A stretch of DNA of 64,000 bases, from positions 74,216,001 to 74,280,000 of the forward strand of contig NC_058368.1 in NCBI RefSeq assembly GCF_018350175.1, read 5' to 3'. Each line of letters opens with the position of its first letter. Positions within the stretch are counted from its first letter, which is position 1. This DNA is from Felis catus (lineage: Eukaryota). A model generated the notes under the pieces. That model was not told the DNA's origin. It ran no database searches and worked only from the letters and a program-made list of their open reading frames with translations. Below, in pieces: positions 1 to 64,000 of this stretch. The position numbers were made by a program, and so were the translations under genes.

Positions 1-460
1 CACATAAAGTCACTAATAAATGCTTGTTGAATCTAAAAATGAGTTAATGAGTGTCTTATAATGTATATAATTAAACTGAACTATTGAAATGGAGAGGACT
101 GCCTTCTGCCATTAACGATTATATTAATAAGTGACATCATGTGTCTTCCTGCCTGTGTAAAGTTGAAAAATAAAATATTTATCATTCAAGGTAGGATAGT
201 TTAAGGACAGCATTGACCTTCAATTTTTGCTTAATTGACAATGTTTCTTATATCAATTAACAGTAGTACAGAAATAATATTAGGCTACATTTATAAATGA
301 ACATTACATTGTCAATAAGAACAATTATAATTCAAAATACTATTTAGAGTCTATTCTAAAAAATGGCAATGAAGCAATCACCGAAGACTGCACTAATGAA
401 GAAAATAGAATTGTTAAATAAGCAATTGAAAATAGGTATAAAATTCATAGCACAGGCAAT

Positions 461-916
461 TGTATTAATTTTCTATGGCTGCCATAACAAATTACCATAA
501 AGTGGGTGGCTTACAACCACATAAAATTATTCCCTAAGAGTTCAAGAGGTAAAATGTCTGAAATCAAGGTGTTGGGAAGGCTGGTTCTTTCAGGAGTTTC
601 TGAGGGAGAAACCACTCCAGGCCTCTCTCCCAGTTTCTGGTGGTAACAGTTAATCTTTGACCTTCCTTGGCCTATAGATAACTTCACTCCAATCTCTGCC
701 TCCGTCTTCACATCTCCTTTTCTATGTTGCTTTATTCCTCTCCTTTTTTCATAGGGACGCCAGTCATTAGATTTCGGGTCCGCTCCAAATCCAGAATGAT
801 TTCATTTCAAGACCCATAGCTAATTACATCTGCAAAGACTCTTTTTCCATATAAGGTCACATCCCAATGATCCAGGTGGCCATGAATTTTAAGGGGACAC
901 TAGTCAACCCACTATA
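461..916 (-). mobile_element. MLT1B/C-like MaLR solo LTR
   Basis: Termini tgtatta...cccactata; internal motifs aaatcaaggtgttgg, atctgcaaagac, ataaggtcacat; near 5-bp TSD gcaat/ccaat. Confidence 0.8.
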
Positions 917-1114
917 CCAATAATTTTTTATTATTAATAATTTTGAATTTCTTGTATATGACATTTCTGAATGTCCCGAAGTTACATTAGAAAGAATTGC
1001 ATATTTTCAAATAAAGTTCAAATAGTGTAAATTCCTTGGTGGCTACAACGGTAAACACATTTTTTTCTAAAATAACTTAATGTTTGTTGAATATTATAAT
1101 TTTTACTATGATTA

Positions 1115-1329
1115 TTTTTTAAGAAGTTTATTTATTTATTTTGAGAGAGAGAGAGGGAGAGATAGCCCAAGCAGGGGAGGGACAGAGAGAGGAGAAAGAG
1201 AGTCCCAATAAGATCCACACTGTCAGTGCAGAACTCAATGGGGGGCTAAATCTCATGACACATGAGATCATGACCTGAGCCAAAAATCAAGAGTGGGACA
1301 CTTAACTGATTGAGCCACCAAGGCTCCCC
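1115..1329 (-). mobile_element. Can-SINE (older, diverged copy)
   Basis: T-rich tail, (GA)n tract, gagatcatgacctgagcc, head tgagccaccaaggctcccc. Confidence 0.9.
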
Positions 1330-2477
1330 TCATTTCTGTTATTTATGAATATTTTCATAACATGAGAAAAATATTGGCCATATACAAAGCCTAAAATTAG
1401 AAATATGCAATTAAATAAAAATTATCAATTATCAATTATAGAAATCATTTTATACTCAAGCTCAGTGCAAGTCCTTTAATTACAATATTATCAGAATCAT
1501 CACTGACACAAAAATGAATGAACATCCATATTTACTAAGAAGAATCTTTTCTGTTGAACTAGGTATAGGGAGATATGTGAACTTCACCTCTCCTTCCAAA
1601 GGAGTAAATAGCCAATGTTCGCTTTTTAAAACTATACCAGGAGAGTGTATAAAGTAATGCATTTCCTAATACATGTGTATCTGTGCAGGTCTCGGTACAG
1701 TGGTGAACATAGATACTGCTTCTCGCCATGAGTAGAAGATAACGGAAGTGTTAAGTAAGTGGTTTCTTCTAGAAATTATAGAGCTGAAAGACTTAATTTA
1801 TTTCTGTCTTTGGATAAGCCACACTGCTTCTGTTATGAATCTCACATCTTGCATGTGTGCATTTGCAAAAATCATTGAGTATGTTTTCTTATTTATGCTC
1901 ATTGGAATGAAGTGTTGGAAAATAGCTCCAATATTTTCAACATAGTCTTCTTCACATTTCAAGCCTTTCTATCACTTGAGAAAATTGACTTTTAGCTATA
2001 ATAGCAATACCAACAAACTGGGGCAAACAGAAAATAAAAAGGGTAAAGGATGGGAACGATTTCTTTTCAATTATAGATGCCATAGGTAAGCCTAATACGA
2101 TACAAAGTGTGACACTAATGCTATAAATATTATCTGATGTACTGCAAGGTACTTAAATTAATTAAAATAATTCAAATTTAATTAACAAATTAAGTATTTT
2201 ATTTTTTTAAATTTCACTGCTAACTGAAGATGATTCTTGTACGTAGGCTGAAAGAAGTTTGGTACTGAAAACAATAAAAGGTAAAATCAAATACAAATTT
2301 GTGTGTCATGTTGACTTTCTAAAACGTATCCACCTTGTCATTATCTTCTTGAACTTGTATAGAGACAGGTCAGAGGTCCCTTGAGAAAAATGGCCCTTCA
2401 ATAGACTCTGCTTAATCACTTACTACACCTGTTAACAAAAATAAGTTCAGAATTTTTCCGTGAGACATAATATCTTG

Positions 2478-2675
2478 ACCTTAATAAATTTAAAAGCATT
2501 GAAAGCGTACAAAATATGTTCTCCAGCTACAGTGGAATACAATTAGAAATCAATAGCAGGAGTAAATTTGAGAATTCACAAGTATATGGAAATTAAACAA
2601 CACATTCCTAAGTAACCAAAGGGTCAAGGAAGGAAAAATAAAGAGAGTACAAAGTACATTGAGATGAATGAAATA
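2478..2675 (+). mobile_element. Old L1 ORF2 (endonuclease-adjacent) fragment
   Basis: Degenerate L1 motifs ggaatacaattagaaatcaatagc and tggaaattaaacaacacattccta. Confidence 0.65.
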
Positions 2676-2859
2676 CATAATACAATGTATATTTGGACCA
2701 AGCAAGCATCTGTTCTACAGATGGGCCCAGTAATTTTGAGGCTAAACCAACTACAAGATTCCTGTGGATTTCTACGTTAACAGAGGGGATGATCAGTATC
2801 ATTGGAGACAAATAAAAAAAGGAGAAAATACTCCCCCAGGAAAAATAAATCATACAGCA

Positions 2860-3680
2860 AAATAAGAGTTTAAAAGAATGTTTTTATATTAGTAATGAGA
2901 TTAAGATAGCAAGGAGAAGAACAGGCAGATATTTCAAAAAACAGTGAAAAAAGTAAGGAAATAAAGAGAAATTTTAGTAAGAAAATGGTAAGTTTGAAAT
3001 ACAAGAAATACTTAATGGCTCATCTAGAAGACTGGGTATGACAAATACATGTTATTGAATAGTATATTGAGCAAATAATAATTTCCAGATTACAACACAA
3101 AATATCTAGAGCAATTAATTCTAAAAGCAAAGTTCAACCATAAAAGACAGAACCGGAAGATTAAACATTTGTCCCTCGAAGAATAGTGCCCAAGAGGTAT
3201 TCATAAAAAATACATAATTTTTATATTGAAAGTTCCCACTAAGTGTTTTGCAAAATAAACAAAGATAAATCCACACATATGCACTGAACTGTAGAACTCT
3301 AAGCTGCCGGGAAGAATATTGGAAAAAATCTAAAGAAAATATTGGAAAGAAGAGAGAGATTAATTGCAAAGAATCAAGAATCAGTTGGTATCCGATTTCT
3401 CATTGGCAACAAAAGATTTGTGAACAGTGAAGCAAAGCATCCAAATGGCTGCCGGAAAATAAAGCTTCAAAGTCAACTCTGATGCTTATTAAAGAGAGGG
3501 AGGGTGACCCTAAGACACTGATAAAGACTTGGGGAATTTACCATTACACACTCTCACTTGGAAAATTATTATCATAGTTTGCAAAAAAGAAGAAAATTGA
3601 TCTTGCTGTAAGGATAAAATGTCAAAGGACCAGAAATCAACAATATCTGTAAATTATATTGGTAGATCTAAACACATTTT
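2860..3680 (+). mobile_element. Highly diverged L1M/HAL1-like ORF1 region
   Basis: A-rich strand with ORF1-like remnants such as gaatcagttggtatccgatttctcattggcaac and gaatttacc; boundaries approximate. Confidence 0.45.
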
Positions 3681-3696
3681 AAGTCATGTTAGGAAT

Positions 3697-3875
3697 TTCA
3701 GCTGGAGCAGTGCTATTCCTTTTGGAGGCATTTGGAAATATGTGAGAGCTTTGTGACCTGTCAGAATAATAAGGGCATGCTACTTGTATTTACTACCTTT
3801 GATGCATAGGACACTTGAGCAGCAAAGTATTGCCCTATCCCAAATGGATGTAATGATCCCGCTGAGAAACACAGC
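3697..3875. mobile_element. MER20B-like hAT-Charlie element
   Basis: ggcatttggaaatatgtg ... gcatgctact ... ctgagaaacac resembles the recalled MER20B consensus. Confidence 0.45.
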
Positions 3876-4678
3876 TATAAATAATAATAATTGTAATACA
3901 TACAACTATAACAGAGTACCTTGTAAGTACGAACTGAAAGTGAAAATCACCAGAAGCAATTATATGAGAGTAGAGAGGGTGGAGAGCTGTAGAAATTTCT
4001 GCCTGTGTTTAGCAAACCAAAAATAGACAAGACCACATATTCATACATTTCACAGACCTGAAAATCTGAATTTTATACCCTGAACCAATGTAGAGGGATC
4101 CAAGCAGGGAAGCGAAAACAGCATCAAAAAAAAAAAAAGTGGGAAAAAGATACTGCTGGACCATAGGATGTTCGATTCTCCATGTTTAGGAGAAATAGAG
4201 AAGCAGATATATAAGAGATTTTGACAGGAAGTAAGTAGGTTTAAGTGATGGTGGATTCTGGGTACAGAGATCATAATATCTGTTATTTTCCTCTTTTATT
4301 CCTTTATACCTTAATATGTGTACAGGTAGGATGTACAAAGAGACTTAAATGGTATAAAAACGAATGTGGCATCAAATAATGATACCAAAAGAATACATTA
4401 AAACTTCCAAGTTTGCATTATAAATGGAAATGGACAAAAGTATTCGATAATACTTAACAGTCAACAGGCAGGACATACATCACGGAAATTGTAAAATTTT
4501 ATTTATGGATACAAACTGACAACTGCATGAATGGAGATAAATTCTCCATTTCTGAATTAACACTTGGAAGCTGTCAATCCTTCCCAAGTAGGGTTTCCGT
4601 TAAGAGATAGTATGATTTTGAAGTTCCTATGTGTTCAATCTTTCTTTCTTTGGATGTTGTGTTGGACATAGGGCTGCC

Positions 4679-5268
4679 TTGGCAGGGCTGTGCTCCCTCT
4701 AAAGTCTCTAAAGAAGGATTCTTCCTTGCCTCTTCCAGCTTCTAGTGGCTTCAGGTGGTGCTTGACTCATGGTGGCATCTCTCCAGTTTCTGGTTTGGTT
4801 TTCAGATGGCCTTCTCTGTCTGTGTGTGTCTTTAAAAAAATATTTTTGAGAAAGAGAGAGTGAAAGCAAAGGAGGGACAGAGAGCACAGAGAGAGAGGGA
4901 GACACCGAATCCAAAGCAGGCTCCAGGCTCTGAGCACAGAGCCCAAAGCGGGGCTCAAACCCACGAACTGAAAGATCGTGACCTGACCAAGACCTGACCG
5001 AGACCTGATCATGACCTTACCGAGAGTAAGTCGGATGCTTAACCCACTGGGTCACCCACACGCCCCTCTGTCTGTGCATATCTTATCATGACACTTGATG
5101 GACCTCGAATTTCAGGTCCATGCAGATAAAACAGGATGATCTCATCTTGTAATCTTTATTATATCTGCAAAGACACCCTTGTCCAAACAAGGTCAAGTTC
5201 ACAGATTTTGAAGTGTGGACATTTATTTTGCTGGGGGGCGGGGGGAGGACACCATTCAACCTACTACA
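4679..5268 (-). mobile_element. MLT1B/C-like MaLR LTR interrupted by a Can-SINE
   Basis: ttccttgcctcttccagcttctagtggc, atctgcaaagacacc, end caacctactaca. Confidence 0.75.
4832..5066 (-). mobile_element. Can-SINE with internal 11-bp tandem expansion
   Basis: Typical body; degenerate TSD tctgtctgtgtgtgtct (4815-4831) / tctgtctgtgcatatct (5067-5083). Confidence 0.92.
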
Positions 5269-5790
5269 GACATGAAGTTCTTCATCTTGTAATAACCATA
5301 TCTTATCTGTTTATTTAGGTGCAACTGACCAGGCCTTCCAATACTAGTGGGGATTATATAGCCCAGGACTGACCAACCCTGGGTTGACATGATGCAACCC
5401 TTCTGGCCACAACGATTGATTTCTGTGGCTTAAACCAACCTGTATTTAAAGTTTCATTTCTATGTCTTCAGTGGCAAAAGGAACTAATGCCCCACAGGGT
5501 TTATAAAATAGTTTTAAAAATCAGTTAATTATCATCAGTGTGCGGGCCTCATTCCAAAACTTATTGCTGGATAAAAGAAATAGCTTTGTTTTGTCAATAT
5601 TTTATCTGATATTCTTTCAAGTTGTATGACATGGACATGCCCCATCTTTACTTATTATTATGATTAATATGCTAAATATACACAGCTGGACTTTTACATA
5701 GAAATGAGTGTTATCGTGGCTATAAATTTGCAAATCACTCTCTGCTTTAGGCAATAGTCTTTGGTATTTAATTTTTAAATAAATGCATTC

Positions 5791-5975
5791 ATTTATTTAA
5801 ATACAGAAACAATCTTAGAAAAATAAGCGAAACAACAGGGAAAAATTAAATGAAATCAATATTTAATTGTATTATTATATCAATATTGTTATTGTATTTA
5901 AATCAATTTATTTAAATACAGAAACAATCTTAGAAAAATAAGGGAACGACAGGGAAAAATTAAGTTAAATCAATA
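5791..5975 (+). repeat. About 70-bp imperfect direct repeat with 44-bp AT-rich spacer
   Basis: atttatttaaatacagaaacaatcttagaaaaataag...aaatcaata at 5791-5861 and 5906-5975. Confidence 0.9.
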
Positions 5976-7859
5976 ACACTACAGTCAAATGATCTGCGGT
6001 ATGTGATTTCCCGAAAACCATGGCATTTAACTTCACATTAGAATTCACATAAATACAATTAAAGATAGAGCAGATCAAATGGATTATATAATAAGCAATA
6101 ACACAAAATAAGACTATTTGCCTTTAAGGTTTTTAGGTGACGTATAGGCTGAGTCGTATTGAATTCATTGGGAAAGAAAAGCTCAGTCTAGGTAAATGAA
6201 AAATGAAACTATCTGAATAGCTAGCAAAATTAAAATATACCTGAAGCCTCAGGAAATGGCACTGAATGAAATGACAGTAACTACCCAGGGAATACAGCCC
6301 ATCGGACTCTGAAATGGATATTTAGTTAAGCTTTGTCTCGTCATCTCAAGGAGTTAGTAAGCAATGTAGGAAATGGGGAAGCTGGACAGCATACACATTA
6401 CATCACTGTTCCTCTGCATCGCCCACCAAGGAAAGTTAACTGTCATTGCAGTGGGAGCGTGGATTAATGTGTAACTTACTGTAGCCTGACATTCCCATCC
6501 ATCTTCAAATGTCCTGCAAGCATGAGGCTTGTGGACTGGAAGATCACTGAGAAATAAACTCACTCATGCTACAAAGAACTTCTTATCCACCTAGCATTTA
6601 CCCAAAGCCGCGGGGCTCTTTTGGATTCCAGATTGGGGGGGGGGATTAAATAAGCTGGAGGGTGACAGAGTGGAAGGCACGAAAATTATGGACCATATTT
6701 GATTTGGTGAGCTTTTCCTGGCGTTTCCATTTGAGCATTAAGGAACGTTTACTGGAATCATGTTGACATTTGCCACCTCACCCTTTGGTATGGTTAAAAA
6801 AATAATTTATAAGAATAAAACCTAGAATTGAAGAGGAAATAATTTAAAAAAAATAGCCTTTCCTCTTTTCTTTCTTTCTTTGTTTTCTTTTCTGGTGATT
6901 CCGGGTAGCATTGAATGATAGGCAGAAACTATTTTGTTCATACTTGATGCTCAGTTTTTCACCTTTTTTTTTACAAGATACTGAATTTTTGGTTTGGTTT
7001 AGTTTGGTTTTTAGATGGCTTGAAGCGAGTTGCTGCATCAGGATCTTGCAGCCGACACTTTGCTGGTGATGGAAACCGAGTTCCAGCTCACATTCCACCC
7101 CTGAGCTTTCGAGCCTTGTGTGGGACTCGGGATCCTGATCTTCCTTGAAGGTTTCAAAGTCCAAAGGGGCCACAGAATTTCTGGGACCCTGGGCAACCCA
7201 GCACACAAATGCGCTCCACAATGGTTTTGCTGGATTGGGTTGTTCCCAGCAAGATTCTTGTTGCAATCAGTTTATTCCACAAGGATTCACTTCATTAAGA
7301 CCGAGTTGATTACATGTACTAGGCACAGTGGGAACGACAACAAAAACAAAAAGCAGAACATAATGGCCCTGCTTTGGAGAAGCAGGCTTGGCATATGCTT
7401 GGCATTATGGAATTTGGGGCCCCCACCAGAGCCTTTCAGGGGATCCTCTTTAGCATATTTATTTTATAGACGAGACGATAGAATTTGAGAGATACCAAAG
7501 TACATGCCCAGCATCACATGATGAATGTGCTAACACTAGAGAGTAAGTTCCTAAATCTCATCAATTCTCTTCACCGTACTCCGCAGATAACAGAGTAATA
7601 ACCAGAGTGGGGCGGGGGGTGGGGGGGGTAGTGGGGGAGGAAAAGAGAAGCACGTAGAAGCATAAATTACCCAACCACGGACTGTAGAAGAATTCTTGGT
7701 GCTGAAAGCTATACATCAAAGGGAGACATGACATGAATTGTCTAAGAGGAGGTGGAAAATAATTCATACCATGAGATATTCATAGACTTTAGTACAGAAA
7801 TGGAGACAAAAACAATAGAGTTAGGAAATAGTAAAGAGACCTGTATGACTACAGCAAGG

Positions 7860-7933
7860 TTTTTTTTTTTAATATGAAATTTATTGTCAAATTGGTTTCC
7901 ATACAACACCCAGTGCTCATCCCAACAGGTGCC
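7860..7933 (-). mobile_element. Extreme 3' end of young felid L1 (L1_Fc-like), about 63 bp plus poly(A)
   Basis: T11 then aatatgaaatttattgtcaaattggtttccatacaacacccagtgctcatcccaacaggtgcc, matching the recalled felid L1 3' terminus in antisense. Confidence 0.85.
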
Positions 7934-8608
7934 TATGTACCTGAGATGGGTTGATAACGGAGAGAAAGCAAGCCAAGCTGTACTTGAAAGGCTTGGAAAT
8001 TAACAGGACAGACCCTAATACAATTTAACCAATTGAAATAAGAATAAATAACATAAGGGCACCTAAGCTCATAAGATCGACTCCACTTTTGGGAAACCAA
8101 TTAAATACAGGAATGCTTTTGGGCTAACTTTATCGAATGTAAGTTATGGACAAATGGAAGATTTTATTTTATTTTAGTAAATATGATGCCTGTCACACAC
8201 CGAGTGTGTTTGCTTTGTATTTTAAAACTTAGCGGTAAATTTTAAGTCAAACATTTTCTTGCGCTCATGCATATTCTATCTGCCAATTTACCACAGGCTG
8301 GTCTGCAGGTTGGTATGTTCCAGTCTGTCACACAGCACTCACATGATTAAAATATCACTTGAAAAAAAACATATAAAATGTTTTGACATTTAAAAATATT
8401 CCAGACAATTCGTACATAAAAATGGTATTTATTCCTATTGACAATTCTTGACGGATTCAATATGGTCATAGGGTAGTAGAAAAAGTAGCAAGCTATTATT
8501 TGTGGCTTTCAGAATCACGTTGAACAAGGAAAGCTTATAAAGTAAAAATAGAGTGACAGTATACGTGTGGGTACTCATCAGTTGCATGTTAAAAATAAAC
8601 AAAGATTA

Positions 8609-8774
8609 GGGGCACCTGGGTGGCTCAGTTGGTTAAACGTCCCACTCTGGACTTTGGCTCAGGTCAGGATCTCACAGTTTGTGAGTTTGAGCCCTGCATC
8701 AGGCTCTGCACTCTGAGAGCAGAGCCTGCTTGGGATTCTCCCTTTCCCTCTCTCTCTGCCCCTCCCCCACCTTC

Positions 8775-8805
<31 letters not shown>

Positions 8806-8841
8806 CAAAATAAATAAAACTTTAAAAAAATTTAAAAAAAT
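8609..8841 (+). mobile_element. Can-SINE
   Basis: ggggcacctgggtggctcag head, (CT)n, A-tail; TSD taaaaataaacaaagatta / taaaaatgagcaaagatta. Confidence 0.95.
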
Positions 8842-9267
8842 TAAAAATGAGCAAAGATTAAAAGGTGTAAGGTTTTAATATCCTAGATTCAGGAGATGTG
8901 TGGATTGTAAGACAAAGAATGTGTATATTTGGAGAGGAAAATCTCTTTTATTTGTTTCTTGACATATGTCAAATCATAGCATAATTCATTTTGCTTAGGT
9001 TATGTATTATATTAGCTATGCTGAAGACCTTGTTCAGAAGTTATTGATAAACATTCTATTTTCTTTACTTTATTCATTTACATTACCCAATAGCGGTTGG
9101 TACTTCTGAAAGGGAGAAGTAGGGCTGAAAATTATTCTGCATAAACCTAATCTTACAACATAAAGCTACGGGGTTCCTCATCATGGCAATTCTGGTAAAA
9201 CGGAGAACATCTTATTTTTTCTTAACTTTGTATTTTGTTGAAATCCCCAAATTAGTTTTGCCTCTTT

Positions 9268-9457
9268 TATTTTTTATTATTATTTTTTTAATTTTTGAAA
9301 TTATTTTTGTGAGAGAGAATGTGCATGAGCAGAGGAGGGGCAGAGGGAGAGGGAGAGAGAGAATCTTAAGCAGGCTCCAAGCTCAGCACGGAGCCCCACA
9401 TGAGTCTCGATCCCATGACCTGAGCTGAGAGTTGGACGCTCAACTGACCAGGCCCCC
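9268..9457 (-). mobile_element. Can-SINE (internally deleted)
   Basis: T-tail, (GA)n, degenerate head; TSD agttttgcct(c/g)ttt. Confidence 0.88.
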
Positions 9458-11342
9458 AGTTTTGCCTGTTTTCGAGATAACTGCAACAAATAGCTAAAAC
9501 TGGACAAATGTTTTCTTTCCCCCATATTTTGCTTTAAGAAGATAATTTTCAAGTCACAGCCTGTATATTGCCTAACCTAATACAAAACCAGTGCTGGATT
9601 CAAATATACAGGAAATATTGTATGGCTCCAGAAAGGCAGAACTTGAGATTGCCAAGAGGAAACAAAGGAGAGTGATTCCCTTACACGGCTTACACATAGT
9701 ATTGCCTAGAGAAAGAGAGTGTGCAAATGCAACTTGAAAGTCAGTTTAATCCATTTCCATATATAATTGTATACCTGTCTTTTAAATTGTGTTAGCAAGT
9801 GAGGCCGTAAGAATAACATGGACAAGGGACAAAAAACCGTATTTCTTTGGAACACAAGAGTCGTTTCTTTGTATTTATTAGAGATTCGGATTTGAAAGAG
9901 TATGGGCCAAGCAGGATAGCACATTTGAGATGAAAAATCTTTACTTGATACTTAACTTACTTTGCAAGTTACAGCATATATGGCTATACGGGAACACGCT
10001 GTTTGGCGCTAAAAAAGCCAAATCGACATATACACTCGGCACTTTCCTGGAAGGGATCTATTCATCGCTTTTTAACTTAGCTGTTGTCTGGAAACAAGGG
10101 AGCACGGTGGAGCCAATGATGTTTATCTAAAACAACAAGCAGCCCCCTCCGAATGTGATCTTCTCCTTCTTAACCACATGCATTTCCTTCTGCTCTAGAA
10201 CCTGACTGATTTCCTGTATAGAACACTTCATCACCGTCCTTCCTCCAGTCGTCAATGCTGTGTATTTCTGAGAAATGAGAGCCTCAGTGATTCTTTTACA
10301 AAAGACCTCAATCCAGACATTGGTAACCTTCTGGAAACATATCTGCACTAACATCTTCAAACAGCCTAGAACACTGACCCAGACACCTAGAACACTGTGT
10401 TGTTTACAATGCTAGCATACCGTTCTGCGGCTGTGACTTAAAGCTTACTCATAGGATCTTCGAAAGAGCATAAATTTTATGTTTTTGCCCCAGATACAGT
10501 TCCCCAGATTTTACAGAACTTAATATGATATAACATGTGGATTATCTAATGGATTTTTTGGCTTACATACCTCACTACCAACACTTTTCTTACTTAGAGG
10601 CCTTCATAAGCAAGTGATATGAGGACAAGGGCAGTGCTTTTAATATATGCATTTATATTGTATATACACACATACAAATATACATGTATATATGTGTGCA
10701 CGCACAATGGAGAGAGACAGGGACCGAGAGAAAGAGACAGAGAGAGAGAAAGAAAGTTTGCTGGATCCTATCTTAAATAAAGCCTAAAGCAAAAGTGTAT
10801 TTTCCCAGATAATGCAGGGGAAAAAAAATGACATTCAGCAAGGGGTTCGTTACTTCTGTTGCAGCATTCCAAATGAGGAACTTGTGAGAGCATGAATATT
10901 CAGGACGCGAGGACCCTGGAGTTTCAACACCACTGTACCTGATGAAGACGATGACAGAGCCGGCTTATTTTTCCCCAGTTGGCTGGCAAAACAGACCCTT
11001 TGGATTCAAATTGTTGATCGAGCCATCTCTCGGTTGTTGAAATGGCTCTGAGATAAAGTCTGAGGCTTTATCATAATTATGATGAGGTGCTCTGTGAAGG
11101 TGGCTCCGGGAGAAGCAGGTGGAATTGACTTGCCTATTAAGACAGATACTGCTGACAGACATGCTCTCCAGTTCAATCCAAGGGTTTCCATTAGGGACGT
11201 ATATCTCCTGAAGAATTTGAGTGCTGTTTGTGTAATGAAAGGTAAAAGCACCAAGCAGGAGGCCTCAGTGTTCACAGGACAAACTTAGGGAGGCAAACTC
11301 TGTTCACAGGACATTTAAGTCTTCATTAGATGCACCATTTCT

Positions 11343-11566
11343 AAAAAAAAAATTTTTAACGTTTATTTATTTTTGAGACAGAGAGAGACAGAGCATGAAT
11401 GGGGGGAGGGTCAGAGAGAGAGGGAGTCACAGAATCGGAAGCAGGCTCCAGGCTCCGAGCTGTCAGCGCAGAGCCCGACGTGACGCGGGGCTCGAACTCG
11501 TGAACCACGAGATCAGGACCTGAGCCAAAGTCCGGCACTTAACCGCCGGAGCCACCCAGGCGCCCC
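11343..11566 (-). mobile_element. Can-SINE (SINEC_Fc2-like)
   Basis: Full-length, CpG-rich; 16-bp TSD tagatgcaccatttct / tagacgcgccatttct. Confidence 0.97.
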
Positions 11567-14373
11567 ATAGACGCGCCATTTCTTACACAACCCAACGTCA
11601 CAGTAACAGAATCAGCAGTTTGCCAAACACAGACACTGTGCCCCACACGGAATTCATGCATCCAAACTTATTTATCAATGTCTTCAAAAGTGGAATTCAG
11701 AGAGAATTTGTGTGCAGATGATATTTGGACTGGGAGAATTTCTTACACAATCGCTGATCACGCATGTCCGTGCAATACACCCTAATACTAAATCATGCAA
11801 ATGTTTCGCAAGGCGGTAACATCTTTTGCTACTCTAGCCTGGCTTTATCGTGAAATTTCAATTTTGAAGTCGTCATGAGGCATTATTTCCAGGTGCTTTC
11901 TTCTGTGGTTCTTCAACTGATTTAGCTTGTGAGGACCTTGCTTTCCACAACCCACTTACACTTTTCAATATTTTATCAAAAAAGGAATTGTGACAGAAGA
12001 ACAAAGAGATAATTATATTCATGCTGACAAAGTAATAGTGCCTGTTATTTTCAGTGACGGGGCATGAAGGGTTCCTCCTGTTGACTGTGGGTACTGTTAT
12101 CTGCTGAGAAAGTCTATTCTACTACAGAAGCACATGTATAAAACCATTGGCATCTCATGCAGTGTTTCCTGGCTGGGCATAAAAATAGCTTATTACCAAC
12201 ACACCGTACAGTCAGCTTAGGGCCTCATAGTCATTCTCCTCTCGGTGACATCTATTTGTAAAGAAGTGCTTTCCCGATGGCGGAGTCAATGCATTACATG
12301 AGAATAAGCTTTGGATAACATTGCGGAGGAAAGAAACCATTGTCAACTTTGCCAGTCTCTGCTGTCAGCATTCGGATTTTTCTGGTGATCCAGGCAAAAG
12401 CCCAAATCCCCGGTCCTCACCTGGGAATTTCGAGCCAGTGTTTCATAAAAGTTGGCATCCCTATACATGGTCAAATTTTACAATTCCTTCTCCGGAGTAT
12501 ATCTTTAAAATTTCTGTTTGTATTAAATGGGTTGGGAAAGTATCTCTCACTTAAAAGGCACATGCTTTTATTTACAAAGTAAGTTATGTAACAAAATAAA
12601 TACCCACTTTTTCAGGTATTTGAAAATGTAATCAGGAAGAAAATTTAAGTCAGACAAGTTACTGTCTCTAAGAATTTAATCCTATGTAGTTTACTTTTAA
12701 TTTCTAACAGTCTCTCAGGACAATTGCCTTCCTGCCCTAAGTAACTACTTTGGGTGGTTTTTTTTTTTTTTTATAATTAAAATGTTTCTAATTTAAATTA
12801 TAAAAATGTATTATGTAAATATTATTTTCGCTTGCTAAAGAAGAATGAAGCCAATACCGTCAGTTCTTCAGGGAAATGTAGATTAGACTCCTCTAACTTT
12901 TCTTCTTAATAAACAATAAAATTCTTAAACGTTAATCTTAAATGTTAAGACCTTCATCACTCCATATTTCTCCATCATCCACTGTTACGAATTCGGTAAT
13001 CTTTTGACATCGACATGAATAATTTCGTTGTTTGTGCTTTGAAGTAAAATGACTTCCTTATTTTTGTTTTCTGAATATTTCAAGTACGTTATGAGATTTT
13101 TCTGTCTCTGGATGATTTCACTAAGTCGGGAAATGCTACAAGAGAGGCTGAGCTCATCAACTAAATCCCACCTACTAAATGTTCACTGTAATATATGCCA
13201 GATTTTAGAGCTTATGTGATCACTGTTTCAAATTATACTAGTGTTATGATAAAACAGACTAATTAAATATGTTTTTATTAGATCTTCAAGATTCAAATTG
13301 ATTCAGGATACTGGTAATGAATGGTAGAGTTGTTAGTGTAGCAATTAAGAAATATGTCATTTTATCTATGTCAGTATCTACTACGGAGCAAATTCATTAT
13401 GTACAATTTTGGGGTAAAGTAAATAAATATGTAAAACAGGAATATGGCAGACACAGTCAGATGCACATGCAGAATTAGAGGAGTATTTCATATTTAGAAT
13501 TATTTTACTCTGAACGTTTTAAAATTCTATTTGTCTCACAATTTTATAAAGAATAAAAATGTGTGTCAATTAATAATAATCCTGTTTTAAAAATTATTGT
13601 CCATAACACACTGTGCACCACAGTCATGGCCTAATAATCTCTCATTAATTTGACTTCCTATTTTGAGAAACAGAGTAACACATTATTGAACGAAAAACGG
13701 GCCTACACTACAAGGTAGTCACTCTCTTTCTAAACATCTTGAGTTAACTGTCTCCCTCTTTTCTACACTTTGGCCATTTGAGGAAGTTACTAATGAAAGG
13801 ACACATATAATGATATAAAGTTTTCCTGTTGTGCAGGAAATCACTCTGATGTGGTGACATCACCAGCTACCCTGCCAATCAAATTCTTCCAGGTATTGAG
13901 ACCAAAATCTCAGATACCAGATTAACGTGCTTAGATTGCATGACTTCTTAAGTCGATTTTAAATGGAGTCAAAGTGAAGTAAAAGAGACGGATAAGTTAA
14001 GATTCTCCAGGGCATCGGTAGGCAGAGAGGCCACGCATTTGAACCTGAGTTCAATGATAGAGTTTTCAGTACCATGGGTTGTCTCTCACATGGTGGTCAT
14101 GTTAGGCAGGTGAGCCACACTTGCTCTGTCGGAGAGAGGTGGGGCCAGCCTGGCCAAAGCTGTGCCTTTGTCATTAGCTACTGAAGAGCTATGATTTTCA
14201 CCTACGTATTTGGGCAAGTATACGCAGGGCCTCAAGAAACCATATGTGATGTTTCTAAAGAGCTTTGGACCTAAAGATGCACAGCTGTCAGCCCAGAGGT
14301 CATAGGACAATGACCTCATCTTTCCATTCTTTTCCATCTTTAAGTAAATTTTTATTTATTAGATCTTACTTTC

Positions 14374-14596
14374 TTTTTTTTAAAATTAGTGTTTATTTAT
14401 TTTTGAGGAAGAGAGAGAGAGAGAGACAGAGTGTGAGCAGGAGAGGGGCAGAGAGAGGGAGACACAGAATCCGAAGCAGGCTCCAGGCTCTGAGCTGTCA
14501 GCACAGAGCCTGACGCTGGGCTCGAACTCATGAACCAGGAGGTCATGATCTGAGCCGAAGTCAGACGCCTAACCAACTGAGCCACCCAGGCACCCC
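14374..14596 (-). mobile_element. Can-SINE (SINEC_Fc2-like)
   Basis: Full-length; TSD tagatctta(c/t)tttc at 14360-14373 and 14597-14610. Confidence 0.97.
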
Positions 14597-16158
14597 TAGA
14601 TCTTATTTTCTGTTGATTCGAAACTATCTTTAGCACGTCTTACGTCTTATTTTACTATTAATATTTATTACTTCTCATGAATTATGTCAAGGAACTTGTC
14701 ACCACACGATACAGAGTTAACAGTTCCTATAAGCCTCACTCATATCTCAAAAGCTTATAACTTATGTATTCTTTAGATTTAATGTTTTTTAGGAATTTTA
14801 CCCATCCTGTCTTTTTCCTTATCTTTTATGGGAAAATTGAATATGTTCAAATAAATCAGTAAACCTTTGTCATTGGTTGTTAAACATATCTTACAGATTT
14901 AAAGAATGGGTATCTATCTATCTATCATCTATCTCTTATCAAAACTCTCCAATTTCTGTGTTAATTGGGGGAATTTAAAACTATTTGTTAAAAAGGAACA
15001 AGAGAAGAGAAGGACTGCAGGTTGTTAACAGATGGCAGACAGAATGAGTCAAATCCTCACGCGTCACTTACTTTTTTCTTCTAGCTCAATATCTGGCACT
15101 TAATGTGCACTGAATAAATACTGGCTGAATAAATAAATAAGGTTGAATTTGTGAAGCAAAAGATGAGAGGTTGGTAGGGTTTTCCTAATTTGTCTAAGTA
15201 AGTTTCTTTCATGGCTGGTGAATACTAGCCCAGTTCCTTTAGAAGAAGTGCAGATATAATTGTTGAGCTTTACTTATTATTACTTTAGGGGTTGTGGATG
15301 ATGTGTTACGATATTCAAAAGAGGAAAAGAAAATCACACACACACAATAGCTGAGTGTGTCTGTTAATAATTTAACAGCAATGACACAAAACTAGAATGG
15401 ATCCAAGAATGATAGTCTTCAGCCGACACTGTTTCATGATCCTTTCAGAGCATCCCATGAGCACTGGGATGGGAATGTCAAGGAGGTAGACAACAGCCTT
15501 GGTCCAATTTGCTTACATTTCAATAGGTGATTTGATTTAAGGTTCCCTGATATCCTTGCGGGCAAGAAGGAAAAATATGGACCAAGTTATAATCCGTATC
15601 GAATATAGAATTCTATAGTGAACTAGATTATAGTACACTTTGGTTGATTTGCAACATAGACATATTCACAGAAAAACGTGGATAAGAAGCAATCTTTGGG
15701 GATATCAATATCCAACAGTTTTATTAAATTACTTGAATAGTACAGAGAACATGTATCACATGTACAGATGGCATCAGCTCAATGAGTTAGTGGATAAGTC
15801 GCCCAGTCCAAATGACAACACAATGTTCACAGCTTGTCATTCTCTTAGGTAGGACTTTGAAATGTGTGAATGATTTTGGGGAAGAACACCCAATGTCTGT
15901 CTTTTAATTTGTTTATTCAAACTTTTGATATTTATAGTGATTATAGGGATCGATAACCACCATTTTGGGAACTGTTTGCAATTCATTGCATTTGCTGCTT
16001 GTTTCTCCCCCTTCCGTCTCTGTCTTTCTGGTTTTGATTGACTATTTTATAGAATTTCATTCAATTTCTTCTTTGAGCATATACTTTCTGCTTCTTTGAA
16101 AGCCTATTTGGTGGTGTCCCTAGAATTTACAACATACATTTTTAAGTAATCGAAGTCC

Positions 16159-16193
16159 ATCGCTTCTCGGCCTTTTGGCTAAGATCAAGTGTA
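16159..16193 (+). pseudogene. RNU2: 3'-truncated (tailless) U2 snRNA retropseudogene, U2 nt 1-35
   Basis: atcgcttctcggccttttggctaagatcaagtgta is identical to the U2 5' end; perfect TSD aagtaatcgaagtcc at 16144-16158 and 16193-16207. Confidence 0.95.
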
Positions 16194-18237
16194 AGTAATC
16201 GAAGTCCACTTTGAAATAACATTACAAAGCTTCATCTATACTGTATGTGTATTATAATAGCATTTTCTCATTCCTCCCTCTGACATTTTTTATTTCATTT
16301 ATTGGTCAGCTACACAGATCAAGACACATTGTCACCAGTTTTGTTTCACATAGGAATTTTCTGTTAAATCAATTAAAATCTATAAACAATAAGGAATTTT
16401 ATTTTGCCTGCATTTGTTCCCTCTCTTATGTTTTTCTTTATGCACATCCATGTTTATGACCTATTAATATTTTCTCCTACCTGAAGAAACTTCAGCATTT
16501 CTTGCTCAGCAGTTCTGCTAGGAATAATCCTTTCAATTTTTGTTCGTTTGACAAAGTCTTTGTTCTGCTTTAGTTTTGAAGTATATTTTCATTGAATATA
16601 GAATTCTAGATTGGCATATTTTTTTTTCCTTCAACACTAAAAATTTCACTCCACTCCTTGCTTACTTGGTTACTAAAGAGAAATCCACTGCAATTGTTTT
16701 TCTTGTGTCTCTATAGGGGAATTTTGTTTTTTTTCTCTCTCTCTAATTTCCTTCACCAGTTTCTCTTTGTCTTTGGTTTTCTGCAGCTTGAATACGATAT
16801 ACGTACAGACTCTCCTATATTTATACTGCTTGGTGTTCACTGAACTTCCTGCATCTGAGATGTGGTATGTGTCATTAAGTTTGGTAAGTTCTCAGCTGCT
16901 ATGGCTTTAGGTATGTCTTCTTTATTCTTTCTCCCCTGTGGGTCTTTCAGTTACAAATATGTTCTAAATTTATTTCACCCTGGAAAGTTTTTATTGACTT
17001 ATTTCCAACTTTACTCGTTCTTTCTTCAGCCATGCTGTCTTCTTACGATCTGGCTTGAGGCATTCTTTATTTCTCTTACACCGTTTTGTAGTTTTGTTTC
17101 ACTTTTTTAATTTTCAGCATTTCCTTTTGCTTCTGTGGCATGTTTTCATTTCCCTGCTTAAATTATGCATCTGATCTTACGTGTTGCCGGCTCTTATCAT
17201 TAGAGCCCTTAACTATCGTCATTGTAAATTCCCTGGCTGATACTTTGAACCTCATCTGAGGCATACCTGATTCTCATTTTGGTGACTGCTTTGTCTTTTC
17301 CACACTGGTATGTGTGTACGTACACACGTATGTAGGTGTGTGTGTTGATTTATTGGGTCTTTGGCATGTCTTGAACATTTTTTGAAAGCCAGCCATATCG
17401 CTTTGGATTAGAGGTACTGAAGTCACCAGGCATTTTGTCTGAGGATTTATGTTAACGCAGCTAGACGTTGGGCTGTGTTCAATGCCTGCCGTAGCTCAGT
17501 ACCAGTGGCTTCAAACTCCGGTGTGTCGGTTGTGCAGACCCTCAAGGCTTTGATTTTTTTCCCACGGACTGCTCCTCAGACAGAGGGTGGGTCCTCAAGC
17601 TGTTTCAGCTGGGACTTTTGTTATTAATCTGGAGCCTTGCTGATGGTAGGATATGAGCCAAGAAGTATTCCATAGTCTTCTGATTAAGCCTCAGCCTTTT
17701 TGTGAGCCTGTGTCTGAGGACTCCAGCTTTCACACGTGTGTCTATTTCTCTTCCATTGGTATAGTTTCCCCTCCTTAACCTGTCCCTCACCGTAGCGTTC
17801 TCAGTTTATTTCTGTGAAGCCCTGTCCCCTCTTAACTATGGTTTTTATGTACTAAAATCATCCCTCTTACTTTGTACAAGAAAGCCGGAGGGTGCTGAAG
17901 GGGTGAGAAATTGCCTTTCTCTGGCCGAGATAACATTTCTGAAGTGTGGGCTGGTGAGGTCCTTTACCGTGGAGAATAGGTCTTTGTTATGGCGAAGTCT
18001 CTGCTTTGACTACGTTGACTCATCCCTTCCTTTGGCAGAGTCAGAAAATAATCTTTCTTGGATCTTTACCGTGAGAAACTGGTGAAGGTCTTCAGGTAAA
18101 GAAAGCATCGTGGTCCCCTGTGACTGCAGTTCCAAGATTTTCTCTCCTGGGCGAGTTCATATTCGGCCTCCAGTAATTTGCCAGCGACATGTACGCTATC
18201 ATTAATAACGATAATAGTTAATAATGATTATCGTATA

Positions 18238-18454
18238 GGGGCGCCTGGGTGGCTCAGTTGGTTGAACGTCTGACTCCGGCTCAGGTCATGATCTCACAGC
18301 TTGTGAGTTCGAGCCCCATATGGGACTCGAAGCTGTCAGCTCAGAGCCTGGAGCCTGCTTCAGATTCTGTGTCTCCCTCTCTCTCTGCCCCTCCCCAACT
18401 CGTGCTCTGTCTCTCTCTCTCAAAAATGAATAAATGTTAAAAAAATTTAAAAAA
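18238..18454 (+). mobile_element. Can-SINE
   Basis: ggggcgcctgggtggctcag head; TSD taataatgattatc(g/a)tata. Confidence 0.97.
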
Positions 18455-19881
18455 TAATAATGATTATCATATACTTATCAATATGTGGCTCATAGTTTAT
18501 TGTCTACGGCTTCTGCTCCAGGTAAGGTTGCCATACCTCTCAACAAAGAATATTGATTATTTTGGAAGGAAATCTTGAGAAATAAGTGACCTGTGAATTG
18601 TCCATTGCAACCAAAGTGACCTTGACTAAATGAAACACCCCTTAAGTGCTGGAATGCCCATTATTCATCCTTTTATCACTCAAAGCACTTCATACTGAAC
18701 CTCAAGCGTAATAAGCTTTTAATATATATTTGATTGATTTGCTAATTGAAAGCAATCATTGAAGATAACAGGATTCCCATTTAAATGGGCCTGTAGTGGT
18801 CATACAGGCAACTTGAATAATATTAATATAATGTTCTTGTGATACTGCTTATGGAACTCTTTCACAACACTTAGATTGATTTGCTCCTACAATCTTAGTG
18901 TGAGGCGGGCAAGTACTATTCGTTTCAGTTAATCAATAAACTAGGTTGAAATTTTCACTTGCATCTTACTAAGGTAACATTGAATATTAGTAAGTTTTAT
19001 TAAGAATGGATTGCCCATTTTAACACACCTATTACTTAGGAGAACTTAAGGTAAAAAGATCAAAATTATTTCTGTGAAACTCAACCTTGGACACACCTAC
19101 ACAAATATTCACAATTATGTGTGATTAATCACAAGTAATTTATGTTATCTTAATTTACCTCTATCATTTTACTTCATGATTAACTATTGCCTTATACATA
19201 TTTGAAAGTGAGAATACATTTAACAAAACAATATTATCTACTTAAAATTTGATGAGTTCCGAGGCAACGTCTCAGTCATATTTAAAGCATATTTTTATGA
19301 AAGAAACTCACGCGAATACTTACAGAGGATAAACTGAAACATGTGAGAGATCCTTACTCTCCGTCTAGAGGCTTTCAACACTTTAAAGATCAGATTTAGA
19401 ACAGATTAGCAGGTGTGATTACAGGAAATATTACACAATTCAGGGAATATTCCATGTAAACTTCATGGCATTTTACCGAAATTCTAAGATGCGACCCTAT
19501 TTTCTTTTACATTCTCAATGGTCTTTTTAAAGTAATCTCTAATATTTGCTACATTAAATGGCCAAGGTTTTTAAAAAGACCCAAAACAAAAACACATTCT
19601 GCTTTATTTTTTTCTGTTCTGTGCAATGTATAAGCATTACTTCAATGCTCTTTATGTTTGGCAGATTAGTTTAGTTATGGCATCATAGGGTAAGCAGAAA
19701 TATTAAAAGCTCATTGGTGTCTGTTTGATCCAAGATCAGCACACAACTCCCTTCAACATGGGAGAAATCCACAGACTTCTCCTACTCCAGGGGTATATTT
19801 ACATCTTAATCATAAGATAGGATATGTTAATTGTATTTGGATGTTTTTTCCTCAGTTTCTGTAATTAAAATGGCAAATAAG

Positions 19882-19908
19882 TAATAATAATAATAATAAT
19901 AATAATAA
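19882..19908 (+). repeat. (TAA)n microsatellite in a probable MIR remnant
   Basis: Direct sequence; flanked by cctcagtttctgtaattaaaatgg. Confidence 0.8.
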
Positions 19909-20683
19909 AGCTGTAATGAAGTCCAAATTCAGCTCATGTATTAAAATGAATAAAAATCTCATGGCATTTGCATTTTGAAAAATGAAATCAAAAGCCAAAA
20001 GAGCACAGCCATTCCCAAATTCTTTCATGTTATAAAATTTGGTTTTACACTGATGACCTCAAACAGTACGTTCCATAAACTGGCTTACATGATTCAGATT
20101 TGATATTGAACTTGAAGTACACTCGATCATAAACTCAAGGGCAAAGGTGATACTGACAATCTACACTGCCAGGGCATTCTAGTTACACAAGTGCTTTCTT
20201 TTTTATGTGATAGAATGATGTGTCTAAGTTAACTAAATTTTATCTTGGTCAAGCAAGTTTCCTATGTTCCTTTTTAATGTGATGTTCATTGATAAATGGA
20301 GGTTATTCCACAGATTATTTTTCTTTCCCACTATTATGATTTTACAAGAACACATCACCCTCCGTATGCATAGGTTTGGGACTATACCCAACAATTCCAT
20401 CCCAAGAACAGCTTTATCTTTAAAGTGAAAATTTAATTTTGGTAAATATTAGTAAGGCTACCCAAGTCATGTGAGAGGAGGAGTGCACATAATGAAATCA
20501 AAACAATTTTCAGGGATACGTGGGCTGAGTACATTTTTCCTTACTTGAGATGTTTTAAAACATTTCAATAAGGAAAGGATAACATTCCTATTTATTCGTT
20601 CAATTTATTGATGACAGTGTATTTTGGCCAACTTACATAAAGACACTTTTAAGTCCTTCAACAAAAAGAATTCAATGTAGATA

Positions 20684-20728
20684 AAGAAGAAGAAGAAGAA
20701 GAAGAAGAAGAAGAAGAAGAAGAAGAAG
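20684..20728 (+). repeat. (AAG)15 microsatellite
   Basis: Direct sequence. Confidence 0.95.
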
Positions 20729-21122
20729 GTGATGATGACAATGGTGATGATTAGTATTTGTCTTTACAGTATACATCATCTATAAAATGTGGAGCAGCAG
20801 GCATTAGGAAGTGACTGTGCTATCCTTTTGTGAATATTTTGCACTTTGAGTCTCTTTAGCAGAGATTTGACTTTGACTTTCCGATGAACGGCTGTCATAC
20901 CCAATGTCTTGAGAGAGGTTTAGGAGAGAAAGAAGAGAGTACATTTCTCTTAAACATGACCTGAAATCGTTTCAAAATCCTTCAGACGACTGTTTGAAAT
21001 CCCAAACTTCTGTTATATTATAGTTAACCTTGAAAATGGAAAGATAATCATATTCTAGAGATGACCTAAAAGCCTTTGCCGTGCTGGGGCCCAAGCACGG
21101 GCCCTGCAGAGCGTGTGTTTCC

Positions 21123-21141
21123 CCAGCTGCAGATGGCGGCC
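21123..21141 (+). promoter_or_regulatory. Candidate CTCF site
   Basis: ccagctgcagatggcggcc is a close match to the CCASYAGRKGGCRS core, inside a GC/CpG-rich patch; motif only. Confidence 0.35.
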
Positions 21142-21889
21142 TCACTCACACCTCATCAGCATCACGTCTGTTCAACACACGTGTTCACGTGGGGCATTGA
21201 CACCAGCCTCAGAAAGGAAATAGAAAATCCAAATATTTTTACAGTAAAGATTATACCGTTTTGGAAATATAAGTTGCCTAATATGTTATTTCAATAAATG
21301 GGATTTTAAAATAAGGATTCTTTATATATATAGGGTAAAATCGTTTATATTATCTCTGAGGAGAAATTTGGGGTGTAAGTTAGAAATAAAATTGAAGACT
21401 ATGAATAATTTCAAAGTCAGAGGAGATTTATTCTACATGTTTAACTATGTAAAAAAAAAGGCTCACAAAATCACCGAAATACGCACATTTCCTTAGAGTT
21501 GCATGATGTCTAAGATCCCCATTTATAATCTTGGGATGAAATTCTCCTTACAAAATACTTAACAAAAATATTTATTTTTTATTTATATATAGTAATTAAG
21601 TAATAGTAAATATACAAATGCTTATATAGAGAAGCATAATACATTTATACACTTATTTACAAGTGTAGCTTATTTCTAATGTGATATAATAATTATATAT
21701 ACTACATATTATATCTGCATATAATGTGAATATAAAAATATGTTTTACTATTGCTATTCCTGAGCATTCTCTTGGGACATTCAAAGAGTAAATGTAATAA
21801 ATCCACAATACTTAAAACATTTTAGTCAAATTATGGATTTTCATGTTTGATCACAGAGCTACTGTTATAAATGCATCCGGAATAGTTAG

Positions 21890-22400
21890 GAGTTAGAGAA
21901 ATGGAAAAATACTGGATATGGAGAAATATCCTGATTTTCAAAAAGGAAGAAAACAATATTTTAGGAAATAAAGATAATTTTAGGATTTTTTTATAGGCAA
22001 TGATCTACTAAGCATATTATTCATACAGCAGAAGCCATTAAGCATAAATCAAGGGAAACTGAAATATTTTTGATATAGTTTGAGAGTAGAGCAACTGTGT
22101 ACCATCTGTGACCTTAGATGCATATAGAATTTTACAATTTTCTTTCAGATAAGAGGGACAGAGTGACGAAGTGACTGGAAGTGACGAAGTCAGAAAAAGT
22201 TACTGCTGGTTGAAAAGCTAAATAAATAGCATCGGTCATTTGGATAATGAAAAAAAAAAGGAATGTACAATTGTAAATTAGCAAGTGATACAAACACAAA
22301 GGACTTGTGGTTTATACGTTTTAACAGATATTTGAGAAAGAAATAAGCCATCGTTAATGGGATATAATTTTAGGAAGCTGAATGTAAATTTTAGGAAGCT
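21890..22400 (+). mobile_element. L3/CR1 fragment (5' piece)
   Basis: actggatatggagaaatatcctgattttcaaaaaggaagaaaa resembles the CR1 ORF2 PIFKKG motif region. Confidence 0.55.
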
Positions 22401-22402
22401 GA

Positions 22403-22883
22403 ATGGTAGGCTGAATAATGGCCCCTCTCCAAAAAATGTCCAACTCAAAATCTCTGGAATCTGGATTCACAACACTTTATAAGGAAAAAGAAATTTGTGA
22501 ATATAATAAATTCTTTTGGAAGGGGGGGAGATTATCCTGCATTACCTGGGTGAGTCCAATGTCATCTCAAGAGGGAGGCTGGAAAGTCAGAGTTATAGAA
22601 AGAAAGTTTGAGGATAGAAACAGAAGTCAGAAAAAAGAAAAAACCATGTTACTGGCTTGTAAGCTTGAGAAAAGGGTCACGAGTCAAGAATTGTAAGTGA
22701 CCTCAGAAGGTGAAAAAAAAAAAAAAGCAAGGAGGAAGATTATTTCCTATACCCTCCACAAAGAACGTAGCACAGTGGCCCATTTTAGATTTTGAACTCT
22801 GGAATTATAAAAGCATAAATCTGCGTTGCTAAAACACTAACTTTGTATTAAGTTGTTCACCTGCAATTGGGAAAACAATTACA
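22403..22883 (+). mobile_element. MLT1D-like MaLR solo LTR
   Basis: tggtaggctgaataatggcccc start, gagattatcctgcattacctgggtg, end aacaattaca. Confidence 0.8.
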
Positions 22884-22944
22884 AATCAGATAAATGTGTA
22901 TTAAATGGGGTCAGTATTGAAGCCGTTCATATGAAAAAGTTCCA

Positions 22945-24900
22945 AACTAATAAACATTTACTGAATATATTATTCTAAGTATTTGACATCAAGGATACAA
23001 AGATAAAACAGGGAGATCCTCTGGATTCAAGGTTCTGACAACAAACAACACTTACATGCAGTGTGGTAAGCGTGGTGTGGTTATAGGGTCACAGGAAGGT
23101 CTCCGAACCCCAGGTGAGTAGATGGGAAGCGATCAGCTTTGAAGAAGATACTAGGTCCTGGGAAATCCGTAGGCAACAGTATTGAGGGAAGGGATTTTCA
23201 GGCTAAGGGAATAGAGAGGGCAAAGTCCCCAAGACATGAAGCATCTCTAAGTATGTAAGGGAAATACAGAGTCTGTCTTTTTTTGTGCCACTACTTTGTG
23301 GCCTGAAACGGATGCTGGAGAAGATGACAGAGGTGTTTGCGTGTTACCCGAGTTCTGTTACAGATGATACAGTGACCACGTGATTTTTAAGAGAGAGGAA
23401 CAAAAATCTGATTTATATGGCAGAGAGAGGGCTCCAGAAGGAGAATGGCTGGGGTTGGAGAAGCCAACGTGAAGGCTAGAGCAGGTGTGTGAGTCAGGAA
23501 TGAAGGATAAAGCCCTACCGTAAAGCCATGGTGGTGAAAACAAGACAAAGGGACAGCTTTGAGAAATCAGATAAAACTGTGGAAACCGTGATCATTTAAT
23601 TGGATATGAATGAATACCTTATAGGATAACTCTCAGTTGTAGGGCTCAGGTAACTGGTCAGCAGATCAGAATTGAATTTAGGAACAGTTTAGAAGAGGAA
23701 TAATGTCATGAATTCAGATTCTGAAAGAAATATGATTAATTGCATTTTGACATACTAAAATTTCAATGTCTACTGGATATCGAAGTGACAATGTTTGATG
23801 AGCAAACTTATACATGCATCTGAATCTTTGTGAATGTAGCACAAAAGTCACAGTTGGAGATCTGATGTCACAAAAATAAGAGAGTGGATACAATTGTCTA
23901 AGTCAAAATATGTACAGATCAGAACAGAGGGAGAAGGCAATGTAACCAAAGAATCTCAACATCCCTTGTGATGAGATTAAAGGAAACCAGAGAGGTGGAA
24001 AATTTCAGAAAAAAGAAATGTAATAAAAATGAAAGGTTTGGGGGAAAAAAAATGGAACGGTTTGAGACTCTTATTATGTAAAGAATAGCGAAAAAAGTGC
24101 CAAATAATTTCAGTAAGATAAAATTTGTGATACTGATGATTTTGCCTGTGATGGTTTCCATGGCTTAGTGTGAGTTCAAGTCCTAAAGCAAGGATCTGGA
24201 CAGTGGCTCAGAACGGACGAAATTCTTACAGTGAGAGTAGTTGATTTTGTCAAAAATTTGGCTCAGTAGGAAAGAGATACTGATGGTGAAAAACAAGGTC
24301 AAGGGACATTTTCCTTTTTTTCCTTATCAAAGGGAAGACTGAAATAGACTCATGTAAAATAATCAGCAGGAAAAAGAATTTAAAAGTAGGAAGAGAAGAG
24401 GGGTGTTTGGGGCAGTTAAGCATCTGACTCTTGATTTCAGCTCAGGTCATGATCTTACAGTTCATGGGTCCGAACCGCTCATGGGGGTCTGCACTGACAG
24501 CACAGAGCCTGCTTGGGATTCTGTATTTCTCCCTCTCTCTGCCCCTCCTGTACTCTTTGTCTCTCTCTCTCAAAAAAAAAAAAAATTAAACATTAAAAAG
24601 AGTAGGAAGAGAAGAAGTAAATTGCACAGAGGGGAAGTAAACATAGCTGGAAGGATTACTTTTGGCAGGAATGAGACTTCATTACCAGAAAATGAAGAGA
24701 AGGAAGAGGGATGGTGTTCTGGATGGGGCTGATCAGAAGTGGAGACTGTTCCTCCCTGAGTTCTTCAGTTCTCTCTAGAAAAGGGGAAGGTGGGTCATCT
24801 ATGTAGATAAGAGCTCTTAGAGAAACATGGGAGTAGTCACTGGGGACAGTGGGGATTGAACCGGGGGAAAGAAGACAGAGATTCATGTCTTGTGAGGCTG
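22945..24900 (-). mobile_element. L2 3' region (diverged), interrupted by a Can-SINE
   Basis: aataaacatttactgaat antisense tail followed by purine-rich L2-like body; boundaries approximate. Confidence 0.6.
24400..24600 (+). mobile_element. Can-SINE
   Basis: Degenerate head, catctgactcttgatttcagctcaggtcatgatc; TSD agtaggaagagaaga. Confidence 0.93.
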
Positions 24901-25299
24901 GGGATGAACCTGTACGGACTGAGTTGTGAGAAGCCCCAGATCATCTGAAGATTAAAAAGAGAGAAAGCAAATTATAGAATGGGCTCAGGGGAGCAGTTTT
25001 GTAGATTGGGCCTAGCAGCCCTGGGGTGAAGGGCACGCAACACGAGAATGTCAAGGAGCAGTGACAAAACCATCAGGCTTGAGAAGACTAGGTAATCCGA
25101 AGCTTCTGAGCGCGACTCTCACGCTAACAGTCCCAGGAGGCCCAGCTTCACCGCGTCTGGAGGAGGCTTCTCCTCAGTGGCTGCTTCCTCACCCGGGTTC
25201 CTCAAACCGACAAGAAGCGCAAACACATGAGGTGGCTACCAGAGAAAGGAATCCTATTTAACCTACACCAACAGGGATTCAACCAATGAAAAGGAAAAT

Positions 25300-25630
25300 G
25301 CCAGTTGTTTTCTGACTTAGCAAGACCATGTCAGAATGTTGTACTCCTTTCTAGACATTGCATTTTGAGACGGGATGCTGGTTGATCGGGACGTATCCAA
25401 ACGAGAGTGGCAGTAAGGAGGGGAGGTCTGGAAAGAAAATGCTAGGGCTATTGAGTACAGAAAAGAGAGAAAAAAAAAATTACTTTTAGATGTTGAACTG
25501 ATACCCCATACGCTTGATTAGACATTTTCCCGACAGCTCAAAAGGAAAGATTCAGAACCAATAGGATGGAAATTAGTGAGTGCTAGGGCTGATTTTTATT
25601 TAAGAAGCTAAATCTTTGAGTCAATTCTGA
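25300..25630 (+). mobile_element. L3/CR1 fragment (3' piece)
   Basis: agaccatgtcagaatgttgt...cattttgagacgggat...cagaaccaataggatggaaatta resembles recalled L3 3' ORF2. Confidence 0.55.
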
Positions 25631-27265
25631 AAACGTTCTGCCTCTCTTTTCTACTGTTCACTCTTTTAGGACATGATGCTCTTGGTGAACAATATTAATA
25701 TCTTAGAAGATCTCTGTCATTCCTAGGAATCTGTAGTAGTTCAGCAAAATCGACCATGGTAACAAGTTGCTTTTTTATACAATGTTGAAATAACTGAGCA
25801 TCAAAAGAAAACTATATATTTGTGCCTACACACAAGTGCGTGCATCCATATAACATATTTGATTTCCTGTTTCTCTTTGGACAATTAAGATCTCAAGGAT
25901 AAAAGAGGTATCATTCATAGTAACTTCTCTACTTGTGCTTATCACCTTCTGTTATGTATAGAATGTCCTGAATGAATTTTTTCCCATTTAATGAGACTGA
26001 TGTCATTTCTAATACCCACCACAGACAGGTGGGGTATTTAGTGGAGTAAATTCAGTCAAAGAACACATCAGATTTTATTTGGATTGGGGAAGAAAGAAGA
26101 AAATCCTAATGGCGTTCAACTTACATAAGAATAAAGCACTTTCCACAAAGATAATTTTAGTGAGCTAGTTGGCCACACGAGGTCACACACATCTGCGTGG
26201 AATACATTTGGTGGCCACTCTTAGGTCTAACAGTGTTCACGGTGGGTCCCTGTCTTGTGTCTCCCCAGGCTATACTTTGCTTCTTCGTAGTTACCGGAGG
26301 ACAGAGTTGAACACTGGAAAGAGCATTGCGTTTACAATGAATGAGATAATCACAGATTCACTTAAAATGTTATGAGGTCTTTCCTTTCTGCCTGTAATAT
26401 ATTTGAATGTTTTCTCTTAGTTTTATCGAACAGTTTGCTCTGATTTTGCAATATAGATTCCATTTTCCCTTGAGGCCACTAACAGAGAGAAATATTATGA
26501 ATTCCTTATAGTCCATTTGTCCTTTTCTTTTTAGTGCCTTAATGTATTTTTTCTGTCAATCGTGGGTTTATCTGTTTTAACAGTTAAACGTTTTCTTGTC
26601 ATTTTTCCCCAAATTTACTTGAAATATCGATGGCAATTTTCCTTAGAATATTTGCGATTTTCATTTCCTAACATATATCTAAAAGGGAGCCTTTTGAGAA
26701 ATTTGGCCATCTCTAATCTCTCAAGACAACGTTTTTCTATTTGGATTATGGATGTCAAATGTCACCGTCCTTTACTTGCATGATATATCATGCTTTGCAC
26801 AATTCATTCTCAAAATGTTCACAGTGTGATTTTCCTTAAGGCTGCTGTTGTAGTTTCCACAGATCTATTTTACACTTCAGGATGCTACATAACCTCTCCT
26901 TATCCTTAATTGGTGAAGATGCTTTGGGAACCTTGCTGGTTTCCACTTTATTAGGCAACAAAGTGAACAGAAGGGAAATCTGACCTGTGTGTCTCCTTCA
27001 GGAAAAATGACATTTTTAATACTCGGAGAAATGGATTGTTCTTCTGTATGGGCTAAATGTTCCTAGCTGGAACCAAAACACATTTCTGTCAAAATTTTCA
27101 CATATCCAAATTCCATATGTGCAAAATAAGATAGATTTGCAAAATTAAGCAATTCATCTAGAGATTTAATAATATGCAAAAGAGGGTTGTTGAAATGACC
27201 ACCTGCTCATGGACCACGCTGCCGATTATGTCTTAAACCACAGTTTTTTTTATCTCCGTATTTCT

Positions 27266-27488
27266 TTTTTTTTTTTTTTTTTTTTCAACGTTTATTTATT
27301 TTTGGGACAGAGAGAGACAGAGCATGAACGGGGGAGGGGCAGAGAGAGAGGGAGACACAGAATCGGAAACAGGCTCCAGGCTCTGAGCCATCAGCCCAGA
27401 GCCCGACGCGGGGCTCGAACTCACGGAGCGCGAGATCGTGACCTGGCTGAAGTCGGACGCCCAACCGACTGCGCCACCCAGGCGCCCC
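27266..27488 (-). mobile_element. Young felid Can-SINE (SINEC_Fc-like)
   Basis: Diagnostic gagccatcagcccagagcc and actgcgccaccc; perfect 15-bp TSD tatctccgtatttct; long pure T tail. Confidence 0.98.
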
Positions 27489-28449
27489 TATCTCCGTATT
27501 TCTAAAAAACTCTATGTTTTTACAGGGTGCAGGATTTATGAAATAGCTTATTTCTCAATGGTTGATACATTTGATTCAGATTAGACTTGACGCATATGAA
27601 ATAATCTCAACAATGCAATAAACTAACATTTTAAAGTCTGTAGTTTTCAACTCCTATCTTTATTGAATTTGATGCTTACTGGTTCCTATTCCATAGAATA
27701 AATACCTTTCCTATGTAGCTGTAGAAAACAAGAGTGGAATTTACAATTCAAATCTGAATACATTTTTCTATTTTAAAGGTAAGTGCTAATCAATCCTGAA
27801 ACAAATCTCTTTAGAGTTTTCCAAATATCATGCATTAATCTGCTCAAATTATCTTCTTCCTGTCTACCTACGGTAGCTGAGAGCCTACCTGATTATATTA
27901 AATTAATTTAAAACTCTGTTCATTTTCTCCATAATTATTTCTATAAACATTTCTTAATCTACATTCAGAAGATGGGGGGGGGATACGATTTTCATATGCT
28001 TGATTTCCTGCATTTGATTTGGAAAGAAACAATGAAATTCATTCTTCACTGATTTCTCAAACATGTTGTTCCAGCTGGGATTATTTCAGAAGAGGAATGT
28101 TTTCAAGGAAACATCGGGAGGACAGGAGTTATACGCTGTTATTCAAACAGATTCGGTAGTTGTGGTCAGCCGACGTTGAACAACCAGATGAAAGAAAAAT
28201 GAAGACAAAACACATACCTCACTGGGTTGTTCTGATAGCTAAATAAGAAAATGAGTATGGAACTCTTATGTACTCAGGAATATAATATTGCACAGCTCGA
28301 TTACTGCTTTGTAAATTACTTGTACAGATTAAAAGAGATTAATATTGAAATCTTTAGTCAACTTGAAGAATCTTGACTGGCCCAGGAAAGCGAGTGAAAC
28401 TCATTAAGTATAACGCCACGAGCACATTGCATAAAAGGCAGAAAGGTAT

Positions 28450-28940
28450 CGTGGTGGGCTGAATAATGGCCCCTGAAAATGTCCATATGCTAATCCCCTG
28501 AAACTGTGAACATATGACCTTGCAGGGTAAAGCAATCCTTGCAGGATTTTGCAGATGTGATGATTTTAAATTCAGGATCTTGAAATCCTATTATCCTAAG
28601 TTCTCCAGGTGGGCCTGATAGAATCACAGAGGTCCTTTTATGGGGCAGATGGAATGCTCAGTTAGTGATAGGAGAGGGGATGATGGAGGCAGTCAGTTGG
28701 AGCGGTGTGAGGAAGGGGTCATGAGCCAATGAGCTCGGCGACCTCTGGAAGGTGAGAAAGCAAGCAAGCGGTTCTCTCCCGGAAGCCTCCAGAAGGACGC
28801 GGCCCTGCTGACCCCTTGACTTCGGTTCAATCAAGACCGACTGGACCTCGGTCTGTCAGAAGTGTGTGATAGTAAATGTGTGCTCTTATAAGCCACTAAG
28901 GTTGTGGTAATTTGTTAGAGTCATAACAGAAGATTAATGC
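28450..28940 (+). mobile_element. MLT1D-like MaLR solo LTR
   Basis: gtggtgggctgaataatggcccc start, gcagatgtgat, agcctccagaagga, taagccactaagg...gtggtaatttgtta. Confidence 0.85.
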
Positions 28941-29107
28941 TGCTCTTTAAAGATATCTTCTCACTATAGTAGGGGATGACTAGGACCAGCTTTTTAAAAA
29001 AGAGCGAAATTTGCCAAAATTACTTTCCACACTCAGTGGTTTTATGTCACTACTGGGTTCACATACACTCAGTGAGGAATTCAGGTGCCTCTGGCTCTTC
29101 TCGGGTT

Positions 29108-29310
29108 TATAGATCTGCAACGTGGGGCCCGCAGGCCAAAGCTCCACCACCAATGGCTTTGTAAACAGTGAGCTAAGAGGTTTTTTACCCACGGATGTTT
29201 GCGATCGATGTTTTTATAAGGAACTCCAATTGTGAACCCCAGCTCAGTGAAATACTATCCCCTTTAAAAACAAGTCTATTCTTCTCACTCGTGGACTTGT
29301 TTTACAGAAA
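29108..29310 (+). mobile_element. MER58-like hAT-Charlie fragment
   Basis: ggcccgcaggccaaa...tttgtaaacagtgagctaagaggtttttta. Confidence 0.5.
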
Positions 29311-29474
29311 ATCTTAATTATTTTTACTATATTTTAAATTTCCTCAAAAAAATGTGAAGCTTGGCTTTGTCTCTTGTTCTTTAAGCACCAGAATAATATT
29401 CTTGATTTTGTCTCTTGGCCTGCAAAGCCTCCTGGCTCTTAGAGAAAAAAGTTAGCCCTCTCTCTCTCTCTCTC

Positions 29475-29679
29475 TTTTTTAATGTTTTGTTTATTTATTT
29501 TGAGAGAGAGAAAGAGACAGCAAGGGAGGGGCAGACAGAGAGAGGGAGAGAATTCCAAGCAGACTCCGCACTGTCAGTACAGAGCCTGATGTGGGCTCGA
29601 ACTCACAAACTGTGAGTCATGACCCGAGCTGAACCAACAAAGAGTCGGACTCTTAACCAACTGAGCCACCCAGGTGCCC
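29475..29679 (-). mobile_element. Can-SINE
   Basis: T-tail, (GA)n, head ctgagccacccaggtgccc; short TSD aaagttagc. Confidence 0.93.
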
Positions 29680-31868
29680 AGAAAGTTAGCTGACTCTTGA
29701 TCCAGCTGACAATGGATCCACATCAGGGCATCTATTCCAGGAGCATCTATGGCATATATTTTTCCTCTTTCCTTATCTTGGCATATGGTGGTACCATGTG
29801 CAATTCATAAAGGGTGTTTATAGACAAATTCAGGAAACTGATACCCACCAGTACTCGAAGAAAGTGTGGTCATATTTTCCTGGGGTTACTGAAACAAGAA
29901 ATCATGTTGAAAAGCTTGTCTTCAGAAGGGTTTTAGAAAATGAAGATCCTTTAGTGATAAATAATAAGTTTAGACTCAGCAGGGAGCCGTGAGGGAGGCA
30001 ATTTTGAACACAAATGAATTTGAACATAACTCCTTTCCTTATAGCACACAGCTGAAGCTCAGAGTTCAAGGATCACTTTCAATTAGAAAGTTCTTCATTT
30101 TCAGACTTCAGGTGCAGAAGAACAATGCTACAAACCTTCTGCCACTCTAAATTCCTTTTCGATGCTTTCTCATAGGTCTGTCTTCACATTACCTACATAC
30201 TGGGTAATGCTGGCTGAGGAAGAAATTCCAGAGCTAGAAAGAAGGGCTTTTGAAATCGACCTCTTTTTAAAAAATATTCAATGAGTACCCAGGAAAGTTC
30301 TAGGAGTTACTGGTAGGAAATTAAATATTGAGCGATCTCTGTCTGCACGTCATCAACCATCTCGTCTGAGCCAAGATCATTGAACCAGTGATATTTTACA
30401 GCAATAGACCATGTTCTTAGGGGCTCAGCAATATTGCCTGGATGCATGAAACCACACAATATATTTTAAAAAGCGTTTATCAAAAATTAAACATAGTCAT
30501 TGGAGAGTTGGCGCCAACTGATTGCTTTAAAAACTGAAAATCCCTGTCCCTTGGTAACTCTTCAGGCTACAGGTCCAGCGTCGCCATTTTGTTGCCTGTT
30601 CCTGTTTTCTAGGTCGGCGGTGCTCAACAGTGGCTCCTGAGCACGTAACGTGGAGCTCGTCTAAATTGAGGTGAGCTGAGAATGAAAACCATGCCCCAGA
30701 GGTCAGGCTTTGCATAAGAAAGGAACAGAAGTCTGTGCCCAATACACACTGGTCACAATGCAAGATGCAAGGTGTTAGGGACGAGAAGACAATGCATAGA
30801 ACCGTGTAGATAACCGTGTAGACCATGCATAGAATCAACTGCACTATAAGTAGAAATATAAATAATAAACAATAAATATTAATAAATATGACACTCTAAT
30901 AAATGCAATAAAAAGCAAGTAAATAAATAAATACATGATAAATAAACAAATATAGCTACCTCTTCCTTGGTCAATTTTCAAGGACAAAAGCTAAATTGAG
31001 CATTATGGATGAAATTGTTACAGGGTCTACATTTCATTCTTGACTTAGGGTAAAGTTGAATTTCCCAAGAGATCTGCTGTTTCTCAACTGAGGAGAAAGG
31101 CATAAGCTTTTTCTTGATCTGTGTCTTCTTTTATTTTCCTGGGAACAAATCAGTATTTAAAATATGCACGCTATAAAAAAGCATTATAAATTGTATACAT
31201 AAATATGTAAAATTATATATTATAATATTATAACGATCTGCCAACACTGTTGTTTGAAGTTTAACTGTTATTGCATAATTACTGTTTGCGCACAACTGAA
31301 ACGGGGTAAAAGAAATTAAAAAGACAAAAATTTCTTATTTTTGGAAATAAACAAAATTTATAACACTGGCTGACTAATGATGATAAAACCTTAATCCAGA
31401 TAATAATTGAATTTTTACTATTGAGTAAAATATTAAAAAAATTAAGAAGAGTTTGTGCTTTGTCATCACCCTATTACTTCACACTGTATCAAACTGAAAA
31501 ATATAGCTACAGATATTGTACCTATTTTCATGTAAAATCTTTTACTAGCCAGCAAAATTATTTTTGAAAATCTAGAATCTAGTTATGTTCTTTTTGTATT
31601 TCCTCAAATAATAATTTAAAAAATACCTGCTTTAGGAATTTTTGAAAAGACTATAGGGCTTTATCAAATACTGGTTCTGATACTTTTTTCTTAATAACAG
31701 CAAATAGATAATGGTGTTAAAATCAAAATCAAATTGGTAAAAAATTTTAAAAGTGGAAAGTGAGATTTTTCATGAAATCAACAAATGATATAACTTAATA
31801 TTATTGAACTTTAAAATGTAGCTTTTCCTGTGAACGTTTAGATTCTAAGCAAAAGCAGTGCATATCCT

Positions 31869-32717
31869 TGATATTGAGAATAAAGAGTAATACTGACTCT
31901 ACAATTCTGACAACAAATCCCAGTATGTGGTTTTTCTCCACACCGCCAAGTAATTCTGGGGTACCAGCCAGTTCACGTCCGGCCCTATGTATCTGGAGAT
32001 GGCATTCGATCCCAAGGTTAAGGGCTCAGTCCCACAAGATTGCCCCCACCCCCACCCCCACCTTCAGATACTAATTGCAAGTTCAGGTTCTCTCCGGTGC
32101 TTCTGAAGAAACAGCTATAGATTGGAGGTTCCAACAACCCCTCTATGGGTTCAATTAATTTGCAAAAGTGACTCGCAGAGCTCAGGAAACCCATTTGTTC
32201 CCTAGATTACTGTTCTATTACAAAAGGTCTTAAAGGATCAATGAAGAGATACATTCCACAAGGTCTGGAACCAAGGAGCTTCCGTGGAGTTAGGATCCTG
32301 GCGGGGAGGCACATGAAAGTGTTCTAGTTTACCAACCTAGAAGGTCTTTGAACCCCATCCTTTTGGGTTTAACGGAGATTTTATTACATAGGCATGATTG
32401 CATCACTGGCCAGTGATGATTTATTCAATCTCCAGTCCCTCTCCCCTCCCCAGAAATTTGGAGGGCGGGGGAGACTAAAAATGCCAACCCTCAGATCACA
32501 TGGTTGGATCTCCTGGCAACCAGCCCCCAGGCCTAGGTGTTTTCCAAAATTCATTTCATTGACGTAAGTTCAGCTGTGTTGAAAGAGGTTTGTTATGAAT
32601 ATCAAGACACCTTAATCTATTTTATTGTTGCCTAAATCTCAAGTAAATTACTTAGGAGTTCTTTGCCAGAAAAAAGAGATTGAATATAAGTTTCTCAGTG
32701 TAAATTACAATAGCACA
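31869..32717 (-). mobile_element. MER21-family ERV solo LTR
   Basis: ggttaagggctcagtcccacaagattgccccc, ggcaaccagccccc, terminus caatagcaca. Confidence 0.75.
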
Positions 32718-33964
32718 GACTATTCTTGGCTTTCATAGTGTTTATTATTATTATTACTTAATAAAATCTTGTTGTTAACAGCTATTTGGGACAAATGGAG
32801 AAGGTTTGGAGATATGAGGGGACTTTGTCAAATTACGCTGTGGACCTCATTCCGCTTTCTGATGGTTGTGTAAAAACGTCTATTTAAGGTATCTCCCCCC
32901 TCTCGTGCTAAAACCTTGGTGTCTATTAGCCGCTGCCATCACACTTCTATATCATAGAAATTCTTCCATACTTGTGCATGTATTTAGAAAGGCCAAATGT
33001 ATTTTGAGGGCCACCAGACTCCTTAATGGATAAAAATATATTCATAACATTTGCATAGTAGTCACGTGAACAGCGGTGGCACTGGCGTGTGCCTAGGTCA
33101 AGGCATGAGGACCAAGTGTGTTAGCGAAGAAATTAAATTTCACGTCAGTAGTAACATACAGTTGTAGTGCTCTTTTGAGACTTAGGTGAATATGAAACTA
33201 TTTCTTTTTGTCTTTTTATTTCCAGATTCATAAAAATCAATTTGTAGGGTAAATTGGTATATCAATGTGTATAGAAGGATAGTTATGATCTTCCTAGCTT
33301 CGAAATTAAGTCTAGGGGGATGTGATGGACTGAACTAGAAAGCATTAATCACAGTTTATGTATATGTATATAAGACTACTGGAATTGTATAACCCAGAAG
33401 AAATTTTATGGTCAAATAGGTCTGAAATCAGATTTGCAAGATTAATTTGCAAAATAATCACTTGATACAAGGCAACTGCTACCCCTTGATGCGATTCATA
33501 TGTTAAATATTTGTTTCACATTCACTTTTGTAACTGACAACCTAATAGAAATTAAAATGCAAGTATGGAATTTATCAAAATGGAGTCTGGAATTTGTGGC
33601 TTCTTTATCTTGGGATACAGAAAGATGAAATCTCTACTTACAATGGAAAAGACCCAAACTAACAGAAAATTCCTGATTTTTCTCAACCCTATCAGAACGC
33701 TGAGATGGCAGAGAAAATAGCAGGAAGAAAATCTAAGAGACAAGGTGCCTGTAGGGACAGAGGGGACTCGAATGTGTATTCACTTGTTGTAGAAGCAGCA
33801 GGATGCCCTTGACATTCAGCTACAATAGGTGAGGAACTGATGAAGGCTGAGTCTGGACTGCTGGAACAGTGCAAAATCCCTAGGGTGAAAGAAATAGCAG
33901 GAGTTCACACCCTCAAGCAGACCTTCTCCTCAGACTCTACCAGACTTTCACAGAAAAGATCAGC

Positions 33965-34122
33965 CAGCCGTGGAACTGACTCCTGGGTGCCCCCAGCAAT
34001 AACCTCATCATTTACCTTCAGCCTCTCCTGCCCAGCACTTCCTGGGATCACTTCTCAAATACAGTAGCCGCACCAAAGTCCGTGTCTCAGTATCAGCTTT
34101 GGGGGAAACCCCAGCGAAGACA
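33965..34122 (+). mobile_element. LTR16-like ERVL LTR 3' end
   Basis: cctgggatcacttctcaaata...gtctcag...gggggaaaccccagcgaagaca. Confidence 0.5.
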
Positions 34123-34214
34123 GGCATCAATGACACAAGATAGTATGTATGCGTATTGATACATATCATGCATATAATTGATTAGCGGCATGGAAGAAAA
34201 AGGTGATATTTATA

Positions 34215-34673
34215 TGTATATTCCTTTCCTAGGGCTGCTGTAAAAACTACCACAAAGACTTAAAAGAACAAAAAAAATTATTCTTTCGTCACAGTTTCGG
34301 AGACCAGACGTCTGAGATCAAGGTGTTGGCAGGGCCTGGATTCTCAGGAGGTTCTGGAGGAGGATCCTTCTTGCTTCTTCCTGGTTTCTGGTGGTTGTAG
34401 GCAGCCCTTGGCCTTCTTTGGCTTGTAGACACCGCCCTGCAGTCTTTTCCTCCAAACATCTCATGGCCTCCTCCCTCTGTGTCTGTGACTCTGCATTTCT
34501 ACATGGCCTTTTAATAAATTCCCCAGTCATTGGATTTAGGACTCTGATCCAATCTGAATTTATCTTAACCAATTACATATGGAAAAAAAACTGTAGCCAA
34601 ATAAGGTCACATTCACAGGTACTGGGCGTTAGGATTTTGTGCCTTTTTGGAGGACACAATTCAACCAACGACA
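34215..34673 (-). mobile_element. MLT1B/C-like MaLR solo LTR
   Basis: tttcctagggctgctgtaa, agatcaaggtgttggcagggcc, aataaggtcacattcacaggtactggg, ggacacaattcaacc. Confidence 0.85.
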
Positions 34674-35087
34674 GTGTGTTAGGTTTGTTTTATCGTTATA
34701 ATCTTGAATACTTTCCATATCATATTAGATAACGATGAGTAACGACCGCCCTTAGACTGATCGCAGTCTGCCTACCTCAAAATACAGCTCTAATTCCAGA
34801 ATAAAAAAATTACAAGTCTCTTACTGTTGCTACTAATCAAATGTTTAGATACTAACACCTTAATGACGGAAACATTTTCTAATGTTATTATTTCCTTCAT
34901 GAATCTAAGTAATCACATGTATATATTACCCCTACCTATTACCCATTTTTGTGTCCCCATGAGATACATGTTGAGTGAGGCAGTGTGCCATAGACCCTGT
35001 TACCCTGACACATTTTTACTAAGAATGCCAAGAACATAAAGCCTCGATTGCGCTTCACCAGGCTTTTCCTTTTTCTTGATTGTTTTT

Positions 35088-35310
35088 CAGACCTCATTTA
35101 TCTGAACAGAAAGTTTGTAACTTTTTACCGATGTCTCCCTATTTCCTTAATCCCCTGGCCCCTGGCAACCACTTTTCTACTCTTTGTTTCTATCAATTTG
35201 ACTTTTTTTTTTTTTGATTCCATGTAGAAGTGGTACCATGCAGTATTTGTCTTTCTCCGTCTGGCTTGTCTTACTTGGCATAATGTCCACCCACGTTGTC
35301 ACGACTGGCC
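35088..35310 (-). mobile_element. L1 3'UTR fragment (L1MA9/L1_Carn-like)
   Basis: cccctggcaaccacttttctactct, catgcagtatttgtctttctc. Confidence 0.75.
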
Positions 35311-35319
35311 ATTGCTTAA

Positions 35320-35610
35320 AGCTATGTTTGCAGCGAGAAATCTTGAGATATTCAGTCTTCACATGTGCAGTTTCTTTCTGAACAAAGAATACACTTCTGT
35401 TTGTAAGAAATGTAGCAAATCCCCCAAGCTTCTCCTATAACACAACCCACTGCATTTATAGGCTTCTGTGAAAGCCCAGTGGCTTTATCCCAGTGGGGCT
35501 TGTGGGGCTTTGGGCTTGGGGAACTGACATTGTCATCATGCTCACATTCCTTGCTGTGCGGGGAGTAGCAAGTCCTTTGTCTCTGACCCAGAAGACTCAT
35601 GTTTTATTGA
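35320..35610 (+). mobile_element. LTR40-like ERVL LTR fragment
   Basis: ggggaactgac...aagtcctttgtctctgacccag. Confidence 0.4.
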
Positions 35611-36227
35611 AACAGTAACAAGTTAACTTACATGCTTGTATATAGGGTACAAAAAAAAAAATCTCGTATCCCTAACAGGTTTTGATAATTCAATCAAGAC
35701 TTGTATTAAGGAAAGCATATATATCATTAAAATATGACCACGGAAGAGAGTTACCATGTTGGTTGATTTATAATTTCTTCTTTATTCTCTTGTATATTGT
35801 TGGAGAAGTTAAAACAATGAACAGCTATTATTTTGCAATAAAACATGTTTACAAATTCCACTAGAAAGCATTTTCATTTGTTTTGAATTATTCATCATGT
35901 AGCTCAACACTGTGCCACTCCTGCTTTAGCCAAATTGACTTTTAGTCATCCTTTAGACTTGTGCTCAATTTTCCTTTCATCTTGAAAGATTTTCCTAATC
36001 TCTTTGCTATCCATTTCTTCACTTTCTAGTACATGTGTCATTTGTAATTATATATTCAATAGTGTGATAGCTTGATAAAGCGAAGGTGGCATTTACTGGT
36101 TAACTGCAAATTCTATGAGGTCAGAGTCTGTTTTTTTTTTTCTTTCCATACTCTTCTCCAAGTCCTCCTCCTTCTGCTCCTCTTCTTACCCACCTTCTCT
36201 TTAAAGCTGTTTTTATTGGAGCCTGGC

Positions 36228-36406
36228 ATACAGTATAAATATATATATATATATATATATACACACAGTATATATATATATATATATATACATATATTCA
36301 ACAAATATATATACAGTATATATACTATATATATTTATATACAGTATAAATATATATACACATATATATACTATATATATGTATATTTATATACTATATA
36401 TATACA

Positions 36407-36448
<42 letters not shown>
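36228..36448. repeat. Compound (TA)n microsatellite with recurring tacagta interruptions
   Basis: Direct sequence; pure TA run at 36408-36448. Confidence 0.95.
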
Positions 36449-36453
<5 letters not shown>

Positions 36454-36699
36454 ACATTTTAAGTGAGTTAAGTAAATCCTTAGCTTGGAAGTGACAGAGT
36501 CTGGACTCAAACACTTAGTGATACATGATCTCAATGCTTTTGTCCTTTGCTCACTGTGATTTTCTAATTACTTTTGGTGTTATGATAACCTCTTCATGTC
36601 TTGTCGATTACAGAACTTTCGCTTTCTCAAGCGGAAATTCCATAACCTAATTCTCTAAGCTATACACTGACATGCAGGATTTGTAAATGAGGTTCTTCA

Positions 36700-37180
36700 C
36701 CATCTGAGCTCCTATCCACGTTTTCATTACCATTTTCCTCTTTTCCTCTATTCCTCACCTTGCATAGTCTGTTCTTGTCACACTTGAGTGTGCCATGCTC
36801 TGTTTTACTCTGTGACTTTGCTTTGGGGGGTCTCGTCCAGCAAGTCAACAGGCTCACTTCTGATCACCCTCCAATTTTCCCATGAGGATCATTTCTTCAG
36901 GAAGCTTTTGCTGACACGCCCCAGCCCCAGCCTCTACCCCAAGCCTGGAGCTTCAATCCTACACACTCATAGGTGTCTTTAACACCGTGTGTTTACACGT
37001 ATTGTAACAAAAATCACTTTGCTAAGTAACTTTTCATTTACTTGTCAATTTAATCTTCAAAATCGTAGGTGTAAGCTAATTAATGACAAGAACTCTGACT
37101 CATTTGTTATTGTTATGGCTCCTAGAATAATACACTATTTCAGGTAAGTAACAAATGCTGATCCGAAGTGACAATGAATG
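36700..37180 (+). mobile_element. L2 3' fragment
   Basis: tcttcaggaagcttttgctgac...gtaagct...aacaaatgctg...aatgaatg. Confidence 0.5.
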
Positions 37181-37382
37181 GACACTTATTAAAGTGTCTT
37201 GAACTGTAAAGCAGCCAGGTGGTAGCTATTTGGTCCATATTATTCTTTAAATCTTATTCTAAACTGAGAAGTCAAATACATGACTAAGCTGTTCAGGATA
37301 GCTCCTAAAATGAACTATAAACGTTTAACCTTATCACATTTATTAGGATGATGGGCTAGGAAGTCTTTAATAGGTACTACAT

Positions 37383-37610
37383 GAATTTAATTGAATGCTT
37401 ACTATATGACTGGCAGTATTCTAAGTACAATACATATATAGAATCCTGTTCCTCCATAAAACCCTTATGAAGTGGGTACTAATACTTCGTGATTTTATCC
37501 ATGAGGAAACTAAGGCACAGAGAAGTTACATAAATTGCCTTCATACCTATGAAGTGGACAAACTATGCTTTAAATCTGGTGAATCTGTCTCTGGAGCTCC
37601 TGGTTTTAAT
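37383..37610 (-). mobile_element. MIR
   Basis: MIR core atgaggaaactaaggcacagagaagtta. Confidence 0.8.
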
Positions 37611-37851
37611 GTGAAAGCTGCATTCTGGTACGTCCATCTCAAGGAACACATCCATATTGTCCCCTGTTGTTTGCTTCTGTGGACATGCCTCAATTCCAGA
37701 AATACGCACAGGGCCATAGTCATGTTGTGTTGGACAGAAAACATTTCTTGAGTATGCTGAATGAATTATCAGTATCCTTCATAAATATGGCACCAAAGAT
37801 GTGAGCCTAATATTCCAGATATGCATGAACAGAATAAAGTGGGAACTTACA

Positions 37852-38071
37852 GGGGCGCCTGGGTGGCTCAGTCGGTTAAGCGGCCGACTTCGGCTCAGGT
37901 CATGATCTCGCGGTTCGTGAGTTTGAGCCCCGCGTCGGGCTCTGTGCTGACAGCTCAGAGCCTGGAGCCTGTTTCGGATTCTGTGTCTCCCTCTCTCTGC
38001 CCCTCCCCCGTTCATGCTCTGTCTCTCTCTGTCTCAAAAATAAATAAACGTTAAAAAAAAATTAAAAAAAA
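37852..38071 (+). mobile_element. Can-SINE (SINEC_Fc2-like, low divergence)
   Basis: Full-length; perfect 16-bp TSD aaagtgggaacttaca. Confidence 0.98.
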
Positions 38072-38277
38072 AAAGTGGGAACTTACATTCCCTGATGTGG
38101 ATTGTTATTCTCCTATTAAAGATATCGTATCAAGCCTTCATGAATTCATAAGGTCCCAATTACCAGATCATAACTTGAAATCTTCATGATATCCGTTTTT
38201 AAATATCCAACGCTAATTGTTGGAAATAATATTCTGGAAGACTAGATGGCAGATCTGTGAATGTCACTTCCATTTGT

Positions 38278-38711
38278 CAGTGTTTCTTCCAAGTTGGTCT
38301 TCAAAAGTCCTGCACCAGAGTTTTGTGGCTCTTTTTTTGTTGTAGTTTTTTGTTTTTTAAATGTTTTATTTATTCTTGAGAAAGAGATGGACAGAGTGTG
38401 AGCAGGGCAGGGGCAGAGAGAGAGAGAGAGAGGGAGACACAGAATCCGAAGCAGCCTCCAGGCTCTGAGCTGTCAATACAGAGCCCGATGCGGGGCTCGA
38501 ACCCACAGACCACGAGACCATGACCTGAGCCGAAGTCGGATGCTTAACCGACTGAGCCACCCAGGAGCCCTGAGTCTTGTGGTTCTTGCTGGACTCTAGG
38601 GACCTATCTCCCTCCTCCACCTACTTAGAATCTGCAAGTGATGCCCGACAATGTCTTTTAGCCGCCACTCAGCTCATTCTGAAGCACACTCAAGTTTAAG
38701 AATTATCAGTC
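38278..38711. mobile_element. MER5-like hAT element split by a SINE
   Basis: cagtgtttcttccaagtt ... attctgaagcacactcaagtttaagaatta. Confidence 0.5.
38334..38570 (-). mobile_element. Can-SINE (SINEC_Fc2-like)
   Basis: Full-length; degenerate TSD gagt(t/c)ttgtgg(c/t)tctt. Confidence 0.96.
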
Positions 38712-38999
38712 TGGATTTTAAACTTTCATCTAACTGGGCATCAATAAATCGCATATTAGGGCTGAATTCTTTCCATGCCTGCAAAGTTGCTCTCAGCGAA
38801 CTGAGCCGAGTGACTGTACCTTCCCCTTCTTTCAAGGATGAGGCAAGGAATCACTTCCTAATGTTGTCACTGACTTTACCATTGTGATATTGTTGGGAAT
38901 GTTACCAACTTTATCACTTACTGTCCCCCTTAAAATGGGCCCAGAGGATTAGTGTGTCCCAGAACGGAGATCTGGGAAGGCCTCACTACCCTGAGCCAA

Positions 39000-39001
<2 letters not shown>

Positions 39002-39036
<35 letters not shown>
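39002..39036 (+). repeat. (GT)17 microsatellite
   Basis: Direct sequence. Confidence 0.95.
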
Positions 39037-39039
<3 letters not shown>

Positions 39040-39120
39040 ATATATGTCATTATACACACACCAGGTCTTTTATCACTGACATGCATGTTAGCTGTTATCT
39101 GCTTGTTTACTTTTTTGACT

Positions 39121-39232
39121 TATTTTTTTAAGTTACTTATTTTTTTAGTGATATCTATACTTAATGTAGGACTCAAGCTCACAACCCCAAGATCTAGAGT
39201 CACATGCTCTTCCAACTGAGCCAGCCAGGCGC
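39121..39232 (-). mobile_element. Short tRNA-like carnivore SINE lacking the CT tract (SINEC_old-like)
   Basis: Reverse strand reads gcgcctggctggctcagttggaagagcatgtgactctagatcttggggttgtgag... Confidence 0.8.
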
Positions 39233-40512
39233 TTTTTGACTGTCATTATTTTTCTTTGTCTGTCTTTTGGATTTGTGTTATGTGTCTTATTATACTGGAC
39301 ACATTTCTATAGTCTACCTTAAAGCCTTTCTGAAATGAGGCAGAGTTTAGGTTAAATGAACAAGTAAATGGAAAGAAATACATAAAACAAGTCTGCAAGT
39401 GCATTAGATGCTACTATTGAATTTGTGTCCTTGAAAAAGCAAAGAGTTTGTTTGCATTGGCAACTGGCTCATCTTCAACAGAAAATATCACCGACTGTCA
39501 GGAGGAGAAAGGGCTAGCTTAGGGCCAGAGAGTTTTTAAATTTCTAGATGTTAAAAATAGTCAGGTTATTTAACATATTAACAGGCTTCCATTCACACTG
39601 TTTTAGTTGAGAAAGGCAATCTTCAATTCAATCAGGGATAGAAGAGTGGCTTCTTTGTAAGATCAGCTATTCCAGTCATCTAAAAGGTCAATGACATCTG
39701 ACCTTTTGCAAACCGTTTATAAAGCATGGGGGAGCATAGCATCTGTGGGCTTATCTTCCTGGTCTTTCTACAAATAAGTCATCTTATTAAGAGGCGACAA
39801 AGCAAAGAGTTTTTGTGTCAGCAAAGCAAAGATGATTGAGAACACTTCAAAAAATTAAAGTGAGTCATTTCCAATGTGATTTGAGAGGCAATCAAAACAA
39901 GGTAGAGCAAGAAACTTTACCAAACTTAAATTTTCAAACCTGTCCTATTTAGTGGTTTTCTCATTTTTTTCACCACTATGATGCAGAAAATGTTTTACCA
40001 AGTCACCATATACTCAGGGTGCTAGAGGACTGTTTAGATCACTTGAGTAATTTCAGATAGATGGTAAATCTTTATTTTGATCATAGATGTAAATATGGAT
40101 AACTTAAAAATTGCTAGTTTATAATTTTGGATTATTGTTTTAAAGACACAGATTTATGATAAAGGGGTAGAGGCCATGTAAAAATTACTTGCTTAGAAAC
40201 TTAGAGTGCAAGCATAATCAGAACGTGGTGAAAAGTTGTTAACAATCTATATTGTAACATAATTTTAGGTCTGCACAGGATAAGAGCTAAAAGGCAAAGT
40301 ATCTAGCTTTCTCGCGATACATAAGGTCATTTTATATTCTAACGGTTTGAAAATACTCTCCACTTACAGATGAACTAGTTCCTGACTTATATACGTAAAC
40401 TTTTGGCTTCAGTTTCCTCCAAATCCTGTTATCTTGAAAAAATGATCACATATTTTTGCAGTTTTCTTCTCATTGTGCATACATTCGCATTGATTAGAAG
40501 TTAAGGTTGGGC

Positions 40513-40736
40513 GGGGCGCCTGGGTGGCGCAGTCGGTTGGGCGTCCGACTTCAGCCAGGTCACGATCGCGCGGTCCGGGAGTTCGAGCCCCGCGTCAGGC
40601 TCTGGGCTGATGGCTCAGAGCTTGGAGCCTGTTTCCGATTCTGTGTCTCCCTCTCTCTCTGCCCCTCCCCCGTTCATGCTCTGTCTCTCTCTGTCCCAAA
40701 AATAAATAAACGTTGAAAAAAAATTAAAAAAAAAAA
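40513..40736 (+). mobile_element. Young felid Can-SINE (SINEC_Fc-like)
   Basis: gggtggcgcagtc, ctgggctgatggctcag; perfect 17-bp TSD agaagttaaggttgggc. Confidence 0.98.
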
Positions 40737-41384
40737 AGAAGTTAAGGTTGGGCTAGGAATTTGCAAACGCCTTAGGAATGTCCTCATTTTCAAAGATGAC
40801 TGATACAGAGTTATCTTCCCGTGGTATTATTAAAAATTTGATCTGATGATACCCTATCAACAGGTGGACAGCGCTTTCAACAAATTCTTGAAAATTCATT
40901 CTGTATAGGCTACAATAAGGTTCAAATATTGTTGACTGCTTCTGAATGCAAAACTATAAAAGTAACAGTACTGAGATATTTCTTGAGGGGTACAAAGTGA
41001 GACTGTCACCTGAGAAAGAAACCTTTATTATAACATCAACAAGAAAATGTAGTCACAGTGATAGTATTCATTAAGTAACAGCTAGCATGCATTTGCTTTT
41101 TATCCGTGAGGGGTCTTATTTTTATCATTTCAGTTTCGCATGGGTGTGTGTGTGTGTGTGTGCATGTAAAAGAAACCTTTTATTTTTGCACATCAAAGTA
41201 AATTTTATGAAAATACTACATTCTTTCTATTAGAGGAGTTACACTTAAAATGAAATTTATATAAACCCAGAGGCACACAAACGTTTTTCAGCACATGCAC
41301 AATTTAATTTTCTCAGTCGCTATGTGGTCGTGCTGTCTGTTGACGCCGTCACAGAGGGAAGAGGTGTCTCAGACGTGTAAACTG

Positions 41385-41689
41385 CGAAGGATGTATTGCT
41401 CCATCAACGCACCAGTAAGTTCTGCAGAGGCTTCCTCTGCCGATCAGAAGTAGCTAGATTTCCACACCGATTTAATCTTTGACCTTTTAACTTGGCCATT
41501 GTTTTTGGGATTCTGTGCCGTGGCACCTGTTAACTTGGAATCCCACAGAGACTGTAGGTCTCCTTTCATTGGCTGTCAATCAGACATCAGATTGTAGCAA
41601 TTTTTAGCTACCATTAACTGAGTCTGGATTCAAATTGTTGACCCATAGGTCAGAGGCCCATTACTAATCCCTGAAGCAATTCAGTCTCC
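41385..41689 (-). mobile_element. LF-SINE (LFSINE_Vert)-like ancient SINE
   Basis: Reverse strand from 41689 shows collinear blocks matching the recalled LF-SINE consensus (GGAGACTGAATTGC, GGATTAGTAATGG, GCCTCTGACCTATGGGTCA, AATCCAG, TACAATCTGATGTCTG, TTCCAAGTTAACAGGTG, GGTCAAAGATTAAAT); weaker extension toward about 41300. Confidence 0.75.
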
Positions 41690-42449
41690 TAGTTATTATG
41701 TGTCATTTAGTAGGTTTGATTCATGTGCACATCTCTTAGCAACATCAATAGAAATTCTGTGTGGGTAACAAGAGTGATGAAAGGCCCAGATTTTATTGAA
41801 ACACTACAATAGAAGAGCAGTATTAGTTTTGTGATTTCGAGGTGTGACGTCTTATTGATTATGAAGAAGGATCTGTGTACGCACAAAAACCAATGTGGCC
41901 ACAGCACTAATTGCACATGAGACAAACGCGCAGTTTTATAGGAGTATAGAACATGAGTAATTTTTCTAGCTCCCTAATGCAATCAATGTGTATACGTACG
42001 TGATCTATGCCCCTTTTAATACTCATTTTCTAGGAAAAATCTCTCTGTCTTAATAGGCTTTTTACCAAACATGATTTTTACAGGAATTGCTTTTGCAGCA
42101 AAGGTATTATTTATTCAGGTAAAATACTGCACTATATTACGAAGCTTTCAGGCAGTATTTTTGAGCAATAAGCATTAGTAGTTATATGAATAGTTTGGGG
42201 GAAATGTATTCTATTAGATTAGTTTTGTGTACAAGGAAAAAAGTCACCGAGTTTATTAAAAAGTAGAACTATAACCAGAAGCATAGGGAATAATTTGTAT
42301 TCAGGGCTATATAGCAAACAACATGAACAACCATTTTCCACTTTTGCAGAGAATATGTAGCAGAGGTTTGGTAAGAGAGAAGGAAGTTAGATCTAAGAAT
42401 ATGTTAAAGGAAGAGGGTTAAACCCCAGCTAATATGTCATGGCGATAAA

Positions 42450-42700
42450 ACTGGCTGGCATTTATTGAGGGTTTACTATGAGCTGGGTGTTACTCAAAGC
42501 ACTCAGCATGCATTAACCCACTTATGATTCCGAAAGCACAAGAAAACAGACACGAAGCAGATACGATTATTTTCCCTAATCTTAAATGAGACGCAGGTGA
42601 GGCCCAGACAAGGGCTGCTGGGGGTTATATTGCTGGTTAAGTCGTGAAGCCCAGGGTTGGATGAGGGCAGGCACCTCCCGAGCCTAACCTCCTACCCCGT
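42450..42700 (-). mobile_element. MIR
   Basis: catttattgagggtttactatg, attattttccc...aatgag...tgaggcccaga. Confidence 0.65.
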
Positions 42701-44541
42701 AAACCGCTTCAGAACGTTTCTTTTGCATTCTCCAGCCTGCAGCAAAGAGTTACCTGGAATCAGTCCCATTCTTTCTCTCAAACCGATCTCCTAATCCCCA
42801 CTTCCCTGTTTCTATCCCCAGATACTGAGGCAATTCTCCTTAGCCAGTAGGTTGGCTTCTCAGTCATGTCAGCGTTTGTCCCACTCTCCGGCCCAGCATT
42901 TTGTCATTCATAGTGTCCTGCGTCTGACACCTGCTACGTCTATTCCTTCCTTTGCTGCCTCTTGCCACCCCTCGAAGCTTGATCTTTATTATATTATCCC
43001 TGGAAGATTGCAAAATAGTCTTAGGTTATCTCCTCTCGTGACCCCAGATGACTCATCTTAAGGTTCAATTATGGTGGTGTCACTCCTCTCCTGGAAATCT
43101 CCAAGCCCTCCCCTGCTCTGCCCCCCAGTTCTCAACGGAGTAAAGAATAAACCAAGAGCTTCTCCTGAAATGCAGCGTTCTCTGTGATCTTCTCTCTGGT
43201 CTTCTACATTGTGATGTGCGTTTTTAATCAAACTGGATAATTTATACTTTTAGAGCGTGCCTTTCCAATCTCAGTGATCGTGGGCGACATTTTGTTCTTT
43301 GACCTTCCGACGTTTAGTGTTTATAATCCTCTTACACTATTATCTACTCTTTTCTCATTGTCTGTGGTCCTTTAATAGAACCATGAACAATAGGAAGGCG
43401 TTTATGGATTATTAAGCATTTTTTTTCCTCAGAGTAACCGTGCCCTTAGCTAAAATTTCAGATTCTGTGCACTACCCAACATCTACTAAATGAGAATGTC
43501 TGTCATCTACTACGCACCTACCCCAGCATCTATCCCCATTGGACCAAATGGGGTGCCCGCCTCTTAATTCACAAAGGACAGCAACAACAGTCCTGACTCC
43601 TCACCATTTTGTTTGAGACTTGTTCAGCCATCTTCACCACCCTTTGATTCTAAATGTGGTTCACTGATTTAATCACGTGTGTAACAGGATGAGTAATAAA
43701 ACCAGACGGGCCATGTTTCCACGATGTTCTTTAATTTACTGCATGACATATCACAGACCATTTAATGGGCTTCCTATTTGATGAGTGTAGTTAATGAGTC
43801 ACATTTTACTTCCTTACAAACCCCATCCCCAATGTCTTTATTACTGAAAACACACTTAGAGTCCAGACAAAAAAGTGGACCCAGAAAAGGCATCCTCTTT
43901 CCATTAAAGCCCAAGGAGAGCATTCAATCCATGATTAAGATTTCATATTTAACTTCCCATTCTCAAACCCACAGTCATGATGTTTCTTGTGATTTCTATG
44001 CACAAAGGTGTCCATGAGACATAGGGTTCTTAGGACTCTTACTTTGGGATTCTTCAAGATATTAAGATACTAAGTTCTAATTAAGCAAAGTTCTAATTTA
44101 GCAAAGATATTTATGTAGCATGACTTGTGGGGGGCCCACGTCTTGGACTCTCATCAATGCCAAGACAAGGTGTTTGCCTAACAGTTTCCTGATCCAAAGA
44201 AAGAACCATTGTCCAATTATGTAAGTGGTTGACATCCGACAACTCTTGGTGAAGCTCACTTGGTTCTTTTCGTCTCTTGAGAAAGGGGACGGAAATCTCT
44301 TTATCTACTTAGACCATCCAACAAAACCTCATGTGCTGCGCTCTTCCTCCTTAAGCAAACAGACAATGAGGACCGGGTTAGTATCTCTGTTGCAGAAAGG
44401 ATGGGAGGTACAGTATGGGTAGTTGAGTGGTTCCAACAGCAGCTACAATCCTGACATATATAATTTTCTCTTTAATGCAATTCATCACATATTATTATTT
44501 TGGAAAAAAAATTGTTTGCTGGATGTGTACAACAGAAATAT

Positions 44542-44787
44542 GGGGCGCCTGGGTGGCTCAGTCGGTTGAGCATCCGACATCAGCTCAGGTCATGATCTCG
44601 CGGTCTGTGAGTTCAAGCCCCGCATCGGGCGCTGTGCCGACAGCTCAGAGCCTGGGGCCTGGAGCCTGCTTTGGATTCTGTGTCTCCCTCTCTCTCTGCC
44701 CCTCCCCTGCTCATGCTCTGTCTCTCTCTGTCTCAGAAATAAATAAAACATTTAAAAAAATTAAAAAATAAATAAACATTAAAAAAA
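44542..44787 (+). mobile_element. Can-SINE with duplicated tail unit
   Basis: Full-length; aataaa...catt unit occurs twice; TSD agaaatat. Confidence 0.96.
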
Positions 44788-45594
44788 AGAAATATGACCG
44801 TGGTTACAAATAATTCAGTTTATTTTGTATCCTTTCTCTGTATTTATTGGCTTTATTTGAAAACAACATATCTTCATCCAAAAATACTTACACAAAGAAC
44901 ACATTTTCTATTAAAACATGGGGTGTTCCAGAAATATGGGGTCGTTTAGTTATGAAGATGATCGCAAGGTGCTCTTGTTAGCAGCCAAAAAAGAACCCGG
45001 CATGTTTTTATCATTATTCATAGAGACCTGATGGAACGATAACGGTGAAGGCAAAGAAGTAAAAGATATTTGCCCCCATAAATATCATTAGTCACATGGT
45101 AAATGGTCCTCTTTGAACCTTTTAGTAGACCATCAGCTGCACTGGGTAATGAGAGTGCTTGACAAGTTATAACTTTATTTGCACCTTACACGGTAACAAC
45201 ACAATCAAAAGAAGAATAAAAGGCACTTTAACTGGAACACGGTCACTAAAAATAAATATTCATTTTATTTTAGCAGGCTGTGATTTGGGATGGACTCATT
45301 CATTACATTTCTTTATCTCATTGTTTTTGTTCAACTGAACTTATCCGTACTTCACTTTACGTTTGTATATTATTTCTAAAATAAGATAACTTTTAGTAAT
45401 ATGCCACAATTTTAATGCCTTCATACGAGTTTAACAGAATATGTATAGTATTTTGTCACGAGCCATACTGTTGTCTGCGCTAAGGAGCACTAAATAAATA
45501 CATTTTTCTGCATAGAGATGGTTCATGCATGTGTTATGGTTTTAGTTTATTTTAATCTGCCAAAGCAAGAAGTATGCTATTTTTCTTTATACAG

Positions 45595-45817
45595 TTTTTC
45601 TTAAGTTTATTTATTTATTCTGAGCGAGCGCGAGAGAGAAAATGCAGGCGAGGGAGGTGCAGAGAGCAAGAGGGAGAGAGAGAGAATCCCAAGCAGTCTC
45701 CACATTGAGAGTGTGGGGCTCAAACCCTTGAACCCACCAACCCACGAACCGTGAGATCATGACCTGAGCCGAAACGGAGAGTCGGATGCTTAATCAACTG
45801 AGCCACCCAGGTGCCCC
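45595..45817 (-). mobile_element. Can-SINE
   Basis: Head ctgagccacccaggtgcccc; TSD tctttatacag. Confidence 0.94.
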
Positions 45818-45969
45818 TCTTTATACAGATTTTGTTCTCTACTTAATGTAGCAATTTCAACTTTTTCAAGCCATTGTTTCTTTCGCCTTAATGTTGTTAA
45901 CAAAAATCATCCATTAACTAGGCTTTTACCTTACTAATATTTCGTGTTATTTAATAAGGGATATACAGA

Positions 45970-46165
45970 AGCGCCTGAGTGGCCCAGTTAAGTGTCTGAC
46001 TCTTGGTTTCAGCTCAGGTTACGACCTCACAGCTCATGAGTTTGAGCCCTACGCTGGGCTCTGCACAGACAGCATGGAGCCTGCTTGGAATTCTCTGTCT
46101 CCCTCTCTCTCTGCCCCTCCCCCACTCATTCTCTGTCTCTTTGAAAATAAATAAACATTAAAAAA
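45970..46165 (+). mobile_element. Can-SINE
   Basis: gcgcctgagtggcccagttaag..., CT tract, aataaataaacatt; degenerate TSD ataagggatatacaga / ataaggaatgcacaga. Confidence 0.92.
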
Positions 46166-46661
46166 TATAAGGAATGCACAGAATTTTCTCCATATAGCCT
46201 CAGGGTGTAAATTAGACACAAAAACATAATGACTCTTGATGGAACAGACTAACAATGTCACGTAGTAAGAACTAAACACTGATAAGAGTGGCAGCTGTCA
46301 CATTCTAAGAACAAACAAGACACTGGTGTTTCGACCGGGGAAACATGGCAAAAATTCGTAGTAGAGATCATTTCTTTATTTAAGGAACAATATTTATTAC
46401 ATTAAAGTTATCTATTATATAACCATTACCCACATATTCAGTGATCCCATCTGTCAGCCATCTATTCAGTTCACAAAGTGTAAAGATTAGGTTAGATAAC
46501 CTGCAATACATTGGTACAGCGTAAACTTCGTAGTAAAACATCAGCCACATTGTATAATGTGATTTCATTTTATTCTTCTTCGTTTTATTCTTTTTTTCCC
46601 CCTGAGTTGTCAGTTTTACATTCTGGATACCTGTGAGTTTTTCACTTTAAAATGGTTGTCA

Positions 46662-47057
46662 CCCCCTCAGTGTCCATTAATAAATGAATAAATAAGATGT
46701 GGTATATTTGTGCAGTGGAATATTACCCAGGCCTCACCGAGGATGCCATCGGGCCATTTGCAGCAACGTGCGTGGATGGACCAAGAGGGTGTTCTGCTCA
46801 GTGAAATCGGTCAGAGCAAGAAAAGTACCAGATGATTTCACTCCTATGTGGAATCCACAGAAACAAAACAAAACAAATGAATAAGCAAACAAAGAAAAAG
46901 CAGAATCAGTCATAAATACAGAGAATACACTGATGGCCACCGGTCAGCGTGGGGGGAGGGAAAATGGGTGAAGGGGAAGGGGAGATACAGGCTTCCAGTT
47001 ATGGGATGAATACGTCACTGGAATCAAAAGTACAGGATAGGGAATTAGAAGGAAAAA
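46662..47057 (+). mobile_element. Truncated carnivore L1 (ORF2 end plus part of 3'UTR)
   Basis: atgtggtatat...ggaatattac, gatttcactc, gagatacaggcttccagttatgg; TSD aaaatggttg(t/c)ca. Confidence 0.85.
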
Positions 47058-47240
47058 AAAATGGTTGCCATCTCCTTGCAGTGGAATCACAAAAGAAACA
47101 GTGAGTGCTAGTACTTCGATTATAATATCAGTTCTGCATTTGAAGTAAAAAAGTCACCAGCAAATTTCGAGGCAGTATAATTGCAAATGACCTGGTTTAA
47201 TAGCAGTACATATTTCAAGTGAAAATTGAAAGGACTCAAG

Positions 47241-47300
47241 AGTTTGTTTGTTTGTTTCTTTCTTTCTTTCTTTTATTTTGTTTTGTTTTGTTTTGTTTTG
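47241..47300 (+). repeat. Compound (GTTT)(CTTT)(GTTTT) microsatellite
   Basis: Direct sequence. Confidence 0.85.
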
Positions 47301-47539
47301 CTCTAGTTACACTATCCAGCAACGGTACTCCAGGACTACCAAAAAGTAATAATGGTTGAATCCATATTGATAGGAGTAGAATACATAAATCAAAGAGAAG
47401 ACAACCTTATATTCTCCACTATTAACACCATGCTTAGGTCTTAGTGGCTCAATTTAAAAGATGGCTGAAAACCACGTGAGCAGAAAGTGATTTCAACAAT
47501 GACAGCATTTTTTTCTTGAGGACTAAGAAAAACAAAAAA

Positions 47540-47726
47540 CAAAAAACAAAAAAAAGCACCCTTATTGAAGTACAATTGATGTCTTCTAACCTGTACCTAT
47601 TTAAAGTGTAAAATCTGGGGGGCCTGGGTGGCTCAGTCAGTGGAGTGTCCAACTCTTGATTTCAGCTCAGGTCATGATCTCATGGTTCCTAGGACAGAGC
47701 CCCGCATCGAGCATGGAGTCTGCTTG

Positions 47727-47773
<47 letters not shown>

Positions 47774-48370
47774 CTTTCTCTCTGTGCCCCTCCCCCACCC
47801 CACTCACGCACGCACACACTCCCTGTTTCAAAATAAATATCAAAAAAATAAAATGTAAAATCTGATAGATGTCAATGTACGTGTATAACTGTGAAGCCAT
47901 CATCACAATCAGGCCCAAACGTTTCCTCGTTGCCATTTGTCATCCTTCTCTCCCTCCCCTCTCCATACTACCCCTGCCCCTCATCCCCAGGCAGCTACTG
48001 TTCTGCTTCTTGTCACTTGGGATTAGTTTCCACATGCTACCGTTTTATATAAATGGAACTATACAGACACACAAACACACACACTCATTTTTGTTTGCTC
48101 TGGCTTCTTTCGCATGACGGAATGATGTCACACACATCCACGTGTGTGTATTGACAGTTCTTTCCTTCTTCACTGCTGAGCGGTAGTTCACCCTATGGCT
48201 GTACCAACTCATGTTCATCATACTTACCTCCTTGGGGACAGCTGGGTTGCCTCTATTTTTTTTTTTTTTTTTTTACTGCAGATAAAGCTGCTTTGAACAT
48301 TCACGTACAGTTTCTGTATAGACATACGCATTCGTTTCATGAGTGGAAGAGCTCGTCCTTTGGTGGGTAT
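47540..48370 (-). mobile_element. L1MB-like 3'UTR fragment interrupted by a SINE
   Basis: ttattgaagtacaattga, tgtgaagccatcatcacaatc, ataaagctgctttgaacattcacgtaca. Confidence 0.75.
47617..47849 (+). mobile_element. Can-SINE with expanded (CT)n
   Basis: Head ggggggcctgggtggctcag; TSD aaa(g/a)tgtaaaatct. Confidence 0.93.
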
Positions 48371-48779
48371 GTTTTGCCTTTTTTTCTCTTCACCTGTAGG
48401 CCCACCATAAAATTTTGTCATTGATAGTTGATGTACTTGCTTATCAGATGCCTATCAATGCACTCAACCCTCTGTCCACCCATCACTCTTTATTTTTTTG
48501 TATTCATTACAAAGTAAATTGAAGACATCAGTACAGTTCACTCTAAATATTTCAATACGCATTTATTAGCTAGTGTTTAGCATTTGTTTACCGTTTTTTC
48601 TTATGATATAAATTTTACAACCCATGAAACGTACGCAAAAGCATACACTTGCTGAGTTTTGACAAATATGGGCATGTGTGCAGCCAAAACGCATATAAAG
48701 GTATAGACCATTTCCAGCACCCCAAAATGTTGCTCGGTATTGTGTTCAGTGAGTCCCTACATCTGCTACACCCCAAATT

Positions 48780-49030
48780 GGAAGTTTCATACAATGATGT
48801 GAGAATAGTATAACCACTTTGGGAAAAATTTTTGGCAATGCCTTATGAAAGGAAACACACACTTACCTTAAGATCACAGTACTTAATTCCTAGGCATTTG
48901 CCCAAGATAAATGAACATGTGGTTCACAGAAAGATTTGCACAAGAGCATTTAAGGCTTCACTCATGTTGGCCCCAAGCTGGAGCCAGCCTAGGAGGCCAT
49001 CCATGAGAGTGGTCAAACTGACCACAGATG
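48780..49030 (+). mobile_element. Old L1 ORF2 3' fragment
   Basis: ataaccactttggg, ttcctaggcatttgcccaag, gccccaagctggagc. Confidence 0.6.
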
Positions 49031-49749
49031 ATTTAGAAACAAGAGTATATGAGGCACATCTGAGGCAATCAGGGTGTGGAAAAATATACTGACTGTTTTG
49101 AGATATTTGTGTTTGTCCAGGAAAGGAGATAATGGGTACTCAGTGTAGATTTTAAAACAAAACTCAATGCAGAAATAGAAATTGTACGATGACAGGACTT
49201 TGTCGATCTACCTAGGAACTTTATTGCAATTCCAGCAGCATGGTGGTGGAATGCGTCATCTTGAAGGTGCTGAGTTTTCTAGTTCTCTAAGGACCAACAG
49301 TCTTGGATACTTCAGATGAGGTTTTGCCTTTTTTTTTTTTTTTAAAGCTAGGGCAAGAATTTAGAGTTGACTACCAAGATAACTTCAATTCTAAACATCT
49401 CTGATCTACCTTTGCTGTCCTTTATCTTTCTGTTTACTCCCTGTCATTGTGAGGCATTTGGGAGGGTGTTACCTTCCTTCCACTGGGGATCAGAGGGGAT
49501 GGTGAGGTGAGGTCACTTATCAAGGTCACTCAGTGTTGCGTGTTAGAGACAATTTTGGAAAGCAACATTTTCTTACCTTGCGTCCTCTACTCTTTATAGG
49601 TTACTCATATTTTTTCCATTACGAACCAACCTGGTGGGATAGGAATAAACCATATTTGAGTAAAGTCTTCACCTTGGCTTACTATATGTGATCTACAGTT
49701 ATCTGTCTCTTTATTCCTCATTTGCTCCACCAACAGCCTTCAACAGACT

Positions 49750-50500
49750 AGAAAACTGAAAATCAACTTGACCTCCTTCTTTCCCTCACACTGCATATCT
49801 AATTACTCAACAAATCCTCCAAGCTTTGCCTTCAAATTACATTCAGAACGTGACCTCCTTCACCAATAGGTTTCTGTTCTTTCCAGGTCCCCACCTCCCC
49901 AAAACGTGACTCACCACCAAATGGCCAGAGCGATTTTTTTTTTAATTTCCAAATCTCCCCATTTCCTTCTAACCCAGGGCCGAAATTCTTGTGATGACCT
50001 CCCAGGCACTGCAGATCTGGACTCCAGAGGCCTCTGATTTCTCCTCCTGGATCACTCCACACCACCCACAACGATCTCCTTGCTGTTCCTCACCCATTCC
50101 GTGTACATTTCCACCTGATGCCTTTATACTGGCCATTCTTCCTCTCTGGAATGCTCTTTACCCAGATATTCACATGTGTAACCACTGCACCCACTCCAGG
50201 TGTCGGTAGACATGCAGTTCATTTTCTCAGTGAGACTTGTCCTGGCCACCCTCTTTAAAATTCAACCCTGCCCTCTGCTCCCCTGACCAGCACTCACGAT
50301 TCACTTTATGCAGCTGTACTGTTTTACTTTTCTATAGCATTTATCACCTTCTACAACTAGACTATAAATGTTGCTTCTTTTATTTGTTTCTCTGTTTTGC
50401 TATTTTTCTCTGGATTGTTGAAATGGAGGCACTGATCACTTTCTGATTGGTTCACTGATGTATCCTAAGTGCTCCAAGTAATTTGTCACTCAACGAATTG
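49750..50500 (+). mobile_element. L2 3' region
   Basis: ctcttctttccctcacac, tctggaatgctctt, tctcagtgagacttgtcctggccacc, gttcactgatgtatcc. Confidence 0.7.
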
Positions 50501-53245
50501 TTATTATTTTTTTTTATATTTAATGAAAATGCTTTCATCTCCAGGGTTTAATATTTGTTCACCTACGTTGCAAGATTTTTTCCATGCATGATTTAAGAAA
50601 AGAAGACTTTACGGTGAGTGAAAGGCACAGATTTACTTCTCTATTCCAAGAATTTTGACAAATGAATCCGTCACGTAACCCACCACTCTATCGTGTATCA
50701 AACAGTGCAAGCATCCATTTGCTTTCCTCCACTGTTGATTAGTTTAGCATATTCCAGAACTTTATACAATCACATGGGAAAACCACGTAGTACGTGCATC
50801 TCCTTGTACTCAGCTTAACCTCTTTGCGTCTCGTTCACATCGTGGCACCTATCAGTAGTATATTCTTGGTATAATTTGCATGGCTCTCATTTTCATGCTA
50901 CTGTGCAAATTCTCCCCTTTAGACTTGTCAAAAGGATTCATTCACCCGTCTACTGCCGGCCTTATAGATGTATGCCATTTAGCATTTTTGATACCAGCAA
51001 CGTGCTGACTGAGAGGCACACAGACAGTATTTGGGATGAGTACAGCAGAATGATTGGGAAGTTTGCTTCTCTCATTACTGATTTTCCTCTTCTTTACATT
51101 GTGCTCCATTCCCCAGAGGAATGATGGATGGAAATGTGTATGGATTTGTCCAATCTGTCCCGGTGCGTTGATAGCCTTTGATTGTCTTGAAAGCTCCTGC
51201 CACAATTTGTCCATAGAGGGTCATCTCATCTACTTCCGCTTGCAAGCCTCCTGCTTTTTCTCCATTTTGTTTCACAAATATCATTACTGACCCTCATATT
51301 TCCCACAACGCTGGCAATTTGATCCTAAAGAAGGCTACATGACTTAAAGTGATCCTTAAAATTAATTTTCCATGCAACTTTTGTCATTTGTGCTGAAGTG
51401 ATTTTAGGCTGAACTGATTTTTATGAAAATGCTAAACCCAGCGCTGGCCTCATTTATGGTCTCCTTAAATGCAGTCAGATAGATACCAGTGGAGCAGACT
51501 CAGGGGGTAGAGCTTTTAAATGTTAGGAGATTATTTGATTGTGACAATGTATAGAATTTCCAAAATATGTCCTTCTCTATCTTCAAAGAAACAGTCTCTC
51601 ACATTCAATCAATTCACACCAATCTTATTTTAAATAAGCCACCAAGTCAAATTAGTAAAGAGAACGATGAAACTGAGCATATTATTTAAATGTAAATAAA
51701 CGGCATTGTTTTAAAAGAGTCAAATACAATGTCGGGAATTGAACTTTGGCACTGTAGTATCATAAAAGCTCTTTCTTGCAATTAAAACAGTGATGGGTAG
51801 AGATAAGAGGTTTGGGAACAATTTATATTTCCCCCAAGTCAGGTTTCAAGAAATCGCTCCTAAGTTTGTCCTTTGTACCCTTCATAGTCGACTGCACAAA
51901 CACAACATACTCTCTGGGCTAATTTTTTGAGTCGTAAATGTAAAGATTTTACAAGGGACACGAAAAGTGATCGAATAGAGGAAAGCATTTATATTGTGAA
52001 GCAACACTGGCAAAATTATTCGTCCTGGTTGTCCTGAACCAGAACAGACAAAATGTTGGCACACAAGATGTTCCAGCCTTCAGGACAAATATGCCAAGTC
52101 AGAGGGTTCCCAGAGGGTGTCTTGAAGCCAGGTCAATACAAGTCTATTCCCAGAAGTACTTGTTTGAAAACAACAGTTTGCTGCAATGAAAAAGAGGAGA
52201 CTGATAATAAACTTGAGACTGCGGTAGAGGGTGAGACATCTAGAGAAGCGGGTTCATTGGAGAAGGGAAATTAGAAGCATGGGAGCGGTGGAAGCTTGGA
52301 GAAACAATACCGGAAGGAGTAAGGGCCAGCAGCCAGGGGTTAAGTCGAGAGCAGGTCAAGGGTCACTTCCTAATTGTGAGGGCTGGCCCTGCAGCCCTTT
52401 TGAAAGTTCCTGAATCACCCACCTAAGACACGCTCACAGCTGCTTGGATTTGGTGGGTGAATAAATACAGTAAGCGGTATATTGCTTTGCTGATTAGAAA
52501 ATTGATCCACTCCTTCCTCCATCTCCACAACTATTTTGAGATGCTTTTTGCAGCTCTTCGGATGTCATCTGGGTCTTGACTCTTCTTCAGGACGTGAGTC
52601 TGGAAGCGCAACGGTGATTTCCCGGTGGTGAAGCTCATGTGGAACCAATACAAAGGAACAGGTTCTGCGCTAGCCAGTTATCCAAACAAACACATTTTTC
52701 TTGTGAGGTTAACTTCGGCTTTCCTTTTACTTAAATACACAGACGTTACTCAAATGCCAAGGAGAAAAGATGGGCCTACCCTCGGCCGGAGAGTCTTTCT
52801 CAAACCCGGATGATTCAGGCCGGCATTAAGCGCCACAGAGAAGGCGTGGGTGGGTTGGGAGGCTGTTTTATGCACCCGTGAGCGATTGAAGAAATTCGAA
52901 ATTAATCGAGAGGGATCCTGTATTTTTCTCTTTGATAACATCCTCTTTAGGATTTCGAGCTCAGGGTTGACAATATGTTTCAACAAAGTTGCTCTTTTTA
53001 ATGACAAAGAAAGGTGTATTCTGAAGTCCGTCTGACACAAACATAAATAATGAACCCGGTGTCAGTGCACAGGTATTCCAATCCTTCTGTTCCACAGAAA
53101 AAGAAAAGAAAAAAAAAATGGAGGGAAAAGCAAAAGGATTTTGCAATGTTAATGGTTGCCTTGGATGTATTGAGTTTTTTCCTTGGTCTTATTTACCGCA
53201 TACCTTTTTATGAAAAATGACTGAAAAATGCCCTTTTGGTCACTT

Positions 53246-53458
53246 CTTTTTTAGATTATTTTTTTTTAATGTTTATTTATTTTTGAGAAAGAGACAGAGC
53301 ACAATAGGGGAGGGCTAGAGAGAGAGGGAGACACAGAATCCGAAGCAGGCTCCAGGCTCTGAGCTGTCGGCACAGAGCCCGATGCGGGGCTCGAACTCAC
53401 AAACTCTGAGATCATGCCTGAAGTCAGACGCTCAACTGACTGAGCCACCCAGGCACCC
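53246..53458 (-). mobile_element. Can-SINE
   Basis: Full body; TSD cccttttggt(c/t)actt. Confidence 0.95.
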
Positions 53459-56020
53459 TCCCCCCAACCCTTTTGGTTACTTTTGTGTGGTGTGTATATG
53501 TGTGTATGTGTGTGTGCCACAAAAGGCAACCGCAGTTAAAACAGCTCTCTCTCTCTCTCTTTTATTTAAGTTCATTTAAAAAGCATGTTATCAAAACCAT
53601 AAATATTGCTTATACTTCTGCTTACAAATAAACAAGAAGACGTTAGTTCACAAAAGGACACTAGGTTTATCTGAGGTTTCTGAATATACTCTCCCTTCCA
53701 TCAAAATAATATCCCTGTGAAAAGTCAAGTTTATGCTCTGTTTTCTATGTCTGTTTCTATAGCACTGTGTTGGCAAAGTCACCAGGAGGAAGGGTACACC
53801 CAGCAGTTTTGACGTGGTGACAGATTTCATTAAGAATGAAAAATTCTTCGAGAGGAGAAAATGAGACCAGTGAGGTAAATAGCCTCTCTTGAAATTCAGA
53901 GAACTTTCTAATAACTCCGTTTTCCTGATGAGCCACAGGTCGTTTGTTTGCTTTGCAAAGACCCAGTGTTTCAAATGAGGTAGCCTCGTGGCATTATTCT
54001 GCTCCTAGGTATCCGTGCCGACGAATAGTAATATACAAGTGTATGAAGAAGTAAATGGTGTGCACAAAATGGCCTTTTAAATCACTGCCTAGAGTTATGG
54101 TGAAATATTGACTTTCTCGCAACAATAAATTCCCTTTTCGGGTTCTCAGCCGCCATCTGACTGCCAGGGTGTTGTGAATGAAGAAGTGACACTTGGTGAC
54201 TGGCATTCCTGTCCTCCTGCCAGCCGCTCGCTGGGCACCCAGACATGGCATGCCACGGATCTCTATGCAGTGCTAAATCATTCTGTCCACCAGCTAGCTT
54301 CTGTGGCAGATGTATTGACCACAGCTTCGGAGAGCATTCCGTGAGTAATTTCGCGCCAAGCTGTTTACTCAAGTGTTTGGCTTTTGGAATCTTGTTTGCT
54401 AATGGTTCTGCAAACCCAGGCTATAAAATCTACCCAAATTCATTCCTCCTTCTCAATTCTGCTTTATAATTCGTCAGGCCAGTTATGGGCAACGGGTCTT
54501 CCTTCTTTGAGAGGCACGGGTTTGACGTTTGGGGTTTTGTTTTTTTGTTTCAATTAGACAGGAACACAAAGATGGGCTCCGTTTTTATTTTAAACTACCA
54601 TCCTTCGTGGGGTTTAGTTTCCACAGTTTATGAAGATCATTTTAATTTTACCTAAACTTTGCCACGAAACAAAAGGCCAGATGTTACGATTTACGACTAA
54701 TTTTTATAGGCAAGATTTTCAGCACGTCCTCATGAGAAAAAGTACGGTGTGGGAATAATAAAGATACATAGATACATAAAGTTATGGTCTTTTGAACACG
54801 AAGTTGTTGAGAAAAGGCCACAGAGACGTGAAAGCGATAAGCAGGTGCCGTAGCTGGTCTTTCTTTCTCGAGGATACATTGGAGCTGTTTGTAGATTAGT
54901 TTTAATTATCCCTTTGAAAAGTGTGCAGAATTCCAGATTTGCTCAGTTGAACCACTGTGCTGTGTATGTTTTTTCTCAATTGATCAGATTTGCCAGAATT
55001 AGTTGGGGATAGGAATTATACACTCAGAGAAATAAAACTTTTGATATTTAATTTACTTATGGCAGTCTAACAATGCCAGCGTTAAAGTTGAATAAAGCAA
55101 GTATGCTTACCATTTCCTTTACAATGGACTCAGGGGCACATCTCCAGCAAATGAGATCTTATGTGGGCCCAGGTCGTTTCCTAGTTGAAAGCCCTCATAA
55201 GGCGGTTTTAATGGTGACGCGAGGCTCGCTCCTTAAATTCACCTCACAGCGTTTACACCAACTTTTCTATTGAAATTACCTGCACAGAAGAACACCGCAG
55301 GATGCATTTCCAAGAATTCGTCACATAGTTGAGACTCCTCGAAAGGCAAGTCCCAACTCTGAGAGCATCTGAGAGACCGGTTTTCGGAGTGGCGGCACCG
55401 TAAGAGCATCCGTTATGGGCAAATGGCAATATGCAGGTTAATGACTAAAGAAATGACCTCTGATGGTTTTAGTATTCTTATAAATGCAGTTGTATTCTCA
55501 ATTCCGAATATATAAAAGAGCAATATACCGCCTCACCTATTATTTTATATTAGCAATGCATCAGGTATGCGTGTCTCACAATAAGATTAATGTCTGTTGT
55601 AAACTGCGTAACTGGCTTCTGTAATGCACTGGGATACTTTTAAATGAGGGAGGTTTTTATTTCACCAGACATAAACGGAGTACTTCCTATAAATGAGTTA
55701 TGTTATTTGAGGTCCTTAGAAGCACATCTGGCCCGTAATAACACTAAGTGTTGGCCGTTATTATTTTGGCTGTTATTGCCATCTTATATCCGATACTGAA
55801 GTTTAGGTGAATTTTCTCAGGTCTCACCATGCTCATGGGCTAAATAGAGATGAGTAAATTCTCCCCATTACTAGTTTATTCTTTCTTTCCATACTAAATT
55901 CTGTCTGCCCCTAGGGCAATTGCAATAGACCTGTAAATGAACAAACACCTCACTTCGCAGACAATGGACTCTTCAAACGTAATCTACTCCTCAACCAAGC
56001 ACTGTTACACAGTGATGATC

Positions 56021-56023
56021 TTT

Positions 56024-56072
<49 letters not shown>

Positions 56073-56080
56073 TTTCTTCT
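56021..56080 (+). repeat. (TTTC)n microsatellite, probably derived from an L1 poly(A) tail
   Basis: Direct sequence adjoining the 3' end of a minus-strand L1. Confidence 0.85.
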
Positions 56081-56120
56081 TTTTTTTTAATGAAGATAAA
56101 ATTTAAGTCCTGTGAATTTT

Positions 56121-56327
56121 TTATTTTTTCAAAAAAATTTTTTTTAATGCTTACTCATTTTTTGAGAGACAGAGCATGATAGGGAGGCACAGAATCTGAA
56201 GCAGGCTCCAGGCTCTGAACTGAGAGCACAGAACCCGACACGGGGCTCGAACTCACAAACCATGAGATCATGACCTGAGCTGAAGTCAGACGCTTAACCA
56301 ACTAAGCCACCCAGGCTCAGGGACTCC
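56121..56327 (-). mobile_element. Can-SINE
   Basis: Shortened CT tract; TSD aagtcct(g/a)tgaatttt. Confidence 0.93.
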
Positions 56328-56695
56328 AAGTCCTATGAATTTTGATAGACATATACAATCGATGAAGATTCACCCTGATAAATATATACAATAATCCAAA
56401 GTTCCCTTGTATCCCTTTCATTCAATCTCCATCGTTCGCTGGTAACTACTAATTGACTTCTGATTTTGCCTGTTATTCATATAAATGAAATCATAAAATA
56501 TGTACTTCATGTAAGTAGAATTACAATGTGTGTATTGTTTAGTTTGCCTTCTTTTGTTCTGCATAACGTTTTTGAGATTTATCTACGATGTTTATTTCAT
56601 TTTTTTTTTTTTGGCCAAATATAAATGCTTTGTAAGAAGATACCAAAATTTATTTAACCATTTTCCTGTTGATCAACACTTGTGTTGATTTCGGT

Positions 56696-56929
56696 TTTTT
56701 TATTTTTATTTTTATTTTTTGTAACATTTATTTATTTTTGAGACAGAGAGAGAGAGAGAGAGCATGAACAGGGGAGGGTCAGAGAAAGAGGGAGACACAG
56801 AATCCGAAACAGGCTCCAGGCTCTGAGCTGTCAGCACAGAGCCCGACGCGGGGCTAGAACTCACGGACTGCGAGATCGTGACCTGAGCCGAAGTCGGACG
56901 CTTAACCAACTGAGCCACCCAGGCGCTCC
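56696..56929 (-). mobile_element. Can-SINE (SINEC_Fc2-like)
   Basis: Full-length; TSD ttgatt(t/c)cggt. Confidence 0.96.
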
Positions 56930-57257
56930 TTGATTCCGGTATTTGATCATTATGATAAAACTGTGTGAAATGACATTTGAGCAAGTATTTTTGTTGGCAT
57001 ATGTTTCCATGTCTCGGATAAATATGTGAAAGCTGACATTGGGTAAAACGGTTAATGTTTAGCTATAAAGGAAGTTTCAAAGTCGTTTCTAAAGTGGTAA
57101 TTCGTTTTTACTTCATTAACAATGTATAAAAGTTGCAGTTGTTGTACAGCCTGACCAATGCCTGATATTGTAATTGTTTTTAATTTTAGACATCTTAATA
57201 AAGGTAAGAAGCTTTAACTCGCATTTTTCTCATAGCAAATGATGGTTAGCCTTTTTA

Positions 57258-57484
57258 TTTTATTTTTTTTTAATTTTTTTTTCAACGTTTATTTATTTTT
57301 GGGACAGAGAGAGACAGAGCATGAACGGGGGAGGGGCAGAGAGAAGGGAGACACAGAATCGGAAGCAGGCTCCAGGCTCTGAGCCATCAGCCCAGAGCCT
57401 GACGCGGGGCTCGAACTCCCGGACCGCGAGATCGTGACCTGGTTGAAGTCGGACGCTTAACCGACTGCGCCACCCAGGCGCCCC
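57258..57484 (-). mobile_element. Young felid Can-SINE (SINEC_Fc-like)
   Basis: gagccatcagcccagagcc, actgcgccaccc; perfect TSD atggttagccttttta. Confidence 0.98.
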
Positions 57485-58954
57485 AATGGTTAGCCTTTTT
57501 AAAGTTTATTCATCTTTTCTTTTGTTAAATGCTTATTAAGGTCTTTTGCTTATTTTTATTGGGGTGTATATCTTTTAATGATGAGTTGTAAGAGCTCTTT
57601 ATATATCGTGGCTGCATTTGTTTCATATTAATGTATAGAGAATATTCTCCCCCATGTTGTAGTTTGCCTACTTCCTTCCTTTTTGGTGCCTTTTGAAGAA
57701 CATTTTAATGAAGTCCAGCTTATTGATGCTTTCCTTTACAATTTATGCTTTTTGTGTTCTAAGAAATACTCCAGAGTCACAAACATATTCTTCTCTTTTC
57801 TCCTAGAAGTTTCATAGTTTAGGCTTTTCCCATTTAGATCTGAACCCACTTCGAATAATATTTTTGTGTAGGGTGTTAATAAAGTCAATCATTAATTTTT
57901 TCCCCATATAGATATCCAATTCGTCCAACAAAATTTGTTTAAAAAAACCTTTCTTTTCCCTTTGAAATGTCACCTTTGGCAAAAATCAATTGACTGCATA
58001 ATATGGGTCAATTTCTCCTCTGTTCCTTTTACATATTAGTCCCCCTTGATTCTAATACCACTGTTCTATCTCCTCTAGTCATTTTGAAATCAGGTTAATG
58101 TAAACCCTCCAACTTTGCTGCTCTCTTTAAAAATTTGCTATAGTGATTTTAGATTTTTCTAACTTCATTATACATTTTAGAACCAAATCGCAACCTCCAC
58201 AGAATGTTCCGGAGGATATTGATTGAGATTGAGGTGCATTTATAGATCAGTTTGGGAGAACTGACCTTGTTGAAATAGTGAAACTTTCAATCTATGGGCA
58301 AAATATAAGTCTACATTATTCTCGGGGTGGTTTTCATTTTTTTCATCTCAGTGACTTTCTATAATTTCCAGTGAAGAGATACTTTTGATATATTTTTGTT
58401 AAATTTATTCCAAAATATTTTATTTTTGACACTCTTATAAGTGAGCTTTTACTTTACTTTCCTACTGTTGGTTGGTAGTATATAAAATATGATTTCTTTA
58501 AATTTATTAACTTTTTATCCTTCAACAATTTTACACTCACATACTGGGTTAAATAGTTTTGTGAATCTCAGAATCTCTCGTGTAAACAATGATGCCATCT
58601 GCAATTACAGACAGTTTTCCTTTTCCAATCTAAATGAATTTTCTCCCTTGGCTCTTTGGGACAGGGCGGACCTCCGGTCCAAAGCACATTTGTCTCTTCG
58701 ATGACTTTAGGGTCAGGCATTCACAACTCAGTCATTAATTATGCCCTTTATTTGCATGAAGACATTTCTCTCTATTCCTAGTTTGCTAAGGATGAATTAG
58801 ATGAAAAAGAGCTTATTTATTATAATCACCTGTTACGTTTATGGATTTTCAAATGTGAACCCCAACATTTTCTTTGAAGCACTGCTTTAGCTCCATTTCA
58901 TACATTTTAATATATGGTACTTTTAATACAATATATAGTTCAAGATGTTTTCTG

Positions 58955-59181
58955 TTTTTTTGTTTTTTGTTTTTTTGTTTTTTTTTTTTGTTAAGATTAT
59001 TTATTTATTTTCAGAGAGCATGAGCAAGGAAGGGGCAGAGAGAGAAGGAGAGAGAGAATCCCAAGCACACTCCACACTCTTAGCACAAAGCACAATGCAA
59101 GTCTCGACCTCATGAACCGAGAGATCATGGCCTGAGCTAAAAGCAAGAGTTGGACGCCTAACTGAGCCACCCAGACAACCC
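58955..59181 (-). mobile_element. Can-SINE (diverged)
   Basis: (GTTTTT)n tail, (GA)n, actgagccacccagac head. Confidence 0.9.
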
Positions 59182-60539
59182 ATTTTCTGATTTCTGATTT
59201 CTAAGTTCTTCTTTGACCCAAGCACTATTGAGAAAGTTGTTCAATTTATAAATATTTTCAAATATTCTTTTTGGAAGATCTGATTTCTAATTCAATTCTA
59301 CGTGGTCAGACAACACTCTCTGTAATCAGATTTCAATTATTTTAATTGTTTTGAGAATTGTTTAATGGCCTGATACATTGGCTTTTCTTGGTGAATATAA
59401 CAAAGCACACTTGTGAAGGATTTTTTTTCAGTTGTTGAGCACAATGCTCTATAAATACCAATTAAGCAATCCATCTTTCCACTGATGTTTTTTCTAGATA
59501 TTTTATCACCCAAATAAAGAGGGATGTTAACATATCCTACTATGGTTGCGAAATTACCTATTACTTACTTTGTCAATTTTTATTTCATGTATTTTGAGGC
59601 TTTGCTAGCAGACAAATCTACATTTATGATTGTTGTGTCTTCCTGGTGAATTGATCTTTATGTGATTATGAACTGGCCAGCCCTCTTTATCTCTGTAATA
59701 CTCTCTGTCTTGATGTCTACTTTTCTGATGTTCTTGTGGCCCCTGCAGACTTAATTGATTGATGTTAAGCCACTTAAAGTACATTCCTTATGACTAGCAT
59801 AAAATTTTATATTGATCTACTGTAATAACTGTTGCTTTTTAATGGGATTATCTGGTATATTAGAATAATATAATTCTTTATAACTTTGCATGTCAGTCTA
59901 TTAATTTGCCATTTATTTTTCTGGTTGTTCCCTCTGTTTTTTTGTTGTGCTGTTTCTTTTTTACTGTCTTCTATGAAGTATTTGAATAACTTTTAGAATG
60001 CTGTTTTATCTCTTGACTCTTTACTTATTTGTTCTATTCATTTTTGTTTATTCTACCAGGAATCACAATATACATTCTCTTTTTTTTTTCATAATCTTTT
60101 GGCATGTACCATCTCATGTGATATTTAGAAAACTTGCAACCATAAGGTTGTATTGACTAACCCATCACCTTTTAAGCTATAGTTATTTTAGGTGTTACAC
60201 CAATACACATTGAAAACCCCACAAAAAAGGTTACAATTTGTGCTTTAAACTGTTACACATATTTTAAACAAATAAGAAACAGAGTCTCTTAAATGTTCTC
60301 ATATATTCAGCATTCCTAGCACTTTTTATTCCTTCCTAAAATGCAAGCTGCCCCCTGGTGTTCTTTTTTTTTAACCTTAAGAACTACCTATAGCATGACA
60401 GTGTAGGTATGATTATAACTGTAATGGCAAATAAGCTTAATTTTGCTTCATTTGCAAATGTTAATATTTTGCCTTCACTCTTGATGGAGATTTTTGTTGG
60501 ACCGAATTCTGGGTGAAAGTTGGTTTTCCTTTAGCATGT

Positions 60540-60869
60540 AAAAGAAGGTCTTTACATAATGACGCAAGAGTCAGTTCATTCAGAAAACAAAACCATTATG
60601 AATGAAGATTTGTCTAACAATGAGCCTCAGAGCATCCAAAAATGCTAAAATTGAAGGGTGAAATCCTAAGTCCACAATCATAGTAGGTTTGAACATTTCT
60701 CTCTAGCAGTTGATAAAACACCTAGAAAAAAAAACCTATAAAAATATAGAAGACTTAATTGATATTTATAGAACTCTGTCCACAACAACTACAAAATAAA
60801 CATTCTTTTCAAGTACACATTGTCTTATTCACCAAGGTAGACTCTGTATTGGGCCACTATGCAAGTCTC
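60540..60869 (+). mobile_element. L1 endonuclease-region fragment in opposite orientation to its host L1
   Basis: ccacaatcatagtagg, gatatttatagaactct, cattcttttcaagtacacat, attcaccaaggtagac. Confidence 0.75.
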
Positions 60870-61623
60870 GCTTTTTTCTGTCTGACGTCAATTCTAATGA
60901 GAATTCCAGAGGTAATCCCATGATTTGTCCCTTGTACGTAAGGTATTGGTTTTGTTTGGCTGCTTTCAAAATATTTTCTTTAGTTTTGCTTTTCAGAAAT
61001 TTGACTGAGATGTATTTAGGTGTGGTTGTCTTCCCATTTATGTTTGGGTTTCAGGGAGCTTCTTAAAGGTAATAAATATATGTCTGATTCTCCATGTTGA
61101 AAGTTATTATCTCTTTCCAAGGAATCTTTGCTGACCTATACTCTTTCTTTTCCTTTTGAGTTAGCAATTACCCATAATGTAGATCTGTTGACATTGCCAG
61201 TGGTGTCTTTGTGGCCCTGATTATTTTATTCCATTTCTTTTCTTTTTCAATTTTGATCATTTATATTGATCTAACTTCAAGGTCACTCTTTCCTCCATCA
61301 TGCCCATCAGATTATTAATGATTCTGTGAGTTTTATATTTTACGGTTTTTCTATATATTTCAGCTGATACTATCTCCAGCACCAGATACAAGGATTGGGG
61401 GCACATGAGTCAGGCTGAGCCCATCAGTGCAGTCACCTTCCATCCCCTTCCCTGGACCCAATGATTAGTTTAGAAAAGGCTGCATGAGGTAAATCAGATG
61501 GTTCAGTGACCACGAACCTTACTTTCTGGAATTTACATTGAGTTCTCTGATATAAGGACACTCTCTACTTGTGACCTCAGAGTTGTACTTATTTGATCTG
61601 AAACTTTAAAAGTAGTGTTCCTC

Positions 61624-61834
61624 TTTTTTTTTTTTTAGGTTTATTTATTTTGAGGGGGAGAGGGAGGGTGGGAGAGGGGCAGAGAGAGAGAGGAAGATAG
61701 TGAATCCCAAGCAGACTTGGCACACCAGCAACGCAGAGCCCAACATGGAGCTTGAACCCATGAAATGCAAGAATACCACCTAAGCCGAAACCAAGAGTCA
61801 GACGCTTAATGGACTGAGCCACCCAGGTGCCCCC
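61624..61834 (-). mobile_element. Can-SINE
   Basis: T-tail, head ctgagccacccaggtgcccc. Confidence 0.92.
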
Positions 61835-61915
61835 GAAGTCGTGCTCTTTTTAAAATGCTTATCAGTTATGTCAATCTTTGCTCAAACCCTCTGGGTGTTT
61901 TCAGTTTCTAATTAA

Positions 61916-62132
61916 ATTTTTTTTAGTGTTTTTATTTATTTTTGAGAGAGAGAGAGAGAGATCACGTGCAAGCAGGGGAGGGGCAGAGAGAGAGGGAGAC
62001 ACAGATTCCGAAGCAGGCTCCAGGCTCCGAGCTGTCAGCACAGAACCTGACACGGGGCTCGAACTGGCGAACCATGAGACCATGACCTGAGCAGAAGTTG
62101 GATGCCTAATCGACTGAGCCACCCAGGCGCCC
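61916..62132 (-). mobile_element. Can-SINE (SINEC_Fc2-like)
   Basis: Full-length body ending gagccacccaggcgccc. Confidence 0.96.
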
Positions 62133-62139
62133 AGGCTAT

Positions 62140-62610
62140 AATTTAGAGTAAAAGCAAGTATTCTTATGATGACTTACATGGCTCTAGATGACTTCACCCC
62201 TGAACTACCTTTCTGAGTGCCTTGCCCACCTGTATCCCCTTCTCACTGTGTTCTGCCCATTCTGACCTGTCGTCTCCTTCAACCGCATCAGGCACACTCC
62301 ACCTTCAGAATCTCTTTCTTGGTTTCCCTCCGCTTGGAAGCCTTTTCCTAGAGATATCTCCAATGGTCCTTTCTGGAATGCATTCTAGTCCTGAGGCAAA
62401 CACTCTCTTAGGAGAGGCTTTTCTCTTTGACAACTTTCTTAGCAGCCCTACCAAAAATACCCTTCCTCATCACCCTATGCTCCTTACCCTGAATTAGGTT
62501 TCATTTTTTCACTGAATATACATATATACATGTGTGCGTGCACACACACACACACACACACACCACGCGGTATACAATAGGCACTCAAAAGATACTTGCT
62601 GAATGAAGCC
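62140..62610 (+). mobile_element. L2 3' region with (CA)n insertion
   Basis: ttagagtaaaagcaag, ggcacactccacct, aataggcactcaaaagatacttgctgaatga tail. Confidence 0.65.
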
Positions 62611-63589
62611 AGCAGAGATTACTGTTTAGGGTCTGAGATTAAAGTCAACTGAAGAATTCAGAGCAAAAGATAATAGCTGATAGTGTCATGTGAAGCCTGA
62701 ATCAAGCTATGTCTGAAGCTAGACTTACGTCTTCTTTCAATATTTGAGCCAATACATTTCTTACACATTCTTGTTCTCTATTATTGTTATTAATATTACT
62801 TTCCCTTTTTATTGTGTTCATAGGATGGCAATTTGCATTCTCTATGTTATGAATATGTTAGACAAGAGGATTTGGGGAGGATCATTTTTTATCATCACCA
62901 CCTACAAATTGGTATTTGACGTCAGAAAATTGCCATGTATAGCAAGTAATTAAAGTGAAAAAGAAATATTATTTGGTAAATATATGTTTTTTAAATCTCT
63001 AAGTAACTGATTATGGAAGTGAAACACTGATATCACCTGTTTGTACAAGTGTATGCGGCTTTCTTCTTCTAGTGCAAAGATTTTTGTGCTTCATTTGAAA
63101 GGAATGGATGGAGCATATGGAAGAACAACAACAACAAAACATTTTATCAGGTTTCAGGATTTGAGCACTATAACTTAGTTCTTCCCATAAGAAGTGCCAC
63201 GTACAATGAAATAAAATAACTAAAAAAAGTAATAAGCCATATAACAACATTAGATATAGCATAAGAAGCTCTAAGAATAAGTGCCATTTAATCTGAACCA
63301 TGGAGATAAGTTGATTTTTCACAGGTAAAGATAAATCGATGAGCACATGAGGCAAGAAAAGAGAAAAGAAACAGCAGGTTGTAGTAAAGAACCAGAGTAT
63401 AACTTCTGGTCTGATTTAGCAGATGATGAAAGATACTTTGGACTCACATCTTAAAAAGCCTCAACAGCCATGCACAGATGTGAAATTATACTCCTCAGGT
63501 AATTGGGGGCTTCCAGGGGGCTGGAAACCAGAGAGGGTTGAATGCAACATATATTGTAGAGCATAACATGATTAGAAATGTATTGGAGA

Positions 63590-63814
63590 GGGACGCCTGG
63601 ATGGTTCAGTCGGTTGAGCGTCTGACTTCAGCTCGGGTCATGACCTCGCGGTTCGTGAGTTCGAGCCCCTCTTCGGGCTCTTTGCTAACAGCTCGGAGCC
63701 TGGAGCCTGCTTGGGATTCTGTGTCTCCCTCTCTCTCTGCCCCTCCCTCGCTCACATTCTGTCTCTCTCTCCTTCAAAAATAAATAAACATTAAAAAAAA
63801 TTAAAAAAAAAAAA
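63590..63814 (+). mobile_element. Can-SINE
   Basis: gggacgcctggatggttcag head; TSD agaaatgtattgga(g/t)a. Confidence 0.96.
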
Positions 63815-64000
63815 AGAAATGTATTGGATAGACTGGAGGAAGAATATACATAAACCTACTATCAGAACTAATATTGGGTCCTATGGACCTGACCCAAAGA
63901 TTTAGGAGTAAGATTGGAGGAAAAGGATATTTCCCACTTTAATTTCCCTAATAAACATACTTCGTGTATTGACCATTCAGAGTATTTGCAATGTCTCAAT

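What the first reader, a model, noticed from the sequence alone, without database searches (positions are those of the whole stretch)
41300..41689. Apparent LF-SINE: an ancient SINE still recognisable, a candidate exapted element
Seen: the minus strand from 41689 reads GGAGACTGAATTGCTTCAGGGATTAGTAATGGGCCTCTGACCTATGGGTCAACAATTTGAATCCAG...TACAATCTGATGTCTG...TTCCAAGTTAACAGGTGCCAC...GGTCAAAGATTAAAT. This is collinear with the LF-SINE consensus as I recall it (GGGGACTGGATGGCTCAG..GGATTGGTAATGG..GCCTTTCACCTCTAGGTCA..AAATCCAG..TACCATCTGATGGCTG..TTCCTAGTGGACAGGTG..GGCCAAGGATTGAAT). Established: LF-SINE was active in early lobe-finned fish and tetrapods, survives in low copy number in mammals, and has been exapted as an ISL1 enhancer and a PCBP2 exon. 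Inference: persistence of about 300 bp suggests purifying selection, probably as a distal enhancer. This is the best functional candidate in the window.
Basis: partly seen in the sequence, partly recalled or inferred. Interest (0 to 1): 0.75.

Follow-up and report, generated by a model that had tools for sequence, protein, structure and literature searches.

The report
Ancient SINE relic with conserved core
A roughly 390-base stretch of non-coding DNA in a cat-family genome looks like a relic of a very old vertebrate jumping element, and its central 216 bases have changed about five times more slowly than the neighbouring DNA, as expected for a gene switch of an already well-known kind whose activity is not yet shown.

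Summary
The quoted letters are at 41689→41470 (minus strand), single-copy, in exon-free DNA of a felid. LF-SINE identity is likely (~0.88) but rests on recall: no tool held an LF-SINE consensus. It is not the young carnivore SINE that fills the window, and no tRNA-type head is detectable. New evidence: spurious gene calls on contigs of other, unnamed mammals cover the orthologous locus. Against one lineage, 4 of 72 codon positions differ in a core (41427-41642) versus 30 of 123 in the flanks (Fisher p=4e-4; scan-corrected p=0.005). The head and the 3' third drift at flank rate. So constraint covers about 216 bases, not the whole element, and is shown only over a modest distance. The core holds the window's only PBX-PREP/MEIS decamer, plus SOX, NR4A and E-box sites. 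Earlier scan notes place the window roughly in the SLC10A2-EFNB2 gene desert, a conserved domain with distal efnb2 enhancers. Best reading: an exapted distal enhancer module (0.55); EFNB2 as target is inferred only. No activity data. A new member of a known kind.

The parts
41300..41689 (-). Candidate near-full-length LF-SINE relic, single copy in the window; the 3' end (about 41285-41300) is uncertain
   Evidence: Sequence seen; single copy; not the young carnivore SINE; family name from recall only
41644..41689 (-). 5' head, tRNA-derived by recall; Pol III boxes decayed; not constrained
   Evidence: Best A/B pair 5 mismatches; no Rfam tRNA hit; 4 of 15 codon positions differ from lineage X
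41427..41642 (.). Constrained core of 216 bases
   Evidence: 4 of 72 codon positions differ from lineage X, d about 0.03 versus 0.14 in flanks; no indel; 5-6 of 56 differ from lineage Y; 1 of 53 from a close relative
41573..41582 (-). Exact PBX-PREP/MEIS decamer (DECA motif, TGATTGACAG)
   Evidence: Only match to TGANTGACAG in 64 kb, 0.73 expected; motif as given in PMC6023610; codons over it unchanged in X and Y, which fixes only 3 of its 10 bases
41566..41574 (-). CCAAT box directly abutting the decamer (0-base spacing, not the canonical 11)
   Evidence: canonical spacing 11 bp, 8 bp already incompatible in models (10.64898/2026.02.16.706105)
41524..41529 (-). E-box of the ZEB/SNAI/E2A type (motif match only)
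   Evidence: codons unchanged in X and Y
41497..41503 (-). SOX-type site (motif match only)
   Evidence: codons unchanged in X and Y
41480..41487 (-). NR4A (NBRE)-type nuclear-receptor site, one of 3 in the window (motif match only)
   Evidence: codons unchanged in X and Y
41300..41426 (-). 3' third of the relic: CpG-rich, drifting at flank rate; by recall the part that gives the PCBP2-type exons in other copies
   Evidence: 11 of 42 codon positions differ from X, 8 of 17 from Y with a frameshift; 9 CpG in 41290-41480

Best explanation
An LF-SINE copy inserted in a lobe-finned or early tetrapod ancestor, lost its Pol III promoter and mobility, and its central ~216 bases were kept by purifying selection as a DNA-level cis-regulatory module. 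It most likely works as a distal developmental enhancer: a PBX-PREP/MEIS dimer binds the perfect decamer and opens or primes the site, and tissue-restricted factors (SOX, NR4A-type receptor, E-box binder) supply specificity. The most likely target is EFNB2, across the SLC10A2-EFNB2 gene desert. Shown: the sequence, single copy, non-coding setting, slow change of the core, presence of the motifs. Recalled: LF-SINE identity. Inferred: age, binding, enhancer activity, position in the desert, target (EFNB2 about 0.3 overall).
For: Core versus flanks against lineage X: 4 of 72 versus 30 of 123 codon positions differ, Fisher p=4.2e-4; likelihood ratio p=3e-4; 99 of 20,000 permutations of all 254 aligned codons give as good a 72-codon stretch. 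Without CpG-touching codons: 4 of 66 versus 29 of 121, p=0.0012. Lineage Y: 6 of 56 in the core versus 8 of 17 next to it, p=0.0024. No coding signal: 4-10 stops in each of six frames, frameshifts against both lineages at the element's ends. Only decamer in the window lies in the core. The core holds 8 of 24 panel motifs, mean 3.2, matched by 0.18% of 216-base windows (panel written after seeing the core, two pairs nested). Family precedent: over 200 conserved non-coding human copies and the Isl1 enhancer (PMC3649676); enrichment in DNase peaks (PMC6904449) and Lhx2 peaks (PMC10257727). The EFNB2-SLC10A2 interval is one conserved TAD with a distal efnb2 enhancer cluster (10.64898/2026.03.30.715377).
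Against: Family identity was not tested by any tool; tRNA head and TSD tests were negative. The orthologues are unnamed, seen only as amino acids, and amount to two outgroup lineages. X was found with the core as query, and the element outside that query is not slower than the flanks (18 of 82, p=0.41; core outside the query 3 of 25, p=0.14). The right flank is also slow (5 of 35), so the constrained block may not follow the SINE's ends. None of the 9 changed core codons falls on the five motifs, but that is expected about 1 time in 10 (15 of 72 codons; reckoned by hand). The CCAAT box abuts the decamer, a spacing at which TALE and NF-Y cannot bind together. Only 1 of 7 DECA/NF-Y elements drove a reporter in cells (PMC6023610). 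No chromatin, binding or reporter data. The position rests on unchecked AI notes and recalled human coordinates.
Confidence: 0.55

Rival explanations
1. It is an LF-SINE relic under little or no present selection. The slow core is a local mutational cold spot, an ascertainment effect or a small-sample fluctuation.
For: X was found with the core as query; the element outside the query equals the flanks. Only two outgroup lineages. Most ancestral TEs are neutral, and faint LF-SINE relics may be very numerous.
Against: The chance of at most 1 change in 47 codons at flank rate is 3e-5. The scan-corrected p is 0.005. The effect survives removal of CpG codons. A hit at 91% identity still scored E 7e-22, so the search did not need 98% identity (inference, not simulated).
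Confidence: 0.15
2. The core is kept for an RNA-level role: a structured stretch or exon of an unannotated long non-coding RNA in the SINE-sense direction.
For: The core folds at z=-2.64 on the minus strand, with 0 of 200 shuffles as stable. Only 3 of 130 random non-SINE 216-mers of the window fold as well.
Against: Two strands and a boundary chosen afterwards were tried; plus strand z=-1.86, whole element z=-1.80. Five of 9 changed codons hit paired positions, as expected from 56% paired. No Rfam family. Splice-site look-alikes are no better than hundreds elsewhere in the window.
Confidence: 0.12
3. It is a constrained non-coding element, but of another origin (another ancient SINE, an unclassified repeat or unique DNA). 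The LF-SINE label is a mistaken recall.
For: No tool held the consensus; no paralogue turned up in any collection; tRNA head and TSD not detected.
Against: Seven blocks match in order at 89 of 106 positions, and my own recall of the family agrees with them (recall, not a test). Loss of promoter boxes and TSD is expected at this age. The collections searched hold almost no vertebrate DNA.
Confidence: 0.1
4. It is an exonised LF-SINE, a coding or poison cassette exon antisense to the SINE, as in PCBP2.
For: LF-SINEs gave 19 exons in tetrapods (PMC9148063). Weak acceptor look-alikes at 41317 and 41355 and a donor look-alike at 41415 lie on the plus strand.
Against: That stretch is the unconstrained third and has a frameshift against lineage Y at 41413. 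No Pfam family reaches its cut-off in 143 stop-free stretches of the window except an L1 ORF1 scrap. The frame has no meaningful PDB relative. No host gene is evident.
Confidence: 0.03

Closest known systems
LF-SINE / LFSINE_Vert (Bejerano et al. 2006; paper not held; seen through passages of PMC3649676, PMC9148063, PMC2315648, PMC5753468)
   Same: By recall: collinear blocks over the 5' half, near full length, single low-copy relic in a mammal. From papers: a tRNA-class SINE in Repbase, about 1e5 copies in coelacanth, over 200 conserved non-coding copies in human.
   Different: No profile test was possible. Unlike the ultraconserved copies, this one is constrained only in its middle, and its depth beyond a carnivore-scale distance is unknown.
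ISL1-proximal LF-SINE enhancer
   Same: Non-coding, constrained LF-SINE copy in gene-poor DNA near a developmental gene.
   Different: That copy is conserved to chicken and frog and was shown by mouse transgenesis. Here there is no activity test, and the inferred target is about 2.5-3 Mb away (recalled coordinates).
PCBP2 and other LF-SINE-derived exons
   Same: Same family by recall; weak splice look-alikes antisense to the SINE.
   Different: The part that, by recall, forms those exons is the unconstrained third here, with a frameshift between lineages and no host gene.
DECA and DECA-CCAAT elements bound by PBX/PREP and NF-Y (PMC6023610; 10.64898/2026.02.16.706105)
   Same: Exact decamer with a CCAAT box beside it.
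   Different: Spacing is 0 rather than 10-12 bp, so it is not the cooperative composite element.
Distal efnb2 enhancer cluster in the EFNB2-SLC10A2 TAD (10.64898/2026.03.30.715377)
   Same: Probably the same gene desert: estimate about chr13:103.6 ± 0.5 Mb in human terms, cluster at 103.89-104.08 Mb.
   Different: The cluster was found in teleosts; an LF-SINE is lobe-fin-specific, so it would be a later addition. Overlap with the cluster is not shown.

Membership tests
LF-SINE (LFSINE_Vert) | Significant collinear match to the family consensus or profile | not testable with these tools
LF-SINE (LFSINE_Vert) | Homologous copies elsewhere (coelacanth, turtle, bird or paralogous mammalian loci) | tested here: inconclusive
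   None found, but these collections are almost all microbial
LF-SINE (LFSINE_Vert) | tRNA-derived head with Pol III A and B boxes | tested here: inconclusive
   Not detected. Power is low: Rfam also missed the young SINE head at 40513, and decay is expected
LF-SINE (LFSINE_Vert) | Insertion hallmarks (target-site duplication, tail) | tested here: inconclusive
   No TSD; expected to be lost at this age
LF-SINE (LFSINE_Vert) | Insertion older than the mammalian radiation (orthologue in marsupial, bird or amphibian) | not testable with these tools
   Orthologues seen only in unnamed mammals at about 0.14-0.17 substitutions per site in the flanks
Young carnivore tRNA-SINE (SINEC/Can-SINE; name recalled) | Match to the profile of the window's own copies | tested here: not met
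   Profile of 25 copies gives no hit on the element; blastn finds none
Exapted conserved non-exonic element | Substitution rate below neighbouring neutral DNA | tested here: met
   Core 4 of 72 versus flanks 30 of 123, p=4e-4; scan-corrected p=0.005; met for 41427-41642 only, through an amino-acid proxy
Exapted conserved non-exonic element | Not protein-coding | tested here: met
   Stops in all six frames; frameshifts between lineages; no Pfam or PDB relative
Exapted conserved non-exonic element | Absent from mature transcripts | not tested
   No RNA reads were laid on it
Developmental enhancer | Open chromatin, H3K27ac, factor binding or reporter activity | not testable with these tools
   Motif matches only
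DECA-CCAAT composite element | Decamer and CCAAT 10-12 bp apart | tested here: not met
   They abut; canonical spacing 11 bp

The most novel reading that the evidence does not exclude
A lobe-fin-specific SINE landed in the ancient EFNB2 gene desert, gained a perfect PBX-PREP/MEIS decamer after insertion (by recall the consensus lacks it), and became a tetrapod or amniote addition to a regulatory domain that predates it. It would act on EFNB2 from more than 2 Mb away, for example in dorsal retina or forebrain, with TALE and NF-Y competing for abutting sites.
Probability: 0.15. Interest if true: 0.55.

Novelty: new member of a known kind. Interest (0 to 1): 0.3.

Why it matters
LF-SINE exaptation as enhancer or exon has been known since 2006, and hundreds of constrained copies exist, so one more is not surprising; it is probably already in repeat annotations of cat and human (inference). 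What makes this copy useful is that it is easy to test: a bounded 216-base core, one exact TALE site to mutate, and a plausible target domain with known long-range enhancers. If the EFNB2 link held, it would be a rare worked case of a dated transposon adding a module to a regulatory domain older than itself. The only functionally tested LF-SINE enhancer in the passages I read is the ISL1 one.

Tried and rejected
Whole genome: none held. Sequencing runs for 41170-44500 with the library word ATAC: none was listed, no RNA holder listed; this is no evidence either way, and no reads were laid. LF-SINE sequence from papers: a motif search listed 3 unrelated papers; the 5 supplements of PMC4255032 hold no such letters; supplements of PMC3531059 and PMC3428314 could not be read and might hold the consensus or human coordinates; Bejerano 2006 is not held; bioRxiv supplements are closed. 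Gapped-motif scans: metagenomes gave 2 loci, both chance; viral contigs 0. P0003 against genome and viral contigs: 39 and 8 pattern matches, none confirmed. P0004 and P0005 (2 of the 4 hits) were rejected as repeat-summed artefacts: a coral discoidin-repeat protein and a tandem-repeat ORF. Four ARAGORN tRNA calls are heads of young SINEs: three regions read hold all four. Exon hunt: 143 stop-free stretches of at least 70 aa gave one hit at cut-off, an L1 ORF1 scrap; shorter exons were not screened. PDB search with the 62-aa plus frame: one hit at E 0.44. Rfam: nothing near a gathering score. Earlier scan notes: none like this sequence, none near, none under LF-SINE words; gene-word look-ups gave no closer anchor. 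Left out of the divergence counts: 13 codons over the TG repeat (41132-41169); everything left of 40991, where the alignment has many indels; P0006 and P0008, which repeat lineage X. The DECA-CCAAT composite reading was rejected on spacing. A search for LF-SINE or LFSINE together with EFNB2, PBX1 or PKNOX1 showed no such pairing among the 40 listed of 206 papers; this is all I can say about print, and most subscription papers are not searched.

Full report
Setting. The window is AT-rich non-coding DNA (GC 33-43%) from a cat-family carnivore. It holds 25 copies of a young tRNA-derived SINE, whose heads explain the four ARAGORN calls; the family name SINEC/Can-SINE is recalled, and earlier scan notes call the genome cat-family. 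Of 143 stop-free stretches of at least 70 codons, one reaches a Pfam cut-off, an L1 ORF1 scrap at 60832-61050. Shorter exons were not screened. No whole genome is held.

Observation. The quoted letters stand on the minus strand from 41689 to 41470. By eye, the seven consensus blocks quoted in the finding match in order at 89 of 106 positions with one gap. My own recall of the family agrees with them and extends the match more weakly to about 41295, which would make the copy nearly full length. That is a lead, not a test. Rfam gives nothing. The best A/B-box pair has 5 mismatches in 22 positions; 413 places in the window do better and 683 as well. There is no target-site duplication. These negatives have little power at the age claimed. 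No tool gave an LF-SINE consensus or second copy. I put the family assignment at about 0.88.

Conservation. The protein collections hold spurious gene calls on contigs of other mammals, and some cover this locus. A 47-codon frame of the element (41454-41594) found P0001 (91% identical) and P0003 (98%). P0003 found P0006 and its cluster, and a minus frame found P0009. P0003 is 245 residues, read with TAG as Gln, and spans 41062-41796 with both flanks, so it is the orthologue. P0007 is identical to it where they overlap and extends it to 40991; together they are lineage X. Differing codon positions against X: core 41427-41642, 4 of 72 (d 0.028, 95% range 0.009-0.065; K80 model, kappa 4 assumed); 3' third 41300-41426, 11 of 42 (0.152); head 41644-41689, 4 of 15; left flank 25 of 88 (0.168) with 4 indels; right flank 5 of 35 (0.072); both flanks 30 of 123 (0.139). 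Core versus flanks gives Fisher p=4.2e-4. Since the core's ends were chosen after the fact, I permuted all 254 codons: 99 of 20,000 permutations gave as good a 72-codon stretch. Removing CpG-touching codons leaves 4 of 66 versus 29 of 121, p=0.0012. A second lineage (P0001/P0002) differs at 5-6 of 56 core codons and at 8 of 17 just 3' of it, with a frameshift (p=0.0024). P0009, a close relative read with TGA as Trp, differs at 5 of 123, 4 of them in the 3' third.

Limits of that test. X was found with part of the core as query. Outside the query the element is not slower than the flanks (18 of 82, p=0.41), and the core outside it only weakly so (3 of 25, p=0.14). Against a pure ascertainment effect, at most 1 change in 47 codons has probability 3e-5 at flank rate, and a 91% hit still scored E 7e-22. 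A flank distance of 0.14-0.17 is, by recall, about that of cat to another carnivore family. Conservation to marsupials or birds is untested.

How it may work. The core is not coding: each of six frames has 4-10 stops, frameshifts separate the lineages at 41284, 41413 and 41643, and PDB has no relative of the longest frame. It holds the window's only match to TGANTGACAG, an exact PBX-PREP decamer (motif in PMC6023610, passages), with SOX, NR4A-type, E-box and CCAAT matches. The core has 8 of 24 panel motifs against a mean of 3.2, and 0.18% of 216-base windows have as many; the panel was written after I had seen the core and has two nested pairs, so this figure is optimistic. Codons over all five motifs are unchanged in both lineages, but they fix only 3-4 bases of each, and 0 of 9 changes in 15 of 72 codons would happen about 1 time in 10 (reckoned by hand). 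The CCAAT box abuts the decamer, whereas the cooperative element needs about 11 bp and 8 bp already clashes in models (10.64898/2026.02.16.706105, passages). So this is not a DECA-CCAAT composite. DECA elements alone were mostly inactive in reporters (1 of 7) and are proposed to prime nearby tissue-specific input. My best model is TALE priming plus tissue-restricted factors in one short module.

RNA rival. The minus-strand core folds at z=-2.64 (0 of 200 shuffles), and 3 of 130 random non-SINE 216-mers fold as well. The plus strand gives -1.86 and the whole element -1.80. Five of the 9 changed codons hit paired positions, as expected from 56% paired. This is weak, and SINEs begin as structured RNAs.

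Position and target. Unchecked notes of this scan put a GPC6 intron 8.61 Mb before the window, a MYO16 intron 4.73 Mb after it and SUGT1 44.61 Mb before it. With recalled human gene positions this scales to about chr13:103.6 ± 0.5 Mb, inside the desert between SLC10A2 and EFNB2, which is conserved in mouse, chicken and lizard (PMC5288522, passages). A 2026 preprint reports that interval as one conserved TAD, with a distal cluster that loops to efnb2a in fish and drives dorsal-retina expression, its human orthologue at chr13:103,888,078-104,080,831 (10.64898/2026.03.30.715377, passages; supplements closed). EFNB2 is therefore the natural candidate, at about 0.3 overall.

Comparison with what is known. 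LF-SINE has about 1e5 copies in coelacanth (PMC2315648, passages; PMC4255032, passages and supplements), is listed as a tRNA-class SINE in Repbase (PMC5753468, passages), and has over 200 conserved non-coding human copies, the Isl1 enhancer (PMC3649676, passages) and 19 tetrapod exons (PMC9148063, passages). It is enriched in DNase peaks (PMC6904449, passage) and Lhx2 peaks (PMC10257727, passages and supplement rows). Mouse annotation holds 122,727 bases of it in 2.65 Gb, about 3 bases per 64-kb window, so a genome scan will meet copies regularly. Faint relics may be 100 times more numerous (10.1101/2025.03.14.643233, passages). Over 280,000 TE-derived conserved elements are known (PMC3428314, passages). 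Bejerano 2006 itself was not held; SINEBase (PMC3531059) gave only its header. It works like the ISL1-type exapted enhancers; membership of the family is probable but untested.

Verdict. Enhancer activity and target are inferred. A new member of a known kind; interest 0.3.

Noticed in passing
window 39682-39707: A perfect inverted pair of NR4A-type nuclear-receptor sites with an 8-base spacer (seen); by count these are 2 of the window's 3 such sites, 1.8 kb from the core. An AP-1-like site and a 22-base near-repeat (39433/39796) lie close by. Possibly a second regulatory module.
   Followed up: no
window 41690-41796: The flank just 5' of the SINE head is also slow against lineage X (5 of 35 codons; 1-2 of 20 in sliding windows), so constraint may extend beyond the SINE.
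   Followed up: partly
window 41290-41480: Nine CpGs (observed/expected 0.85) in the drifting 3' third, against 1 in 41480-41689. Unexplained; could reflect low germline methylation.
   Followed up: partly
window 40496-40753: A very young felid SINE (40513-40740) with a perfect 17-base target-site duplication, 97% identical to the copy at 27262-27488.
   Followed up: no
window 14506-14591, 56231-56316, 56839-56924, 63595-63680: ARAGORN tRNA-Arg and tRNA-SeC calls are heads of young SINE copies, not tRNA genes.
   Followed up: yes
window 60832-61050 (-): Fragment of L1 ORF1 (Pfam Transposase_22 at its cut-off).
   Followed up: no
window 42440-43250: MIR-like then L2-like decayed repeats, by eye and recall only; they would serve as neutral controls in a nucleotide alignment.
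   Followed up: no
window 5791-5975 and 463-703 / 34219-34453: A 71-base local duplication (93%) and a pair of older repeat copies (68%) unrelated to the young SINE.
   Followed up: no
P0003, P0009, P0001, P0006: The protein collections hold spurious ORFs called on mammalian non-coding contigs, some under alternative codes (TAG as Gln, TGA as Trp). They are not genes, but they serve as a rough proxy for orthologous DNA.
   Followed up: yes
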